Below the pieces are notes generated by a model. The model saw nothing but the letters and a program-made list of their open reading frames with translations, made no database searches and had not been told where the DNA came from. The position numbers and the translations under genes are program-made. A DNA stretch of 64,000 bases from an uncultured candidate division Zixibacteria bacterium. Its GTDB lineage: Bacteria; Zixibacteria; MSB-5A5; GN15; FEB-12. Below, piece by piece: positions 1 through 64,000 of the stretch. The number at the start of each line of letters is the position of its first letter. The first letter of the stretch is position 1. The stretch covers positions 992,001-1,056,000 of the forward strand of contig CAWDXE010000001.1 of the NCBI GenBank assembly GCA_963806185.1. The letters are read 5' to 3'.

Positions 1-1056
1 ACTAAAGAAATGGTGCTGCATATTCTCAGCGGGATCAATGACCCGGAACTGAAAAAGCCGCTGACTGAACTCGACATGGTAAAATTCGTCGAGATCGACG
101 GTGGCCATGTCACCGTCGGCATTACCCTTACTGTCCCCGGTTGCCCACTCAAAGAGAAGATCACTTCCGACGTCACCGCCGGCCTGCGGCTTATCCCCGA
201 TGTTGAGTCGGTCAAGGTTGTTTTCGACGTGATGTCCGACGAGCAAAGAGCGAGACTCCGTCAGAAACTCGGGCATGGTACGGCAACTGAGGGCGCTCAT
301 CCGGTCACCGTCGGAAATTTCGCCAAGCGCTTCATCGCGGTGTCGTCAGGCAAGGGCGGTGTCGGTAAGTCCACCGTCACAACAAACTTAGCGACGGCGC
401 TGGCCCGCCTTGGTCACAAGGTTGGGCTGCTCGATGCCGACGTGTATGGTTTCTCGATCCCCCGGATGCTTGGGATTCAAGGACAACCCACTATTATTGA
501 CGACAAGATTGTGCCGCTGCGCAAAGGCGATAACCTGCAAGTGATATCGATGGGCTTGTTCGTGCACGAGGATGAGCCGGTCATCTGGCGCGGCCCGATG
601 TTGCATAAGGCGATCAACCAATTTCTGTCCGACGTCATGTGGGACGAACTCGATTTTCTATTTCTCGATCTCCCCCCGGGCACGGGCGATGTCACCTTGA
701 CTATCGCACAGGCCATCCCGGCGGCGGAACTGCTGGTGGTCACCACCCCTCAGGCCACAGCCACGCATGTTGCCGGTCGTGTCGCCAAGCTGGCAGAGAA
801 GACAAAGTTACGTGTGATCGGCGTCCTCGAAAATATGTCGTATTTTGAGACTAATGGTACACGCGAATACGTCTTTGGACGCGGTGGTGGCAAGACGCTT
901 GCTGAGAAACTGGGTGTGAAGTTCTTCGGAGAAATTCCCCTGCAGAGCACGATTCGCGAAGGAGCCGATACCGGACGTCCGGTCGCCATGTATGGCACTC
1001 CGGAGCAAATTGCTCTATTCGAGACCATCGCTCGAGCCATCGAAACGAGTGACTGA
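1..1056 (+). CDS. mrp: Mrp/NBP35/ApbC family P-loop ATPase with N-terminal FeS-assembly (DUF59-like) domain; probably 5'-truncated by the window edge
   Basis: Motifs DPEL, LTVPGCP, SGKGGVGKS, LLDADVYG, VIWRGPM, DLPPGTGD, ENMSY. The frame is open from base 1 (ACT AAA GAA ATG). The C-terminal CxxC is absent. Confidence 0.9.
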   Translation, partial: TKEMVLHILSGINDPELKKPLTELDMVKFVEIDGGHVTVGITLTVPGCPLKEKITSDVTAGLRLIPDVESVKVVFDVMSDEQRARLRQKLGHGTATEGAHPVTVGNFAKRFIAVSSGKGGVGKSTVTTNLATALARLGHKVGLLDADVYGFSIPRMLGIQGQPTIIDDKIVPLRKGDNLQVISMGLFVHEDEPVIWRGPMLHKAINQFLSDVMWDELDFLFLDLPPGTGDVTLTIAQAIPAAELLVVTTPQATATHVAGRVAKLAEKTKLRVIGVLENMSYFETNGTREYVFGRGGGKTLAEKLGVKFFGEIPLQSTIREGADTGRPVAMYGTPEQIALFETIARAIETSD

Positions 1057-1147
1057 CGATAACTGCTTGTGAAGTCGCATCCTGCTTGAGACTCTAATTT
1101 ATTTCCATCATCGGTTTGGAATCATAGCCCCGGCACGCCGAATTTTG

Positions 1148-1443
1148 TTATCCGCCTAAGATACACTCAATCAACTGCTTCAAAAATGTCCGGTTTATTT
1201 TTATCCACAGGCTTGACGGTTATCGCCACGACGAATATGTATACACATGAATTCTCGAGGGAAATGCTGTGTGGGCAGCATGTGGATTGTAGGGAGCGCT
1301 TCGAGCACAGCCTCTTATTCAATCACGAGTTATAGAGCACACTCTTAGGCGTGTCTGTGGATGATTTTGTGGACAAGTCGCGGGTATAGTGTGCACAAAA
1401 TTGGGTAACCTACAGGGAGACCAACGACTCTCTCTGTGAACAA
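1148..1443. promoter_or_regulatory. DnaA-box cluster upstream of dnaA (left part of oriC and/or dnaA autoregulation)
   Basis: Perfect TTATCCACA at 1201-1209. Near matches: GTATACACA 1239-1247, TGTGGATTG 1281-1289, TGTGGATGA 1356-1364, TGTGGACAA 1368-1376, TGTGCACAA 1390-1398, TGTGAACAA 1435-1443. Confidence 0.85.
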
Positions 1444-1475
1444 GTGGATTGAACACCGCAGGGGATTGCGAACCA

Positions 1476-2852
1476 ATGGAAAAATCTATGTCAACCTCAC
1501 AACAGTGGTCGGACTGTCTTAAGTACATGTCGTTGCGCCTCAAACAACAGTCCTTCAACACTTGGCTTCGCCCCACCAAGGGGGAACTTGCCGAAACGGG
1601 CGACTTCAAAATCGCCGTCGCCAATCAATTCGTCGCCGACTGGATCAACGACCACTTCCGGGACCTCATCGAAGAGTCCTTCACGGAAGTCCTCGGCCGG
1701 CGGCTCGACATCACCTGGGTCATCACCGGCCAGTCCGAACCAGAGGAGCAGACTTCGCTCCTGTTGAATCAGATCCCGGCCGGTCAGATCTCGCCCACCG
1801 CACCGGCGCCGGTTGCCGGCTCGCCGTCCAATCATAACCTCAACGACAAGTATCGGTTCGACACGCTGGTGATTGGTGACTTCAACCAGTTTGCCGCGGC
1901 CGCCTCTCAGGCGGTGGCCGAGGGTCCGGGCATGACAAAGTACAATCCGCTCTACATCTACGGCGGCACCGGACTGGGCAAAACGCATATTGTCCAGGCC
2001 ATCGGTCACCAGATTCTGGAATTCTTCCCCAATAAGCGCATCATGTATGCCACCTCTGAGAAATTCACCTCCGACTTCATTTCCGCCATCTCCGACCGCA
2101 CCATCACCGACTTCCACCGCCTCTACCGTGATGTCGACGTGCTGATTATCGACGATATCCAGTTCTTTACCGGCAAGGAATCCACTCAGGAGCAGTTCTT
2201 TCACACGTTTAACGCTCTGTACCATTCCGGTAAACAGATTATTCTCACCTCCGATCGTCCGCCCAAAGAGATCAAAGGGCTTGAAGAACGGCTACTCTCC
2301 CGCTTTGGCTGGGGTTTGGTAACCGATCTTCAGGCCCCTGACCTTGAAAATCGCACTGCCATTTTGTACAAAAAACTCTCCTCGGAGGGTAAAACGCTCC
2401 CGGACGACGTTGTCCGCTATGTCGCCGACAAGGTGACCACTAATGTCCGCGAGTTGGAAGGGGCGCTCATTCGCCTGTTGGCCTGGGCGTCGATTAAGAA
2501 AGTAACTATCGACCTCTCTGTGGCGCAGCAGGTGCTCTCTGAGACCCTGAGTGCAGCTAAGAGAGAGATTACGATGGATACTATCCAGCGTAAGACTGCT
2601 ACGGTCTTCAACATTCCTCCGGAAATGATGCAAGCCAAAAAGAAGACTGCCAAGGTAGCTCTTGCCCGCCAGGTGGCAATGTATCTGTCCCGTTCACTTA
2701 CGGACAATTCCCTGAAGTCCATTGGAGGGGCCTTTGGCGGCCGCGATCATTCGACCGTAATTCACGCCTGTGACCTGATCTCTCGCCGGATTGCGGCAGA
2801 TATCACATTCCGCGAAAAGATTGACAAAATCTCTGCTTCACTACTATACTAA
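1476..2852 (+). CDS. dnaA: Chromosomal replication initiator DnaA
   Basis: YNPLYIYGGTGLGKTH (Walker A), IIDDIQF, QEQFFHTFN, RLLSRF, NVRELEGAL, RQVAMYL, GGRDHSTVIHA. Start set at ATG 1476 after GGGGA. Confidence 0.98.
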   Translation: MEKSMSTSQQWSDCLKYMSLRLKQQSFNTWLRPTKGELAETGDFKIAVANQFVADWINDHFRDLIEESFTEVLGRRLDITWVITGQSEPEEQTSLLLNQIPAGQISPTAPAPVAGSPSNHNLNDKYRFDTLVIGDFNQFAAAASQAVAEGPGMTKYNPLYIYGGTGLGKTHIVQAIGHQILEFFPNKRIMYATSEKFTSDFISAISDRTITDFHRLYRDVDVLIIDDIQFFTGKESTQEQFFHTFNALYHSGKQIILTSDRPPKEIKGLEERLLSRFGWGLVTDLQAPDLENRTAILYKKLSSEGKTLPDDVVRYVADKVTTNVRELEGALIRLLAWASIKKVTIDLSVAQQVLSETLSAAKREITMDTIQRKTATVFNIPPEMMQAKKKTAKVALARQVAMYLSRSLTDNSLKSIGGAFGGRDHSTVIHACDLISRRIAADITFREKIDKISASLLY

Positions 2853-3133
2853 CATTTTGTCAATGGTTATGTGGATGCTATCTGAACTACAATCAGGGCC
2901 TAAGTAAATGTGGGGTACTCCCTCTATTTGTTGGTAACGTACTGTACTTGGTGTGAATAGAATTTGCGAAGAGAAAATGAAGAAGTCGCTTAGCACACAG
3001 TGTTTCCGTAAGCGATAATCTTACTTCTATCGACTTATCTACATCTTCACACCCCTTATTAATATCATCTCTTTTATATATAAGACCAGATAACAAGAGT
3101 AAGATGTGGGCAATCCACGTGGAGTGAGCATTC
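2853..3133. other. oriC unwinding region in the dnaA-dnaN intergenic spacer
   Basis: AT-rich spacer. TTATCTACA (3035-3043) is followed by TCTTCACA, CCCC, TTA TTA ATA TCA TCT CTT TTA and TATATAA. This is the order DnaA boxes / GC spacer / DnaA-trios / AT tract. Confidence 0.8.
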
Positions 3134-4246
3134 ATGAAGTTCGCCTTACCTAAATCGAAACTTGCCGGTACACTTTCTTCAGTTCTTCAAGTTGTGCCGA
3201 GCAAATCAACATTGCCAATTCTGACGAATGTTCTCGTGGAAGCCCTCGATAACAAACTGAAGATATCCGCTACGGATCTGGATATATCCATCACCGGTTC
3301 AGTTGAATGTTCTGTCACTAAGAAAGGTTCCGCTGCGCTCCCTGCGCGGATTCTCTTTGAGATTATTCGCGAGCTGCCGGAATCCGAAGTTTCCTTTGAG
3401 GCAATAAACTCTAGGGTAGAGATTAAGATTCCGAACGGATCCTACAAGATTGCCGCCGTGGCACCCGATGATTTCCCTAAACTCCCGGCCGTCAATACGA
3501 AGAAAGAGATCAAAATTGACGGGGCTGATCTGGTTCAGATGATCCGCAAAACCACCTTTGCCGTATCAAACGATGAGACCCGTCCGGCCCTCAATGGAGT
3601 TCTCTGGCAGACCAAGGGTGAGCGGATGCTTATGGTGGCAACCGACGGCCATCGGTTGGCCCGCATGGCCGTGGCAAATAACAAGCTCAAGGGAATGAGC
3701 GAGGATATCATCATTCCGCCCAAAGTCTTGAATTTGATTCCCAAGTTCCTCGAGGGCGGTAAGGCTGAGGTGGGCGTCATTTTCGGTGAAAACAGTATCA
3801 TTTTCAATCTCGGGGAGACAGTGCTCACTTCGCGCCTCATCGAGGGGCCATATCCGAATTTTGAGCAGGTAATTCCCCCCAACAATGACAAGAAGCTGGC
3901 CGTATCAAAGGAAGAGCTGGGTTCGGCAGTGCGGCGGGTGTCCATCCTCTCGAACAGCCTCACCCACCAGGTGAAGTTCTCCCTTAAGAAGAACTCCCTA
4001 ACCTTGGCGACCAATAACGCTGATTACGGCGGCGAGGGTAAAGAGGTGCTCGACTGTGACTTCCAGGGTGAGGCAATGGAAATCGGGTACAACGCGACCT
4101 ATGTGTCGGAAATTCTGTCGCGCATTGAGGCCAGCGAGGTGACGTTCGAGCTTTCCAGTCCCGTGGCGGCCGGCATAGTCTACGGAAGTGACACGAAGAA
4201 GGAAGATTATCTCTGTTTGATAATGCCATTGCGGTTGGCTGAATAA
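3134..4246 (+). CDS. dnaN: DNA polymerase III beta sliding clamp
   Basis: PILTNVL, ATDLD, DETRPALNGV, VATDGHRLA, SRLIEGPYP, C-terminal LIMPLRL; follows dnaA. Confidence 0.97.
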   Translation: MKFALPKSKLAGTLSSVLQVVPSKSTLPILTNVLVEALDNKLKISATDLDISITGSVECSVTKKGSAALPARILFEIIRELPESEVSFEAINSRVEIKIPNGSYKIAAVAPDDFPKLPAVNTKKEIKIDGADLVQMIRKTTFAVSNDETRPALNGVLWQTKGERMLMVATDGHRLARMAVANNKLKGMSEDIIIPPKVLNLIPKFLEGGKAEVGVIFGENSIIFNLGETVLTSRLIEGPYPNFEQVIPPNNDKKLAVSKEELGSAVRRVSILSNSLTHQVKFSLKKNSLTLATNNADYGGEGKEVLDCDFQGEAMEIGYNATYVSEILSRIEASEVTFELSSPVAAGIVYGSDTKKEDYLCLIMPLRLAE

Positions 4247-4271
4247 GCCGCCGGAACAATGCGCACTGCAC

Positions 4272-4306
4272 AACGTGGCGGATGATGACATTCGCCACGT
4301 TTTATT
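4272..4306 (+). terminator. Probable intrinsic terminator after dnaN, overlapping the recF promoter
   Basis: AACGTGGCGGATG-ATGA-CATTCGCCACGTT stem followed by TTATT. Confidence 0.55.
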
Positions 4307-4319
4307 GTATCCTTGGCCC

Positions 4320-5411
4320 ATGCTTGTCGACACCCTGTCCCTGACCAATTTTCGAAACTTCAGCCAGTTGAGCACTGACCTGGCGCCGGGGATCAACATC
4401 TTCTATGGCGATAACGGATCGGGAAAAACCAACTTGTTGGAGGCAATCTACACTGTCTGCCTCGGCCGGTCCCAGCGGGGGGCGGTCGACGCGACGATGA
4501 TTCGCGACGGTGTCGATGTCTATCGGGTTGTCAGTCGAGTCGAAAACGGCGGCAGTCAGCCGGTGGAAGTAGCCGTGGCTTTCGGACGCAACGAGCGTAA
4601 GAAGATCACCCTTGATGGTGCGGTCATACCTATTTCGCGGCTCTATGGTCTTTTTTGCGCGGTTTCCTCGGGACCCGAGGACAGTACCATACTCTCCGGC
4701 GGACCGTCCGAGCGGCGCCTCTTTCTCAATCTTCACCTGGCGCAACACTCGGTGACCTATCTGGCCGACCTGGGTGATTATCAGCGTACCCTCTCGCAGA
4801 AAAATGCCGCGCTGAAAAACGGCATGGATCCGTCGCCGTTTGATCCCCTCCTGATCGAATATGGCATCCGCATAATGCGAGCCAGAGCACGGTTCATTGA
4901 CGCCCTGCGCGAAACAGCCCGGCCGTTTTACCAGCAGATTGCTCGCGGCGAGTCGATGGATCTCACCTACCTGCCGTCAGTAGCGGTGGGCGCCGACGCC
5001 TGGGATGACAACGGCGTTTCACGTGAATTCGAGGCCCGTCTCGCCCAAAACAGAGAGAAGGAACGGATCCTGAAGAACGCCAGCGTTGGCCCGCACCGCG
5101 ATGATATTGGGTTCACCATCGGTGGCCTGCCGGCCCGGACGCACGGCTCACAAGGCCAATGGCGGACCGCGGCGATAGCCCTCAAGTTGGGAATTTACCA
5201 CATCCTGAAGGAGAAACGGCGGACCACCCCGGTACTTTTGCTCGACGAAATTTTTGCTGAATTGGACGAAGGTCGGGCGTTAGGTTTGGTGCAGGAATTC
5301 GCCGAGGTGTCCCAGGTGTTCCTGACCACGGCCGTGGAGCCGCCCCAGTCTCTGAAAAGCCGCAGCCGTAGTTACCGCGTGGTCAAAGGCGCAATCGAGA
5401 GTGTAGATTGA
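4320..5411 (+). CDS. recF: DNA replication and repair protein RecF
   Basis: NFRNF, GDNGSGKTNLLEAI, GGPSERRLFL, GPHRDD, GSQGQ, LLLDEIFAELD. Start at ATG 4320. Confidence 0.96.
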   Translation: MLVDTLSLTNFRNFSQLSTDLAPGINIFYGDNGSGKTNLLEAIYTVCLGRSQRGAVDATMIRDGVDVYRVVSRVENGGSQPVEVAVAFGRNERKKITLDGAVIPISRLYGLFCAVSSGPEDSTILSGGPSERRLFLNLHLAQHSVTYLADLGDYQRTLSQKNAALKNGMDPSPFDPLLIEYGIRIMRARARFIDALRETARPFYQQIARGESMDLTYLPSVAVGADAWDDNGVSREFEARLAQNREKERILKNASVGPHRDDIGFTIGGLPARTHGSQGQWRTAAIALKLGIYHILKEKRRTTPVLLLDEIFAELDEGRALGLVQEFAEVSQVFLTTAVEPPQSLKSRSRSYRVVKGAIESVD

Positions 5412-6463
5412 AAGACGGTCTGATACTGTCACATATCACCAAGGCCTTCGGGCAGACCCGTGTGCTCAACGATATTTCCCTCGCATTGGGCCAGGGGGAA
5501 TTGCTGGTACTTCTGGGGCAGTCAGGGTGTGGCAAATCCACTCTCCTGCGAATTATTGCGGGTCTCGAGGAACAGGATTCCGGCGAAGTCAGCATCGCCG
5601 GCAGGCGTGTGGAACATCTGCGGCCGCGTGACCGCAACGTGGCGCTCGTTTTCCAGAACTACTCGCTCTACCCGCACATGTCGGTCGAAAAGAACCTGGC
5701 CTTTCCGCTCAAGGTGGCCGGGGCAAAGAAAGACGAAATCACCAGCCGGGTTCGTTCCGTTGCCGAGATGCTCGGCTTGACCGATCGATTACATAACAAA
5801 CCGGCCCAACTCTCCGGCGGGCAGCGCCAGCGTGTGGCGCTGGGACGAGCCATCATTCGGGAGCCTGCCATCTTCCTACTCGACGAACCGTTGTCCAATC
5901 TCGACGCCGACTTGCGCGTGCGTATGCGCCAGGAGATCGTAAGGCTCCAGCGGCAGGTAGGTGTCACCATGGTGCATGTCACCCACGACCAGGTCGAGGC
6001 GCTGACCATGGCCGACCGGATCGCCCTGTTGAATCAAGGGACCATTGAGCAACTCGGCACCCCGGAGGAACTGTACAAAAACCCCGCGTCGCTCTTTGTT
6101 GCCACTTTCATTGGTCAGCCGAAGATGAACACGTTTGATGCTGTGGTTGAGTCGGGTCTGTTGAATCCGCTGGGGATAAAGGTCGACGCTGCACTCCGAG
6201 GGCCTGTAGTTGCGGGCATCCGACCGGAAGCCGTCCAGTTGGTTCCTGACGGTGATCTGAGTGGCGAAATCACCGACGCCGAGTACATGGGCGACCATTA
6301 TGTCGTCTGGCTGGCTATTGGAAAAGTCACGCTTACCGCCGTGGCGGTGGCCGGCGAAGAATACGTGATCGGACAAAAGGTCCGCTTCAGCATTCCACCG
6401 GATGAAATACTTCTGTTTGATCGGGAGTCCGGAAAGAATCTGAATTCACTGCCGCCGCGGTGA
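5408..6463 (+). CDS. ABC transporter ATP-binding subunit, MalK/UgpC/MsmX type, with TOBE domain
   Basis: GQSGCGKST, VFQNYSLYPHM, LSGGQRQRVALGRA, LLDEPLSNLD, VTHDQVEALTMAD. The TTG start overlaps the recF stop. Confidence 0.9.
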   Translation: MKDGLILSHITKAFGQTRVLNDISLALGQGELLVLLGQSGCGKSTLLRIIAGLEEQDSGEVSIAGRRVEHLRPRDRNVALVFQNYSLYPHMSVEKNLAFPLKVAGAKKDEITSRVRSVAEMLGLTDRLHNKPAQLSGGQRQRVALGRAIIREPAIFLLDEPLSNLDADLRVRMRQEIVRLQRQVGVTMVHVTHDQVEALTMADRIALLNQGTIEQLGTPEELYKNPASLFVATFIGQPKMNTFDAVVESGLLNPLGIKVDAALRGPVVAGIRPEAVQLVPDGDLSGEITDAEYMGDHYVVWLAIGKVTLTAVAVAGEEYVIGQKVRFSIPPDEILLFDRESGKNLNSLPPR

Positions 6464-7293
6464 TCGCTGGCATTTCGGACAGTAATGGGCTGACCGAGAA
6501 CCGATCTTCATGCGCTTGATGTGTGAGCCGCACCGCTCGCAATCGTCCCCCTCGTTGCCGTAGACCTTTAAGTAATTCTGAAACCGCCCCGCCTTGCCGT
6601 TGACCCCCGCGTAGTTGTCGACCGAAGTTCCCATCATCCGAATCGCCTTCTTCATCAAGCGTTGAATGTGGCCGTGCAGTTCGGCCAGTTTCGCCTTAGA
6701 GATGCCGGTCGTGAGCCGAAGCGGATGGATGCCGGCCGCGTATAGTGACTCGTCGGCGTAAATGTTCCCCACGCCCGCGAGAAAGCCCTGGTCGAGCAGC
6801 GCCTGCTTGATCTGGCGTGGCCGCCGCACGCACAGTTCGACGAAGGCGTCGGAAGATATTTCGAGCGGCTCCGGACCAAGCTCCTTCAACCCTTTCTGTT
6901 GCCACAGCTCGTCAGTGCGAAATAGCCGCAAACGGCCAAAACGGCGATAGTCGTTAAACCGCAGCTCCATTGGCGTATCACGAAAGGTGAGAACCACCAG
7001 GTCGTGTTTCTCTCGAGGCGTTTCCGCCGGTACCCAGAAGAAGTTGCCGGTCATCTTGAGATGAACCCAGAGCGACGTCCCCCGGAGAGCTGGATGATAA
7101 TATTCTTCCCTCGCCGCGTCACGATATCAATTGATCGCCCCACTACGTTGGCGGCAAAACCGGTCGCCGGGAGCGACGGGCTGACTACCACTGATGCTTT
7201 TGGTGCGTCGATCTGCACGCCGGCAATCGTGCGTCCGCCTACGGCGTCGCGCAGGCCGCGAACAACGGTTTCGACTTCGGGAAGTTCAGGCAT
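6446..7293 (-). pseudogene. mutM: Formamidopyrimidine-DNA glycosylase (Fpg) split by a 1-nt frameshift (pseudogene or sequencing error)
   Basis: N-terminal MPELPEVE...RRGK lies in 7051-7293. MTG...DYRRFG...GVGNIYADE...CERC...CPKCQ lies in 6446-7054. One extra G in the C5 run at 7079-7083 restores LSGGTSLWVHLKMTG. Confidence 0.9.
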
Positions 7294-7661
7294 GGGGAGT
7301 GGCGGGAGCGGTAATCTTCGATGGCAGCGCGGATGGCATCAGGCGCCAGATTGGAGCAGGTCATCTTTTGCGGCGGCAGACCGTGGAGTGTATCAGCGAC
7401 CTGTTCGCGTGTGAGCGCAAACGCCTCGTCGAGCGTTTTGCCGAGGACCATTTCCGACGCGGCCGAGCTGGTGGCGATAGCGGCGGCACAGCCGAAGGTC
7501 TTGAATTTGACGTCGACTAACCGGTTGTCGGCCACCTTGATATAGAGACGCATGACATCTCCGCAGGCGGGATTCCCCACCTCGCCGATCCCGTCGGCGT
7601 CGGCAATTTCCCCGGCGTTACGCGGGTTCTGGAAGTGGTCCATGACGGTTTCATTGTACAT
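7239..7661 (-). CDS. iscU: IscU/NifU-type Fe-S cluster assembly scaffold
   Basis: MYNETVMDHFQNPRNAG, GNPACGDVM, FKTFGCAAAIA, LPPQKMTCSNLA. The 3' end overlaps the mutM start by 55 nt. Confidence 0.9.
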   Translation of the reverse strand: MYNETVMDHFQNPRNAGEIADADGIGEVGNPACGDVMRLYIKVADNRLVDVKFKTFGCAAAIATSSAASEMVLGKTLDEAFALTREQVADTLHGLPPQKMTCSNLAPDAIRAAIEDYRSRHSPCLNFPKSKPLFAACATP

Positions 7662-7827
7662 GTCGGCAAGGTACACGGCAGGGTCGGAAAAGGCAAGGCG
7701 GCGCGGCAAAACTGCTTGCGTCGCACGAAGCGGGCGATAGATTGGATGCAATAGTCGTTAACATAGTCCCTTATGTGGTCCATGTATTTCTATCTGAACG
7801 TACAGAATCGCTGCACGGAGGTACTAC

Positions 7828-10104
7828 GTGGTACGCCGAATCAGTTACTTCGTGATATTCATTCTGCTAGTCTCGAGCCCGACGATCTTCGCTGGCGAGT
7901 TCGGAGACACCTTGAAGGCCCGGATGGAGCGGTTGTATGAACTGCCGCTCGACACGACAACCGCCCTCTCGCTTTCGGATGTGACGCTGACTCATCAGGA
8001 TATGACGCTGACAATTGACTCCGGACGAATGGCCTATTTCCAGATGCCGGAGCTTGCCGGTAACACTGAAATCTCGGCCATGTATGTCGAGGGAAGGCTG
8101 CACTTTACCTTCACTCCGACACCGTCGGTAGAGCGAGGTCAACTGAGGCGGTTTTTCGACCGGGATTCACTCGATGTTCCGGTCAGCGCGGCAATTTTGT
8201 TCTGCCGTGCGGATTTCGTCAAGTCGCTCAAGACTTCCGTCGCCCTGCCCTTTTCGCGCGATGATGCCAAGAGCATCGGCAAGCGGCTCGGATCGCTCGA
8301 CGACTTCGATAAAGCCTACAGCTATAGGTTCTCCATCGTGCAGGCGTCGCTGTATCAAGCGGAACGGCCTTTTCTCTATGCGTTCGTCCAGCCCGAAGAG
8401 GGTGACCAGCTTCAGTACATCTTTGATCCCTTCGAGCGGGAACGGGTGCAATTGCGCAAGAGCTACCGTCGGCCCGGCATTGACGCGATGGAACTGATCT
8501 GCTCCTATGCAACGGACTCAAGACACTCAGGTGGTTTTGACGGCCTGCCGCGGGAGCGCTGCCATGCCTCTCACTACAAAACAAACGGTCAGATCGACCG
8601 AAACGGCAAGTACTCCGGATCGGCCGAGATTACCATCACGGCGGATTCAGCGCTTCGCGTAATCGCATTCGACTTTCATGAAATGCTCAAGGTTGACAGC
8701 GTCGTGGCCCCCAGCGGCGCAAAACTGACCTTCAGCCGCTATAAGAATCTATTTCGTTATTGGTATGCGGCGCTGAATGTATACCTTGATTCCACGCTGC
8801 CGGCGGGTTCGACAATCACGCTTACCGCATATTATTCGGGTGACGTGGCGGAACGCTGGGGAAGCGAGTTCGTCGTGAACGCCGGCGCCATGTGGTATCC
8901 GCGCGTCGGATGGTTGAACCGGGCCACCTTTGACATGACCTTCCGCACTATAAGGGAGTTCGCGTTTGTGGCGTGCGGTACGAAGACAAGTGAACGCGAA
9001 GTTGGTGACACGCTTATCACTACGTGGGCAGTCAAGGTACCGACGCATAATGTGTCATTTGCGATCGGTAACTTGAAAAAATACGAATTCGACGATCCGG
9101 CGGCCGGAGTGCTCGACATATATGTCAACGACGAGATCAGGAAATCGGATCGAAAAATGGCCAACGCCGTGAGCGAGGATCTCATTTCTGCCGGCCGCTT
9201 CTTCAAGGAGCGCTTCGGTAGTCTGCCGTATTCCCGCATCACAGCGACGGAGATACTGGATCGCCACGGCGAAGCGTTTGTCGGTTTCCTGCACCTCGGT
9301 TACAATACCTTCACGTCGACAAAGGAGTTCGGCGTTGAGGCAACATTTCGCGCCCACGAACTGGCCCATCAATGGTGGGGGGTCGAAGTAGGCTGGGACA
9401 CCTACCACGATCAGTGGTTGTCAGAGGGATTCTCAACTTACTGTGCTTTGATGTATGTCCAGGCGACTCAGGGCAACGATGTGTTTGTCAGCAAGCTGAT
9501 CGCCGGGCGAAAGGAAATCAACGGCGTCAGAAACTACATTTTCGGCTCGGGCGCCGAATCGGGTCCGATCTATCTGGGGTACCGTACCTCCAGCACCAAA
9601 ACCGAAGGCGACTATCAACTCATCATCTACAAGAAGGCCGCTCTGGTCCTGCACATGCTTCGGACCATGATGCTGGATCTGACCACCCTGCGGGAGGACC
9701 GCTTTTTCGCCATGATGCGGGACTTCTACGAATCCTATCGCGGCAAGAGCGCCTCTACCGACGATTTCCGCCGGGTGGTCGAACGACACGTTGGCGAGGA
9801 AATGGGCTGGTTCTTTGATCAGTGGGTCTACGGCACGGATATTCCCACTATCGATTTCTCATACACACTGGAGCCGGGTGAAAACGGCGCGTACACTGCC
9901 AAGTGCAAAATGGTGACCAGCGATGTTCGCGCGGACTTCTTTGCCTACATCCCGGTGGAAATCCAATTGGATGACAAGGCGAAAGCGTATGTCCGGGCTG
10001 TAATCGACAAGCCAGTCACCGAATTTGCACTCACCTTGCCGCACAAGCCAAAAGGGATTAAATTGAACCCCGGCGAGGCTGTCCTGGCCAACGTGAATCA
10101 GTAA
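7828..10104 (+). CDS. Secreted M1-family (gluzincin) aminopeptidase
   Basis: Signal peptide, AHELAHQWWG, WLSEGFSTY, IYKKAALVLHML, FFDQWVY. Confidence 0.85.
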   Translation: MVRRISYFVIFILLVSSPTIFAGEFGDTLKARMERLYELPLDTTTALSLSDVTLTHQDMTLTIDSGRMAYFQMPELAGNTEISAMYVEGRLHFTFTPTPSVERGQLRRFFDRDSLDVPVSAAILFCRADFVKSLKTSVALPFSRDDAKSIGKRLGSLDDFDKAYSYRFSIVQASLYQAERPFLYAFVQPEEGDQLQYIFDPFERERVQLRKSYRRPGIDAMELICSYATDSRHSGGFDGLPRERCHASHYKTNGQIDRNGKYSGSAEITITADSALRVIAFDFHEMLKVDSVVAPSGAKLTFSRYKNLFRYWYAALNVYLDSTLPAGSTITLTAYYSGDVAERWGSEFVVNAGAMWYPRVGWLNRATFDMTFRTIREFAFVACGTKTSEREVGDTLITTWAVKVPTHNVSFAIGNLKKYEFDDPAAGVLDIYVNDEIRKSDRKMANAVSEDLISAGRFFKERFGSLPYSRITATEILDRHGEAFVGFLHLGYNTFTSTKEFGVEATFRAHELAHQWWGVEVGWDTYHDQWLSEGFSTYCALMYVQATQGNDVFVSKLIAGRKEINGVRNYIFGSGAESGPIYLGYRTSSTKTEGDYQLIIYKKAALVLHMLRTMMLDLTTLREDRFFAMMRDFYESYRGKSASTDDFRRVVERHVGEEMGWFFDQWVYGTDIPTIDFSYTLEPGENGAYTAKCKMVTSDVRADFFAYIPVEIQLDDKAKAYVRAVIDKPVTEFALTLPHKPKGIKLNPGEAVLANVNQ

Positions 10105-10237
10105 ATCAGTTGCTGAGATCATGAATGCTCGGCGCAGATTACTGTCGCACTGTCCGCGTGTGCAACGATGTTCACCTATTGCACATCGGGATGTGCTGCA
10201 ATCCGCGACCCCTCAGCCATGCGTGCGATCAAAACAG

Positions 10238-10266
10238 AAAAAACCCCCGTGTGTCACACGGGGGTT
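10238..10266 (-). terminator. Intrinsic terminator of the TonB receptor-hmuY operon
   Basis: AACCCCCGTGT-GTC-ACACGGGGGTT stem, preceded on + by an A-run (U-tract on -). Confidence 0.8.
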
Positions 10267-10292
10267 CAGTACCAACAGGGTAGGCGAGGAGA

Positions 10293-11390
10293 TCAGAGTT
10301 CTTTCCATTTGAATGTATAATAGCCGCTCGTCAGCACCTCATTGATGGCGGCGTAGTAACTCTGAATCTGCATCTTGTAGACGGCCGTCTCCGTCCGGAT
10401 CAAGTAGACATAATCTTTCGACGTCAGCTCGAAATTGGCGTCGTTGTAATCGTACCAGTTGCGAGTAGTGTCGTTTACGTCTCCATTGAAGATGGAGTTG
10501 TTGTAGTCGGCAAACATGGGTGCCGCTGCCGGATGTTGCGTCACACCGTTGAAATCGGTCGGATTGACCAGTTCGCCATACATCGGAAAGGCCTTGCAGT
10601 TGCCGGGACCGCTGATGCCGCCGTTGGTGCGAACCTCGTAGTTGGAGAAACTGATATCCCAACCGGTGGAAGTTTCCGGATTCGGCGGTGTTACTGCCGC
10701 GCCGGAAGAGAAATCAAAATAGCCGGTACCGCTCCCGACTGTGATGAGCGCCGTGTCAGGTGTGCCGGTAAGGGAATTCAGGTTTGCCGTCGGCTGGTAG
10801 ACGTAGATCAGTTTGACTGTCCCCATACTGCTCTGCCCCGGCCCTATGAGGGAGTCGATCTTGAACTTGATGAAATTGTCCCCCTCGGCATCGACCATCG
10901 TATACACATAATCGTTCATGGCCAGCGAGTGCGTTTGAAAATTGTAGATGTACCAGTTGTCGACGATCAGCTTGGCCGTGTCTTCCGCCCAATGTGCGCC
11001 GGTAGTGTCCGCGATTGTGACGGCGTCAAAATTGGTCGTGGAGAGTTTGGCCCCCTCCACCGAACCACTGTTTTCGGCAGAGGCACCGCCGTTTAGGTTG
11101 AGCGTGTAGCGCAACATGGAGATGTCCCAGTCGGCAGTCGTGAGCGCAATCTTCGGCAGCGCCGTCACCATCGAGTCAAACGAGTAATACTGCGGATCGG
11201 TGTGGCTGGACGCGTTGATTTTGGTGGTGTAGACACTATCGGCGGCGCTGTATAGCGTCGTATCTCGGTAGGCGCCGCTGTGTCCGCTGCCGGTCGGCGT
11301 GTTGTCGTCGGAACAACCAGCCACACCGGCAATGAGAGCGGCGAATCCAACCGCCATCAAGAGTCGTTTCATGATCCTGTTTCCTTTCAT
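10293..11390 (-). CDS. HmuY-family lipoprotein with two HmuY-like domains (probable heme/metal-cofactor binding)
   Basis: Lipobox VAG-C. The pattern YYSF/YFDF, WDISM/WDISF, LNGG/TNGG, WYxY, YV and K(F/M)(K/Q)I occurs twice. C-terminal YYTFKW; downstream of a TonB receptor. Start at 11390 or 11372. Confidence 0.75.
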   Translation of the reverse strand: MKGNRIMKRLLMAVGFAALIAGVAGCSDDNTPTGSGHSGAYRDTTLYSAADSVYTTKINASSHTDPQYYSFDSMVTALPKIALTTADWDISMLRYTLNLNGGASAENSGSVEGAKLSTTNFDAVTIADTTGAHWAEDTAKLIVDNWYIYNFQTHSLAMNDYVYTMVDAEGDNFIKFKIDSLIGPGQSSMGTVKLIYVYQPTANLNSLTGTPDTALITVGSGTGYFDFSSGAAVTPPNPETSTGWDISFSNYEVRTNGGISGPGNCKAFPMYGELVNPTDFNGVTQHPAAAPMFADYNNSIFNGDVNDTTRNWYDYNDANFELTSKDYVYLIRTETAVYKMQIQSYYAAINEVLTSGYYTFKWKEL

Positions 11391-11400
11391 ATTTCGTCTC

Positions 11401-13641
11401 CTAGTGAATAGACAAGTCGTACTTAAAGCCGGCAAATACCTGCCGCCCCGGCCAGTAGCCGTAGGTGACATTGGTGCGATCGAAGATATTGTCCAGCCGC
11501 ACAAACGCCTCTATGTCGCCCATGCGATGGAAGGTATTGAGCGAGATCACCGTCCGAGCCGGCGCCCATTCCGGATTTGCCTCCTGTTCGCCGGTATTGG
11601 ATCGCGACACCCAGAGCTTCTTTGATTCGTAATTCACCCAGCAAGTCCCGCCCCAGCGGCTGTCCCTGGTCATAGCCGAGAACATCACCTTGGCCGTGTG
11701 CGCGGGGCGATTGAGCAGTTCCTCCCCCGTTTTCAGATTGCGTGATTTCAGATAGGTATATGACAGGGAAAGGTCACAACCAGCGAGCATCTTCACGCGC
11801 GACTCCCACTCGATCCCCTGAGTGTAGGCCCGCTCGACATTCTGATACATATAAACACCGCGCCAGTAGGATGGCGTGAAACCAAGCAATGTGAAGTCAA
11901 TCATATCATTCAAATGGTTGTAATAGTAGGTCAGGCGGTGCAGGCCGATTGAGCCGTAGGAAAACTCCACCGAGACGGCACTATTGATAGAGGTTTCCTC
12001 CAAGAGTGGTCGATAGTCCTTTGGCTGCGGCATTTCCGGCGGCAAGGCCACCTCTCCCCCATAAACCACGTAGCCGGCAGCGCTGTGATCGAATATGAAA
12101 TACTGCTCCTTGATTGACGGTGCCCGGAACCCCTTGCCGACAAAGCCGCGAAACTTCAGTGCATCCGACGACTTGTACATCAGATTGAACGACGGATTGA
12201 AGTGCGTCCCGAAACTGGAATGATGTTCGTACCGGGCGCCGGGGAGCACTGTCAACGAGTTAAACAGATCAATTTCGTACTGCAGATATCCGGCGGTCGA
12301 TCTGTCGGCCTGTTTCGAATGGTCGAGCTCGCTTGAGACCAAATCCTGATAGGCGTAATCAAGACCGTAAGTGACGACGTGCTTGTCACCGATGACATAG
12401 TTTGACGTGTAGGAGGCCTCGAAGTACTTGTCCTTGGTGTCCGATGTGTCCACCCAGGTGCCGTACTGGGCGCCAAATTTCTTCCAGAGATGGTTGTACA
12501 ACGATCCGTAGAGCCGCAGCTTCATTGAGTACTTGTCGCCGGAGAGATAATCGAGCGATGCCGAACCGTCGTAGCGGTGATTGGTCTCGCGATCGTTGTA
12601 CACGATATCGACATCCCCCAGTCCTCCCTCCTCGATCCATTTGCGCTTTTCGTACATGAAGCGACCGGAAGTAACCAGATTCAACTTCTTAGAGAGACGG
12701 TGTGTCGACTTGGCGTCGCAGTTCCACCGGTCAATCGCATCCTGACCGTTGGTATGCCGAGTCGTCTTGTCGAGATCGAAGCCGGCCGTGTGATAGTACC
12801 GTGCTCCCGCGGTGACGCCGAAGTTGGCCTTGCCGTAATCGAGTTGGAGAGACGGATTAGCCGACGAAAACGTACCGTAGTCCAGGTATAGATTACCGCG
12901 CACTTGATCATAGGCAGGCTTTCGGGTGATGATATTAATGACCCCGCCGATCGCATCCGAGCCATACAGCGTCGAGCCGGTCCCCTTCACAATCTCAATC
13001 TTCTCGACATTGGTGAGCGCAAACTGGCTGAGATCAATGGAGCCATTGACCCTTCCAACAGCCCGCTCGCCGTCGATCATCACCAGCACGCGATCGCCTT
13101 CGACCCCCCGCATGGTCGCACCGCTCCCGGAGAAATCATTGTTGATATTGACGCCAATCGCGGCGTTAAGCGCTTCGTCGACCGTGGTTGCACCAGTGCG
13201 CTTAAAGTCGGCCGGCGTCACCACCTCAGTCTGCACCGGCACATTCTTCAACAGGTGAGGTGATCGGGTACCGGTGACGACGACGTCGTTCAGCACCCAC
13301 GGTGACGATTTCAGGGTGATGACAATGTCAGTGGATGACGGCACATTGACGTGCACCGTGTCGCTGTGATCATAGCCGACGTGTGAAGCGATCAACGCGT
13401 AGTCACCTTCCGGAAGATTGGGGAAACGGAAGGTTCCCTCCTTGTCGGTGGCGGTCGCCCGGCCGTTAGGCACGAGCCGGACGGTTACGTCGCGCAATAC
13501 CGTCCGCGTGTCGGCGTCTATAGTCTTGCCGCTCAATTCGGCCGCAGACAGGGAGGTCGAAACGAAAAGAAATCCAAGTGCGACACACAGCCGGAGAGCC
13601 ATTAATCGCGTCGCCCGGCAGCCAATCTTGGTCGTGTTCAT
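11401..13641 (-). CDS. TonB-dependent outer-membrane receptor (HmuR-like by context)
   Basis: N-terminal carboxypeptidase-regulatory-like domain, VVVTGTRS, plug VLVMIDGE, IEIVKGTGSTLYGSDAIGGVINIIT, GFRAPS, DNIFD, terminal GFKYDL. Start uncertain (13641 or 13602). Confidence 0.9.
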   Translation of the reverse strand: MNTTKIGCRATRLMALRLCVALGFLFVSTSLSAAELSGKTIDADTRTVLRDVTVRLVPNGRATATDKEGTFRFPNLPEGDYALIASHVGYDHSDTVHVNVPSSTDIVITLKSSPWVLNDVVVTGTRSPHLLKNVPVQTEVVTPADFKRTGATTVDEALNAAIGVNINNDFSGSGATMRGVEGDRVLVMIDGERAVGRVNGSIDLSQFALTNVEKIEIVKGTGSTLYGSDAIGGVINIITRKPAYDQVRGNLYLDYGTFSSANPSLQLDYGKANFGVTAGARYYHTAGFDLDKTTRHTNGQDAIDRWNCDAKSTHRLSKKLNLVTSGRFMYEKRKWIEEGGLGDVDIVYNDRETNHRYDGSASLDYLSGDKYSMKLRLYGSLYNHLWKKFGAQYGTWVDTSDTKDKYFEASYTSNYVIGDKHVVTYGLDYAYQDLVSSELDHSKQADRSTAGYLQYEIDLFNSLTVLPGARYEHHSSFGTHFNPSFNLMYKSSDALKFRGFVGKGFRAPSIKEQYFIFDHSAAGYVVYGGEVALPPEMPQPKDYRPLLEETSINSAVSVEFSYGSIGLHRLTYYYNHLNDMIDFTLLGFTPSYWRGVYMYQNVERAYTQGIEWESRVKMLAGCDLSLSYTYLKSRNLKTGEELLNRPAHTAKVMFSAMTRDSRWGGTCWVNYESKKLWVSRSNTGEQEANPEWAPARTVISLNTFHRMGDIEAFVRLDNIFDRTNVTYGYWPGRQVFAGFKYDLSIH

Positions 13642-13773
13642 ACCGGCCAAAAGTACAGTTGTTGGCCCCGACTTTGTCATCCATCTGTCATGAACGCGGC
13701 CCGAACCGACCATTTTTGTATGTTTTTTCGTGTTGCCCTGAAAGGAATTAGAGAAATGCGAGAGAATTAGTCG

Positions 13774-14721
13774 TCAACGACTGAACTTGCGGACAGCCCG
13801 TTCAAAGGCCGGTGAAGTCAGCTTCTTTGTCACTGTAGCCAGCGCCCTGAGGTCACGCGGAGTGAGCTTGTTGAGCCGATTGGCGAAGGCTCCGGAGGCA
13901 ACCTCCTGATAGATCTTTTCCATCCGTCTGCGCACGGAACCGTCGATCAACACCGGCCCAGTCGTCGCCGAACCATAGCGTGCCGCGACGGAGATACGAT
14001 CAAACATCCCTGAGATGCCGAATTGTTTGATGAGCGCGATAATCAGGTCGAGCTGGTAAGCGACCTCAAGGTATGCATGCTCCGGCTTGATCCGCTTTTT
14101 GACAAGTGTCTCAAAACCGGCATGCACCAGCGAGGCCAGTCCACCGCACAGCACCGCCTGCTCGCCGAAGATGTCGCCGATAGCCTCATCGCGAAATGTT
14201 GTCTTGATCAGCCGCTTTGCCTTGAATCCACATGCCTCGGCCAGCGCAAAGACCGTCGATCTGGCTTGTCTGGATCGATTCTGGTGGATGGCATAGAAAG
14301 CCGAGACGGATTCATTGCCCAGGAATTTCTGCCTGACCGCCAACCCCGGCGCGTGCGGCGCGATGAGCACGACATCGCTCGACTTCGGCGGTCTTACAAA
14401 ACCAAAGTGTACCGACAGACCATGCAGAAACCAGAGCGTCGCGTTGCTCTTCAGATTCGATTTGATCTGGGCGTCGTGCACCCGCCCGTGCAGGTAGTCG
14501 GGAAAGGCGAAGCAGACGATATCGCCCCGAGCGGACGCCTCAGCCACCGTCGCGATGTTTGTGAATCCGTCGCGACGGGCCAGTTTACGGCCGGCGGAAC
14601 GTGGACGCAGGCCGATGATCACCTCGTACCCGGAGTCGCGCAGGTTGAGCGCCAGCGAACGCCCCTGCGATCCATACCCGAGCATGGCCACTGATTTTTT
14701 CGCTTTTGGTCGTCGCGGCAT
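13774..14721 (-). CDS. ilvC: Ketol-acid reductoisomerase
   Basis: GYGSQG, LNLRDSG, APHAPG, TTFRDE, DIFGEQAVLCGG, AYLE, ARYG. Confidence 0.92.
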   Translation of the reverse strand: MPRRPKAKKSVAMLGYGSQGRSLALNLRDSGYEVIIGLRPRSAGRKLARRDGFTNIATVAEASARGDIVCFAFPDYLHGRVHDAQIKSNLKSNATLWFLHGLSVHFGFVRPPKSSDVVLIAPHAPGLAVRQKFLGNESVSAFYAIHQNRSRQARSTVFALAEACGFKAKRLIKTTFRDEAIGDIFGEQAVLCGGLASLVHAGFETLVKKRIKPEHAYLEVAYQLDLIIALIKQFGISGMFDRISVAARYGSATTGPVLIDGSVRRRMEKIYQEVASGAFANRLNKLTPRDLRALATVTKKLTSPAFERAVRKFSR

Positions 14722-14768
14722 TGGGGTAATATACGGTTCAAGTCTGCATTTGCCAACGGGACGTACGG

Positions 14769-15656
14769 ATGGACACGCAGTACAAAGCGATGCTCGAATT
14801 AGTCAGGACTGCACTGGCCGAGGATATCGGCCGGGGGGACTTGACGTCGCAGGCTTGCCTTGAGCCCAATCCTGCCAAAGCACGGGTGGTTGCCAAGTCG
14901 CCCGGCATCGTCTCCGGTCTGGCCCCCGCTCTGCTTGCGTTCGAGATCGTCGATTCCGCCAACGTTGTGGTTCCGGCCAAAAAAGACGGCGATTCTTTCT
15001 CGGTCGGGGATATCATCATCGATATCGACGGGTTCAATCAGACCGTCCTCGCCTCCGAGCGTGTCGCACTCAATTTCCTGGGTCATCTCAGTGGGATCGC
15101 CACCATGACTCATGAATTCGTGAAGCGAATCGAAGCCGTGAATCCCAATTGCCGCATTCTTGACACCCGCAAGACCACCCCCGGCCTGCGCTTCCTGGAA
15201 AAACAGGCGGTCGCCCACGGCGGCGGCACCAACCACCGATTCGGCCTGTATGACATGGTCCTCATCAAGGACAACCATATCGCTTCGTGCGGTTCCATCA
15301 TGGAAGCGGTCGTGCGCACGCGCGAATTTCTCGCCTCGCGCGATTTCCGAATTCAGTTTGACACCGACGCCGCACGAATTCTGATCGAGGTTGAGGTCAC
15401 CAATGAGGTGCAATTGACCGAAGCGGTCGAGGCGCGGGTGGATCGACTTTTACTCGACAACCAGACGCCCGAATCGCTCAGGAACTTGGTAGAATTGGCC
15501 AAGCGACTCGATCCGAGTGTTCACCTGGAGGCCTCGGGTAATGTCCGCCTTGAGAATGTTGCCGCTATGGCCGCCAGCGGCGTGGATTTCATTTCTATCG
15601 GCGCCCTTACGCACTCTGCCCCGGTGTCGGACTTTTCATTGAAGATCGTCCCATGA
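14769..15656 (+). CDS. nadC: Nicotinate-nucleotide pyrophosphorylase (carboxylating)
   Basis: ALAEDIGRGDLT, ERVALNFL, DTRKTTPG, NHRFGLYD, LIKDNH, LLDN, EASG, SIGALTHS. Confidence 0.96.
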   Translation: MDTQYKAMLELVRTALAEDIGRGDLTSQACLEPNPAKARVVAKSPGIVSGLAPALLAFEIVDSANVVVPAKKDGDSFSVGDIIIDIDGFNQTVLASERVALNFLGHLSGIATMTHEFVKRIEAVNPNCRILDTRKTTPGLRFLEKQAVAHGGGTNHRFGLYDMVLIKDNHIASCGSIMEAVVRTREFLASRDFRIQFDTDAARILIEVEVTNEVQLTEAVEARVDRLLLDNQTPESLRNLVELAKRLDPSVHLEASGNVRLENVAAMAASGVDFISIGALTHSAPVSDFSLKIVP

Positions 15657-16645
15657 TAACTACGCCGGACGAACAACTGGCCGATCGGATTCTGTCACGC
15701 ATCCGTCGCTCGCCGCTAAAGGCCTATTCCTACGTCGATCTGGCCAAGGGGGCCAAAGCGACAGTCGACCAGGTGGCTGACGCCGTCCGCCAGATTCAAG
15801 CGTGGGGGTACAAACCGCGCGTCCGCAAACAGACAATAGCCTTTGTGCGGGGGGCGGACCTTCTCACCGCCACGGAAATCCGTTACGGTCTGAAAACCAA
15901 ACTCATCGGCAAACAGGTGGTTGCCTATGGCACGGTGAGATCTACGAACGATCTCGCTTCGCAGATGGCCGACAATGGTGCGCCGGAGGGAACCATCGTC
16001 ACCGCCGAACAACAGACCAAAGGGCGCGGGCGCTTTGGCCGAAGCTGGCACTCACCGGCCGGGCTTGGCATCTACCTCTCCATCATCCTTCGCCCCAAGT
16101 TCCCACCCGAACGGGCGCCGGGGGTTTCGCTGATGACCGCCCTGGCCGTGGCTGACACGATCGCCCGCCACTGCAAAAGCCAGGTGCAGGTGAAATGGCC
16201 CAACGATATCCTCATCGGTGGCAAGAAAACGTCGGGTATTCTCACCGAACTCTCCGCCGAACGAGGCCACATTGATCATCTCATTGTGGGGATTGGCATC
16301 AATGTCAACCATGGGGTCGCACATTTTCCGGAGGAACTGCGGACGACAGCCACGTCAGTCCGACGCGCCTTGCGCCGGAAAGTGAATCGAGTCGGACTGC
16401 TACGCGAACTCCTGGTTCGATTCGAGGCGGAGTATGCGGAATACCAGAAACACGGCCTGAAGAATTCCCAGAAACGTCTGCGCAAATACTCATCCTTACT
16501 GGGCAAGACAATCCAGTTGGCATCCGGCACCAGCATCGTTTCCGGGCAGGCGATCGACATAGATGCCAATGGCTGTCTGATAGTCGAATCCGCCGAAGGC
16601 CGCCACCAGATCGTCGCCGGCGAGGTGACGGTGGTGAAAGAGTAA
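15653..16645 (+). CDS. birA: Biotin-protein ligase with N-terminal putative HTH
   Basis: STND, AEQQTKGRGRFGRSWHSP, KWPND, KTSGILTE, GIGIN. ATGA overlap with nadC. Confidence 0.95.
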   Translation: MITTPDEQLADRILSRIRRSPLKAYSYVDLAKGAKATVDQVADAVRQIQAWGYKPRVRKQTIAFVRGADLLTATEIRYGLKTKLIGKQVVAYGTVRSTNDLASQMADNGAPEGTIVTAEQQTKGRGRFGRSWHSPAGLGIYLSIILRPKFPPERAPGVSLMTALAVADTIARHCKSQVQVKWPNDILIGGKKTSGILTELSAERGHIDHLIVGIGINVNHGVAHFPEELRTTATSVRRALRRKVNRVGLLRELLVRFEAEYAEYQKHGLKNSQKRLRKYSSLLGKTIQLASGTSIVSGQAIDIDANGCLIVESAEGRHQIVAGEVTVVKE

Positions 16646-16668
16646 CTGTCGAAAGGTAGATTATCAAT

Positions 16669-17094
16669 ATGACCACCCTGACCACTAAAATTGCCTGGGC
16701 CGGCGGACTCGCCTTTGAAGGCACCTCCACCTTCGGCCACAAGATTCGCACCGACGTCAAACGCGAGGCCGGCGGCGAGGAATCCGGCCACCGCCCCACC
16801 GAGTTGCTGCTCTATGCCATCGCCTCCTGCACCGGCGTCGACATCGTCAATATCCTGCGCAAACAACGTCAGGACTTGACCGGCCTTGAAATCGAAGTCA
16901 TCGGCACCCAGCGCGATGAATACCCCAAGGCGTTTGTCCATATCGAAATCAAGTACACCGCGCATGGAAACAACCTCGATCCGGCCAAAGTCGCCCAGGC
17001 GATCGAACTTTCGGAGAGCAAGTACTGCTCAGTAAGCGAAACCGTCCGGCGGGAGACCCACATCGAAACGAAGTTTGACATCCTCCCGGCCTGA
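16669..17094 (+). CDS. OsmC/YhfA family protein
   Basis: RPTELLLYAIASCTGVD and SESKYCSVS. Confidence 0.88.
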   Translation: MTTLTTKIAWAGGLAFEGTSTFGHKIRTDVKREAGGEESGHRPTELLLYAIASCTGVDIVNILRKQRQDLTGLEIEVIGTQRDEYPKAFVHIEIKYTAHGNNLDPAKVAQAIELSESKYCSVSETVRRETHIETKFDILPA

Positions 17095-17138
17095 ATCATT
17101 TCGGATCACTCGCTGTCTAACCGTAAAGAGAGGAAACT

Positions 17139-17528
17139 ATGAAAGATCAGTTGAAATACGAAATCACCAGCGACAAACCGTTTGACACCGTTGTGGCCAA
17201 TATCGAACGCCTCGTTCCCGAAAAACAATTCCGCGTCCTGCATATTCACGACGTCAAAGCGACGCTCGAAGAAAAGGGATTCTACCGCGATTCGCTGAAA
17301 ATCATCGAGGTCTGCAACGCCGGCTTCGCCAGTCAGGCTCTCCAAAAGGATGTCGACGTCGCCCTCTTCATGCCCTGCAAGTTCTCCGTCTACGTGGTGA
17401 ACGGGAAGACGCATGTTTCCCTGGCGCGGCCGTCGATGATATCGCAAATGTTGCCCCAATCCGGCTTGAATGAACTGGCCGAATCGGTGGAAAAGACACT
17501 CAAAGAGGTCATGCACGCGGCTGTCTGA
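17139..17528 (+). CDS. DUF302 domain protein
   Basis: [34 protein letters not shown]. Confidence 0.8.
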
Positions 17529-17739
17529 CCCTTCGCCGATTCTTCTGCTGCCCCCATTTGCCCGTTTCACATTGACTTCTGTAAGTTTTTCATTACCTTA
17601 CAGTTGTCTCGCCTCGCGACGCTGCCCTGGCCGCGCCCACGATCCTCATCGCGACGACACAACGATTGCTCGACAACAGTCAAGATCACCGGTCTTGCCT
17701 ATTAGGTACCCATCTTTTTGTCCGCCTGAGGAGGGTGAC

Positions 17740-20700
17740 ATGCACGCGTCACGGTTATCGAAATATCTCCGCACCACCTGTTTCGCCACCGCCATGGCAT
17801 TGCTATTCAGTCTATCTTCAATCGCCGAATCCATGCATGCAAACCCGTTTACCGAAGTGAAAGCACTCGCAAGCGGCGATGGCGTTCAGACTACGGTTTC
17901 GCCCGATCTCTATACTGATCTCCGACAGGGCCCGGACAGTCGTACCATCACTCTTCCGGTAAGTGGTGACCAGACGTTGGCTCTGGAATTGGTGAAGTTT
18001 TCAGTATTGGCGCCCGACGCCCGCATTCTGGTCGCTACTCCGTCCGGTCAGGAACCCCTGGCGGCCGGCGAAGCCATCACTATGCAGGGCTCAATTGCCT
18101 CTGACCCGTCGTCACATGCCTACCTCTCGATTGCCCCCTCCGGCCTGATCAACGGCTTTGTGCAGTCGGCTGACGGTTTGTTTCTCTTCTCCACCCCCAT
18201 CGAGAACCAGAAAGTAGCCGACTATCTCGTTGTCCAGCATCCTTCCGCCTTTGGCGGTGATCGGTACGACAACTTCTGCGGCACAGAGATTAACCCCGAC
18301 CGCATCCGCCAGGAACACGGCATCGCCGCAGCCAACGACAAGAAGGGCAATCTGATGCTCAACGTGGCGATCGATTGCGACCAGAGTCTTACACAAATGT
18401 ACCCTTCAGTTAGTCTGGCGCGCGACTATGTCGTGCAAGTGATCGGGGCCGTAAGCAGTATCTATCAGCGCGATCTGAAAATTCGCCTCGCGCTCCGCTT
18501 TGCCCGCTTCTGGCCGTCAGGCGGCGAGCCGTTTGACGTCAATGATCTGAGCGGTTTCCGCAGCTGGTGGGTAGGCCATGAGGATACCACCGGACTTGAC
18601 CTGACCGAAATGTGGAGCGCCCGCTTTCCGGGCTCGTATGCCGGTATTGCCTACCTCTCCAATACCTGCGAGCATTATGGGTACGGCATTCAGGCGACGA
18701 TGAATGGCACCTTCAACGTGCCGACCGTGTCCCCCCACTGGCGCGTCTGGGACGTCAATATCGTCGCCCACGAAATGGGCCACAACCTCGGCGCCTACCA
18801 CACTCACGACTACGACCCGCCGATCGACCAGTGCGGCAGTATGGGCATTCCCAGCATCGGCACGATCATGAGCTACTGCCACATTGTCGACGGCTCTATG
18901 CTCAATCTCGACCTGCGCATGCACCGTCTCATCAGTACCTGGATTCGCAGCGATATCGATTGGGCCGGCTGTCAGGAGTATGACTGCAACGGCAATTCGA
19001 TTGATGACGCCCGGGATATCGCGCTCGGCACCAGCCTTGACGTCAATCACGACGGCATCCCCGACGAATGCCAGGACTGTAATAACAACGGCATCCTCGA
19101 CCCGATCGACATTTCGAATGGCGCTCCGGATGTCGACGGCAACGGGGTACTCGATGCGTGTGAGCCCGACTGCAACGGCAATAATTACCCGGATCGCGCG
19201 GAAACCGTCAATGGCATTTCACCGGATTTTGACGGTAATTTCCTTCCGGATGCCTGCGATGCCGACTGCAATAACAACGCGGTCATCGATTTTGCCGAAA
19301 TCAATGATGATCCCCTGCTGGACCAAAATCGCAACCGTATTCTCGACGCGTGTGAAGACTGTAACAGCAATACCGTCAACGATTACTACGATATGAATCT
19401 GCAGCGACTGATGATTGTCGGCGACTCGACCAATCAGGCGTCAATGATCATTCGCACCCTCAACGGGTATAGCGGCGCTACGCACTCGAACATCCTCTCA
19501 AACAGCGGCGGTATCTGGGACCTGGTCGTCAATCCCGTCGATAGGCTGGCGTATATCGCCAATTATGATGCCGGGCGCGTCTATCGGTTCAATCCGGTGA
19601 CAAACACGGTCACATCCATACTCTCGAACGGCTACATTTCGGCCAGTGGCATAGCGTTCCACGATATCGGCGGCACGCAATACCTGTTCCTTGTACAGCG
19701 CCTGCTGAATCGAGTGCTTCGCTTCACCACCGCAGGAGCGTTGGTGGGTACTTTCGTCGCGTCGGGGAGCAGTCCGATGACTTCACCACGTGGCCTCACC
19801 TTCGGCCCTGACGGCAATCTGTACGTAGGGTGTGATGGTACCAACGCCATTTATAAGTTCGACGGTACCACGGGCGCCTATCTGGGCGTCTTCATCTCCG
19901 CGGGATCGGGTGGCCTCAATGATCCTTCCGGCATGATGTTCGACCCGGTCGGTGGCAACTTCTGGGTTGCCTCTACCGGTTCCAATCAGGTACTCGAATA
20001 CAATGGTACATCGGGCGCATATATCGGTCCGTTCACGACCGACGGCCCATTTCTGGGTGTCCCGTGGGGCATTCGCAAAGGCCCGGACGGCCTGATTTAT
20101 ATCGGACGACAAAGCCCCGACTCCCGCATCTTCGCCTTTAATCCGACTACGCGCGAATACCTCTATGCCTTCGTGCGAAATCTTGCCGATGCCTCATTCA
20201 AACCGACCGGCTTCGACTTCCTGCCCGACTCGCCCAATGATCTGAATCACAACTGGATATTGGATGCTTGTGAGTCCGGTGACTTTGACGGTGACGGTAT
20301 CGCCAACCTCACTGATAATTGCCCCGGGGCAGGAAACGCCGGACAGGTCGACTCCGACGGTGACGGCGTCGGAGATGCCTGCGACAACTGTCTGGCTGTT
20401 GCCAACCCGGATCAGCGTGACGCTGACAGTGACGGCCTGGGCGATGCGTGCGATCCCTGTCCCTCGAGCCCACTGCAAACCGATGCCGACAGCGACGGCG
20501 TTCTCGACGGCTGTGACAACTGCCCGTTGGTCAGCAATCCCGGTCAGGAAGACGTCGATGGCGACTTGATTGGCGATGCCTGCGACATCTGCGTCAACTC
20601 GCGAGACAATTCCGACACTGACGGCGACGGCGTATGTCAGTCTGAAGACAATTGCCCGGCAATAGCTAACGCCGACCAGACCGATTCGGACCATGACGGC

Positions 20701-21045
20701 ATCGGCGATGCCTGTGATTTTGACGGCGACGCCGACGGAATTAATGACAACGTCGACAACTGCCCGTTCGTCTATAACCCGGGTCAGGAGGACACTGATA
20801 ACGACGGCATCGGCGACGTTTGTTGCTGCGTGGCCGCGACCGGCAACATCGATTGTAGTGCCGGCGATGGTGTCGATATTGGTGACCTGACCGTGCTCAT
20901 CGATAACCTCTTCATTACGTTTGCACCGCTGTGCTGTCCCGGTGAAGGGAATGTTGACGCCACGGGGGGGACCGATATTAGCGATCTGACCGTCCTGATC
21001 GACAACCTGTTTATCACCTTTGGCACGCTGCCGAATTGCCAGTAG
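17740..21045 (+). CDS. Secreted M12B/reprolysin-like zinc metalloprotease with DCNxN repeats, NHL-type beta-propeller, thrombospondin type-3 repeats and dockerin-like C-terminal domain
   Basis: SD GAGGAGG before ATG 17740. Pro-domain FCGT Cys-switch, [11 protein letters not shown], Met-turn TIMSY, DCNGN repeats, [12 protein letters not shown], repeated DxDGDGxGDACDNCP, terminal [11 protein letters not shown]...[16 protein letters not shown]. Confidence 0.85.
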
Positions 21046-21139
21046 GCTGCAGGTGCCAAGACTAATGTAGCGGCCGTTGGAAATGCACTGTTTCCAGCGG
21101 TCGCTTTTGCTAGTCGACCTCTGGTCACTTGGCGGACAG

Positions 21140-22537
21140 TCACTCTATGTTCATGTCCACAACTCGCGATTTGTCGAAGTCGACACATACTCCAAAGGGA
21201 ACCTTGCACTCCCAGGGCAGATTCTCACACGAGCCGTCATCTGAAGAAGCGTCGAGGAATACACAGCGACCCTCAACTTCGGTCATGACAAGCATATGAT
21301 TGAATAGTCCGGAAAGTTGAAACGGCAATTTGTCTCTGGTACTTATCAGAACCGGCCATGCTTTCACGCCGGCGCTTTCCAACATCTTTACCATTAGAAG
21401 ATTGATTTCGAACGGTACGCCGTGCCGGGTTTTGTATAGTTTCCGAAGATCGTCATGTGCCGGATGCATATTGTACCCACCACTATCTGCTGTATACTGA
21501 CTTGTGAGATAGTCACAAATCTTGACAATACGTACCATAGGCGCATCGTCAGATGACCATAGCTTGCCAAACTGCTTTCTCATGCCGATGGTAACTTTCA
21601 GATACTCATTCAGATATCCTTGAATACTCCGGCCCACGTATTGCCAGTGGGTGGAATCGTACACCCCGCGAATAATCCTGTTTTCCCCTCGATCGACGGA
21701 TGAGAATCTGTTGAAATGCAGGCCGCTGCGATTCAGTTCCGAGAAACCCTGGGCACTGCTGTCCGACGGAAATGCTCTGATATTCTCCATGTGCCAGGTG
21801 TGCTTCTTGTAGGCGGTAGCTGTCAACACCTTGACTCGTTCGACCGCCGGATCGGCTCTTTCGGCCGGCATATTTAGGGGGACAAACAGGTAATCGCAAT
21901 CTGCGCCAATCTTGGCCGTAAACTCGGAAGTGAGGCAGTATATAGGATTATCAAAATGCCAGGATGGCAGGTTCCGCATGACAATTCCTTCACCAAAATG
22001 ATCAATATCTCCCTCAATCCTCGTCTTGAACTTGTACGCGTCGTAGTAGTGCTCCTGTCCAAACAGGTAGAACGCCTCGGGCCCAAGTTTGTCAAAACCT
22101 GAGTAGTATTCGATCGTATATCGATACTCTATGATATCACCGGGCTGCAAATCAGAAAACTGCAACACACAGTATCGCCAAGGTCCCTTTTCTACTGTCT
22201 GAGAATGGTCTTTGGCAGAGAGCTTAGAGGTGATGCCCTGCCTGTGAAGCCTCATCTCAATGTCAGTCAGATGGTCATAGTGAAGATATTCAATAGTCGC
22301 CTCACCGGCTTGCACCGCGCCCGCCGGCGTGAATACTTTTAAACGGGTATGCCGGTCGAAAGTCACACCGCTCTGTTCGGTTGTGACGAGACCGCGATCA
22401 AAAAGAATTACAGCATCCGGATAGTCCGCGGTCGGTTGAAGACGCTCCTCATTCTCACTGAACTGCTCCCAGTCTTGCGCATACACGGATACGGCAAAGA
22501 GAAGCGAAAAGATAGCGAAACACCTGAGTAGATTCAT
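21140..22537 (-). CDS. Secreted DUF3857 plus transglutaminase-like domain protein
   Basis: Signal peptide, DAVILFD, RLKVFT, GDIIEYRYTI, EINLLMVKML...AWPVLISTR...FNHM...FLDAS. No catalytic Cys at the usual position. Confidence 0.7.
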   Translation of the reverse strand: MNLLRCFAIFSLLFAVSVYAQDWEQFSENEERLQPTADYPDAVILFDRGLVTTEQSGVTFDRHTRLKVFTPAGAVQAGEATIEYLHYDHLTDIEMRLHRQGITSKLSAKDHSQTVEKGPWRYCVLQFSDLQPGDIIEYRYTIEYYSGFDKLGPEAFYLFGQEHYYDAYKFKTRIEGDIDHFGEGIVMRNLPSWHFDNPIYCLTSEFTAKIGADCDYLFVPLNMPAERADPAVERVKVLTATAYKKHTWHMENIRAFPSDSSAQGFSELNRSGLHFNRFSSVDRGENRIIRGVYDSTHWQYVGRSIQGYLNEYLKVTIGMRKQFGKLWSSDDAPMVRIVKICDYLTSQYTADSGGYNMHPAHDDLRKLYKTRHGVPFEINLLMVKMLESAGVKAWPVLISTRDKLPFQLSGLFNHMLVMTEVEGRCVFLDASSDDGSCENLPWECKVPFGVCVDFDKSRVVDMNIE

Positions 22538-22913
22538 GCGATCCTCCCACCATCACTCAAATAGTCTCCAGGCCGGACAAATCGACAACTATTACTCGGC
22601 CAAGCCGGCTTGGGCAAAATGGCAATCAATGAAAGCTGGCTGGATCACGGCGCCGACCGGCGGCAGGAAACGGTAGATTTGAGTTGGCGGAGGACTGCCG
22701 GACACCATCTACTCTCCGTGAGCACTCGGGTGAGTGGCTACCAGTTTATGCCTTTTCACTCAACAGGCGAAATTAAGATCCTAATAATGGTGTGTCAAGT
22801 CGAGAATTGCTCGCAGCCGAATTTGTGAGGCCGAAATCGGTGGGAACAAAGGTCATCTTTCGCGGAGACGAAATTCAGAGGAACTGCCCGCCTGCGGGTG
22901 TTGTTTCCCCTGC

Positions 22914-23117
22914 ATGCGTTTAGTTCGGTCAATCTTTGACAATCGATTCACCCGCTTGGGGCTGTTTGTTCTGGCCGGCGGCCTGCTGGGTGTTGCCATC
23001 TCGGTCGCTTATTCGTATTTTGGTTCCACCTGACAGATCATGTGTAATCCATACCTGGCCGGGTCGCTGGGTGCCGGAGTCGGACTTATGCTGTCGCTGG
23101 ATAAGGCGAAAAACTAG
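22914..23117 (+). CDS. Probable small membrane selenoprotein (67 aa, DUF6132-like) with in-frame TGA at codon 40
   Basis: Manual translation MRLVRSIFDNRFTRLGLFVLAGGLLGVAISVAYSYFGST-U-QIMCNPYLAGSLGAGVGLMLSLDKAKN*. TGA at 23031-23033. The TAG stop ends 1 nt before the next ATG. A SECIS-like hairpin follows the TGA. Confidence 0.7.
23053..23072 (+). promoter_or_regulatory. Putative bacterial SECIS element 1
   Basis: ACCTGGC-CGGGTC-GCTGGGT stem-loop (two G-U pairs). The loop starts 26 nt after the TGA at 23031-23033. Confidence 0.55.
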
Positions 23118-23118
23118 A

Positions 23119-23334
23119 ATGCCGATTTTTGAGTATCAATGCCGCGATTGCGGCCGCAAATTCGAAGAGCTGGTGGGCGCAGCCGACGAAGCGATGAGCT
23201 GTCCCTCGTGCCAGTCGCAAAATGTCTTGAAACTGCTGTCGGTCTTCGCCGCCTCCGTGCCGTCCGGTGGCAGTGCTCCGGCGACTGCTTGCGGACGCCC
23301 CGGCTGTGGCGCCGGATTCAGTTGAGCCAATTGA
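23119..23334 (+). CDS. FmdB-family zinc-ribbon protein, probably with C-terminal selenocysteine (ends at 23325 if the first TGA is a stop)
   Basis: MPIFEYQCRDCG...CPSCQS...KLLSVF...CGRPGCGAGFS-TGA-GCC-AAT-TGA. Confidence 0.8.
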
Positions 23335-23339
23335 AGTGC

Positions 23340-23357
23340 GGCTCGCGGTCGCGGGCC
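23340..23357 (+). promoter_or_regulatory. Putative bacterial SECIS element 2
   Basis: GGCTCGC-GGTC-GCGGGCC stem-loop. The loop starts 21 nt after the TGA at 23323-23325. Confidence 0.6.
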
Positions 23358-23368
23358 ATCGGAGAACT

Positions 23369-23902
23369 ATGAAGAACCTCGGTCTTAGCGTTGTCGTCAC
23401 CGTCCTGTTGATTGCAGGTTGCGGCCCGGCAAAACATCTCGATGACAAACTCGACTGGCAGAAGATCGGTACTGTTGCGGCCAATTTCCCCGCTGCCCCG
23501 CAACCCGGCTCCAAACCGATCTTTCTCTACTTCAGCCAGAATAACTGCCACTACTGTGCCGCGATGGACAGCCTTTTTGAACGGTCGGAGGTCGCCTGGT
23601 ATATCAACGAGCACTTCCTGCCGGTAAATGTAAACGTGGATACCGATCTCCCCCTGTATGTGGGCCGTGACACCCTCGACTACGCGCGTCTCTTCAAGAT
23701 CTTCAAAATGGACGGATTCCCGGCCTATTACTTTTTCGACACTACCGGTCACCTCATGGGGATGCTGGAACGCTCCATGGACCTGGTGCACCTCAAACGG
23801 AGTCTTGTTTACGTCAACGATGGTCACTTCGGCAAGCTGTCCTGGGAGGATTTTTTGAAGTTACCCGACGTACCAAAGGACACCGTTCGGGGAATCTTCT
23901 AG
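23369..23902 (+). CDS. Thioredoxin-fold (SoxW/DsbD-gamma-like) lipoprotein
   Basis: SD GGAG, lipobox IAG-C, KPIFLYFSQNNCHYCAAM, GFPAYYFFD. Confidence 0.8.
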   Translation: MKNLGLSVVVTVLLIAGCGPAKHLDDKLDWQKIGTVAANFPAAPQPGSKPIFLYFSQNNCHYCAAMDSLFERSEVAWYINEHFLPVNVNVDTDLPLYVGRDTLDYARLFKIFKMDGFPAYYFFDTTGHLMGMLERSMDLVHLKRSLVYVNDGHFGKLSWEDFLKLPDVPKDTVRGIF

Positions 23903-24666
23903 CCGCGCTTTTGTGCCACCACGCAGATTCGTCCGGCATCCGCCGGCGCCTTTCCAAAGGTCCTGCAGTCGTAGACGCCGCGAATGACGAATCCGGCCCG
24001 GCGCACGAGCCGTTGTATCTCTGCTGGAGTATACCCGCGCTCGCAATGGGTTTCATCAAAGCGCTTCCAGTACTTCCCTTGCCGCACAAAAAACGCCGCG
24101 CGCAGTATGCCCAGCTTCCGCTTCGCGTCAAACTCCGCTCGCCACGCCCAGGCCAGATCATCAGTCGCCCCCGTCGAATTCTGCCACCTTCCAAGCCCGG
24201 CCAGCGTGTTCATGTCGAATATCAGCCACCCGCCGGGTACGGTGCGTGTATGCGCAGCGCGAAACGTTGCCAACAACTCCCGCTCTGTCAGGAGGTAGTT
24301 CAGGGCGTCGTAATAGCTGGTGACCAGGTCAAACCCCGTACCGATCGCTCTATCCGGTAGCTCCAGCTTAGGCAGGGTCGATCGGTAGAACCGTGCGTCG
24401 AAGCGGTGGCATTTCTCTCGGGCCACCTTCAGCATGGCCGCCGATTGATCAACTCCGACAACGCTATACCCATGCTCGGCAAACAGCTTTGCCGCCGTTC
24501 CGGTGCCGCAACACAGGTCGAGCACTCGACGAGGTCGAATCTTGTGGCGCCGCATAAGTTCCAGTGAATAGGCCACCATCTTCGTAGAAAATCGGTCCAT
24601 ACCGATCTGGTCATACACATCGGCGAACCGGCCGTAGACGCCGCGCGACCCGGTTTTAGTTGACAC
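23899..24666 (-). CDS. Class I SAM-dependent methyltransferase
   Basis: FADVYD, VLDLCCGTG, GVDQSAAML, YDALNYL, GGWLIFDMNT, ETHCERGY. GTG start after GGAGG. Confidence 0.88.
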   Translation of the reverse strand: MSTKTGSRGVYGRFADVYDQIGMDRFSTKMVAYSLELMRRHKIRPRRVLDLCCGTGTAAKLFAEHGYSVVGVDQSAAMLKVAREKCHRFDARFYRSTLPKLELPDRAIGTGFDLVTSYYDALNYLLTERELLATFRAAHTRTVPGGWLIFDMNTLAGLGRWQNSTGATDDLAWAWRAEFDAKRKLGILRAAFFVRQGKYWKRFDETHCERGYTPAEIQRLVRRAGFVIRGVYDCRTFGKAPADAGRICVVAQKRG

Positions 24667-24775
24667 TTTTTTTCCTCCAAATTTCTTACCAGCACGTATA
24701 CTCGGTTGCGACGGAAGCGGCAAGCAGAACTTTCACGTCTGGGCCGCAGCTCCGACGCAGAGAAAGGAACCCCTG

Positions 24776-25204
24776 ATGACGACGATGTTCTGGATATGGA
24801 TGGCGGCGGCGCTCATCTTTCTGATTATCGAGTTGACCACACCGACCCTGATCTTTCTGTCCTTCGTGGTCGCAGCAGCAGCAGCCGGTATTTATTCATA
24901 CTTTGAGCCGACGGAATACTATTGGCAACTGGGTATCTTCGCCGCACTGTCGCTAATACTGATTCCCACTACCCGCCGGTTTGCCAAGCGGATTACGAAG
25001 GAAGCCCCCGAGCATGCCAATGTCGATCGCATGTTGGGCGGCATTGCCATCGTCACCAAGGATATCGACCCCGATGTGGGCGGCCAGGTGAAGTACGAGG
25101 GCGAATTGTGGGTGGCCAAAGCCGACGAGCCGATCGCGGCCAACAACAAAGTCAAAATCATCTCGGTGGCCGGCACACGCGTGCACGTCCAGAAAGTGAG
25201 CTAA
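24776..25204 (+). CDS. NfeD-like (short, OB-fold) membrane protein
   Basis: Hydrophobic N-terminus, GQVKYEGELWVA; directly upstream of an SPFH gene. Confidence 0.88.
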   Translation: MTTMFWIWMAAALIFLIIELTTPTLIFLSFVVAAAAAGIYSYFEPTEYYWQLGIFAALSLILIPTTRRFAKRITKEAPEHANVDRMLGGIAIVTKDIDPDVGGQVKYEGELWVAKADEPIAANNKVKIISVAGTRVHVQKVS

Positions 25205-25207
25205 GTC

Positions 25208-26188
25208 GTGGAATCGTCACTGCATCCGGTTGTCATTTTTCTCCTCGTCCTGGTTGTCTTTGCATTCATTTATGTGCTTGCGGCGATACGTACCATCCGC
25301 CCCTTTGAAAAAGGACTGATTGAACGTCTCGGTCGCTTTCAGCGCGTCATCAATCCCGGCCTGAATTTGATTGTGCCGTTTTTCGACACCCTGATCAAAG
25401 TCGATATGCGCGAGGTAGTCATCGAAGTCCCGGCCCAGCTGGTGATCACCAAAGACAACGTCAATGTCGAGGTTGACGCTGTCATCTACTGTCAGGTGAC
25501 TGACCCCTTCCGCTCCCGCTACGAAATCACCAATTACATCATGGCGGCCACCAAACTGGCGCAAACCAACCTCCGTAACGTGATCGGCGAGCTCGACCTG
25601 GACCAGTGCCTGTCGTCACGCGAGCGGATCAACTCCCAATTGCGCGATGTCATGGATCAGGCGACCGACAAGTGGGGCGTAAAGGTCAATCGTATTGAAC
25701 TCCAGCGCATCGATCCGCCGGCCGACATCACGCAGGCGATGAGCCGCCAAATGAAGGCCGAACGTGACAAGCGCGCCACCATTCTCGACGCGGAAGCGAT
25801 CCGGCAGTCGGAAATCACGAAGGCGGAAGGCTCCAAGCTGTCACAGATTCTCGAAGCCGAAGGGTACTCACAATCGATACGGCTGAAAGCGGATGCGGAG
25901 AAGTATCGTCAAATCGCCGTGGCCGAGGGTGAAGCTCAGGCCACTATCAACGTCTTCAAGGCGATTCACGAGGGCCAGCCCGACGAACGACTGATCACAC
26001 TCAAATATCTGGAGATGCTGCCCAAACTGGCTGAGAACGAAGCCAACAAGATCTTCATGCCGTACGAAGCGACGGGAATCATTGCGAGCCTTGCGGCCAT
26101 GGTTGACGGTGTGCGTCTGAACAACGCCCCGAAGGCGAAAACTCCGGTGGCGGTCACCGCCACGCCCCCACCGATGAAGCAGGGGTAG
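25208..26188 (+). CDS. SPFH/Band 7 stomatin-like protein (QmcA type)
   Basis: ERLGRF, PGLNLIVPF, VITKDNV, QTNLRNVIG, WGVKVNRIE, QMKAERDKRA. Confidence 0.93.
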   Translation: MESSLHPVVIFLLVLVVFAFIYVLAAIRTIRPFEKGLIERLGRFQRVINPGLNLIVPFFDTLIKVDMREVVIEVPAQLVITKDNVNVEVDAVIYCQVTDPFRSRYEITNYIMAATKLAQTNLRNVIGELDLDQCLSSRERINSQLRDVMDQATDKWGVKVNRIELQRIDPPADITQAMSRQMKAERDKRATILDAEAIRQSEITKAEGSKLSQILEAEGYSQSIRLKADAEKYRQIAVAEGEAQATINVFKAIHEGQPDERLITLKYLEMLPKLAENEANKIFMPYEATGIIASLAAMVDGVRLNNAPKAKTPVAVTATPPPMKQG

Positions 26189-26196
26189 GCAGCGTT

Positions 26197-26237
26197 GTAG
26201 GTCAGGCTTCTTTATCCAATTGCTCAAGAAGCCTGAC
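26197..26237 (+). repeat. REP element, GTAG family, left of the RAYT gene
   Basis: GTAG + GTCAGGCTTCTT - 13-nt loop - AAGAAGCCTGAC. Confidence 0.85.
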
Positions 26238-26281
26238 AGGTAAGAACTTGCCTCCTTCATTTCGTTAGATGATAGTGTGCC

Positions 26282-26782
26282 ATGTCGATTCTTCGACGTT
26301 ACCCCAGTTTCGGAAAACCGGTTTTCGTGACGATGGTGACATGTAACCGAGCACCCGTTCTTGAACCAATGAGGTCGATGATTCTCGGCAAATTGCGTCG
26401 ACTGGACAGAGAAGGCGCTTGGCAACTCACCGCATGGGTCATATTGCCCGATCACCTTCACTTGCTAGTGCTCCCCAAGACGGCAGAGATATCACCCTTG
26501 ATTCATCGAGCAAAAATGGCGATTAGCTCAGGGTTACGCGCGCGGATAGGACACTCATTTGGGCGACTGTGGCAACATCGCTTCTTCGATCACATCATTC
26601 GAAATCAAGAAGATATGAATCGACACATAGATTACATTCACTACAACCCGGTAAGACATCACCTTGCGATCTCTCCGGGCGAGTATGAATATTCTTCCTT
26701 CAAGCTGTATCTCACTGACGAGAAGTATGAAGCTGATTGGGGCAGCGTGGAGGGGATGGATGGAAGGGACTTTGGCGAGTAG
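26282..26782 (+). mobile_element. REP-associated tyrosine transposase (RAYT/TnpA-REP, IS200/IS605-related HUH Y1 enzyme)
   Basis: FVTMVT, AWVILPDHLH (HUH), LWQHRFFDHIIRN, IDYIHYNPV, YSS; flanked by inverted REPs. Confidence 0.92.
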
Positions 26783-26790
26783 ACTACCCT

Positions 26791-26831
26791 GTCAGGCTTC
26801 TTGACAAAATGGTTATAGAAGCCTGACCTAC
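26791..26831 (-). repeat. REP element, GTAG family, right of the RAYT gene (inverted)
   Basis: GTCAGGCTTCT - 15-nt loop - AGAAGCCTGAC + CTAC (GTAG on the minus strand). Confidence 0.85.
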
Positions 26832-26881
26832 AGTTCCAAGCCAAAAACCTGACAACATAGCACCAAAGGATATAAACCACC

Positions 26882-27610
26882 ATGCCCATCAAAAACGTCT
26901 ACTCCGACAGCCGCCTCGCCGGCGACTATGCCAAACTCGAATTCCCCAATACCTACTACCTCGCCTTCCGTGACCTCCCGGCCATCATGGCCGAACACGC
27001 CACCGGCACGCGGGCGATTGATTTCGGTTGCGGCGCCGGGCGTAGCACCCGGTTCCTAAAACAATGCGGCTTCAGCCCTATCGGCATTGATATCTCCGAA
27101 GAAATGATCCGCCTGGCGAAACAAACGGATCCGTCCGGTGATTACCGCCACACTGCCGACGGTGACTTCTCGCAGTTTGCCTCAGGCACAATCGATCTCG
27201 TGCTCGCCGCCTTTACCTTCGACAACATCCCGACGCGCGAGAAGAAACTCTGGATCTTCCAGGAAATCGCCCGCTTGCTCAAAAAGAGCGGCCGCTTGAT
27301 TGTGCTGGTTTCCGCACCGGAATTGTACCTGCACGATTGGGCGTCCTTTACCTGCACCTGCTTTCCGGAGAATAGGACAGCCAAAACCGGCGAAATCGTG
27401 CGAACTATGATGAAAGATATCCCGGACAAGCGGCCGATCGACGATATCCTCTGGCCCGATGAAGCGTACCACGAAGTGACTTCGGCAGCCGGGCTCACGA
27501 TCATCAAGAAGTATCGCCCCTTAGGCAATGCCGACGAACCCTACGTCTGGGTCAACGAGACAACGATCGCACCCTGGGTGATCTACGTCCTGCGCAGTGC
27601 CGCCTGCTGA
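26882..27610 (+). CDS. Class I SAM-dependent methyltransferase
   Basis: AIDFGCGAGRS, GIDISEEMI, LLKKSGRLI. Confidence 0.85.
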   Translation: MPIKNVYSDSRLAGDYAKLEFPNTYYLAFRDLPAIMAEHATGTRAIDFGCGAGRSTRFLKQCGFSPIGIDISEEMIRLAKQTDPSGDYRHTADGDFSQFASGTIDLVLAAFTFDNIPTREKKLWIFQEIARLLKKSGRLIVLVSAPELYLHDWASFTCTCFPENRTAKTGEIVRTMMKDIPDKRPIDDILWPDEAYHEVTSAAGLTIIKKYRPLGNADEPYVWVNETTIAPWVIYVLRSAAC

Positions 27611-27640
27611 TTCCTGGCGTCACCTCTCGATTCAATATCA

Positions 27641-27669
27641 AAAGACCCCGGCGGGCAGCCGGGGTCTTT
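27641..27669. terminator. Bidirectional intrinsic terminator between convergent genes
   Basis: AAAGACCCCGGC-GGGCA-GCCGGGGTCTTT. Confidence 0.8.
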
Positions 27670-27693
27670 GGGTTAGTGGGTTGGAGATTGCCC

Positions 27694-30636
27694 TCAATCG
27701 CACGGTGCGATCGGTGTGAAGGATATGAACATATAGTCCACCAGCGCCGTCAGGTCGCCGATATCCGGTGCCGACGGATTCCCCAGGCCGTCGCAATTCG
27801 CCTCTTCCGGACAACACAACGGTGTGAAGCTGATGAACAGGTTGTCTATGAGCACGGTTAGGTCACCAATATCCGGCTCCTCCAGTGTGCTGCAGTCAAT
27901 ATTCCCGGTCGATCCTTTGCAGCAGGTGGTTGCAGGATTGATACAGGTGCAATGCACCGGTGCCGGCCCTATGCCGATTCCGTAGTCGATAATGTACTGA
28001 ATATCGGCGTAGTTGATGATGCAGTCACCATTGGGATCACCGTTGGCCAGAGGCGATGGAGCGGGTCCACCGATTGTCAGATAGTTGATCAAATAGCTGA
28101 CGTCATTGATATCAATGGCGCCGTCGCTGTTCGCATCGCCCGGCATCTGCCCCAGACACGTATCGGCGGGGCAAATGACAAGCGCGAACTCCAAAACCGT
28201 GTGGATTGGTGCACCCACCGGTTGCACCGGCACCCAGCCCGGATTGTAGTAGTTCTGCCCCTGGAAATTCGCCACGTTTCCTGCATTAACAGGGTATCCC
28301 GAAAATTCCAGATGGAACGCCGGTGGCACCATGGGCAGGCAGGTCGACGGCACGACCGAATACCGATCGTGATGTATCGTCCCATGCGGTCCGGATACAT
28401 ACTGAGCGTCATTGTGCACGCTCGACGGATGGGCGGCCGCCTCATTGTCGTCGAAGTACGGATCAGAGATGCAAAACGCGGGTGTGCTCTCATCCGTACA
28501 GACTCCGGCTATCGTGACAAAATGGCCACCGATACGTTCACAGTAACCGGGCGCCATTTCCTGCCAGAAACCAAGCAGGAGAATCACATCCTGGCTCTTC
28601 ATTACCTGACTCTGCAACCACTCATAACCAAACGCCGGCTCGATCGGCACAACCTGTAACGTGTAGTAAGGGGCCAGTCCGGCGCCGTTGATCCAGGTCT
28701 GGGCAGCGGTGGCCAGATCGAATATGTTGGTTCCCGGCATCACGATATTGGTGTTTGCCAGTTTCGCCAAGGTATCGACGAATGGAATCACATTCGACGG
28801 GTCATGATCGTCCGCCTGAGTCATGCCTCGCACCAACGGATACTGATCACACACCGCGGGTGGCGGCGTGGTGCAGGTGTCGAATTTCGAATCAAACCAC
28901 CAGAGGCAATTGGCCAGGGCCACCGGCCCGCAGTGCGTCCACGGCGCGCCGGGTGGCATGCCGAACCACCAGCCATTCTGCTTTTGATCAAAGTCAGGCA
29001 TCCCCGCCGGGGTGTAATCCAGGTCGGCCGCCTTGTAATATTCACAAGTGTCGGGCCCCGCGCCGGGCACCGGAACTATGGCAGAGAACTCTGACGTATT
29101 CCTATTTACATCCGTAACGGTCGTCGTGAGAAAATCGCCGGGAGATGCCGCTGCAACTGTCAGCGTCCAGCTCCCATCCAGCAGCGGTGCCGCGCTGCCC
29201 AGATACGCCCGTCCCTCTCCATAACCGCTCGGGTCGGGACTGGCGAGGAATAACTCGACCGTTGCAGTGGTCGGGTCTCCGGGAATCGTTACCACGCCCG
29301 CCACCGTGGTATTGCCACCGGCGTAAGTGACTGATATAATCCCCGGAAAATTCAGCTCTTCGTTCGGCCCGGTGTCCAAGTCTCCCAGATCATTCAATGT
29401 TACACCATCGCTCTTCAAGTCGATGCCCAACGCGGCGTTGTCAAAGATGGCATTCATGGTGATCCGATTGCCGTCCGCATTGGTGTTGTCAACGGCATCC
29501 TCCCATACCGAAACACCGGCGGCGCCATTGGCGGAGATGCGGTTGCCCGGTCCTATCACGTTTCTCGGAGCGCATCCCCATTTGGCCTGGCCATATTCAC
29601 CGGCCGTCACGCCATTAAAGAGATTGGGCAGGGGGACGTTCGCAATGTCCAGGCCGATGATATTGGAATCGACGGTGTTGCTGTGAGTGAGAATAGGCGA
29701 TCCGAATCCTACGTTGTTGTACCCCTGGATGCCTATGCCGTCAAAATCATTGCCTGAGACCAGATTTCCGCGAACCAGATTGTGATGCGTGCCTTCGGCC
29801 AGACAAACCCCGTCGTGATCGTTCCCCAAATCTGCGGTCCCGTAGATATCGGTGCCAATGTAATTGTAGAGGATGAAGTTTTGCCAGACATCGCCCGGCA
29901 ATTGAGGTCCGATCACCGCCACACCTTCAGCATAATTTCCGGAAATGAGATTATGAGTGACCGTATTCCGGCAGGCGTAGCCCCCGGGTATGTTCTTAAT
30001 GCGCACGCCGCCCCACAGGGCTGTCATTTGACCGTTTCCCTGATCGAGCGTACCCTTGGGATCAGTGCCGATGAAACAACATTCAATCAGGTTATCGCAT
30101 GCCTCTCCGGTCGGCGTCCCCTCAATGCGAATGCCATCCTCCATGAACTGGTTGATCACCAGCCCACGAATGACATTGTTTGATGACTGTACATTTAGCC
30201 CAGGTGTCGGACCCGCTTGCGGTCCGGTGAGTACAATCATCAATATCGCTGTTGAAGGTGGATTGGTGCCGGCCGCAGAACCGGCCTGTGACAAACCGTC
30301 GATCACCACTCCGGATTGATCGGTGAGTGGCGGCAGGCCCGGCGGGAGAATCCAGAAGAAATATGGCCCCGGGAGGGGAAGATTGAAGATGATGGAATCT
30401 CGGCCCAGATTCGCATTGGCCGCCTGAATGGCCGCGCGAAGACTGCCGACTCCTCCATCCAGAACTGTGGTAACCACCAGGACAGCGGACGGTGAACGTG
30501 GCGCCTTCTGCCCCACTTGATTATCAGCCGATTCGCCTGGTGCTCGAATGGCGAGATCTCTGGTCTCAGCAATGGCTGCGGAGGCCAGGAGAAAAATAGC
30601 GACGCACACTACCATACACGCCCGGAAACGGAACAT
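27694..30636 (-). CDS. Secreted multidomain protein: parallel beta-helix repeats, papain-fold (C39-like) cysteine peptidase, dockerin, dockerin-like C-terminal domain
   Basis: SD AGGAGG before ATG 30636. Signal peptide, GSLRAAIQAAN, repeated NxIGTD/NLISGN, DFDQKQ...HCGPVALAN...GGHFVT...ISDP, GDANSDGAIDINDVSYLINYL, CCKGSTGNIDC. Confidence 0.75.
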   Translation of the reverse strand: MFRFRACMVVCVAIFLLASAAIAETRDLAIRAPGESADNQVGQKAPRSPSAVLVVTTVLDGGVGSLRAAIQAANANLGRDSIIFNLPLPGPYFFWILPPGLPPLTDQSGVVIDGLSQAGSAAGTNPPSTAILMIVLTGPQAGPTPGLNVQSSNNVIRGLVINQFMEDGIRIEGTPTGEACDNLIECCFIGTDPKGTLDQGNGQMTALWGGVRIKNIPGGYACRNTVTHNLISGNYAEGVAVIGPQLPGDVWQNFILYNYIGTDIYGTADLGNDHDGVCLAEGTHHNLVRGNLVSGNDFDGIGIQGYNNVGFGSPILTHSNTVDSNIIGLDIANVPLPNLFNGVTAGEYGQAKWGCAPRNVIGPGNRISANGAAGVSVWEDAVDNTNADGNRITMNAIFDNAALGIDLKSDGVTLNDLGDLDTGPNEELNFPGIISVTYAGGNTTVAGVVTIPGDPTTATVELFLASPDPSGYGEGRAYLGSAAPLLDGSWTLTVAAASPGDFLTTTVTDVNRNTSEFSAIVPVPGAGPDTCEYYKAADLDYTPAGMPDFDQKQNGWWFGMPPGAPWTHCGPVALANCLWWFDSKFDTCTTPPPAVCDQYPLVRGMTQADDHDPSNVIPFVDTLAKLANTNIVMPGTNIFDLATAAQTWINGAGLAPYYTLQVVPIEPAFGYEWLQSQVMKSQDVILLLGFWQEMAPGYCERIGGHFVTIAGVCTDESTPAFCISDPYFDDNEAAAHPSSVHNDAQYVSGPHGTIHHDRYSVVPSTCLPMVPPAFHLEFSGYPVNAGNVANFQGQNYYNPGWVPVQPVGAPIHTVLEFALVICPADTCLGQMPGDANSDGAIDINDVSYLINYLTIGGPAPSPLANGDPNGDCIINYADIQYIIDYGIGIGPAPVHCTCINPATTCCKGSTGNIDCSTLEEPDIGDLTVLIDNLFISFTPLCCPEEANCDGLGNPSAPDIGDLTALVDYMFISFTPIAPCD

Positions 30637-31038
30637 ACATCCTCCTGCGCGCAAACGATTAATATGTAGTACCCAGTCTGCCGCGGCTGGATATTTGATT
30701 GTCGCGTAAAATGTGTCCAGGAGCCCGAGAGTCGGATTGGAACTCTGCGACTCCTGCATATGGAGTCTCTATAATTGAAATGTATCCCTGCCCTCAACAT
30801 GCGTCAAGACAATTCGGGCGTGGAACTATACGGGATAATCTTAAGGACTATTATTCACTTTGTTGACGATTACGGTCGCGTTGAGGGCGTTTCTTGTCAG
30901 CGGAGGGGCACCCCCTCTCGGCCAAGTCAATGGAGCAGGCAAGACAGGGGGCGTCAGCAGGTGTCAGTAAGGTCAACCTGGGCACTTGGGACTCGCGCCC
31001 AGGTTGGTTGTGTACTTACCGCTTGGTTGTGATGACCA

Positions 31039-33246
31039 TCACTGACAGGCGGGCAACACACTGAAATTGATAAACAGGCTGTCTATCAGCGCCGTCAGGT
31101 CGCCGATGTCAATGCCGCTCCAGCCATCGCAGTTTGCCTCAGCCTCGCAGCATAACGGCCCGAAGGTAATGAACAGGTTGTCGATCAGCGCCGTCAGATC
31201 GCCGATATCTACACCGTCGCCCGCCGAGCAGTCGATATTCCCTATCGTGGCGACACAACAGCCACCTCCATTGACATAACTGAAGGTGGGTGCCATTCGC
31301 ACGAATGCGCCGGAGCCGTTGGGCAAACGTCCCGTGCTGCTGTCGGTTACCTGAGCAGGAAATGTCACCGAGTCGATGATGGCCAAAACGGTATCCGACA
31401 GTATTACCGCCTCGCCCGACTTGGATAACGCAAACTTGGCGTGCAGTCCTGCCTGCAGCGTATCCTCGTCCGCCCAAATCATCAGATAGCCCCCCGCGGC
31501 GATCGACGTATCAGGGAATGTCCACTTGCCGGGATTGGTCACCTTGTCGGACAGGTGGCACCCCTTGAGCGATATCGGCGCCGCCGACGGATTGTAGAGT
31601 TCGATCCAGTCATCGTACTCGCCGTCCTGATCGGCTTGCGTAGTACCGTTGTCCGCCATGAACTCATTGATAACTACCTCGGAAACGGTTGGCGACGTAA
31701 CGATCACCACGGAATCTTCAAATTCAGCTCTGGCCGGCAGGAAAGAACCGGCCGACGCATTTTCCGCGTAGATATAGAAGTGAATGTCGGAAGTGCCGGC
31801 GGTGATGGATACGCCGTAGACACTATCTCCGGCTGCGCCATCGTTGTGATTGCCGTCATCCAGCATGTCGGCTTTCACAAAACCTTCGGCGGCACTCGCC
31901 TTGTAGCCAAGCTTCACGCTGGCGGCATACCGAACGTGCGCCGTAAAGGTCGCCGGATTACCGATCTCCACGGTTGTCGGCGTGTGAGACACCGCTACGA
32001 TGGTGGGGGCCTGCGCCGTAAATTCGGCCCGTGTATTCAGGTAGGTCACCCGTCCCGATATGAGCGGGACAATGCCGCAGACCGACTGCGATCCCGGCGA
32101 GGCCGCCGTGAGATTCGTTTGGAAGGCAGCATAGGTGTAGAACTTATTCGGGTCGGCCAGTACGTACGCATCAACCAGACTCTGTAATTCCGCGCCGCGC
32201 GTCTGATACCAGCCGTTGGAGAAATTCTCTTCCATCATCGTCTTCATGTGAGCGAAATACATCTTCTTCCAGGAAGCATTGGTGAGAATCTTGGTGATGA
32301 TCGGGTACTTGGCATTGGAAACATTGGTCAACGGATTCAACTGCTGCATCCCGGACAACGTCAGATTGCCTGACCCAATCAACTGGGTGAAGCCGCCGAA
32401 ATTCATATTGAGATCCTAGATGATCGGATTGAACCGCTTGTCGTCATTGCGATACAAATAGTAATTGTGGTTCATGCTAATCGGGGCATCGAGATTCACC
32501 AGAAGAAAGTCATACGCCAGCATCCAGAGGTGCCGGTCGATGTCGAGTACTTTCGAAACGGCCGTGGAATAATTATTCAACGTGTCGAGAAAGTCGATCA
32601 GATCGGCCCAGCCCTCATCGGAGTCCAGTTCGTAAAGCATGCTGTAGTTGGCCGAATCCACTCCGAGATACCCCCAGACGGCATAGGTACTCGACAAGCC
32701 GTCATATGCCCCTTTAAAGCAGGCGTTCTCGTCGTTGCCAAAGTGCGTTCGCAGGAAAAGCTTGTCGATATCCTGCACGCTGACATAAAAGCCGATCAGC
32801 GTGCCGTTGACATAGACATTGGTATAATTGGCCAAACAGGCCGGCATGTATTTGCGTGCTATTTCGTAGCCAAGTACCTCACGAACAAAACTCGGATCAC
32901 TCCAGACATTGGCCAGCTTCAGTGTCCCATATCCTTCGATCTCCTGGTTGTCGATGATGTAGTCGAGCTTGATGTTGAACGGGTTCTTTACCTGGTTTGC
33001 CCGATAGGTGCTGTTCCCCTTATACCGGACGCCGACACTGTCATACTGTACACCATCGATAATAACCGTGCCAAGCAGGCGTTCGTCCAGCTCACGAGCG
33101 AACAGGCTGTCGAGAATGGCGTCCCAGTTGGACTGGGTAAATATCAATTGGATCGTATGAATATTGGTTGGATCGTAGAATCCCTGACCGGCAGCGGACT
33201 GGGCCAGTAGCCCGAACACGATGATGGCTAGTACAAGTTGCTTCAT
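31039..33246 (-). pseudogene. Secreted CotH-kinase-family protein with lamin-tail domain and dockerin-like C-terminus, interrupted by an in-frame TAG
   Basis: VGVRYKGNST, KNPFNIKLD, DPSFVRE, HNYYLY, then FNPII-TAG-DLN (32416-32418) in frame with the downstream ORF. VVINEFMADN...DWIELYN marks the lamin-tail domain; CCVATIGNIDC is terminal. Confidence 0.85.
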
Positions 33247-33379
33247 GGGCGGACCCTCGTGGCTGGAATGTTGCTGGTACCTGGCGATAACGCACAAGTC
33301 CACCTATAGATTAATCGGAATCAGCCGATTTCGGGCGAGGTTCATGTAACAATTTGTATATCCCTCACGCTGAAATTGA

Positions 33380-33748
33380 TCAAATACGCTCCAGATCGTC
33401 TGGCTCGATCGTGAAGTCATGCTGCACGTTGCCGGTATTGCGGGTTGTTGCCGGTTCGAACAACAGAACTTCTGCGACTCCCGTCGCTGACGGCTTATGC
33501 TCCAGGCCGCGTGGCACGATACAGAATTCTCCCGGCCCCAATGAAACCACACAGTCGCGCAAATGGATCTCCATCCGGCCGGAGATCACCAGGAACAGCT
33601 CATCTTCATTCGCGTGGTGGTGCCAGACATATTCTCCTTGAAATTTGACCACTTTCACATATTGACCGTTAAGCTCGCCGACAATCTTCGGCGACCAGTG
33701 TTCCTGAAACGATTCAAGCTTTTCGTTGAGATTGACCTTCGTGAGCAT
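33380..33748 (-). CDS. Cupin domain protein
   Basis: WSPKIVG, VKVVKFQGEYVWHHH..EDELF, VPRGLEHKP, LLFEP..TRNTG; SD AGGAG. Confidence 0.88.
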   Translation of the reverse strand: MLTKVNLNEKLESFQEHWSPKIVGELNGQYVKVVKFQGEYVWHHHANEDELFLVISGRMEIHLRDCVVSLGPGEFCIVPRGLEHKPSATGVAEVLLFEPATTRNTGNVQHDFTIEPDDLERI

Positions 33749-33918
33749 CGCGCCTTCTCCTTGCCGGCCAAGTGTTCCGGTTACCTGTGGGGGAATGACC
33801 TCCGGAGCGCAATATACGCCAGAGCCGACCGAAAAGTTGCCAGAGGAGGCCAAGATTGGTTTCATCGGGTCGAGATTGACAACCGGATCGCCGATACCTA
33901 TATACGTCTGGCAAACTA

Positions 33919-33945
33919 GTAGGTCAGGAGCCTTGTGCTCCTGAC
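33919..33945 (+). repeat. Solitary GTAG REP-like palindrome related to the RAYT-flanking REPs
   Basis: GTAG + GTCAGGAGC-CTTGT-GCTCCTGAC. It shares GTAGGTCAGG...CCTGAC with the REPs at 26197 and 26791. Confidence 0.7.
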
Positions 33946-33969
33946 AGCATGTCCCGCAAGGAGTGTTCT

Positions 33970-35397
33970 TTGGAAATCAGAAAGCCGGCAGTCGCAGGGA
34001 TGTTCTATCCCGGTAATGCGGTCGAATTGACAAAATCGATCGCCTTGTTGTATTCAGAGGTCGACAAGGTCGCACTCTCCGGCCGTCCTATGGCTATCAT
34101 TGCCCCCCATGCAGGGTACCCCTACTCGGGACGGATCGCCGCCAAAGCCTACAAGCTGCTTGAGGGTGAGGAGTATGACAATGTTGTTATCGTCTCTCCC
34201 TCCCACACGGTTTTCTTCCAGGGTGCGTCGGTGTACGGCGGCGACGGTTATCAGACGCCCCTCGGTGTCGTCGAGATCAATCAGGACCTCTCACACAAAA
34301 TGGCAAATATCCATCCCTCGGTCTACCTCTCCAATATGGGGCACGCGACCGGCGGCAGCCGAGGCGAGCACTCTCTCGAAGTTCATCTTCCCTTTCTCCA
34401 GATTGTGCTGGGCACCAAATTCAAGCTCGTGGCCATCGTCATGGGGGACCAGGAGCCGGAATCGGTAAGTGCCGTCGCCGAGGTGCTGGCTTCAACGCTG
34501 AAAGGAACGAACACCCTTCTCGTTGCCTCGACCGACCTTTCCCATTTTCATCCGGAAAAAGTTGCCCGCAAACTGGACTACGCCGTTCAGGCGGCGATAG
34601 AGAAATATGATTCGGACCTGCTTCGCGAAACACTCGAATCCGGCCAGGGCGAAGCCTGCGGCGGCGGTCCGGTGGCAGCGGTCATGCAGGCAACCAAACG
34701 CCTCGGTGGCAGTGAGGTGCGTTTCCTCGATTACAATACATCGGGCGCTACGACCGGCCAGTTTGATGAGGTGGTGGGGTATCTTTCCGCGGCTATCATC
34801 GGCGGAAGCAAAGTCCGTATCGCGCCCAAAGCGGAAATCGGCGCGCATCCGGCTAAACCGACAGGCGACGATTTTACTGATGATGACAAGCAGCTCTTGA
34901 AGAAGATCGCCAACGATGCCATAGTGCATCAATTGGAGAATCGTCGCTATACCCCGCCGGTCAGAGATCAGCTGGAGATCCGTCGGGGTGTTTTCGTAAC
35001 GATATACGTCGGGGACGAGTTGAACGGCTGCATGGGTCAGGTGCGCGGTCGCGACCCGCTCAATCAGTCAGTGGCCGAATTGGCCGTCGCGGCGGCCTTC
35101 GAGGATCCCCGCTTTGAGCCGTTGACGATGGCCGATCTGCCGGCTATGAAGATTGAGATATCCCTGCTCTCGCGTCTGGAACGGGTGAAGGATTTCAGAG
35201 ATATTGTCGTCGGCCGCGACGGCCTGATGATTCGCCTCGACATGCACTCGGGCCTTCTGTTGCCCAAAGTCGCCACCGAGCACAAGTGGAACGCAACTAC
35301 GTTTCTCGAACAAGTTTGCCTCAAGGCCGGTCTCCCCAAGAACGCCTACAAGGACAAGCTTGCCGAAATCTATAAGTTCTCTGCCGACGTTTTTTAA
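33970..35397 (+). CDS. AmmeMemoRadiSam protein B (MEMO1) and protein A (AMMECR1) fusion
   Basis: IRKPAVAGMFYP, APHAGYPYSG, EHSLEVHLPF, STDLSHF, ACGGGP, VVGY; then GVFVT, LNGCMG, AAFEDPRF, GLLLPKVA, CLKAGL. Start TTG 33970 after AAGGAG (or ATG 33949). Confidence 0.9.
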   Translation: MEIRKPAVAGMFYPGNAVELTKSIALLYSEVDKVALSGRPMAIIAPHAGYPYSGRIAAKAYKLLEGEEYDNVVIVSPSHTVFFQGASVYGGDGYQTPLGVVEINQDLSHKMANIHPSVYLSNMGHATGGSRGEHSLEVHLPFLQIVLGTKFKLVAIVMGDQEPESVSAVAEVLASTLKGTNTLLVASTDLSHFHPEKVARKLDYAVQAAIEKYDSDLLRETLESGQGEACGGGPVAAVMQATKRLGGSEVRFLDYNTSGATTGQFDEVVGYLSAAIIGGSKVRIAPKAEIGAHPAKPTGDDFTDDDKQLLKKIANDAIVHQLENRRYTPPVRDQLEIRRGVFVTIYVGDELNGCMGQVRGRDPLNQSVAELAVAAAFEDPRFEPLTMADLPAMKIEISLLSRLERVKDFRDIVVGRDGLMIRLDMHSGLLLPKVATEHKWNATTFLEQVCLKAGLPKNAYKDKLAEIYKFSADVF

Positions 35398-35433
35398 AAT
35401 GAAACGGCCGGTGCGCATCGCACGCACCGGCCG
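35396..35433 (-). terminator. Intrinsic terminator between convergent genes
   Basis: CGGCCGGTGCG-CATCGCA-CGCACCGGCCG followed by TTTCATTTT on the minus strand. Confidence 0.7.
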
Positions 35434-35459
35434 CTCGCTACTTTCTTCAAACTGACCTA

Positions 35460-36632
35460 CTACCCCTTGCGCACCATCGGGCGAATCTTCTGGAACGCGT
35501 TTCGCAAATCGATGAGCAAATCATCGATGTGCTCTATCCCCACCGATAGCCGCACCAGTCCGTCGCCGACCCCGTTGGCTTCGCGTACTTCTTTGGGAAT
35601 TGACGCGTGCGTCATCGACGCCGGGTGATTGATCAATGATTCCACTCCTCCCAGCGATTCGGCCAGCACGAAGACCTCGGTCGCCGTGGCGAATGCCTTC
35701 ACGGTTTCGAAATCCGCCTTGAGGTCAAACGAGAGCATCCCACCCGGCATCGTCATTTTGTTCGGGATCGCCTTGTTGTCGACCCCCGGATAATAAATCC
35801 GCTCGACCATATCGACGGTTTCGAGGTATTCGACTACCTTCATGGCATTGAAAGAGTGCCGCTCCATCCGAAGGTGCAGCGTCTTCAGTCCGCGCAGCAC
35901 CAGCCACGATTCAAACGGCCCGAGGTGGCCGCCCACCGCGTACTGATTGAAACGCACGCGTTCAGCCAATTCGTTGTCCTTCACAATGAGCGCGCCGGCG
36001 ATGACATCACAATGACCGCCCAGGTATTTGGACATCGAGTGATGCACGATATCGGCGCCCAGATCGAGCGGTCGCTGGATGTAGGGGGTGGCAAACGTAT
36101 TGTCGACGGCGACCAGAATATTGCGCGGCTTGGCGATCTGCGCGACCGCCTCAATGTCAATGAGCTGTAAGAGCGGATTCGTCGGCGTCTCGAGCCAGTA
36201 CAGACGCGTGTTCGGCTTGCTTGCCTTGGCAAAATTGGCCGCGTCGCGCCCGTCGATATAGCTGAAATCGAGTCCGAAATTGCGCATCAGCCGCTCAAAC
36301 AGACGGCGCGTGCCGCCGTACAGATCGCTCACCGCTACCACGTGATCGCCGGCTTTGAGCAGATGGAGCACGGCCGTCAGGGCTGACAGCCCGGATGAAA
36401 ACGCGTAACCGTGAGTTCCGTTCTCCAGAGAGGCCAGGGCCTCTTCCAGCGCTTTGCGAGTGGGGTTCGACCAGCGCGAATAGACATAGCCAGACTCGTC
36501 CCCCGGGTAGGCTACCCGATAAGTTGAACTGGGGAAGATGGGCGTGGTCACACTGCCGGTCATATCTTCAGGAACCCGTCCGGCATGAATCGCGCGGGTC
36601 TCGAATCGACGCTTCTGCATTTTATCGTCCAT
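35460..36632 (-). CDS. Cystathionine gamma-lyase/synthase (Cys/Met metabolism PLP enzyme)
   Basis: YSRWSNPT, FSSG, DLYGGT, ETPTNP, DNTFATP, HSMSKYLGGH, AESLGGVESL, RLSVGIE. Confidence 0.93.
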   Translation of the reverse strand: MDDKMQKRRFETRAIHAGRVPEDMTGSVTTPIFPSSTYRVAYPGDESGYVYSRWSNPTRKALEEALASLENGTHGYAFSSGLSALTAVLHLLKAGDHVVAVSDLYGGTRRLFERLMRNFGLDFSYIDGRDAANFAKASKPNTRLYWLETPTNPLLQLIDIEAVAQIAKPRNILVAVDNTFATPYIQRPLDLGADIVHHSMSKYLGGHCDVIAGALIVKDNELAERVRFNQYAVGGHLGPFESWLVLRGLKTLHLRMERHSFNAMKVVEYLETVDMVERIYYPGVDNKAIPNKMTMPGGMLSFDLKADFETVKAFATATEVFVLAESLGGVESLINHPASMTHASIPKEVREANGVGDGLVRLSVGIEHIDDLLIDLRNAFQKIRPMVRKG

Positions 36633-36640
36633 ATTACCTC

Positions 36641-37648
36641 TTACAAAAATCCTTTCTCTCGCATCCACTCGTCATTGAACATCTTACTGATGTACTTTGC
36701 TCCGCTGTCGGGCAATATGACGACCACTATCTTGTCTTCGCCCAGATTCGCCTCTTTGGCATACGTGAGCGCCACGTGCACTGCCGCACCCGACGATCCT
36801 CCGGCCAACAATCCCTCTTTCCGGGCCAACTCCCGGCCGGCCACGAAACACTCCTTGTCGGTCACTTGATATACTTTGTCGATCACCGAAAAATCCATGG
36901 TGGGACAAAGCATGTCCTCGCCGATCCCCTCGACAAAGTAGGTGTTAGGTTCGATCATCGACTTGTCTTTGTGGTAATTGAAATAGACCGACCCGATCGG
37001 ATCGGCGGCCACCGAATAGATCTTGCTGTTCTGCTCTTTGAGATACTTGGCCACACCCGACATGGTACCGCCGGTGCCAATACCGCCGACTATGACATCC
37101 AGTCGCCCGTCGGTCTGTTGCCAGATTTCGGGGCCGGTCAGGCGATAGTGGGCCAGTATGTTGTCCAGGTTGAAGTACTGTCCAATCCAGAACGAATTTG
37201 GCGTCTCGCGGGCAATCCGCTTTCCGGTCTCGTAGTAACTTTCCGGCGATTCCGCCGGTACGGCCGTGGGACAGATGTGAACGGCCGCCCCAAATGCCTT
37301 CATGGCGTCGACTTTCTCCTTGGACATCTTGTCCGGAATGGTCAGGATCGCCTTGTACCCGTTGACCGCCGCAAACATCGCCACAGCCGCGCCGGTGTTG
37401 CCGGACGTCGCTTCGACAATGGTTCCTCCCGGCTTCAGCTCCCCTTTGCGGACCGCCTCGGCAAGGATGAAGTTCACCATCCGATCCTTGATTGACCCAG
37501 TCGGGTTCAGGAATTCCGGTTTCACCAGGACGGTGGCCCGGACCCCGTGGTCGCGGCACATTCGACTGATACGCACCAGCGGCGTATTGCCGACTGCCTC
37601 GGTTATGTTGTTGACCCAAAATTGCTTAGGTTGATTCAAGCGGTGCAT
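36641..37648 (-). CDS. Cystathionine beta-synthase / cysteine synthase family PLP enzyme
   Basis: VGNTPLV, EFLNPTGSIKDR, EATSGNTG, KMSKEK, GIGTGGT, EGIGED, ILPDSG.KYISK; co-transcribed with the gamma-lyase. Confidence 0.92.
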   Translation of the reverse strand: MHRLNQPKQFWVNNITEAVGNTPLVRISRMCRDHGVRATVLVKPEFLNPTGSIKDRMVNFILAEAVRKGELKPGGTIVEATSGNTGAAVAMFAAVNGYKAILTIPDKMSKEKVDAMKAFGAAVHICPTAVPAESPESYYETGKRIARETPNSFWIGQYFNLDNILAHYRLTGPEIWQQTDGRLDVIVGGIGTGGTMSGVAKYLKEQNSKIYSVAADPIGSVYFNYHKDKSMIEPNTYFVEGIGEDMLCPTMDFSVIDKVYQVTDKECFVAGRELARKEGLLAGGSSGAAVHVALTYAKEANLGEDKIVVVILPDSGAKYISKMFNDEWMREKGFL

Positions 37649-37930
37649 CCCTCTCATCGCGGACCCGTGGGCCCCGTTATTATTCTCTCTTTAACGTCTA
37701 TCGGCAGATGCCGGTTCGCCTCCAACTGCTCGTCACCCTCCTTACCTCCAATATTCGGGCGCGCCATCGGCGATGATTACCACCGGACCAATCGCCACGT
37801 CTGCTTCCGAATTTGTGCCAAGCTACGGCTTGAACAGTACTTGTCAAGCCGGCGCCACAAGCCGCCGGCGACCCGGAACCCGGGAGTATTCCGGAGTATA
37901 ATGTCAGGAACGAATGGCCGAAAAAAATGT

Positions 37931-37959
37931 TTGACATCGTCGGTAGGCGCGGTTACTAT
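37931..37959 (+). promoter_or_regulatory. Sigma70-type promoter for the small zinc-finger gene
   Basis: A-tract, then TTGACA - 17 nt - TACTAT. Confidence 0.7.
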
Positions 37960-38068
37960 TGTCCGCCGATTGACGCCCTCCATAGATGACAGCTCCCAGG
38001 GGGACGACTCGCAAGGCCATAGCAACGGCAGTTACGAGAAACCGAAACGAGACATGAGGAACTGACCG

Positions 38069-38236
38069 ATGTACTGCGCGCAGTGCAGTGAGAAAATTTT
38101 GGGCAAACCGATCAAGCAGGGTGCGGATTTCTACTGTTCGCTCGAATGCGCCAACCTCGCCTCCGGTATCGAACCGGCTGATGACGAGGAGTATTTCGAG
38201 GAAGAAATCGACGAGCTGTACGAAGAAGACGAGTAA
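38069..38236 (+). CDS. Small (55 aa) TRASH/treble-clef-like metal-binding protein with an acidic tail; not in the ORF track
   Basis: SD GAGGA; translation MYCAQCSEKILGKPIKQGADFYCSLECANLASGIEPADDEEYFEEEIDELYEEDE*. Confidence 0.8.
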   Translation: MYCAQCSEKILGKPIKQGADFYCSLECANLASGIEPADDEEYFEEEIDELYEEDE

Positions 38237-38262
38237 CCCTCGCCCTCCGTCGTCGGCTTCAA

Positions 38263-38739
38263 CTACTCTCGCGTGATCTTCAGAATCTCGTACTGCAGCT
38301 TGCCTGCCGGTACGGTGATGGTCACCTGCTCGCCGACCGCCTTGCCCAATAACCCTTGCCCAATCGGCGACTTCACCGAAATCATATCCTTGTCGACGTC
38401 GGCTTCATCAGCCGGCACAATCGTATACCAGAGTTCTTCGTTGTCGCGAAGGTCTTTCACGAGCACTTTCGCGAACAGATAGACCTTGTCGCCCGGAATC
38501 TTATCGATATCCAGGGACATAACCCGGGAAAGCTTGTCTTCGAGTTCGGCAATACGCCGTTCGAGATGAACCTGGGCCTCTTTGGCGGCATGATATTCGG
38601 CATTTTCCGACAAGTCGCCCAGTTCCTTGGCCCGCTTGATCTCAGCAACCAGTTTGGGGCGGTCGTCATACTTGAGCTTCTTTAGGTCCGCCTCCATCTT
38701 CAGTCGCCCGTCCCGGGATAAATAAATCGGTTCACTCAT
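38263..38739 (-). CDS. greA: Transcription elongation factor GreA
   Basis: GDLSENAEYHAAKE, ISVKSPIGQGLLGK, VPAG. Confidence 0.96.
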   Translation of the reverse strand: MSEPIYLSRDGRLKMEADLKKLKYDDRPKLVAEIKRAKELGDLSENAEYHAAKEAQVHLERRIAELEDKLSRVMSLDIDKIPGDKVYLFAKVLVKDLRDNEELWYTIVPADEADVDKDMISVKSPIGQGLLGKAVGEQVTITVPAGKLQYEILKITRE

Positions 38740-38777
38740 GGCCGGTAATATACGCCATCCGGCAGCCTATGGCAAGA

Positions 38778-40151
38778 TTAAGCCCGGCGACGTGCCAACG
38801 CCCCATAACTTATCAGCGAGATCGCCAGCCCGGGGAAGATCGGCTGCAAGCCCAGCCAAAAATCGTCTGTGCCGGTCCAATTTTTCGAAAGATACCAGAC
38901 CAGCGAAATCCCCCCGGCCACGAGAATCGTCGCGAACGCTCCATTGCCGGAAAAGCGCCGCCGGCCCGTGAATGAGAACAGCACCGGTACCAGCAGGGCC
39001 GGAGTCCCAATTGATCCAAACGCATACCAGATGTCCACCACGGATCGGAAGACAAGTACAAACGACACGGCCACTGCCGCCGACACCAGCAGACCAACTC
39101 GCGTCCAGTACAGCACGTTCTTTTTCGCTCCGGCCGATAGCCGCGCCATGATATCGTTGCCGAAGGTTGACGCGGATATGAAGAAATACGAATCCACCGT
39201 CGACTGTACCGTCGAGAACATCGCCAGCGCAAACAGTCCCATAACGCCCACCGGAAGAATTTTCAGCGCCAGCATGGGAAACGACGATACCGGATCGGCC
39301 AAATCGGGCAGAAGCGCCCGCGCATAGAGTCCGCAGCTGGTTGTCATGAAATCAAAAATGGCCCAGCACGCGATTGACACGATAATCCCCCAGCGCGCCG
39401 TCCGGGCCGTCTTGGCAGCATAGCATCGCTGAAAGAATGCCGGCTCCACGAGTGTCGCCAGCGCGATCACGTACCAGGTAGCAATATACCACCCCGACTG
39501 CCCCCCATGCCAGGTGAGATGCGATTCCGGCACCCGTGGCGCGATATACGCCAGCCCGCCATACTTAATGACCAGGAAAACCAACAACACCGCAAATCCG
39601 AGAAACATGAACACCGTCTGGAAAATGTCGGTACGGACGACCGAACCGAACCCCCCAAGAAATAAGTAGAGAATTGAAAACAAACTGAAGAATACGACGC
39701 TCATCCAGAACGACCAGCCGAAAATCTGCTCGCAAAGAATGCCCATCGACAAAACATACGCTCCCGGCACAGTCATCAGATAGATGATTATCCCTCCTAA
39801 TACCGCTGTCTTGTTGTCGTACGCGCTTGCCAGCCGTTCCGGGATTGTGACCGCCTCCGACTGCCGTGCCTTCTTCGCCAGCAGCATGGCAAAGAGAAAG
39901 GCCGCCACATAGTACGGCAGACCGAACACCAGCCAGTTCGATAGACCGTAGCGATAGCTGTACTCCCCTACGCCGAGAATACCGCCGTACCACGTGGAGA
40001 CCAGACTGGCAACGAACGCCGGAAGCGTCAGCATCCGCCCGCCGACAATCAACTCGGCCGTCGATGTCGTATCCTTCAGCTTGCGCGCGAACCCCAGCCA
40101 GAGGATCGCCACGCAATACAGAATAATCAGACTGTAGTCAATCAGATGCAT
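38778..40151 (-). CDS. Sodium:solute symporter (SSS family), probable thiamine/precursor transporter
   Basis: SLVSTWYGG, LGGFGSVVRTD, FFQRCYAA, STVQSTVDS; many TM segments; second gene behind a TPP riboswitch. Confidence 0.88.
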   Translation of the reverse strand: MHLIDYSLIILYCVAILWLGFARKLKDTTSTAELIVGGRMLTLPAFVASLVSTWYGGILGVGEYSYRYGLSNWLVFGLPYYVAAFLFAMLLAKKARQSEAVTIPERLASAYDNKTAVLGGIIIYLMTVPGAYVLSMGILCEQIFGWSFWMSVVFFSLFSILYLFLGGFGSVVRTDIFQTVFMFLGFAVLLVFLVIKYGGLAYIAPRVPESHLTWHGGQSGWYIATWYVIALATLVEPAFFQRCYAAKTARTARWGIIVSIACWAIFDFMTTSCGLYARALLPDLADPVSSFPMLALKILPVGVMGLFALAMFSTVQSTVDSYFFISASTFGNDIMARLSAGAKKNVLYWTRVGLLVSAAVAVSFVLVFRSVVDIWYAFGSIGTPALLVPVLFSFTGRRRFSGNGAFATILVAGGISLVWYLSKNWTGTDDFWLGLQPIFPGLAISLISYGALARRRA

Positions 40152-40157
40152 GGCACC

Positions 40158-42608
40158 CTAAAACAGTTCGAGTGACACCTGCGTCCAGAACGATCGTTCC
40201 GGCGCCACATAATATTCCGCCCACCCGCCGACTATCGTCGCACCGGCGTCCGTGTAAGCGTAGTTGCCGCCGTATCCTGAGGCTTCATACTTCATGTCAA
40301 ACAGATTGTCGACCCGCCCCGAGAAGACCAAATTGCCGCCAAGTACGTTGCCGAGCGTGTACGCCGCCGACAGCGAGGCTGTCGCGAACGGTTTGATCGC
40401 CAGCGAGTCGATATTGAACAGTTCCATATACTGCGTACCCACAAACCGTCCTCGTGCCGTCAATCGCCAGTTGTGCAGCTGAGCGTCGGCCACCACACTC
40501 CCCAGGTAATCAGGAGCATTGACAATCTTCTTGTCAGCGAAATCGACCACGATGCCGTCGATCTCCGGAGCGTAGTCTTTCACCCGATTGTAGTTGAGCG
40601 ACAGGTTCCCCGTCACATTCAACCACGGTGTCGCTTTCATACCGCCGGAACATTCAATTCCAGCGTGCACCGATCGATCGGCGTTTACCGTCATCGCCAA
40701 CCCGGTCGAGGCATTGATACCGCCGTACGGAAGAATCTCATCACGGAAATCCATCCAGAAGAAATTCACTCCGGCCTGGTACCGGTCGCTCCGGTACTCT
40801 CCCCCCAGTTCGAGATCGTACACCCGTTCGCTCTTCGCGGTAGGGTCACCAAACGTGAAGACCGAGTCACCCGATGCGCTCGTACTGATGTTGAGGACTT
40901 CGAGCGACGGCCGTGCGTGCGGGTCACTCGCGTCGTACATCGCCGCGTCGGTGGGCGTGCGCGACGACACCGAAAAGTTGGTGTAGAGTCGCAGTCGTTG
41001 GGTTGGTGCATAATTGATTCCGAGCCTCGGGGAGAGAAACAGCCAGTCGACGTCGTACTGATACCCCGGAAAGGCACCCAGCGTCTTTTGGTCAAAATCG
41101 TACCGCTGATACCGAAATTGCGCCGTCGCCTGCATCGATAGCCGCTCGCTCAAGCGATAGTGTTCCTGTGCGAACAGAGAGCCGACTTGCTTCGTACCGC
41201 GGTACTGATAATATCTATGGCGCGGATCGAGCGTGCCGCTCAGATGTTGGGCCCAAACCACCTGCCCCCAGTGATCGGAATCGAACAGATAGAACGAACC
41301 GCCGAACGAATGCGTGCCGCGCGAGTGTTCGATATCGAGCCGCGGATTCCATCCGACCTGACTCTTCTCCACCCACTGCTGACGCACCGCCGACCCGAAC
41401 GTCTCACCATCCGTCTGTGAATCGTCAATGTCGTATTCGGCGTACAACGCGCTGTCCTTGAATTGCTCGTAATACCCCTTGCCGCGGATATAGTACAACG
41501 TGTTTTGCAGCGTCACCTTTTCGGAAAGCTGGTAGGTGTTGTGCAATTGATAGTGCGGCTGATTGAAATTGTCGGTCTCGTTATCGTAGTGGAACGGGTT
41601 GTATCTGCGGTCGCCCGCCAGCGTTTCCCGGTCGGCGCCGTAGTATGACAGATGCATCCGCATCGGTCCGCCGTATACGTACAGCTCGGTCGTCATTCTC
41701 GGGTCGATCCGCGCGACCGAAAAGTAATACGCCCATCCTTCGTACCAGCTGTTTTCGCGATATCCGCCTGTCTTCTGTCGCGAGTACCGTCCGGCGAACT
41801 GCCACTGGCCGTCCACCAGTCCGGATGAATATTCCAGACTTTGCCGATAGATGTCACTCACCTGCTTTCCGTCCGACATGTACCCGCCATACCCGTTGGT
41901 TACTTTCATCGCGCGCGGGCGGCCGAGAGAGTTGGTTACGGCGTTAATCGAGCCGCCGAACGAGGCGTCTCCGTAGAGCGAATTGCCAACGCCGCGCTGC
42001 ACCTGTATGTCGGTGATGGTCGACGCAAAATCCGGCAGATCGGTAAAGTAGGTCGCCTGATCCTCGGGATCGTTGAGCGGGACACCGTTGATGTAGGTCG
42101 ATATCCGCTTGTCATCGAAGCCCCGAATGTTCAGGTAACTGTAGCCGAGCGACGCACCCCCGTCGGAAAAGGCATACACGTTGGGCGTCGATTCCAGCAG
42201 GAGCGGAAACTCCCCGACCGTGTAGTCGCGTTTGATCTGATCGGTGGAGTAGTTGGAAAACGCGGATGGTGTGACTCCGGCGGCGGCTCGGTCCGAGCGC
42301 ACGATTATGTCAGCCTGCCGATAGTAAATCGGCTGCAAAACCACCGGATCGGGAATCTCGCCGATTCTGAACTGCTGCGCCGCGTATCCGACCGACGAAA
42401 ACGTGACCCGCGTCACGTCGCTGGACGGATCCAGTTGATATCGCCCGGTCGAGTCGGTCATCGTGCCAACGGCACGCACATTGGTGACCACCGATACGCC
42501 CAGCAGCGGCCGGTTTTCCGGGTCGGTTACCCGGCCGGTCTGAGTCGCGGCCCTGCCCAGCGATGCCAGACAGAGCACAGCCAGGGTCAAGTGAATGAAA
42601 CGTTTCAT
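40158..42608 (-). CDS. TonB-dependent receptor, probable thiamine outer-membrane transporter
   Basis: Signal peptide, GYSYLNIRG, INGVPLNDPE, IQVQRGVG, SFGGSIN, NETDNFNQPHYQL, C-terminal SLELF; TPP riboswitch upstream. Confidence 0.92.
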   Translation of the reverse strand: MKRFIHLTLAVLCLASLGRAATQTGRVTDPENRPLLGVSVVTNVRAVGTMTDSTGRYQLDPSSDVTRVTFSSVGYAAQQFRIGEIPDPVVLQPIYYRQADIIVRSDRAAAGVTPSAFSNYSTDQIKRDYTVGEFPLLLESTPNVYAFSDGGASLGYSYLNIRGFDDKRISTYINGVPLNDPEDQATYFTDLPDFASTITDIQVQRGVGNSLYGDASFGGSINAVTNSLGRPRAMKVTNGYGGYMSDGKQVSDIYRQSLEYSSGLVDGQWQFAGRYSRQKTGGYRENSWYEGWAYYFSVARIDPRMTTELYVYGGPMRMHLSYYGADRETLAGDRRYNPFHYDNETDNFNQPHYQLHNTYQLSEKVTLQNTLYYIRGKGYYEQFKDSALYAEYDIDDSQTDGETFGSAVRQQWVEKSQVGWNPRLDIEHSRGTHSFGGSFYLFDSDHWGQVVWAQHLSGTLDPRHRYYQYRGTKQVGSLFAQEHYRLSERLSMQATAQFRYQRYDFDQKTLGAFPGYQYDVDWLFLSPRLGINYAPTQRLRLYTNFSVSSRTPTDAAMYDASDPHARPSLEVLNISTSASGDSVFTFGDPTAKSERVYDLELGGEYRSDRYQAGVNFFWMDFRDEILPYGGINASTGLAMTVNADRSVHAGIECSGGMKATPWLNVTGNLSLNYNRVKDYAPEIDGIVVDFADKKIVNAPDYLGSVVADAQLHNWRLTARGRFVGTQYMELFNIDSLAIKPFATASLSAAYTLGNVLGGNLVFSGRVDNLFDMKYEASGYGGNYAYTDAGATIVGGWAEYYVAPERSFWTQVSLELF

Positions 42609-42718
42609 GACAGCAACCTCGCGTTAACGGTTTACGTTTAGCAAGATTCCGTCCTGAATCGATAGGTGAGCCCGCATACATGCGGACAGAGGGGATGTAG
42701 GAGTTCGTCTCTCCATCG

Positions 42719-42797
42719 CCGTTTCCCTACGCCGGTATTACCCGGATCAGGTCAAGGGGGTATGATCTCAGGCGGTCTTTTACGCCACCCCCAACGG
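42719..42797 (-). ncRNA. TPP (THI-box) riboswitch
   Basis: Minus strand CCGTT GGGGGTG...CTGAGA TCATACCC...ACCTGATC CGGGTAATACCGG CGTAGGGA AACGG: the conserved TPP motifs plus P1 pairing. Confidence 0.96.
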
Positions 42798-42893
42798 AAC
42801 TATTCTGTTTTCGCTTTCAATATGCTTTGCCGAAATCTCCGCGCAAGCCCTTTTTTGCCGCCATCGGATGCGTGCCACAAGCTATCGCGGTTG

Positions 42894-43766
42894 TCACTTC
42901 TTCGGCGGACCATTCTTGATCCGCTCGTCCATGGCACCAAAGACGTACCCCCAGGCGTTGTCAAAGTAGTTATATACCTCATCCCATTTCGGACCCTCTC
43001 CCCACCCCTGGTGCGTCAGCCGCACGCGCGTTTGTCCCGCGTCGATCGGTTCAAATTCAACCACGACATATGTGTGTTTCTTCCGCATCTCGCCGAATTT
43101 TGGCGGTGCGTTCCACGTGAACGAAACAAACTTGTTCTCCAGATAGCTCAACACGCGGCACCCCTCCGATCCCCGCTCGCCGACCGGAGCATCCAGCGAA
43201 AACAGAATTTCATACGGGCCGCCGACGGTCAATTGCACTTTGGCTTGCGCGGCAAAGAATTCTTCGAGTCCTTCTTTGGTCGTCCAGAGTCGATAGACCT
43301 CAGCCACCGGCGCCGCTACCACTGTGTCCTTGACAATTTTCCGCCCCCCGCTCACCGGGATTTGTGTCTGCAGTCCGTCGCCGCGCCAGTCCGCCGGCCC
43401 CAAAGAAATGATATACGGGTGCAGTTCCGCCGTGAAAATACCCGCCTTTACCGCCGGATCATCAGCCATGATCCCCTTTGCTTCATCCTCGCTTGTGGTG
43501 CGAACAATGACAAGACCGTAGGCCGCGTCCTCACACGGTCCGGCCAGCAGCAACTTGCCTTCGGCCTGAAGTTTCTGCAGTCGAACAAAGTGGGCGCCTA
43601 GGACCGCCTGCTCGTCGGGCGTGACCGTCTGCAGGAAATCCGCGCGCGAGGGTCGCAGAAGAATCAGATAGCTTTTGGTTTCAATCACTTGTTCGTCTCC
43701 CTTCGCCGGCAGCGGATCAATAAGCATAAGAAACGTCATAGCGAGCGCGAAAATGGCTTTCATCAT
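42894..43766 (-). CDS. Secreted YciI-like + SRPBCC/AHSA1 fusion protein
   Basis: Signal peptide; HFVRL..GKLLLAGP...DDPAVKAG...LHP (YciI); VYRLWTTKEGL...GGPYEI...SFTWNAPP...VRLTH.GW...W (SRPBCC). Confidence 0.78.
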   Translation of the reverse strand: MMKAIFALAMTFLMLIDPLPAKGDEQVIETKSYLILLRPSRADFLQTVTPDEQAVLGAHFVRLQKLQAEGKLLLAGPCEDAAYGLVIVRTTSEDEAKGIMADDPAVKAGIFTAELHPYIISLGPADWRGDGLQTQIPVSGGRKIVKDTVVAAPVAEVYRLWTTKEGLEEFFAAQAKVQLTVGGPYEILFSLDAPVGERGSEGCRVLSYLENKFVSFTWNAPPKFGEMRKKHTYVVVEFEPIDAGQTRVRLTHQGWGEGPKWDEVYNYFDNAWGYVFGAMDERIKNGPPKK

Positions 43767-44090
43767 TTCTCCCGTTTGAGCGTAGAGTTCTATTGGCGGC
43801 GAGACCAAATTGGCCTTTCCGACAAGGTCTGTCAAGATTACTTTTTGAACTCTTGAACACTAACCCTGGCCCGCTCTCGGCCAGGCCAGTTTGAACTATT
43901 CATCGTGGACGTTCGCTATCCATAAGTATCGATCCCACAAATAGTTGCCGGACCGCACCGGCACGTGCTATCTTATTAATGGGAAGAGTAGGTGCGTCGC
44001 TTCTCGAATTCAAAATGGTGATGTTTGCACAGTGGCCGACGGACTTCCAGTGTATACTCTATATGGACGTTCAACGAGAGGACGGTTGTG

Positions 44091-44927
44091 ATGACGAAGA
44101 AACGATCCGACGAAGATATCAAGACCGCCGTGCGCGAACACTACGCCGCGGCGATAACTCAGTCGCAGCCCTGCTGTGGACCGAAAATCACTCAGCTCGG
44201 GCCGGAGACATCGGGAAACTTCATCACGCTGGCCGGCTATTCGGCCGGGGACATTGCCCAGATGCCCGAATCGGTCACCTCGTTTGGCTGCGGCAATCCG
44301 GTGAACTTCATGGATGTCAGACCCGGCCAGACCGTGCTCGACCTCGGCTCGGGTGCCGGGCTGGATCTGATTCTGGCCGCTCGTAAAGTCGGACCGAACG
44401 GCAAGGTGATCGGTCTTGATATGACCCCGGAAATGATTGCCGTCTGCAAAAAGAACCTGGCCCAGGCAGGCGTGAAAAATTACGAAGTCCTGCACGGCGA
44501 AATGGAAGCGATGCCCATCCCTGCCGGCACGGTTGACTGGATCATTTCCAACTGTGTGATCAATCTCTCACCCGACAAAGCGAAAGTATTTGCCGAGGCG
44601 TATCGCGTGCTCAAGCCGGGCGGGCAGATTTTGGTCTCCGACATTGTGGCCATGGGAATGCCTGATGAATTTCGCGACGACATCCGTGCCTGGGTCGGCT
44701 GCATCGCCGGTGCTCTGGAAGAAGAAGACTACCTGAACCACGCGCGGAGAGCCGGATTCACGGATGTCAAAGTAGTGGATAAACTGGTGTACACCGCCGA
44801 GACGCTAAACACCCTGGCCAACGGCGACTGCGGATGCGGCACGGCCGGTAAGCCGATTGCCCAATCGGCGATCGACCGGTACGCCGGGAAGATCGCGAGT
44901 GTGAAGGTGTACGCCCGTCGGTCGTGA
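44091..44927 (+). CDS. arsM: Arsenite S-adenosylmethionine methyltransferase
   Basis: VREHY, PCCG, SFGCGNP, VLDLGSGAGLD, GLDMTPEM, IISNCVINLSPDK, WVGCIAGAL. Confidence 0.88.
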   Translation: MTKKRSDEDIKTAVREHYAAAITQSQPCCGPKITQLGPETSGNFITLAGYSAGDIAQMPESVTSFGCGNPVNFMDVRPGQTVLDLGSGAGLDLILAARKVGPNGKVIGLDMTPEMIAVCKKNLAQAGVKNYEVLHGEMEAMPIPAGTVDWIISNCVINLSPDKAKVFAEAYRVLKPGGQILVSDIVAMGMPDEFRDDIRAWVGCIAGALEEEDYLNHARRAGFTDVKVVDKLVYTAETLNTLANGDCGCGTAGKPIAQSAIDRYAGKIASVKVYARRS

Positions 44928-44932
44928 CCGGC

Positions 44933-45718
44933 CTAGGCGACTTCCTTTCGCTGCAAGATATCGCCGCAGATACTGACTACGGTCACCGTGACCGGGAAAT
45001 CTGCCCCTGCGTTGGCGCGCGCCGTCATCGCGGCCTGGGCCAAACCGCCGCAGCAAGGCACTTCCATGAGCACGACTTCGAGCGACTTCAACTCGTTGAG
45101 TTGGAATATCTGAGTCAGCTTCTCGACATAGAATGGGAGATTGTCAAGTTTCGGACAGGCGATTGCCAGCGCCTTGCCGGTGAGCATTTCCGAATGAAAC
45201 CCGGCATGCGCAAACGGCACACAATCGGCCGCCAGCAAAAGATCGGCATTGCGGAAATAGGGAGCCTGTGGCGATACCAGCATCAGTTGCACAGGCCACT
45301 GGCGCAGCGACGACGGCTGGGGAGTGGATGCCAAGACAGCGGTCGGCACACTCTGAGGTGACCACTGTCGCATCGACGATCCGGGGCAACCGCTCTGATG
45401 AGCTGCGGGCCGCGGGCCCGGTGTGTGCGCGCCCATTGACAGCGGCGCCCGCTGAATGTGCGTTACCTTCGCCTGCTCCAGGTTGGCCGCGACCGCCAGC
45501 TCGTCATAGGCCTCGACTTCACGTCGCTCGATCGTCAACGCGCCGGTCGGACAGTGACCCAGACAGGCCCCGGCACCGTCGCAGTACTTCTCCGTTTTCA
45601 GTCGCGCTTTCCCATTGACGATTTCCAGCGCCCCCTCGGCGCATTTGCTGATGCAATCTCCGCATCCGTCGCAGAGCGCTTCGTCAATTCGGATGATATC
45701 ACGTACAACTTTTGGCAT
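44933..45718 (-). CDS. 4Fe-4S dicluster protein with C-terminal Cys-rich domain (type often found with hcp/Crp-Fnr regulons)
   Basis: CDGCGDCISKC, CDGAGACLGHCP, GCPGS, LRQWPVQL, AADC, IACPKLD, MEVPCC. Start at 45718 after GAGGG. Confidence 0.85.
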   Translation of the reverse strand: MPKVVRDIIRIDEALCDGCGDCISKCAEGALEIVNGKARLKTEKYCDGAGACLGHCPTGALTIERREVEAYDELAVAANLEQAKVTHIQRAPLSMGAHTPGPRPAAHQSGCPGSSMRQWSPQSVPTAVLASTPQPSSLRQWPVQLMLVSPQAPYFRNADLLLAADCVPFAHAGFHSEMLTGKALAIACPKLDNLPFYVEKLTQIFQLNELKSLEVVLMEVPCCGGLAQAAMTARANAGADFPVTVTVVSICGDILQRKEVA

Positions 45719-45776
45719 AACACCCTCAGGCTTCATGTGTTTCGCCATAAGATCGGTCGCCGTGGTGTCATCCACC

Positions 45777-45790
45777 TTGACTTAAATCAA
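45777..45790 (-). promoter_or_regulatory. FNR/Dnr/HcpR-type binding site
   Basis: TTGAT-TTAA-GTCAA (one mismatch to TTGAT-N4-ATCAA), lying between the Crp/Fnr gene and the 4Fe-4S gene. Confidence 0.7.
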
Positions 45791-45828
45791 CGGCTGTTAA
45801 TTGAATGGCTCCGGATTGATATAATCCA

Positions 45829-46533
45829 CTATCGCTCATGGGGATCAAGCCCCGCCAATTGCCTCAGGCGGACCCGATCGAGGACCTCTATGCGCGGTCC
45901 GTCGACCGAAATAACCTGATCCCGTATCAAGCGGGCTAATGATCGCGAGAGCGTCTCGGGAATAGTACCAAGCTGGGACGCCAGGACAGTCTTCTTCTCG
46001 ACCAACGTGATTACCGGTTGTTTCGACTTCGACTGCTCGTCCAGCGCGCCTATCAGATAGTGGGCCAGTCGAGTCGTCACGTCAGTCAACGACAACTCCT
46101 CCACCAGCTTTGTCATCTTCCGCAGCAACACCGATAGCCGGGCAATCAGATTGACTGCCAGTTCCGGATTGCGCCCCAGCAGCGCCACAAACCTGTCTCG
46201 TCCGATTACCACCATCTCAGTGTCTTCGAGAGCCTGTGCTGATGCCGGATAGCTGCTTCCCGAAAAGAGCGCCGCTTCGGCGAAACTGTCGCCGGGCCCG
46301 GCAATCATCAAGATCTGCTCCTTGCCGTCAGCCGACAACTTGAACACTTTGACCCGACCCGTGCCGACAAGATAAAACGCCCGGGCTGGATCCCCTTCGG
46401 TGAACAGCAACTCATCGCGACTTGCCGTCCGGATTGATGCACTCGCCGCAACATCGTCCAACGATCGATTATCCAGTTGGGAGAACAACTGCGATGACGC
46501 CACAATTGACTTTACCGAATTTGCCGTGGTCAT
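45829..46533 (-). CDS. Crp/Fnr family regulator (Dnr/HcpR-like, no Cys cluster)
   Basis: LFTEGD, GRVKVFK, GKEQIL, PGDSFAE, YPASAQALE, LASQLGTIPETLSRSL. Confidence 0.92.
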   Translation of the reverse strand: MTTANSVKSIVASSQLFSQLDNRSLDDVAASASIRTASRDELLFTEGDPARAFYLVGTGRVKVFKLSADGKEQILMIAGPGDSFAEAALFSGSSYPASAQALEDTEMVVIGRDRFVALLGRNPELAVNLIARLSVLLRKMTKLVEELSLTDVTTRLAHYLIGALDEQSKSKQPVITLVEKKTVLASQLGTIPETLSRSLARLIRDQVISVDGPRIEVLDRVRLRQLAGLDPHER

Positions 46534-46571
46534 GGAGGGAAGATAGATTTTTGTGGAGAAAAACGAAAGGA

Positions 46572-46928
46572 CTACAGGAGACTGTTGAGCAGGCGCTCAA
46601 TATCCGACATCATCAGCGGCTTGCCCAAAAAGCCGTCGGCCTTATGCTCACCCATGCGCGCTTCGGCGTCACCCACGGAATAACCGGAGATCAAAATCAC
46701 CAGCATCTTGGGGTAGCGGGTCTTCACCTCGCTGAGCAGTTCCAGCCCGGTCATGTTGGGCATGCGCATGTCGGTGATGACCATGGAGAAGCCGCCCTTT
46801 TCCAGCTCGGCCAGCGCTTCATTGCCGTCAGAGGCGCGAACTGAGGCATAGTCAAAGACTTCGAGCATCTCCGAAAGGAGGGAAGACATGTTCGGATTGT
46901 CATCGACTATCAATATCTTCTTGGTCAT
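46572..46928 (-). CDS. Single-domain response regulator (CheY-like)
   Basis: KILIVDD, ITDMRMPNMTG, ISG, FLGKP. Confidence 0.92.
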   Translation of the reverse strand: MTKKILIVDDNPNMSSLLSEMLEVFDYASVRASDGNEALAELEKGGFSMVITDMRMPNMTGLELLSEVKTRYPKMLVILISGYSVGDAEARMGEHKADGFLGKPLMMSDIERLLNSLL

Positions 46929-46978
46929 TCCGATCCTCGTCTTAAGGGCGGTATCGGCAGGACCAAAAAAAAGTTGAG

Positions 46979-48085
46979 TCAGTTTCTGTCAGCCATGGAT
47001 TGGTTGTAAGCCGAGATGATCTCGGCCTGGAGCGTGCTGATGCCCCGCTTTTCGAGGGCGGATACGGCTACTTTTCGATCACCGTTCAGCTCCGGCGGGA
47101 CGAAATCGGGCAACCGGTCAAGCTTGTTAAATACCAATATGTACGGGATCTTCTCCGCGCCGATTTCCTCCAGCACGCGCTCGGTCTGTTGAATCGTCTC
47201 TTCCAGATGAGCATCAGACACATCGATAACATGTAACAGCAAATCGGCCGTGCACACTTCCTCCAGCGTCGATTTGAATGATTCGACAAGTTGGTGCGGC
47301 AGCTTCTTGATGAATCCGACCGTATCGGAGAAAATGATCTGCGCCGGGTACCCCACCGACATTTGACGGGTCGTTGAATCCAGTGTCGTAAAGAGTTGAT
47401 TGGCGGTGGTCACGCCCGACTTGGTGAGCAGATTAAAGAGCGTCGATTTCCCGGCATTGGTATATCCCACCAGCGCCACCTTGAACAGTTCCTGACGCCC
47501 CTTGCGCTGGGTCGCCCGTTGCCGGTCCAGTTTCGCCAACTTCTCTTTGAGATGTGCGATCTTCGTGCGAACCTGCCGGCGGTCGATTTCCAACTGTGTT
47601 TCGCCTGGTCCCTTGGTGCCGATGCCACCATACTGCTTGGAGAAATGCACCCATGCACCGGTCAGCCGTGGCAGTGTGTACTCCAGTTGGGCCAGTTCCA
47701 CCTGCAATTTGGCGGCAGCGGTACGAGCCCGGGTGGCGAAGATATCCAAAATCAGAATCGGCCGGTCGATGACCTTGACCTCGAGTTCTTTCTCGAGATT
47801 CCGCTGCTGTCCGGCGGAGAGCGTATCGTCAAAAATCACCGTGTCGGCGCCCAGTTCTTTGAGCGCCTGCTTCAACTCGCTCACCAATCCCTTCCCCACA
47901 AACAACGCCGGATCGGGCCGCGGACGCACCTGCACCCGCCGTCCCACGACTCTGGCGTTGGCCGATGTTGCCAGTCGACCAAGTTCATCCAAAGATTGCT
48001 CGACAGCGGGGCGGTCGGTGGAGCGCTGAGCCACGCCAATGAGAAAGACTTTCTCTGTTGCGGTTGTACCGTGTTCTCTAATCAT
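46979..48085 (-). CDS. hflX: Ribosome-splitting GTPase HflX
   Basis: [50 protein letters not shown]. Confidence 0.96.
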
Positions 48086-48253
48086 GTCTACCGGCAAAGA
48101 TACCCCATTATTCGCACCTGTCAAATGGCAACTCGTTGGACGAAACGTTCTTGCGTGCGATTATTCGATGTGGACAGGGCGGCTCCAACATCATATATTG
48201 GTCTGGTCCGAGTAAACCGGCATCCCAATCACGTACTCTTGCGCGAGCGTACC

Positions 48254-49084
48254 ATGCCCGAGCCTGATGAGCAACTTAGCGAACGCCAACATCGCGAACA
48301 GGAATTCTACGACACGTATCGTCCGAAAAACGTCGTCAAAAGGGTCACCTTCGATTACGTCTTCGACCAGGTTTCCCGGCCGTGGAATTCCTATTGGTGT
48401 ACCTACAACGAAGTTTTCAGTCGGTTTCGCGATCCCTCACAACGACTGCTCGATTTTGGCTGTGGCCCCGGTGTCGGCTCAATTCGCTACGCCCGTCGGG
48501 GATATGTAGTGCATGGCTTTGATATTTCGGAAGCCAATATCGCCAATTGTCGCATGCTGGCGCAGACTTACGGCGTGGCCGATCGCACGTCCTTCTCGTC
48601 ACACGTTGCCGAAATTCTCCCCTACGATGACGAGTATTTCGATGTCGTCGTCGGCATGGATATCCTGCATCACATCGATATTCCCGTGGCTATCGGCGAG
48701 GTCAGACGGGTACTGAAGCCGGGCGGCGTGGCCGTCTTTCGGGAATGCATTGAAGCGCCCGTCTGGGATGCCGTTCGCAACTGGCGTCTCGTCACTCGTT
48801 TCTACCCCAAAGAAGCATCATTCGACACGCATATCACCGCCGACGAGCGCAAGATCAACGAGCATGACCTGGCCACCATCACGGGCATGTTCGAGGAGTA
48901 TCAGGTGCGACGCTTCGGGATTGTTAGCCGGTTGCACCGCTTGGTTCACGATCCCCGGCAGAAAGTGCTCGGGGGCCTGCAGCGGTTTGATTATTACCTG
49001 ACCAAGGTGGTGCCGCCAATCAGAAAGTTTGGCGGCGAACTGCTTCTCGTCCTGGAAAAGCGCCAGTCGCCGGCCGCTTCGTAG
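48254..49084 (+). CDS. Class I SAM-dependent methyltransferase
   Basis: LLDFGCGPG, GFDISE, FDVVVGMDILHH, RVLKPGG. True start ATG 48254; the upstream part of the 562-aa ORF is antisense to hflX. Confidence 0.85.
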   Translation: MPEPDEQLSERQHREQEFYDTYRPKNVVKRVTFDYVFDQVSRPWNSYWCTYNEVFSRFRDPSQRLLDFGCGPGVGSIRYARRGYVVHGFDISEANIANCRMLAQTYGVADRTSFSSHVAEILPYDDEYFDVVVGMDILHHIDIPVAIGEVRRVLKPGGVAVFRECIEAPVWDAVRNWRLVTRFYPKEASFDTHITADERKINEHDLATITGMFEEYQVRRFGIVSRLHRLVHDPRQKVLGGLQRFDYYLTKVVPPIRKFGGELLLVLEKRQSPAAS

Positions 49085-49102
49085 TCGAAAGGCGCAAACG
49101 AC

Positions 49103-49297
49103 CTATCCCTGGAATCCGCACGTCTTATGCGTGCCGTCACAAAACGGCTTGTCCTGTGACTGCCCGCACCGACACAGTGAGAACATCCCCTCTTTCTCAA
49201 CCACCGAACCGTCGGGCATTATGATTTCCGCCTTCATGCATTCCACCTTCGCGGAACCATTCGGCTTGATTCTGATCCGCACATTTCCTAGTTCCAT
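49103..49297 (-). CDS. CDGSH iron-sulfur domain protein
   Basis: LCRCGQSQDKPFCDGTH; SD GAGGAG. Confidence 0.92.
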   Translation of the reverse strand: MELGNVRIRIKPNGSAKVECMKAEIIMPDGSVVEKEGMFSLCRCGQSQDKPFCDGTHKTCGFQG

Positions 49298-49371
49298 ATG
49301 CTCCTCACATCTGATGTTTACGCAGTGAACGGTGCCGGCGCCCGTCGACTGAAAGATGATGCCGGAAGCGG

Positions 49372-49911
49372 CTAGGACGGACGGGTCTCTGACGGCTCCG
49401 GAGCAGTCGGCGGTTTCCCCTTTTGTAGGAATACCAACTGGATCATGAGCAAAATCAGGGAGCAGGTGATCGCCGAGTCGGCGACATTAAACGTCCAGAA
49501 CCGATCGAGTTGATAAAACGACAGGTGGATATCCGGAATGTCGATGTCAACAAAATCGACTACCTTCCCCAGCCGGATACGATCGATCAGATTCCCCACC
49601 GCCCCCGCCGCCATGAAAGCCAGCGGCCAGGCAATGGCCCTCTGCGTACGGTGTATCCAAAGATACCAGGCCAGAATCGGTAGAATTATCAGGGCCATTA
49701 TCGTGTACATCACGGGTGATCCAAACCGGGTCCCCATCGCCCCCCCTTCGTTGTACACCAGCGTGAATTGAACGAAAGTCCCCCACAATTGATAGGGCGG
49801 GCGGCCACTGAGTGCCGCAACCGCCCATACTTTGGTAATCTGATCGAGAATAATGACGGCCAGGAAGATTATTACCGGCCAAAGAAGAAGTCGTCGCTCA
49901 GCTGCGTCCAG
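49372..49911 (-). CDS. lspA: Lipoprotein signal peptidase II (start codon uncertain)
   Basis: DQITK, NEGGAMG, GAVGNLIDR, VVDFV, FNVADSAI. Confidence 0.9.
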   Translation of the reverse strand: MDAAERRLLLWPVIIFLAVIILDQITKVWAVAALSGRPPYQLWGTFVQFTLVYNEGGAMGTRFGSPVMYTIMALIILPILAWYLWIHRTQRAIAWPLAFMAAGAVGNLIDRIRLGKVVDFVDIDIPDIHLSFYQLDRFWTFNVADSAITCSLILLMIQLVFLQKGKPPTAPEPSETRPS

Positions 49912-50284
49912 TCTTTTGATCCTCTTCAGCCGATTTGCACTGGATGCACAGGCGAGCATGGGGCACCGCCTCGAGCCGCGCGGCCGAAATCGGCTTCTTG
50001 CAGCTCTCGCAGAGACCGTAGGTCCCTTCTTTTATACGCCGCAGGGCCTGATCGATATGGTAGACCAGCCGGCCCGACTTCGACGCAAACAGGAACGCCA
50101 TCTCACGGTCCATCGTATCGGTCCCTTGGTCCGCCATGTGGTACGAATACGCCGAGAGATCGCCGGTCGCTTCACGCGTGGTCGACCCGCCATAACTGTC
50201 CCCAACCACGCCCATCTCGTCCAACATCTCTTTCTTCTTCGCCAGGAGCAATGTCTCGTACTTTTTGAGTTCCGTATCCTTCAT
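49898..50284 (-). CDS. TraR/DksA C4 zinc-finger protein
   Basis: HMADQGTD, ALRRI..GTYGLCESC...RLEAVP.ARLCIQC; sits between ileS and lspA. Confidence 0.92.
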   Translation of the reverse strand: MKDTELKKYETLLLAKKKEMLDEMGVVGDSYGGSTTREATGDLSAYSYHMADQGTDTMDREMAFLFASKSGRLVYHIDQALRRIKEGTYGLCESCKKPISAARLEAVPHARLCIQCKSAEEDQKTGRS

Positions 50285-50296
50285 GTCCGCTCCCAC

Positions 50297-53200
50297 TTAA
50301 GTTTTTGCAACCGCAATGGCGGCCTTCTCGCCGTTTATAGTCCATTCCGTTCCCCCCGGCAGGCTCACGGAATCCGCCCCATCCATAAACTCCAGAGTAT
50401 GCGCCAGAGTTTCCTTCCGAATGAACGATTCATGCTTCATGACCGCGGCTCTGAGTCGCGGCGACGACGCCACCCGAACCGTGATATGGTCGGACACGTC
50501 AAATCCGGACGTCTTTCGCATATTCTGAATCTTGTTCACCATTTCCCGAGCAAACCCTTCGTCCACCAACTCGGCCGTCAAATTCGTCGACAACGCTACC
50601 GTTACCCGACCGTCACTTTCTACCGCCCAGCCTTCCTTTTCGATCTTCTGAATGTCAGCATCTTCAGAAGTCAGCGTCACACTGCGCCCATTGAGGTCCA
50701 GGGTGAGCGCGCCGGTCGTGCGGAATTGCGCCAATTGCTCGCTGCCCAGAGTGGACAACTGGCTGGCCGCCTGCTTAACGTCGCCGCCAAGTTTCGGACC
50801 GGCTACTTTGAAATTCAGTTTGGCTGAGTAGCTGACGTAACTATCCAAATCGGCAGCATCTTCGATTCTCTTAATGTTTAGCTCGTCCCGCACAATTTCC
50901 AGGAACGGTGTCAATCGGTTGAACATGTTTTTGCCGACAACATGGATCATCATTTGAGCCAACGGCTGCCGCACCTTCAGATTCTTGCGCGACCGCGCCG
51001 CCCGCCCCAGCGACACCATATTCTCCACCAATCCCATCGCCTCTTCCAGATCGGCGTCAATCAGGCTCTCGTCTGACTTCGGGAATGGCATCATATGGAC
51101 CGACAGTGGCAAGCCGTGTTTCTGGCGACTCGGGCCGGTAAGTTCCTTCCAGATCAACTCCGACGTAAACGGCGACACTGGCGCGCTCAACCGGCAAACC
51201 CCCTCCAAAACGCGCCAAAGCGTCAGGTAGGCCCGCAATTTCGACGGTTCCAAACCAGGCCCCCAGAACCGGCGGCGGTTGTTACGAACATACCAATTGG
51301 ACAATTCTTCAATCACAAAATACTGGATCGCTCGCACCGGCCGCGTGATCTCATAGGCGTCAAACGCCTTGGTGACGTCGCGCGCCAGCGTGTTGTACTT
51401 GGACACGATCCACCGGTCAAACGTCTCGGCCGGCCCGGCATGCTTTTCCAGGTACTGCTCCACCGAAAGGCCGGACTTCTCCGCCTCCTCCACGACCTCG
51501 TCGATATTGGCGTAGATGGCAAGAAACGAGTAGGTATTGCGCAGCGTGTCAAAATACTTGCGCCCTACTTCACCCAGTCCCTCAATGTCGAACTTTGTCG
51601 GGACCCACAGAGCGGAGTTACTCAGAAGGTACCAGCGGGTCGGATCGGCCCCGTACTGCGCCACGGTCTCAAACGGGTCGAACACGTTCCCCTTATGCTT
51701 CGACATCTTCTTGCCTTCTTTGTCAAGAATGAACTCGAGTACGACGACATTCTTGAAGGCGGGCTTGTCAAACAGCATGGTCGAAATAGCCAGCAGCGAA
51801 TAAAACCAGCCGCGCGTCTGGTCAACCGCCTCGGAAATAAAATCGGCCGGGAAGTTCTGATCGAAAACTTCCTTGTTTTCAAACGGATAATGCCACTGGG
51901 CATACGGCATGGCGCCCGAATCGAACCAGACGTCGATTACCTCCGGCACGCGCGTCATTACCCCGCCGCATTCACACGTCAATTTGACCTTGTCGATTAC
52001 CGGTTTGTGGAGATCGACGTCCGGTGGCACCTTGTCCCCTTCTCGGCGCAACTGTTCGATCGATCCTACCGCGCGGGTCTTGCCGCACGATGAATCATCA
52101 CACACCCAGATTGGCAGGGGCGTTCCCCAGAACCGCTCGCGTGAGAGCGCCCAGTCGACGTTGTTCTCCAGCCAGTTGAGCATTCGTCCGGTGCGGATTT
52201 CATCCGGCACCCAATTGATAGCATTGTTGTTTGCCAGCAACTGGTCACGGAACTGGGTCGTCTTGATGTACCACGACTGCCGCGCGATGTAAATCAGCGG
52301 TGAGTCGCACCGCCAGCAGAATGGATAGTTGTGCTCGTATAGCTCCTTCTTGAAGAGCTTGCCGCTGATCTTCAAATCCTTGATGATGATCGGATCGGCG
52401 TCCTTAATGTACATGCCCGAGTACGGCCCGGTGTTCTCGCGGAACAGTCCATTGGCTTCCACTGCCTGCAACACCGGCAGATTAAACACTTTGCCGATCT
52501 CGTAGTCATCCGCCCCGTACCCCGGCGCGATATGCACGATCCCCGTGCCGTCTTCCATGGTGACGAATTCGCCGACGATTACCTTCCAGGCGTCGTATCC
52601 GTCCTTCTTAAACGTGTCAAACAGCGGCTCATACCGGCGACCCACATACTCATTCCCCTTTTTTCGCTCCAGCGCGGTCTTCTCTTCACCGAATACTTTG
52701 TGCACCAACGCCTCGGCCAGCACCAGCTTCTCGCCTTCGTGTTCGACCATCACATAGTCGGCGTCGGAGCGCATACACAGCGCCGCATTGGACGGCAGCG
52801 TCCACGGGGTCGTCGTCCATACCAGGTAGCTGAAATCGCCATCAGCCGCCTTCATCTTGACGAAGATCGACGGATCCTTGACGACATCATACCCCTGGGC
52901 CACTTCGTGTGAGGATAATCCGGTGCCGCAGCGGGGACAGAACGGAACTGTCTTGTACCCGACATACAGCAGGTCGCGGTCGAACAGATTCTTGAGAATC
53001 CACCAGACCGACTCGATATACTCATTCTTGAGCGTCACATACGCATCGTCCAGATCAAGCCAGTAGCCGATCCGTCGCGTGATGTCATTCCAGTCCTTGA
53101 GGTACTTGAAGACCGACTCCCGGCACCGCTGATTGAACTTGTCGATACCGTATTCGATAATCTTCGCCTTGGAGTCGAGCCCCAGTTGCTTCTCGACCTC

Positions 53201-53494
53201 GATCTCCACCGGCAAACCGTGGGTGTCCCATCCCCCCTTACGATCCACTCGATACCCCTGCATCGCCTTGTACCGACAGACTAAGTCTTTGACTGTGCGA
53301 GCGATTACATGGTGAATGCCCGGCCGGCCATTGGCGGTCGGCGGACCTTCATAAAAAACAAACCGAGGCCGATCATGCGCCAGCGCCCGAGCCTTGTGGA
53401 ATATGTCATGGGCGTCCCAGAACTCAAGCACCTTGAGCTCGGCCGACGACTGCGTGAACTGGTCCTTTAGTGGATCGAACTTCATATGTACCAT
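50297..53494 (-). CDS. ileS: Isoleucyl-tRNA synthetase, type 2 (eukaryote/archaea-like)
   Basis: YEGPPTANGRPGIHH, GWDTHGLPVE, WTTTPWTLPSN, DWALSRERFWG, DQTRGWFY, KMSKHKGN, C-terminal EGFAREMVNKIQ..RK. Confidence 0.97.
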   Translation of the reverse strand: MVHMKFDPLKDQFTQSSAELKVLEFWDAHDIFHKARALAHDRPRFVFYEGPPTANGRPGIHHVIARTVKDLVCRYKAMQGYRVDRKGGWDTHGLPVEIEVEKQLGLDSKAKIIEYGIDKFNQRCRESVFKYLKDWNDITRRIGYWLDLDDAYVTLKNEYIESVWWILKNLFDRDLLYVGYKTVPFCPRCGTGLSSHEVAQGYDVVKDPSIFVKMKAADGDFSYLVWTTTPWTLPSNAALCMRSDADYVMVEHEGEKLVLAEALVHKVFGEEKTALERKKGNEYVGRRYEPLFDTFKKDGYDAWKVIVGEFVTMEDGTGIVHIAPGYGADDYEIGKVFNLPVLQAVEANGLFRENTGPYSGMYIKDADPIIIKDLKISGKLFKKELYEHNYPFCWRCDSPLIYIARQSWYIKTTQFRDQLLANNNAINWVPDEIRTGRMLNWLENNVDWALSRERFWGTPLPIWVCDDSSCGKTRAVGSIEQLRREGDKVPPDVDLHKPVIDKVKLTCECGGVMTRVPEVIDVWFDSGAMPYAQWHYPFENKEVFDQNFPADFISEAVDQTRGWFYSLLAISTMLFDKPAFKNVVVLEFILDKEGKKMSKHKGNVFDPFETVAQYGADPTRWYLLSNSALWVPTKFDIEGLGEVGRKYFDTLRNTYSFLAIYANIDEVVEEAEKSGLSVEQYLEKHAGPAETFDRWIVSKYNTLARDVTKAFDAYEITRPVRAIQYFVIEELSNWYVRNNRRRFWGPGLEPSKLRAYLTLWRVLEGVCRLSAPVSPFTSELIWKELTGPSRQKHGLPLSVHMMPFPKSDESLIDADLEEAMGLVENMVSLGRAARSRKNLKVRQPLAQMMIHVVGKNMFNRLTPFLEIVRDELNIKRIEDAADLDSYVSYSAKLNFKVAGPKLGGDVKQAASQLSTLGSEQLAQFRTTGALTLDLNGRSVTLTSEDADIQKIEKEGWAVESDGRVTVALSTNLTAELVDEGFAREMVNKIQNMRKTSGFDVSDHITVRVASSPRLRAAVMKHESFIRKETLAHTLEFMDGADSVSLPGGTEWTINGEKAAIAVAKT

Positions 53495-54047
53495 TCCGAT
53501 ATAGCCGGTTACAATACGAAATTCCGCCTCGGTTTGTAAAGGTTTTTATCGCCCGCCGGACTTGCTCCCCCTGCGCCCCCCAGGATGGTCTCCTCAGCCG
53601 ACCCTCCCGGGAACCGCCGGTCAGGTGCGATCGCGTGTGACAAACCGAAGATTCTTCTTGACCGAAGCGGTCAATATTGTATATCTTGACTCCATATAAT
53701 CTATGATATCCGGTTTTGTGGCGCCCCAGTACGCTGTCTCTTGCGTCCCGAACCGTAACGACTTTTCGAACAACTGAATCCCAGACCGTGACTTTGGCTT
53801 TGCCGGTTTTTGGTATTGATCAATGAGCGCACACGCAGGATCAGGAGATCCTTCTCACGGGGGGTGGGAGAATGTCCCGGGCCGCAGTATGGCATGTAAT
53901 GATGACTGCCGATTCGTCAAGCTCACGCAGGCGCCTCAACTGGTCGCCGGCGACTCCAGCCCGGGATCACCGCTCTCGAAAAATGTCTGACAGAAGCTGT
54001 TTTCGTGAATAGATGACCAATACTCAATCAGAGAATGGAGGAGGTCA

Positions 54048-56777
54048 ATGACCTTCAAAACCCTCATGCGATGTAGCCTTGCGCTGCTGACGTTATTTGT
54101 TATACCGTTGGCAGTGCAGGCCACGGTGCACAATGTGAGCATCGTGGAATTTTCCTTCAACCCCACCCCGCTGCAAATCGAGTGGGGTGATACGGTGAAG
54201 TGGACAAACAACGGTGCTATGGAGCACACGTCGACTTCCACCGCCGCTTCGCCCAAATCCTGGGATTCCGGGTCGTTGCTGCCCGGCCAGTCGTTTTCCG
54301 TCGATTTTCCCTCTGACGACGGCCCAGGGCCGTTCCCCTACGTATGTACGTTCCATAGTCTCTCGATGACGGGTGTGATCATCATCCTGCCGGCGCCGCG
54401 CGGCGCCTGCTGTCTGCCCACTCCCCCGGGTGGCTGCGTCATCAAGACGTTGAAAGAATGTACCGCCTTGGGCGGCACGTACCAGGGCGACAATGTCACC
54501 TGCGCCCAGGCCAATTGCGGTTCGGGGCCGACCGGCGCTTGCTGCCTTCTTACGGGTTGCGTCCAGATGACCGCCCAGAACTGCGCCGCGGCCAACGGTT
54601 ACTACATGGGGGACAACACGAGTTGTGGTACCCCGAACATCTGCATTGTTGTCGGAGCCTGCTGCGTCCCGGCGACGGGCCAGTGTTTTGAAACCAACAT
54701 GCCGTCCGAATGCGCCAACGTGAATGGCATTTTCACACCCGGCGGGACGTGTGCCACGGTTAATTGTGGTACGCCGACCGGCGCCTGCTGTACGCAGGGA
54801 GCCGCTGGATCGGTGTGTTCGGTCATTACGGCCGCGGCTTGCGCTGCTGCCGGTGGCACTTACTACGGCGACGGCACCAATTGCAACAGCAATCCGTGTG
54901 ATAACACCTTTGGTGCCTGCTGTCTGCCGAGCGGCGCTTGCGTTCAGTTGACGGCCTTCGAATGTGACCTCGCTCACGGTATCTTTGCCGGCCCCAACAC
55001 GCCGTGTACTGGCCAAACTTGTCACCCCGTTGAAGGCGCTTGCTGCGTCCCCGGTGCGACCTGCTTCCAGACCACTGAGGATCAGTGCAAAGCTGCCGGT
55101 GGCATTTGGGCAGGTGCCGGCGTTCCGTGCGTACCTGACCCGTGCAGCCCGCCACGCGGCGCCTGCTGTATACCCGGTGCCCCTTGTATGATGCTCTCGG
55201 CGGCCGATTGTGCCGCAGCCGGCGGCATCTACAAAGGCGACGGTGTCCCGTGCACGCCGGGCATCTGTAACAATAATCCCGAAATCGGTGCCTGCTGCCT
55301 GCCCAACGGCCAGTGCGTCCAGGTACTCGAGGCCGACTGTATCAAGCATCAAGGTCAGTGGCAAGGTCCGGGGACTCCTTGCGTAGCCGGGCTCTGCCCG
55401 ACTCCGGTCGAGGGTGCCTGTTGTATCCCCGGTGCCGGCTGTGTGATCATGACCCAGGCCGAGTGCTTGCACCAGGGTGGCATCTATAAGGGTGACGGCA
55501 CCAATTGCCTGCCGCCGAATCCGTGCGATCCGCCTGTCGGCGCCTGCTGCACGCAAACCGGTGGCTGCGTCCAGACTACGGCCCAAAAGTGTAAAGACCA
55601 CGGCGGTGTCTGGCAGGGTATTGGCGTACCGTGTATTCCTAATCCGTGCAAAACCAACGATACCACTGGCGCTTGCTGTCTGCCGGACGGCACCTGCATC
55701 AGCCCCGTCACACCGGTGGATTGCCAATTCAAACACGGCATCTTCCTCGGCGTCGGGACTGCCTGCGTCGGCGTCCAGTGTCCGACCAATATCGACGGCG
55801 CCTGCTGCTTGCCGAATGGTACCTGCGTTCAGGCCCTTCAGTCTGAATGCAAACAGTTCGGCGGTACCTGGTACGGCGGTGGCGTTCCTTGCTCACCGAC
55901 CCTCTGCCCGCCTGCTGAAACCGGCGCCTGCTGTCTGCCCGACGGTAGTTGCATCCAGACCACGCCGCTTCTCTGCAAGCGGAAACAGGGCGTCTTCCAG
56001 GGTGCCGGTTCCAACTGCGCGCTGGTCCACTGCAAGCCTCCGACGAAGGGTGCCTGCTGTCTGCCCGACGGCACCTGTGCGCTGACGACGGCTGCTCAGT
56101 GTAAAGCCTCCCACGGTGCCTGGCAGGGCAACGGTACTAGTTGCTCGCCGAATCCGTGCGGCAAACCCAAAGGTGCCTGCTGTCTCCCGACCGGTGGTTG
56201 TGTTGTCGTGACGGCGATCGAATGCGAACGCTTGCACGGCATCTACAAGGGTGACAACATCCCATGTCTCGCCACCACTTGCGAACCGAATCACCCGCAA
56301 GGTGGTTGCTGCCTGCCTAATGGCGCCGGCTGTGTCGTGACGACGCAGACCGATTGTGCTGCTATCGGCGGCGTCTACATGGGTAACGGCGCGCCATGCA
56401 ACGCGGCGGTCTGCCCGGTCTCTGCTCCGACCGGTTGCTGTCGCTTGCCCGACGGTACGGCCATCCAGACTACGGGCGTGGCCTGTGCCGGCGCCGGTGG
56501 CTTCTATCTCGGCGATAATACCAAGTGCCCGATCGCGTCAACTTTGACCAGTTGCTGCGTCGGGGCGACCGGCAATATCGACGGCGATCCCGCCGGTGGT
56601 GTCGACATTGGCGACTTAACCGCCTTCATTGATAACCTGTTCATCAACTTCACGCCGGTTCCATGCGATCAGTCGGCTGACCTTGATGGCAACGGGAGTA
56701 TCGATATTGGCGACATGACCGCCCTCATCGACAACCTGTTCATCACGTTTACCGATCCGGGACCGTGTACTGAATAG
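54048..56777 (+). CDS. Secreted cupredoxin + 17 Cys-rich repeats + dockerin-like C-terminal domain protein
   Basis: SD GGAGGAGG. Signal peptide, FNP..LQI..GDTVKWTN...HTST...WDSG...YVCTFHSLSM (type-1 Cu ligands H,C,H,M), tandem GACC repeats, terminal CCVGATGNID. Confidence 0.85.
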   Translation: MTFKTLMRCSLALLTLFVIPLAVQATVHNVSIVEFSFNPTPLQIEWGDTVKWTNNGAMEHTSTSTAASPKSWDSGSLLPGQSFSVDFPSDDGPGPFPYVCTFHSLSMTGVIIILPAPRGACCLPTPPGGCVIKTLKECTALGGTYQGDNVTCAQANCGSGPTGACCLLTGCVQMTAQNCAAANGYYMGDNTSCGTPNICIVVGACCVPATGQCFETNMPSECANVNGIFTPGGTCATVNCGTPTGACCTQGAAGSVCSVITAAACAAAGGTYYGDGTNCNSNPCDNTFGACCLPSGACVQLTAFECDLAHGIFAGPNTPCTGQTCHPVEGACCVPGATCFQTTEDQCKAAGGIWAGAGVPCVPDPCSPPRGACCIPGAPCMMLSAADCAAAGGIYKGDGVPCTPGICNNNPEIGACCLPNGQCVQVLEADCIKHQGQWQGPGTPCVAGLCPTPVEGACCIPGAGCVIMTQAECLHQGGIYKGDGTNCLPPNPCDPPVGACCTQTGGCVQTTAQKCKDHGGVWQGIGVPCIPNPCKTNDTTGACCLPDGTCISPVTPVDCQFKHGIFLGVGTACVGVQCPTNIDGACCLPNGTCVQALQSECKQFGGTWYGGGVPCSPTLCPPAETGACCLPDGSCIQTTPLLCKRKQGVFQGAGSNCALVHCKPPTKGACCLPDGTCALTTAAQCKASHGAWQGNGTSCSPNPCGKPKGACCLPTGGCVVVTAIECERLHGIYKGDNIPCLATTCEPNHPQGGCCLPNGAGCVVTTQTDCAAIGGVYMGNGAPCNAAVCPVSAPTGCCRLPDGTAIQTTGVACAGAGGFYLGDNTKCPIASTLTSCCVGATGNIDGDPAGGVDIGDLTAFIDNLFINFTPVPCDQSADLDGNGSIDIGDMTALIDNLFITFTDPGPCTE
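54402..56530 (+). repeat. Coding tandem repeat: 16 full and 1 degenerate copies of a ~41-44 aa six-cysteine unit
   Basis: Consensus GACCLPxGxCxxxTxxxCxxxGGx(W/Y/F)xGxGTxCxxxxC; visible in DNA as recurring GG(C/T)GC(C/T)TGCTG. Confidence 0.92.
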
Positions 56778-56803
56778 CACTTTCGAAGTGATGTGAACTC
56801 AGT

Positions 56804-56841
56804 GCGGCGGTTGTGCTTTGGCACAGCCGCCGCTTTATTTT
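56804..56841 (+). terminator. Intrinsic terminator after the Cys-rich gene
   Basis: GCGGCGGTTGTGC-TTTG-GCACAGCCGCCGC followed by TTTATTTT. Confidence 0.85.
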
Positions 56842-56906
56842 GCTCGACCATTGCCCAACGACCCGCCGAAGCGTACATTGGGGGGGATTATTGACGAATT
56901 ATCTCT

Positions 56907-58709
56907 ATGAAGAAGTCTAATACGAAGGCACCACAACCCAAATCACCGGTTCAAGCGACCCTACCTGTTGTCGCCTGGCTGGGGGCGCTTGCCCTCATTG
57001 CCGTGGCCACCATCGCGTCTCTGATGCTGTCGCTCAAACACATCTGGGCCATCGACTTGATCGGCTGCGGCCGGGGCGGCGGATGCGATGAAGTCATCCG
57101 CGGATCGTGGGGCATTCTCCTTGGCTGGCCTGTGGCCTTCGTTGGTCTGGCGTATTTTGCCGGCTGGTTTGTGTTTTGTTTGATGAGCCGACAATCCTCA
57201 ACACCATCCTGGCTGCGCCTGATTGCCTCGCTCGGTAGTCTGGTGTCGCTCTTCTATATCGCCATCATGATTGTTGACGGTCACTACTGCGTGTGGTGCT
57301 TCACTGCCCACGTGGCCAATCTCCTGTTTACCCTTCTCCTCTGGATGAACTGGCGATTCTCGTCGGCACCTGTTCCCCGGTTGCCGCTGGTGACCGCGGC
57401 TCTCATCGGCGTACTGCTTCTGGCGGCGAGCCGTCTGACCTACGCCACCCGCTCGCAGGCTGCCACGGCTCGCGAGGCCGCCAGCGCCGCCGAATCCATT
57501 GCCAACATCAGCGCACCGACGGAGCAATCGAGAATATTTGGCGGCCGTTTTTGGAGCGGTGCGGTGAATGCCGACGTTCGCGTGGTGGTTTTTCACGACT
57601 ACCAGTGCGAATTATGTCACGAGGTCGAGGTGCAGCTTTTGTCGCTCTTGAACTCACGTACTGACGTGGCGCTGTCGTACAAGCAGTGGCCGTTCGACGC
57701 TTCCTGCAACGAACAGATGCACGGCAGTTCGCCTCATCCCGAAGCGTGTCTGGCTGCGAAGGCCGTAGAAGCTGCGGGCATTCTGGGCGGCGCGCGCGCC
57801 TACTGGTCGATGCATAACGCGCTTATGCGCGCGAACAGTATGACACAGGAGTACATAATCAATCTGGCCGTCCAGTCCGGTCTTGACCGCGTGGCGTTTG
57901 CCGCGACCATGCAGTCGCCTCAGGTAGACAGCCTCATTCAATCCGACATTGCCGAAGGTGTTGCCTACGGTCTGACCTATACCCCGCTCATCTTCGTCAA
58001 CGGTTACCCCGTGCGTGGCTGGCGGACGGCCGGCGCCCTTCCCGAGGCTATCAATCGGGCCGCCCTCTTTGCCAAACAGCAACCGAAAGCAGCCGATCTC
58101 CCCGACTCGGCCGCGTACGAACAACTGGCCATCTGGCAATCAACCCAACCAACTGCCACTCTCCCCGAAGTGGATCGCCCTGCTCTGCTCGGGCCCGGCA
58201 ACGCGACAAACACGATTGTCATGTTCGGCGACCTCACCTGCCCGTTTAATGCCGCGGCTATGAATGTCCTGAGACCGATTATCGAATCACGCACCGATAC
58301 CCGGCTGTTGTTCTATCACTTTCCTCTCGACCTTGACTGCAATCCACTTCTCAAACAGCAAATCAATCAGTTCGCCTGCGAGGCCACGCGGATCGTCGAG
58401 GGCATCCGTCTCCAGAAGGGGGATGATGCATACAAACAGGCCTGCCTTTGGGTGATCGCCAATCGGGAACGCATCGGCGCCTCCGCCATGGCTGAGCTGG
58501 GACAGCTTTTTGGCCTCGATGCCCCCGCGGTCGCTGCACTGCTGTCGTCGGACCAGACCGCGGCCCTGCTCAAGAAGGACATGGACCGCGCGGTGGCGCT
58601 GAATATTACCACCTCGCCGACCATCTACATTAACGGTAAGTTAGTGCCCAACTGGCGGATACCAGGGCTCTTTCCGAAGATACTCGACGCCGCCCGCATC
58701 AAACCATAG
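56907..58709 (+). CDS. VKOR (vitamin K epoxide reductase family) fused to two DsbA-like thioredoxin domains
   Basis: GCGRGGGCDEV loop Cys pair, GWPVAFVG..YF, YCVWC in a TM segment; DsbA1 FHDYQCELC...TYTPLIFVNG; DsbA2 FGDLTCPFN...TSPTIYING. Confidence 0.88.
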   Translation: MKKSNTKAPQPKSPVQATLPVVAWLGALALIAVATIASLMLSLKHIWAIDLIGCGRGGGCDEVIRGSWGILLGWPVAFVGLAYFAGWFVFCLMSRQSSTPSWLRLIASLGSLVSLFYIAIMIVDGHYCVWCFTAHVANLLFTLLLWMNWRFSSAPVPRLPLVTAALIGVLLLAASRLTYATRSQAATAREAASAAESIANISAPTEQSRIFGGRFWSGAVNADVRVVVFHDYQCELCHEVEVQLLSLLNSRTDVALSYKQWPFDASCNEQMHGSSPHPEACLAAKAVEAAGILGGARAYWSMHNALMRANSMTQEYIINLAVQSGLDRVAFAATMQSPQVDSLIQSDIAEGVAYGLTYTPLIFVNGYPVRGWRTAGALPEAINRAALFAKQQPKAADLPDSAAYEQLAIWQSTQPTATLPEVDRPALLGPGNATNTIVMFGDLTCPFNAAAMNVLRPIIESRTDTRLLFYHFPLDLDCNPLLKQQINQFACEATRIVEGIRLQKGDDAYKQACLWVIANRERIGASAMAELGQLFGLDAPAVAALLSSDQTAALLKKDMDRAVALNITTSPTIYINGKLVPNWRIPGLFPKILDAARIKP

Positions 58710-58798
58710 CTTCCTTTTCCCCTTGTTTTTGACGTTGGTTACCCCTACGTTCCCCAAGCAAAAGCGGCCTGTCCGACAGCCGCAAAAGAGAGTGATAC

Positions 58799-59476
58799 GT
58801 GGAGTTTTTTTCAAGCGTTCTTGACCTGTTCCTGCACCTGGATGTCCACCTGCAGGAGTTGATTACTACCTACGGTGTCTGGATCTACGCCATTCTCTTT
58901 GTCACCGTTTTCTGCGAAACAGGCCTGGTCATCACCCCTTTTCTCCCGGGCGATTCGCTGCTCTTTGCCGCGGGTACCTTTGCCGCGACCGGCGCCCTGA
59001 ATCTCTGGCTCCTGATGGGCACCCTTATGGTTGCCACCATTCTTGGTGACATTACCAACTACACGATCGGCTATCGCGTAGGCCACCGTCTTTTCCCCCT
59101 CCTGACCTTTCGTGGCCACCGTCTCGTCAAGCAGGAACACCTTGATCGCACGCACGCCTTTTACGAGAAGTATGGCGGCAAGACCATCATCATTGCCCGC
59201 TTCGTGCCGATCGTCCGCACCTTCACGCCGTTTGTCGCCGGCGTCGGCAAGATGACCTATCTCAGGTTCATCTCCTATTGCGTGGCCGGTGCCTTTCTCT
59301 GGGTCGTGGGACTCTCGACCCTCGGGTATCTCTTTGGCAACATTCCGATCGTACGCAAGAATTTCTCAGTCGTGATTCTCGCCATTATCATCATCTCGAC
59401 ACTTCCTGCCATTATCGAGTGGTGGCGACACCGTCGAGCCTCCCGCGTTGCGGCTGAAAATTCAGGGGACAAATAG
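58799..59476 (+). CDS. dedA: DedA family membrane protein
   Basis: FCETGLV..PFLPGDSLLF.AG, GDITNY.IG, KYGGKTIIIARFVPIVRTF.PFVAG. Confidence 0.93.
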   Translation: MEFFSSVLDLFLHLDVHLQELITTYGVWIYAILFVTVFCETGLVITPFLPGDSLLFAAGTFAATGALNLWLLMGTLMVATILGDITNYTIGYRVGHRLFPLLTFRGHRLVKQEHLDRTHAFYEKYGGKTIIIARFVPIVRTFTPFVAGVGKMTYLRFISYCVAGAFLWVVGLSTLGYLFGNIPIVRKNFSVVILAIIIISTLPAIIEWWRHRRASRVAAENSGDK

Positions 59477-59484
59477 GCGATACC

Positions 59485-61140
59485 ATGGGCGACCTACTGG
59501 CCGGATCACCTCTTCTTCTGCTCTTTGTCGTGATTGGTGTCGGCTATCTGGTCGGCAGTATTCGCATTTTCGGCTTCAGCCTCGGCGTGGCTGCTGTGCT
59601 GTTCGCGGGCATGGCCTTTGGCGCGCTTGATCCGCGACTCATCCTTCCCGAATACATCTACATCATCGGCTTGGTGCTGTTTGTCTATGCGATCGGCCTT
59701 CAGGCCGGTCCCGGCTTTTTCGCCTCGTTTCGCAAGCGGGGTCTGCGTTCGAGCGGTTTAGCTGTCCTCCTTCTCACCGTGGCTGCCGCAGTATCAATCG
59801 CCTTGTATGCGTTCATGGATATCTCCGCTCCCGCCATCGCCGGCCTGTTCTGCGGAGCGCTCACCAACACCCCTGCCCTCGCGGCCTCGCTTGAGACGAT
59901 CAACTCCTTCGCCGGAAGATTCTCCGCCGAGGCGCTCTCCCTGTATAAGAGCGCTCCGGTGGTTGCCTACGGTCTGGCGTATCCGATAGGCGTGTTTGGC
60001 GTCATCTTCTGGTTCTACCTGTTCTCCCGGTACTTCAAGATCGACTTTGCAAAAGAAGAAGCCGATCGTCTGAAACAATCCGGCTCGGAAAATATCCTTA
60101 GCAAGACCTATCGCATTATCAACCCGGCCCTGCACGGCAAGACCGTTGCCCAAATGCTTGAATCGTTCGGCCGCACCGGTTTTGTGCTCAGCCGCATTAA
60201 GAAGGGTGAAACTATTGAAGTGGTCGCCCCGGAGACCGTGCTGCATCGGGACGATCAAATTGTCGCCGTCGGCCCGGAACGATCGCAGGAAATCGCCCGC
60301 ATTCTCTTTGGCGAGGAATCCGCCGAACATATCCAGGAACGGCGCGACGACATGAGTTATCGCCGTGTCTTCGTCTCCAATAAGGAAGTGATCGGCAAGA
60401 CGGTTGATCAACTCCGCTACGATCGCCCCTTCCAGGGAGCCATCACCCGCCTGCGTCGCGGCGACGTCGAGTTTGTCCCTACCCCCGACACCATTCTCGA
60501 ACGCGGCGACCGCATTCTGGTCGTCTCGCGACGGGAGCGCGCCGATGAAATTGCCTCCCTCTTCGGAGATTCTATCAAATCAATCTCTGAAGCCGACTTT
60601 CTGTCCCTCTCGCTCGGCGTCGTGATTGGCGTGTTTCTCGGCATGATCCCCTTCCCGATGCCGGGAGGATTGACCTTCAAGCTCGGTTTTGCCGGCGGAC
60701 CACTGGTTGTAGGATTGATTCTTGGCCGACTCGAACGGACCGGCCCGATCATCTGGGGCATGCCCTTCACCGCCAACCTGGTGTTGCGCCAGATCGGTCT
60801 GGTCTTTTTCCTGGCCGCCATCGGCACGCGAGCCGGAACCGGCTTCGGTGCGACCTTCCACGCCGGTGGTGTCTCATTGATTGTCGCCGGTGCGCTGATA
60901 ACGACGGGAGTGACGATCGCCGCCATCCTCATCGGCTATCGCTATTTCAAACTGCCGTTTTCTGCGGTGATGGGTTTGATGTCCGGCATTCAGACACAGC
61001 CCGCCTGTCTGGCGTACGCCAACGAACGCACCAACAGCGAACTGCCCAATATCTGGTATGCCACCGTCTACCCGGCGTCGATGATCGCCAAGATCATCCT
61101 GGCGCAGATTATCGTCTCGGTGTTACTGGCGTTTCTATAG
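59485..61140 (+). CDS. AspT/YidE/YbjL family antiporter with TrkA-C domains
   Basis: GLVLFVYAIGLQAGPGFF, GALTNTPALA, YPIGVFG, two TrkA-C domains, GGPLVVGLILG, GIQTQPACL, YATVYP. Confidence 0.9.
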   Translation: MGDLLAGSPLLLLFVVIGVGYLVGSIRIFGFSLGVAAVLFAGMAFGALDPRLILPEYIYIIGLVLFVYAIGLQAGPGFFASFRKRGLRSSGLAVLLLTVAAAVSIALYAFMDISAPAIAGLFCGALTNTPALAASLETINSFAGRFSAEALSLYKSAPVVAYGLAYPIGVFGVIFWFYLFSRYFKIDFAKEEADRLKQSGSENILSKTYRIINPALHGKTVAQMLESFGRTGFVLSRIKKGETIEVVAPETVLHRDDQIVAVGPERSQEIARILFGEESAEHIQERRDDMSYRRVFVSNKEVIGKTVDQLRYDRPFQGAITRLRRGDVEFVPTPDTILERGDRILVVSRRERADEIASLFGDSIKSISEADFLSLSLGVVIGVFLGMIPFPMPGGLTFKLGFAGGPLVVGLILGRLERTGPIIWGMPFTANLVLRQIGLVFFLAAIGTRAGTGFGATFHAGGVSLIVAGALITTGVTIAAILIGYRYFKLPFSAVMGLMSGIQTQPACLAYANERTNSELPNIWYATVYPASMIAKIILAQIIVSVLLAFL

Positions 61141-61146
61141 AGGGAA

Positions 61147-61497
61147 TCACGCGGTCTTGTCGTCCTCACCCGACCGGTAGGCAATCACTGACACTTTCTC
61201 AATCGTAATCAATCCCTCTCCCACCAGACTATCCAGCTCGGGCAGAAAGCCGGCCAGCCGTTCCTCGCGGTCGACGATTTCAATCACCATCGGAAGATCC
61301 TCGGACAGGCGCAAAACCTTCTGCGTATGAATCCGGCTGTGCGCGCCGAAGCCGGTGATTCCTCGCAGCACCGTCGCACCGGCCAGGCCATATTTTCGGG
61401 CCGCCTCGACAATGACTTCATACAGCGGGCGACCGTGAGCTTTGTCACTCTCGCCGATGAAGATGCGCACCAGTTTGGCTTCGGATTCGAGTTTCAT
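61147..61497 (-). CDS. DUF190 (PII-like) protein
   Basis: RIFIGESD, GLAGATVLRGI.GFG, LSEDLP.VIEIVD; follows crcB. Confidence 0.9.
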   Translation of the reverse strand: MKLESEAKLVRIFIGESDKAHGRPLYEVIVEAARKYGLAGATVLRGITGFGAHSRIHTQKVLRLSEDLPMVIEIVDREERLAGFLPELDSLVGEGLITIEKVSVIAYRSGEDDKTA

Positions 61498-61508
61498 GGG
61501 ATCTCTCC

Positions 61509-61880
61509 TCACCGCCGACCCAGCACCATGCCCATGTAGAGCAGCAGGATGCCCAGCCCGTTTTGCACGACCACATTTATTCCGGCGAACAGCCACTGGC
61601 CGTCGCGAAGAAACTGCGTTGTCTCGAATGCGAACGAAGAAAAGGTGGTGAAGCCACCGAGAAAGCCGATCAGAATGATCGCCCGCATCTCCGGACTAAT
61701 GGTCCATCTCCCCTCAGCCAGCGCCCAAAGGACACCGAACAGAAAGCAGCCGGCGAGATTCACCGCCAGAGTTCCCCACGGATACGAGGCGGGCAGGTAG
61801 CGGTGGACCAGCCCTCCCAGCCCATAGCGAAGTCCCGATCCCAGTCCACCCGCCAGCATGATCAACAGTAGTTTCGTCAT
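61509..61880 (-). CDS. crcB: Fluoride channel Fluc/CrcB
   Basis: GGLGSGLRY, PWGTLAVNLAGCF, GFLGGFTTFSSF..E. Confidence 0.95.
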   Translation of the reverse strand: MTKLLLIMLAGGLGSGLRYGLGGLVHRYLPASYPWGTLAVNLAGCFLFGVLWALAEGRWTISPEMRAIILIGFLGGFTTFSSFAFETTQFLRDGQWLFAGINVVVQNGLGILLLYMGMVLGRR

Positions 61881-62016
61881 CGATGATTCAATCGTCCTGC
61901 TGAGATAGACTATGGTGTACTCGCGTTCATGTCAACGATGAACCGTACGGGCGATCCGTGTCCGTCATTGACACGCGCCGTTGAAGGCGATATATCTGCT
62001 CGATGAGGATGCAGCC

Positions 62017-63243
62017 GTGACGACACCCTCCGCCGGCCTTCGCCGCATGGCCGACTTCTTCGGTCTCCGCCGAAGCATGGTCGGCCTTCTGTCGATGGTC
62101 ATTCTCGTCGGTATGGGCGAGAAGATGGCTGAGCGCTTCCTGCCTATCTACCTGATCGCCCTCGGCGGCGGTGCTATTTCCGTCGGCCTGCTCAACGGTC
62201 TCGACAATCTCCTTTCCGCACTCTATTCCTTTCCCGGCGGGTACCTTGCCGATCGGCTGGGGGCCAAGCGGGCGCTGATGGTCTTCAACCTGATCGCCAT
62301 GGTCGGCTTCGTGATCGTGATTGCCATCCCCACCTGGCCGGCGGTGATCGGCGGTTCTGCCCTTTTCCTGTCGTGGACAGCCATTTCGCTTCCCGCCACG
62401 ATGGGCCTGGTGGCCCGTGTCCTGCCAAAGAACAAACGCACTATGGGAGTTTCGATGCACTCTCTCGTGCGCCGTTTCCCCATGGCCTTGGGTCCTCTGG
62501 TCGGTGGGTTTTTCATTGCGGCCTGGGGCGAGACAACCGGTGTGCGGCTCGCCTTCGTAGCGGCTCTTGGCATGGCGCTCATTGCCGCCGTGATGCAGCA
62601 AATTCTCATTGAAGACGATCACGAGGCCGCTCGCGGAGACAAGCCGGTCGAAAAGAATCCCCTGGTGATGGCTCGTCAAATGAGCCCCGCCTTGCGCAGC
62701 CTTCTCGTCTCCGATATCCTGATCCGTTTCGCGGAGCAGATTCCGTACGCCTTTGTCGTCATCTGGTGCATGAAAGAAATCAGCAGTCCGGTGAGTGCGG
62801 TTGAATTCGGCGTTCTCACGACGATCGAGATGGCCACCGCCGTACTCTGCTATATCCCGGTGGCCTACCTTGCTGACCGATCTCAGAAGCGCCCGTTCGT
62901 CATTATCACCTTCATTTTCTTCACCCTCTTCCCGTTGGCGCTAATTTACTGCCACTCATTCTGGCCGTTGGTGGCGGCGTTCGTTCTGCGCGGCTTGAAG
63001 GAATTCGGCGAACCGACCCGAAAGGCGCTGATTATGGATTTGGCCCCCGCTGGTCGCGAGGCCGCCATGTTCGGAACTTACTATCTGATCCGCGACACGA
63101 TTGTTTCGCTGGCGGCGTTTGGCGGTGCTTTCCTCTGGATGCGGAGTCCCGCCGTCAATTTCCTGACCGCCTTTGCCTTTGGTGTTGCCGGCACCCTATG
63201 GTTTGCCTGGAAAGGTAAAGACGTCTCACACGCCGAGTCTTGA
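62017..63243 (+). CDS. Major facilitator superfamily transporter
   Basis: GGYLADRLGAK, AYLADRSQKR, about 12 TM segments; GTG start after GAGGA. Confidence 0.88.
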   Translation: MTTPSAGLRRMADFFGLRRSMVGLLSMVILVGMGEKMAERFLPIYLIALGGGAISVGLLNGLDNLLSALYSFPGGYLADRLGAKRALMVFNLIAMVGFVIVIAIPTWPAVIGGSALFLSWTAISLPATMGLVARVLPKNKRTMGVSMHSLVRRFPMALGPLVGGFFIAAWGETTGVRLAFVAALGMALIAAVMQQILIEDDHEAARGDKPVEKNPLVMARQMSPALRSLLVSDILIRFAEQIPYAFVVIWCMKEISSPVSAVEFGVLTTIEMATAVLCYIPVAYLADRSQKRPFVIITFIFFTLFPLALIYCHSFWPLVAAFVLRGLKEFGEPTRKALIMDLAPAGREAAMFGTYYLIRDTIVSLAAFGGAFLWMRSPAVNFLTAFAFGVAGTLWFAWKGKDVSHAES

Positions 63244-63246
63244 GCG

Positions 63247-63846
63247 TTATTTCGCTTTGCCGATCCAGTTGAGTGGATCGAGGATACTCTTCGGAAAGGT
63301 CGGTGCTGATATGAGGGTTTTGTCGCTGACGTGGCGCAAGTCCTCAATCGTGTAAAAGGCATCGGGATGGCGTGCTCTGATGACCCCAACTACCTCCCCG
63401 AGTCGCGCGCGCGGCACAACCGTATAGAGCATCTCCACCGGCCCCAGAGCGCCATGCCCTTCCACCCGGGTGACTCGAAAATCGTTGGCGATCAGATACA
63501 TCATCATGTCCGCCGCATCCTGCGTCAGAATCAAGCGCACCAGGAGCGTCCCCATCGATAGCTTGCGCTCGATCGTCATGCCGACGTAGGTCCCGGTCGC
63601 GAACCCACCCGCATAAGCGAGATAATTGGGCACACTCGTCAGATTCTGGACAATCTGACTGATCGCCAGCAGCCAGATCAGGACCTCAAAGAACGCGAGA
63701 ATCGAGGCGACCTTGCGCTTACCCCGGCCGACTAGAATGATCTTGAGCGTTCCGCACGAGACATCCACAATTCGAGCACAGAAAATGAGAATTGGCACTA
63801 CCGCAGGAGGATAGCTGGTGATGTTTATCATTGCGGGAATGTCCAT
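63247..63846 (-). CDS. UPF0316 / DUF2179-DUF5698 membrane protein
   Basis: IFCARIVDVSCGTL, FFEVLIW, YAGGFATGTYVGM.IE, PDAF. Confidence 0.85.
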   Translation of the reverse strand: MDIPAMINITSYPPAVVPILIFCARIVDVSCGTLKIILVGRGKRKVASILAFFEVLIWLLAISQIVQNLTSVPNYLAYAGGFATGTYVGMTIERKLSMGTLLVRLILTQDAADMMMYLIANDFRVTRVEGHGALGPVEMLYTVVPRARLGEVVGVIRARHPDAFYTIEDLRHVSDKTLISAPTFPKSILDPLNWIGKAK

Positions 63847-64000
63847 AGTTCGACCGAAACTCCAAGGACGCAATCTGGGATTTGATGGATATCCAGGCAA
63901 GGGAAAACGGGGATATCTTTCCGCTCTTCGTGCCGAACACTAATTGCTTTGCTGCACTGACTGAATCATACTTCCCGCATGGACCTCACCGTTCTGATTA

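Follow-up and report, generated by a model that had tools for sequence, protein, structure and literature searches.

Bacterial SECIS elements, in the consensus given in the available part of PMC13188914, are hairpins with a loop of 3-9 nt carrying G in its first two positions, lying 16-37 nt from the UGA and folding at -7.5 kcal/mol or lower. The accessible text of a second source (PMC13326102) gives a canonical SECIS for only 87.4% of the entries of BSepDB. In the FmdB family of zinc ribbons, the available part of a study of the GOS metagenome (PMC2398784) describes a selenoprotein with a CxxU motif, represented by 2 sequences, and the table of PMC13188914 lists FmdB as UxxU; PMC11227280, as far as its accessible text goes, concerns a different FmdB. 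DUF6132 (PF19628) is a family of small two-helix proteins with a GCxxGxCPxxSNP motif and a function that is unknown. Among extracytoplasmic function (ECF) sigma factors, SigH and SigE of Corynebacterium recognise the consensus GGAAC-N17/18-GTT, according to the accessible part of PMC10012870.

The locus described here lies in a window of 64,000 nucleotides, the whole stretch of DNA that was analysed, from an uncultured Zixibacteria bacterium. The original prediction had noticed in it three tightly packed genes, the first two of them each with a TGA followed by a hairpin, and this observation is real (Table 1). Checked on the sequence, the three genes are close-packed on the + strand, gene 1 stops at a TAG ending at 23117, a 1-nt gap separates it from the ATG of gene 2 at 23119, and gene 3 starts 34 nt past the second TGA of gene 2. 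The GGAACT-N16-TGTTT element at 22880-22906 stands where it had been placed, 7 nt 5' of the ATG at 22914, and both loops carry GGUC at the distances described, as CGGGUC at 26 nt from the TGA in gene 1 and as GGUC at 21 nt in gene 2.

Table 1. Features of the locus, with positions counted from the first nucleotide of the window
Feature	Position	Strand	Remarks
osmC-family gene	16669..17094	+	5.4 kb 5' of gene 1; mostly in the same unit as gene 1 in relatives
DUF302 gene	17139..17528	+	immediately 5' of gene 1 in most relatives
Predicted ECF (SigH/SigR-type) promoter, GGAAC-N18-GTT	22880..22905	+	GTT ends 8 nt 5' of the ATG
Gene 1, predicted DUF6132-related two-helix membrane selenoprotein, 67 aa	22914..23117	+	U40-Q-I-M-C44-N-P
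In-frame TGA of gene 1, predicted Sec40	23031..23033	+	TGA/Cys alternation in relatives
Predicted proximal SECIS of gene 1, TACCTGGC-CGGGTC-GCTGGGTG	23052..23073	+	loop 26 nt past UGA
Gene 2, FmdB-family zinc ribbon, 71 aa	23119..23334	+	TIGR02605; tail C58-x4-C63-x5-U69-A-N-stop
TGA of gene 2, predicted Sec69	23323..23325	+	
Stop codon of gene 2, second TGA	23332..23334	+	
Predicted SECIS of gene 2, GGCTCGC-GGTC-GCGGGCC	23340..23357	+	3' of the stop codon; loop 21 nt past UGA
Gene 3, predicted thioredoxin-fold lipoprotein (CHYC), accessory	23369..23902	+	PF13098, motifs

The genome holds the machinery for selenocysteine (Sec) whose presence had been named as a check: selA (498 bits), selB (330) and selD (390) all score above their cut-offs, and a tRNA-Sec was found by both ARAGORN and Rfam. 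The selD gene itself has an in-frame TGA with a hairpin loop AGUUC 19 nt past it, and two further likely selenogenes of the genome show loops of GGUC at a distance of 21-23 nt. Both window hairpins satisfy all four constraints of the consensus bacterial SECIS model, the one in gene 1 with an 8-bp stem, the loop CGGGUC and -14.6 kcal/mol, and the one behind gene 2 with a 7-bp stem, the loop GGUC and -12.0 kcal/mol. Compared with shuffled sequences, the two hairpin regions do not fold better (z +1.39 for gene 1, +0.13 for gene 2). Since the window hairpins and the promoter motif are, taken alone, at chance level, the case rests on comparison with relatives, whose genomes, being related, are not independent in the counts that follow. 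The phylum offers no Sec-negative contrast, given that selA is present in 191 of its 201 genomes.

A genome-wide reassignment of TGA to Trp, Gly or Cys is barely credible as an explanation of these codons. TGA is otherwise an ordinary stop in this genome, where it ends 1133 of 2367 long ORFs, and the sole tRNA with the anticodon TCA in the ARAGORN list is the tRNA-SeC. The Trp found at the U40 column of gene 1 in 3 of 150 database relatives, which would suit a reassignment, could be explained more simply by gene calls made under another code.

For gene 1, a search of 41 related genomes with the single protein gave matches in 25, every one of them with an in-frame TGA, and a profile found matches in 106 of the 201 phylum genomes; these 106, together with two from the single-protein search, make up the 108 loci analysed. 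At the key codon the 108 Zixibacteria loci have TGA (79), Cys (27), AGA (1) or a broken copy (1), three loci having been checked by eye. TGA prevails within the order of the window's genome (78/83), and Cys outside it (24/25). This is the alternation of Cys and TGA, with conservation past the TGA, for which the original prediction had proposed to look among homologues. The full-library profile search with gene 1 gave 391 matches at E<=0.001; in the top 150 of these the U40 column holds Cys in 146, Trp in 3 and Arg in 1. In Desulfobacterota, the same column is TGA in 30/30 loci.

The nearest described family is DUF6132, which 35 of the 50 best gene 1 matches hit, 32 of them above the cut-off; the gene 1 profile aligns with a DUF6132 member with a probability of 98.2 and an E of 3e-14. 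The window protein gives no match to PF19628 (cut-off 23.2 bits), and its close relatives match in 4 of 24 cases, with a best E of 3.5e-4, so that gene 1 is best described as DUF6132-related and not as a member by cut-off. In place of CxxxxC the motif is now UxxxC: the first Cys column corresponds to Y35 (C in 119 of 150 matches) and the second to U40. Pfam and NCBIfam profiles do not recognise gene 1, a word-indexed homologue search with gene 1 alone returned no matches, solved structures and folds gave no significant match, and Rfam gave none beyond one weak chance match. The AlphaFold model of gene 1, of modest confidence (pLDDT 66, pTM 0.34), has helices at 11-36 and 46-65 around a loop. 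The positive-inside rule is an established basis for the prediction of membrane topology. The mean number of Lys and Arg residues is 3.3 in the N-terminal part, 0.1 in the loop and 1.3 in the C-terminal part, and this charge bias, present in 24/24 sequences, predicts that both ends of the protein lie inside and the Sec loop outside.

Gene 2 belongs to the FmdB family, with 56.3 bits against TIGR02605 (cut-off 31.3) and 54 against PF09723 (cut-off 34.4), and accompanies gene 1 on the same strand in 108/108 loci, at a distance of 100 nt or less in 106. It had been described as a Sec zinc-ribbon, of which the FmdB ribbon and the presence of a Sec hold good, while the placement does not: a Sec within the ribbon was rejected on the grounds that all four ribbon cysteines remain Cys (C8, C11, C28 and C31, two invariant CxxC pairs), and the predicted Sec sits in a flexible C-terminal tail, FS-U-AN-stop. 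CxxU and UxxU motifs are absent from gene 2, where G-F-S precedes U69 and the nearest Cys is at 63. The first stop of gene 2 is TGA in 106 of the 108 loci, compared with 31 of 89 for the own stop of gene 1; the exceptions are L100, with a Cys-rich tail, and L122, a frameshifted copy. A second stop follows the TGA by 1-5 codons in 106/106 loci, and the residue after the TGA is Ala or Gly in 99 of them. All 105 of 105 tails have at least one Cys before U, and 19 have a Cys after it. Direct Cys homologues are few, comprising one of the 108 loci (L117) and 2 of 120 database proteins. L117, one of the 106, has a true stop after the Cys form GFG-C-GN and no hairpin; L025, from the same genus, has GFS-U-GN and a hairpin.

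The conservation of the gene 2 hairpin in relatives, another point raised beforehand, is borne out. A G-loop hairpin lies 14-30 nt past the TGA in 95 of 106 loci, as against 7.9% of shuffles and about 8% of ordinary stops. These hairpins occupy mostly non-coding sequence, and their stems vary freely yet stay complementary, that is, they covary; the loop is GGUC in 65. Under a strict test for GGUC hairpins, 66 of 106 gene 2 loci are positive versus 3 of the 2367 ordinary stops of the genome. The TGA at 23323 and the hairpin are also present unchanged in one contig from the sequencing runs (contigs of 151-176 nt, which carry no information on expression or habitat). The second TGA, at 23332, was considered as a Sec codon as well and rejected, the loop being only 12 nt away from it and the codon being any of the stops in relatives (45/36/25).

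In other phyla, 52 of 55 gene 2 loci were examined, three partial matches being omitted and tails classed by eye; the Sec tail occurs in 12 of the 52, in Desulfobacterota, Chloroflexia and Bryobacterales. Outside the phylum, selA turned up in 11 of the 12 tail-bearing genomes and in 20 of the 38 that lack the tail (Fisher p 0.018, with kin not independent); this comparison covers 50 genomes, with L136 and L177 omitted and with one control genome, G254, that is unpublished. Structure searches with gene 2 gave only weak generic zinc-finger matches. There was no match at E<=1 to the UXX-star models NF041114 and NF041211 or to the other NCBIfam families with C-terminal Sec, and NCBIfam 20.0 holds no model for the Sec form of gene 1 or of gene 2. 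Several of the UXX-star (NF041114, NF041211), SaoC, HgcB and KCU-star proteins presumably have their Sec a few residues from the C-terminus, which requires a SECIS downstream of the stop codon.

These comparisons also bear on the simplest alternative, in which both TGAs are ordinary stops, gene 1 being a 39-residue peptide or a pseudogene, gene 2 ending in FS, and the hairpins arising by chance or as terminators. Single hairpins are, as noted, not unusual against shuffles, and in 96 of the 120 database proteins related to gene 2 the sequence closes with F-S/T/G/R/K; these ends simply reflect gene calling that stops at the TGA. Conservation of gene 1 at the protein level past its TGA and retention of the TGA by gene 2 in 106 of 108 loci speak against ordinary stops, as do the absence of the gene 2 hairpin from the terminator-like sites found and the position of gene 3 after it, and this alternative is considered highly improbable. 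Both TGAs are very probably decoded as selenocysteine by the genome's SelB and tRNA-Sec by means of the hairpins behind them. The original prediction had itself named a lack of Sec machinery, homologues ending at the TGA and hairpins that are not conserved as signs against a Sec reading; none of the three was found, and that reading is supported by the machinery, by the conservation of gene 1 past its TGA and by the conservation of the gene 2 hairpin.

The position of the hairpin behind the gene 1 UGA differs among relatives. The comparison covers 105 parsed loci, for which 78 Sec forms and 26 Cys forms are given. A hairpin with a GG loop starting 48 nt past the UGA is found in 62/78 Sec forms and in 1/26 Cys forms. 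Synonymous resampling predicts 26.5-31.9 of these 62 distal hairpins, so that the protein sequence explains about half of them, and compensatory changes were seen in 4/6 of the pairs (first 25 loci). The strict proximal GGU hairpin is found in 10/78 Sec forms (1.5 expected), namely in 7 of the 16 without the distal hairpin, the window included, and in 3 of the 62 with it; neither type is present in 9/78. The proximal hairpin of gene 1 in the window (+26) is, by this count, a minority form, most relatives having a more distal one. Proximal forms occur in at least three separate places of a tree built from these short sequences. The stretch from the UGA to the distal hairpin folds better than its synonymous controls in genes of the distal type (mean z -2.2), which is not the case in Cys forms (+0.3).

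Desulfobacterota, the phylum to which a Desulfogranum genome belongs, served as an independent test, and gene 1 has matches in 30 of its 251 genomes. Twenty-one of these 30 loci have a hairpin at 65-66 nt that straddles the stop, a distance window chosen after the folds had been inspected; a proximal GGU hairpin is found at 19-20 nt in 6, no locus combines the two types and 3 lack both. The 48-nt register was tried here and rejected, with at least 5 of 6 pairs formed in only 2/28. In 22 of the 30 loci, pairing in the spacer and far stems reaches 85% and 10/14 pairs show double changes, above all shuffles and slides, a result that is favoured both by the selection of these loci for having no proximal type and by the post-hoc window. 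When the spacer stem is subtracted, 17-26 nt are left in 61/62 Zixibacteria genes and 16-30 nt in 21/21 Desulfobacterota genes, which is the canonical range.

The distal hairpin would, from these patterns, be a working SECIS. The broader proposal, which is on balance favoured, is that of a widespread two-selenoprotein thiol-stress module in which the SECIS may act from 48-66 nt through a spacer stem that folds coding sequence out and restores a distance of 16-30 nt, and in which the SECIS would have jumped repeatedly between proximal and distal positions in two phyla. A literature search, with most subscription papers outside its coverage, found neither Sec site and no distal bacterial SECIS. 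The accessible text of PMC4605307 concerns a protein spacer, and no mention of FmdB, a zinc ribbon or DUF6132 was found in the accessible parts of PMC12013277 and PMC13326102.

The UGA of gene 1 might alternatively serve mainly as a selenium sensor, a stop at scarcity lowering the coupled translation of genes 2 and 3. Such a role would suit the start of gene 2 only 1 nt past gene 1, the spacing of at most 100 nt in 106/108 loci and the strong RNA structure that only Sec forms show after the UGA; it is nevertheless very unlikely, given that the gene order is the same in the 27/108 loci whose gene 1 has Cys and that Cys, the residue of 146 of 150 relatives, speaks for a chemical function at this position.

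The original prediction had also proposed transcription by an ECF sigma factor. Read as GGAAC-N18-GTT, the window element fits the Corynebacterium SigH/SigE consensus in the available part of PMC10012870. The motif alone is not beyond chance, with 2 window matches at no more than one mismatch, 0.72 expected and 2 reached in 17/100 shuffles. Across the genome, sites with a spacer of 17 or 18 are intergenic in 40 of 138 cases against 11.6% expected (p 3e-8), and other spacer lengths show no enrichment (45/362). Besides its site at gene 1, the exact motif has one other occurrence in the genome, 5' of an ECF sigma gene. The best model for this sigma factor is TIGR02947 (SigH_actino), with 190 bits against a cut-off of 251.55. 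The anti-sigma gene that follows has TIGR03988 (RsrA) as its best model (40.8, cut-off 62.5), matches zf-HC2 above the cut-off and encodes a protein of 265 aa in which a membrane segment is predicted. The motif also stands 5' of two superoxide dismutases, a PLP (cysteine-synthase-like) enzyme and an Rrf2 gene; these are a selection from the 40 sites, of which many stand before genes with no such connection.

Among the relatives, the motif lies upstream in 15/27 loci in which gene 1 heads its unit and in 3/80 in which gene 1 is internal, against a background of 0.7%; 4 loci of this survey had too little upstream sequence. It is rare 5' of units headed by osmC (5/67) or DUF302 (0/10), and in Desulfobacterota it was found in only 2/27 loci, both times more than 1 kb away. 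Its conservation at units that begin with gene 1 and its enrichment between genes are in line with the proposed ECF promoter, and a GGAAC-N18-GTT promoter matched to the SigH/RsrA-like sigma pair is supported as a candidate. For a leaderless transcript, which had also been suggested, an in-frame start at most 9 nt past the GTT is present in 4 of the 15 promoter-bearing loci, and a clear leaderless start in 2. Two sigma-70-like sites were also seen (0.6 expected), and one terminator-like hairpin was found overlapping the promoter spacer (1.4 expected).

The conserved gene order is [DUF255/YyaL-like] - osmC - DUF302 - gene 1 - gene 2 - [thioredoxin-like lipoprotein], the first of these being a gene that we take to be DUF255/YyaL-like. 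In the 108 loci this gene was counted 36 times, osmC 74, DUF302 81, the thioredoxin-like lipoprotein 29 and a convergent methyltransferase 33, all of them lower bounds from flanks of 1.5-2.5 kb. In the window, two genes spanning 5.4 kb lie between osmC/DUF302 and gene 1. Gene 3 is predicted to be the thioredoxin-fold lipoprotein that it had been taken for, with 37.4 bits against PF13098 (cut-off 27), the motif C60-H-Y-C63 and a lipobox (LIAG-C18) recognised by motif only; its CxxC is kept in 16/26 aligned sequences. Its inclusion in the core of the module is not borne out by its 29 occurrences near gene 1, as compared with the counts for osmC and DUF302, and gene 3 is, as far as gene order indicates, only an accessory partner of genes 1 and 2. 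Of the 30 Desulfobacterota loci, 6 have the order trxA-gene1-gene2 and 4 the order ECF sigma/zf-HC2-gene1-trxB-gene2, one representative of each gene having been scanned.

Taken together, the two small selenoproteins, with both TGAs read as Sec, probably form a thiol-redox stress module, predicted to be under the control of a SigH/RsrA-like sigma factor. Oxidation of the zinc-finger anti-sigma factor would free the sigma factor, which would then transcribe from 22880-22905. Gene 1 would enter the membrane as a helical hairpin, its two ends facing inward and U40-x3-C44 lying in the outward loop, and may act as a minimal membrane selenol/thiol relay exchanging with thioredoxin-fold proteins: gene 3 in the window, TrxA/TrxB or a fused thioredoxin elsewhere. 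Gene 2 would be a cytoplasmic zinc ribbon whose flexible Cys/Sec arm may reduce or capture oxidised thiols or persulfides. For decoding, gene 1 of the window would employ its canonical proximal SECIS, and in most of its relatives the spacer stem would restore a normal effective distance for a SECIS at 48 or 65-66 nt. The partners, the direction of electron flow and the substrates of the module are inferred, and the position of the fused C-terminal thioredoxin argues against this explanation, since it would be cytoplasmic by the positive-inside rule and the Sec loop would face outward.

The main rival accepts both selenoproteins and holds that their role is to bind or pass on a soft metal, a metalloid or sulfane sulfur/selenium, and not to relay electrons for defence against disulfide stress. 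The longer DUF6132 forms (n=25) carry thioredoxin in 17 cases, rhodanese in 4, cupin in 2, sulfatase in 1 and nothing recognised in 1, so that the rhodanese fusions favour this rival and their ratio of 4 to 17 thioredoxin fusions weighs against it. DUF302 as a neighbour in 81/108 loci and the Cys residues around U in the gene 2 tails (before it in 105/105, after it in 19) fit ligands of this kind, and the available part of PMC13188914 suggests metal-ligand roles for the C-terminal Sec of SaoC and UXX-star proteins. Against these stand the trxA/trxB neighbours in 10/30 Desulfobacterota loci, the promoter common to superoxide dismutases, and the fact that a metal transporter was not found among the conserved neighbours of the 108 loci. 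A metal or sulfur role is judged unlikely, and the thiol-redox module is the preferred reading.

Both Sec sites are absent from the catalogue table of 119 families in the 2026 review PMC13188914, in which DUF6132 does not figure. Two Sec sites that gene callers cut or drop would be added, present in about half of the sampled Zixibacteria genomes (106/201) and in other phyla, and DUF6132 and FmdB, both domains of unknown function, would gain a common role, open to testing, under a promoter of identified type. If the distal SECIS is true, the positional rule used by predictors of bacterial SECIS elements would be relaxed and a hidden class of selenoproteins exposed. The alternation of proximal and distal forms provides natural sequence pairs for testing the requirement of 16-37 nt.

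Compared with the described systems, the relatives of gene 1 differ from the consensus SECIS model of PMC13188914, as far as accessible, mostly in a GG loop placed at 48 or 65-66 nt behind a spacer stem. Gene 1 shares with DUF6132 two Gly-rich hydrophobic helices, the invariant second Cys column and the N-P motif, and differs from it in having a predicted Sec at the invariant Cys, in the loss of the first Cys and in a new Cys four residues after. Gene 2 belongs to the same zinc-ribbon family as the GOS FmdB selenoproteins in the available part of PMC2398784, with Sec likewise predicted from a TGA and a SECIS, but it keeps all of its ribbon Cys and has its predicted Sec in an F-x-U-[G/A] tail with the SECIS past the stop. 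A Sec near the C-terminus is presumably shared with several of the UXX-star, SaoC, HgcB and KCU-star proteins of the PMC13188914 table, in unrelated folds. The putative regulation resembles the actinobacterial SigH/SigR-RshA/RsrA regulons, as covered in the accessible text of PMC10012870, in the promoter type, the zf-HC2 anti-sigma gene after the sigma gene and the redox targets, and differs from them in the phylum, in scores below the family cut-offs, in an anti-sigma factor with a membrane segment and in its predicted selenoprotein targets.

The promoter motif preceding gene 1 (GGAAC-N18-GTT, predicted to be of the SigH/SigR type) is also found before an ECF sigma factor gene of the same genome (L182), which is followed by a gene for a 265-aa anti-sigma factor with a zf-HC2 domain and a hydrophobic segment. 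About 40 intergenic sites of this motif type (spacer 17 or 18) in the genome constitute a candidate redox regulon.

Features in the window and elsewhere in its genome (G000; C3 to C7, contigs)
Feature	Location	Strand	Details
ECF sigma and anti-sigma genes (L182)	G000:C5:128325-129790		sigma gene with gene 1's promoter motif
Thioredoxin-plus-TPR gene (L218)	G000:C3 about 277892	-	W-TGA-SWC (UxxC); GGUC hairpin at 23 nt
NuoM frame plus glutaredoxin-like domain (L219)	G000:C4 about 165560-166753		
Second FmdB-family paralog	G000:C7 about 726906	-	without Sec tail
Large secreted-looking protein gene	window 17740-21045	+	HExxH-type motif, Asp-rich repeats, C-terminal repeat
DUF3857/transglutaminase gene	window 21140-22537	-	
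ORF	window 26282-26782	+	HLH motif

The product of the thioredoxin-plus-TPR gene is likely another selenoprotein. At L219, no stop separates the NuoM reading frame from the glutaredoxin-like domain, which ends in GFGGG-TGA-GI with a GGUC hairpin; this arrangement may represent an odd fusion, a separate in-frame UXX-star-like gene, or an assembly error.

At two loci (L056 in G198 and L066 in G008), the Sec column of gene 1 is AGA (Arg) in one and gene 1 is broken in the other, and both retain the TGA and hairpin of gene 2. Two Poribacteria FmdB genes (L147 and L169), from selA-positive genomes, carry after the TGA a similar extension of 7-9 residues (A-L/I-P-N-S-G-S) and a weak hairpin.

In the window, the operon of the relatives is interrupted by the large secreted-looking protein gene and the DUF3857/transglutaminase gene, which lie between DUF302 and gene 1. 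The C-terminal repeat of the former's product is shared with 27694-30759. The ORF with the HLH motif resembles a REP-associated tyrosine transposase.

Follow-up and report, generated by a model that had tools for sequence, protein, structure and literature searches.

The question raised by this locus is whether a short reading frame with a TGA at its fortieth codon encodes a selenoprotein and, if so, to which protein family the product belongs. In the window (the whole 64,000-nt stretch of Zixibacteria DNA that was analysed), the frame starts with the ATG at 22914, ends with a TAG (23115–23117), and reads through the TGA as the 67-codon translation MRLV...AYSYFGST*QIMCNPYLAG...DKAKN* (asterisks, TGA and stop). 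There is no alternative start (ATG, GTG, or TTG) upstream in this frame, and the gene is absent from the table-11 list of open reading frames (60 aa threshold). Hydropathy peaks of 2.1 and about 1.0 correspond to two helices, which an AlphaFold model based on the 118-row family alignment places at the positions given in Table 1 with modest confidence (mean pLDDT 63.5, pTM 0.35); by hydropathy and this model, the product has the size (about 60 aa) and the two hydrophobic helices of DUF6132 proteins. Each helix carries invariant glycines in the family alignment, and a glycine 17 residues after the Sec position is found in all 88 Sec forms. The preliminary description had proposed a 67-aa two-TM protein with an in-frame TGA in a UxxxC motif, closing 1 nt before the next gene, and we recovered the same coordinates, Cys44, two predicted helices, and spacing (TAG ending at 23117, ATG of an FmdB-family gene at 23119).

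Table 1 Features of the candidate selenoprotein locus and its neighbours (positions in the window)
Feature	Position	Strand	Basis
67-aa gene, predicted selenoprotein, DUF6132-related two-helix membrane protein	22914..23117	+	frame and homologue profile
In-frame TGA, codon 40, predicted Sec	23031..23033	+	aligned with second Cys of DUF6132 GCxxGxC
Cys44 (TGT), predicted partner of Sec40 (UxxxC)	23043..23045	+	partner-Cys census of relatives
Predicted helix 1, residues 12–36, hydrophobic, invariant Gly26	22947..23021	+	AlphaFold and alignment
Predicted helix 2, residues 46–66, G53xxxG57	23049..23111	+	AlphaFold and alignment
SECIS-like hairpin, loop CGGGUC	23053..23072	+	consensus fit; not more stable than shuffles
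FmdB-family zinc ribbon, conserved downstream neighbour	23119..23325	+	TIGR02605, 56.5 bits vs cut-off 31.3
Thioredoxin-like lipoprotein with CHYC, frequent but inconstant neighbour	23369..23902	+	domain match
OsmC-like gene, directly upstream of DUF302 in relatives	16669..17094	+	domain match
DUF302 gene, directly upstream of selenoprotein gene in relatives	17139..17528	+	domain match
Weak sigma-70-like site, 9/12 matches	22760..22788	+	consensus match only; 2 found vs 0.6 expected

Homologues were collected from 201 genomes of the phylum. The 67-aa protein (P0001) alone matches 85 of these genomes, and a single joint profile, which finds both the present branch and the classical DUF6132 branch, matches 120 with one clear copy each (one genome, G122, holds an additional weak, broken match). 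All 120 loci, including that of the source genome, were fetched; 118 were parsed and two were read separately. At the Sec column, 89 loci have TGA, 30 have a Cys codon (TGC or TGT), one has AGA, and none has TGG, a recurrence of TGA well beyond chance, although the sampled genomes are kin, so that neither these counts nor the pair counts given below are independent. Codon 40 thus aligns with TGA or Cys in 119 of 120 loci, as expected if the TGA occupies a Cys position, and the alignment to non-Cys residues that would have spoken against this idea was not borne out. The exception (L050, G193:C52) has AGA (Arg) in a gene that is otherwise intact and whose nearest relatives have TGA, which reflects either a point change or an assembly error. 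Past the TGA, the frame continues without a stop for 23–37 residues in 88 out of 88 parsed Sec forms (23–40 residues in 29 parsed Cys forms), and conservation at the protein level, which the preliminary description had left to be checked, extends beyond this codon, with pN/pS values of 0.26 before and 0.32 after it (46 related pairs, 72–98% DNA identity). In the same pairs, pS drops from 0.49 to 0.34 past the TGA, as expected from an RNA element. Because the post-TGA frame is conserved and the TGA/Cys pattern recurs across genomes, both a miscall and a pseudogene are rejected.

The source genome contains selA, selB, selC, and selD, with profile scores of 498 bits (selA), 330 bits (selB), and 390 bits (selD), each above its cut-off, and a tRNA-Sec(TCA), which is the sole TCA-anticodon tRNA found; its selD carries an in-frame TGA of its own. 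TGA is the stop codon of 516 out of 1091 frames of at least 400 codons, and TGG usage is normal (12.7 per 1000 codons). Given that TGA is an ordinary stop and TGG is used normally, a code in which TGA specifies Trp is excluded. Because selA is present in 191 of the 201 phylum genomes, among them genomes with Cys forms, covariation of the family with the Sec machinery is uninformative. One selA match elsewhere in the sample (G150:C64:9741-11075) has one in-frame TGA, which could be a break, a reading past the true stop, or recoding. The Sec machinery, the TGA/Cys census, and the conservation past the TGA support the selenoprotein form that had been suggested as possible, and we put at about 0.93 the probability that the 67-codon gene encodes a predicted two-helix membrane selenoprotein with Sec at residue 40.

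A hairpin downstream of the TGA had also been described, and this claim holds in part. The bSECIS consensus consists of a 3–9 nt loop with a G in its first two positions, a spacing of 16–37 nt, and an MFE of −7.5 or lower (PMC13188914). The hairpin exists as written and is the MFE fold (−12.5 kcal/mol), and it formally fits the consensus, with a 6-nt loop after 26 nt past the UGA and a G at loop position 2. Its stability does not exceed that of shuffled sequences: after dinucleotide shuffling, 192 of 200 sequences folded just as stably (z +1.39), and further shuffle tests gave z values of +0.5 to +0.6. The selD hairpin of the source genome scored z −1.26 in the same test. Across the family, our bSECIS filter, which allowed loops up to 14 nt and is passed by about 37% of synonymous shuffles, was passed by 45 of 88 Sec forms (32.6 expected) and 8 of 29 Cys forms (7.4 expected). 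The mean hairpin z is −0.96 in Sec forms versus −0.46 in Cys forms, and the best pairing register reaches z 5.5 in Sec forms versus 1.2 in Cys forms, with several other registers at 3–4. These family-wide data give modest support to a variable hairpin after the TGA.

To place the gene in a family, we compared it with DUF6132 (PF19628; gathering cut-off 23.2 bits), to which it had been likened. P0001 has no match to PF19628 at E ≤ 1 and is therefore not a member by the Pfam cut-off. However, 30 of the 118 family members match PF19628 at E ≤ 0.01, and two bridging members with a CxxxC motif lie above the cut-off (L041, 29.0 bits; L047, 24.9 bits). PF19628 matches occur in 11 of the 201 phylum genomes, none of them from the family or order of the source. 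An hhalign comparison of this branch with Pfam-positive DUF6132 sequences gave a probability of 96.8 (E 2.7e-10, 54 ungapped columns). Based on this match, the bridging sequences, and the shared FmdB neighbour, we regard the gene as part of a divergent homologous branch of DUF6132 rather than a member by cut-off, and homology of P0001 to DUF6132 is supported by profile comparison. The likeness to the Cys forms of DUF6132 includes the length (about 60 aa), two helices, the x-[IL]-x-x-[NS]-P pattern after the Cys column, and an FmdB neighbour within the phylum, whereas the present branch differs in having Sec at the second Cys, a Cys at +4, and OsmC-DUF302 neighbours. Both positions of the GCxxGxC motif are present in 9 of 9 rows of the classical alignment (A2), one of them as Sec. 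In P0001 the first Cys is replaced by Tyr35, the second corresponds to the TGA, and a Cys (Cys44) stands at +4 in place of the Ser of ITSNP in classical members. The DUF6132-like character thus stands as homology, but the score falls below the PF19628 cut-off and the first Cys of the motif is absent, the TGA taking the place of the second.

The partner Cys has shifted from −5 in the classical form to +4 in the present one, turning CxxGxU into UxxxC within one phylum. Of 118 loci, 114 have a single partner Cys, which lies either upstream (−3 to −8) or at +4; two loci have both and two have neither. Sub-branches that lack the +4 Cys mostly have an upstream Cys, and switches of side occur in separate sub-branches. 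Two Sec forms (L098 in G138 and L103 in G194) have no partner Cys within −12 to +11 of U. A Sec form with the classical motif is found in family f5 (12 of 16 loci). In a sample of another phylum, one of 25 PF19628 matches in 301 genomes (L230:455-677, G279) is a stand-alone Sec form with CAGSTU; its hairpin is strong (−25.1 kcal/mol, z −2.35), and its genome has selB. Of the best 80 classical-form loci from metagenomes, 79 have Cys and one has TGA, in a ranking by E-value that favours Cys. A quick tree built from the gene core and 45 aa of FmdB (96 columns, 115 rows; L041, L109, L118, L117, and L128 omitted) places Sec forms on either side of its deepest split (SH-aLRT 98) with Cys forms beside them, and 42 of its 112 forks are open. 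This distribution implies several gains or several losses of Sec, between which the tree cannot tell.

A word-indexed protein search with P0001 alone gave four candidates, none significant, and phmmer with P0001 against 1.84 billion representatives gave 12 matches, eight of them true short homologues; the other four, unrelated repeat-rich proteins, were dropped. A genome-contig scan gave three loci, two of which (L036 and L037) duplicate known loci and one of which (L038) is a chance match; none of them entered the census. Solved structures gave nothing meaningful by sequence (best E 0.025) or by fold (none at E ≤ 0.001). When the Cys homologue P0005 was used against the ESM Atlas, the top three hits were DUF6132 clusters (0.86–0.87, recognition 2134), which we treat as a lead only.

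New selenoprotein families appear regularly. Like the bacterial selenoproteins catalogued in Table 1 of PMC13188914 (119 families), the present gene has an in-frame UGA aligned with Cys and lies in a genome with selABCD; a candidate hairpin follows its UGA. That table contains no DUF6132/PF19628 entry and no UxxxC motif, its membrane entries (YeeE/YedE, MerT-like, SaoP, and SO_0444) being other families, and neither DUF6132 nor CNPY appears in four supplements of PMC12013277. NCBIfam 20.0 has no relevant model for any of the 118 members, and full-text searches of the literature for DUF6132/PF19628, UxxxC, CxxGxU, and CxxxxU returned only unrelated papers. In the sources covered, the Sec form of DUF6132 is therefore a family missing from the 2026 catalogue; this coverage stops before Table S2 of the BSepDB supplement (PMC13326102), which could bear on its novelty. 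YeeE/YedE (PF04143), a known family of membrane selenoproteins, shares the motifs NPY[IL]AG and G[CU]xSG by eye, but its proteins are far larger than 67 aa, and none of six YeeE loci was matched by profile A3 or A4 at E ≤ 1, which leaves homology to PF04143 unsupported.

The gene neighbourhood differs in part between the two branches. FmdB lies downstream in 115 of 118 loci, in both branches, and its start falls −14 to +20 nt from the stop in 107 of 118. The usual order in the present branch is OsmC, DUF302, selenoprotein gene, and FmdB, with OsmC in 72 of 94 loci and DUF302 in 78 of 94, versus DUF302 in 0 of 24 loci of the classical branch. In the source genome, two genes at 17470–22537 stand between DUF302 and the selenoprotein gene: an M12 metallopeptidase gene containing TSP3 repeats on the plus strand and a DUF3857/transglutaminase-like gene on the minus strand. 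They were probably inserted in this lineage, breaking up the operon, and the sigma-70-like site in Table 1 is a possible promoter of the gene's own after this split. The thioredoxin-like lipoprotein is a neighbour in 30 of 118 loci (tblastn), and 9 of 22 clustered copies have no CxxC. Among the best 80 classical metagenome loci, FmdB follows in only two, and a thioredoxin, rhodanese, or CcdA-like neighbour was recognised by motif in 47 (35, 14, and 5, respectively). These counts replace a single ‘thioredoxin’ cluster covering 53 of the 80 loci, which had strung together thioredoxins, rhodaneses, and CcdA-like proteins. Other recurrent neighbours of the classical form are DUF1858, ArsR, YgaP-like, DUF302, and pyridine nucleotide-disulfide reductase proteins.

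Elsewhere in the window, three large secreted-looking proteins (17470–21045, 27694–30759, and 31039–32406) share a short C-terminal domain of the pattern CC..GN.DC....DIGDLT.LID.LF, which we take to be dockerin-like. The consecutive frames 32416–33303 and 31039–32406 (−) read as one, presumably CotH-like, protein in two pieces (31039–33303), possibly a frameshift or a split gene. A 166-aa ORF (26282–26782, +) adjoins an SPFH gene and, by its motifs, is presumably an IS200/REP-associated (Y1) transposase.

Clues to function come from longer homologues. Of 67 such proteins, 26 have a C-terminal rhodanese, 16 a thioredoxin, and two a thiol peroxidase domain; every fusion is a Cys form of the classical branch, and the rhodanese fusions include some with named NCBI records. 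Some of the fusions (P0065, P0069, and P0072) look like read-through of two genes. YgaP-type membrane rhodaneses resemble this architecture in having a two-helix hairpin joined to or adjoining a rhodanese, but their hairpin belongs to a separate Pfam family (PF11127), which adjoins DUF6132 in 7 of the 80 loci and is part of the same protein in 3 of the 67 long homologues; the likeness is one of analogy only. Taken with the conserved U/C pair and the neighbours, the rhodanese and thioredoxin fusions point to a role in thiol redox or sulfur transfer. On balance, we favour a reading from sequence in which Sec40 and Cys44 would form a reversible selenium-sulfur redox or sulfur-relay pair at the membrane surface.

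The charge distribution bears on the orientation of this pair: N-terminal tails have a mean of 3.7 K+R versus 0.3 D+E, and loops have 0.2 K+R, which by the positive-inside rule suggests that both termini are cytoplasmic and the U/C loop is at the outer face. In the mechanism that we propose, SelB with Sec-tRNA would very probably bind the post-UGA hairpin, leading to insertion of Sec. The helical hairpin would then likely insert so that its two ends remain cytoplasmic while the U/C loop lies at the outer face of the inner membrane. Finally, by a somewhat narrower preference, Sec40 and Cys44 may cycle between selenol/thiol and selenenylsulfide states or carry sulfane sulfur. Their partners in this thiol-redox or sulfur-transfer route would be of the thioredoxin, rhodanese, and OsmC types, and Sec would serve as a faster stand-in for Cys and not bring a new function. 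In this topology the fused domains, which follow helix 2, lie on the side opposite from the loop, and direct contact between them is unexplained, so that either the topology is wrong or an intermediate step exists. A speculative and rather improbable reading is that DUF6132 hairpins act as a minimal transmembrane relay, in which an oligomer would pass electrons or sulfane sulfur between a cytoplasmic thioredoxin or rhodanese and the outward Sec/Cys loop, selenium having been adopted more than once while the partner Cys changed sides. If true, 60 residues would do what the large CcdA/DsbD or YeeE proteins do.

Other explanations of the pair or of the TGA were weighed against this redox or sulfur-transfer reading. 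It is unlikely, though the best of these alternatives, that the U/C pair of the selenoprotein is a binding site for soft metals or metalloids (Cu, Hg, or As), serving in sensing or hand-off. Small Mer transporters, with their Cys pairs, provide the model for such a comparison, and a two-ligand loop on a small hairpin, the FmdB zinc ribbon that follows in 115 of 118 loci, and ArsR-type regulators (8 of 80, one cluster) and CusB/HlyD efflux proteins (8 of 80) near classical forms are in keeping with it. However, 44 of the 67 longer homologues are fused to rhodanese, thioredoxin, or thiol peroxidase, no Mer or metal-transport family was matched among the 118 members, and the variable U/C spacing (−4 to −7, or +4) would be better tolerated by a redox pair than by a metal site. 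Less likely still is a purely structural U–C bond, which would not turn over but hold the loop shut in a protein that serves a larger membrane complex as small subunit or anchor; this would suit the invariant glycines on both helices, the single copy per genome, and the retention of the U/C pair at variable positions, but Sec forms, with Cys forms alongside, fall on either side of the tree's deepest split, and recurrent Sec use is typical of catalytic redox sites. Uncharacterised selenoproteins are also regarded as mostly likely redox proteins in PMC13188914. The close FmdB start (107 of 118 loci) could further suggest a selenium-sensing leader, in which read-through of the UGA carries ribosomes to the coupled start and FmdB is made only with selenium; we consider this very improbable, because the coupling is identical in Cys forms, the protein sequence is under purifying selection, and FmdB follows only 2 of the best 80 classical metagenome loci. 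Least probable of all, and largely refuted by the census, the post-TGA conservation, and the code usage, is that the TGA acts as a genuine stop, stems from a miscall, marks a broken pseudogene, or encodes Trp under another code. In favour of this, the gene's hairpin is weak, the codon is not spanned by raw reads (a 151-nt contig identical over 23026–23176 was not counted as bridging, since the TGA is only five letters from its end), and the database proteins P0004 and P0013, available as protein sequences only, have Trp at the Sec column (probably gene-caller readings under a TGA=Trp code). Against it, the same TGA recurs in 89 of 120 genomes, the second helix is conserved, TGG is absent from the column, and TGA closes long frames in a genome whose TGG use is normal and whose only TCA tRNA is tRNA-Sec.

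The predicted Sec gene is thus very probably a new selenium variant of the known but uncharacterised DUF6132 family. It would add to the bacterial selenoproteome a family whose gene is cut at 39 codons by table-11 gene calling, in a phylum in which selA is widespread (191 of 201 sampled genomes). The shift from CxxGxU to UxxxC within this phylum offers a natural experiment on the position of the partner Cys. With Sec pointing to the residue that is likely active, this uncharacterised Pfam family becomes testable as a redox protein.
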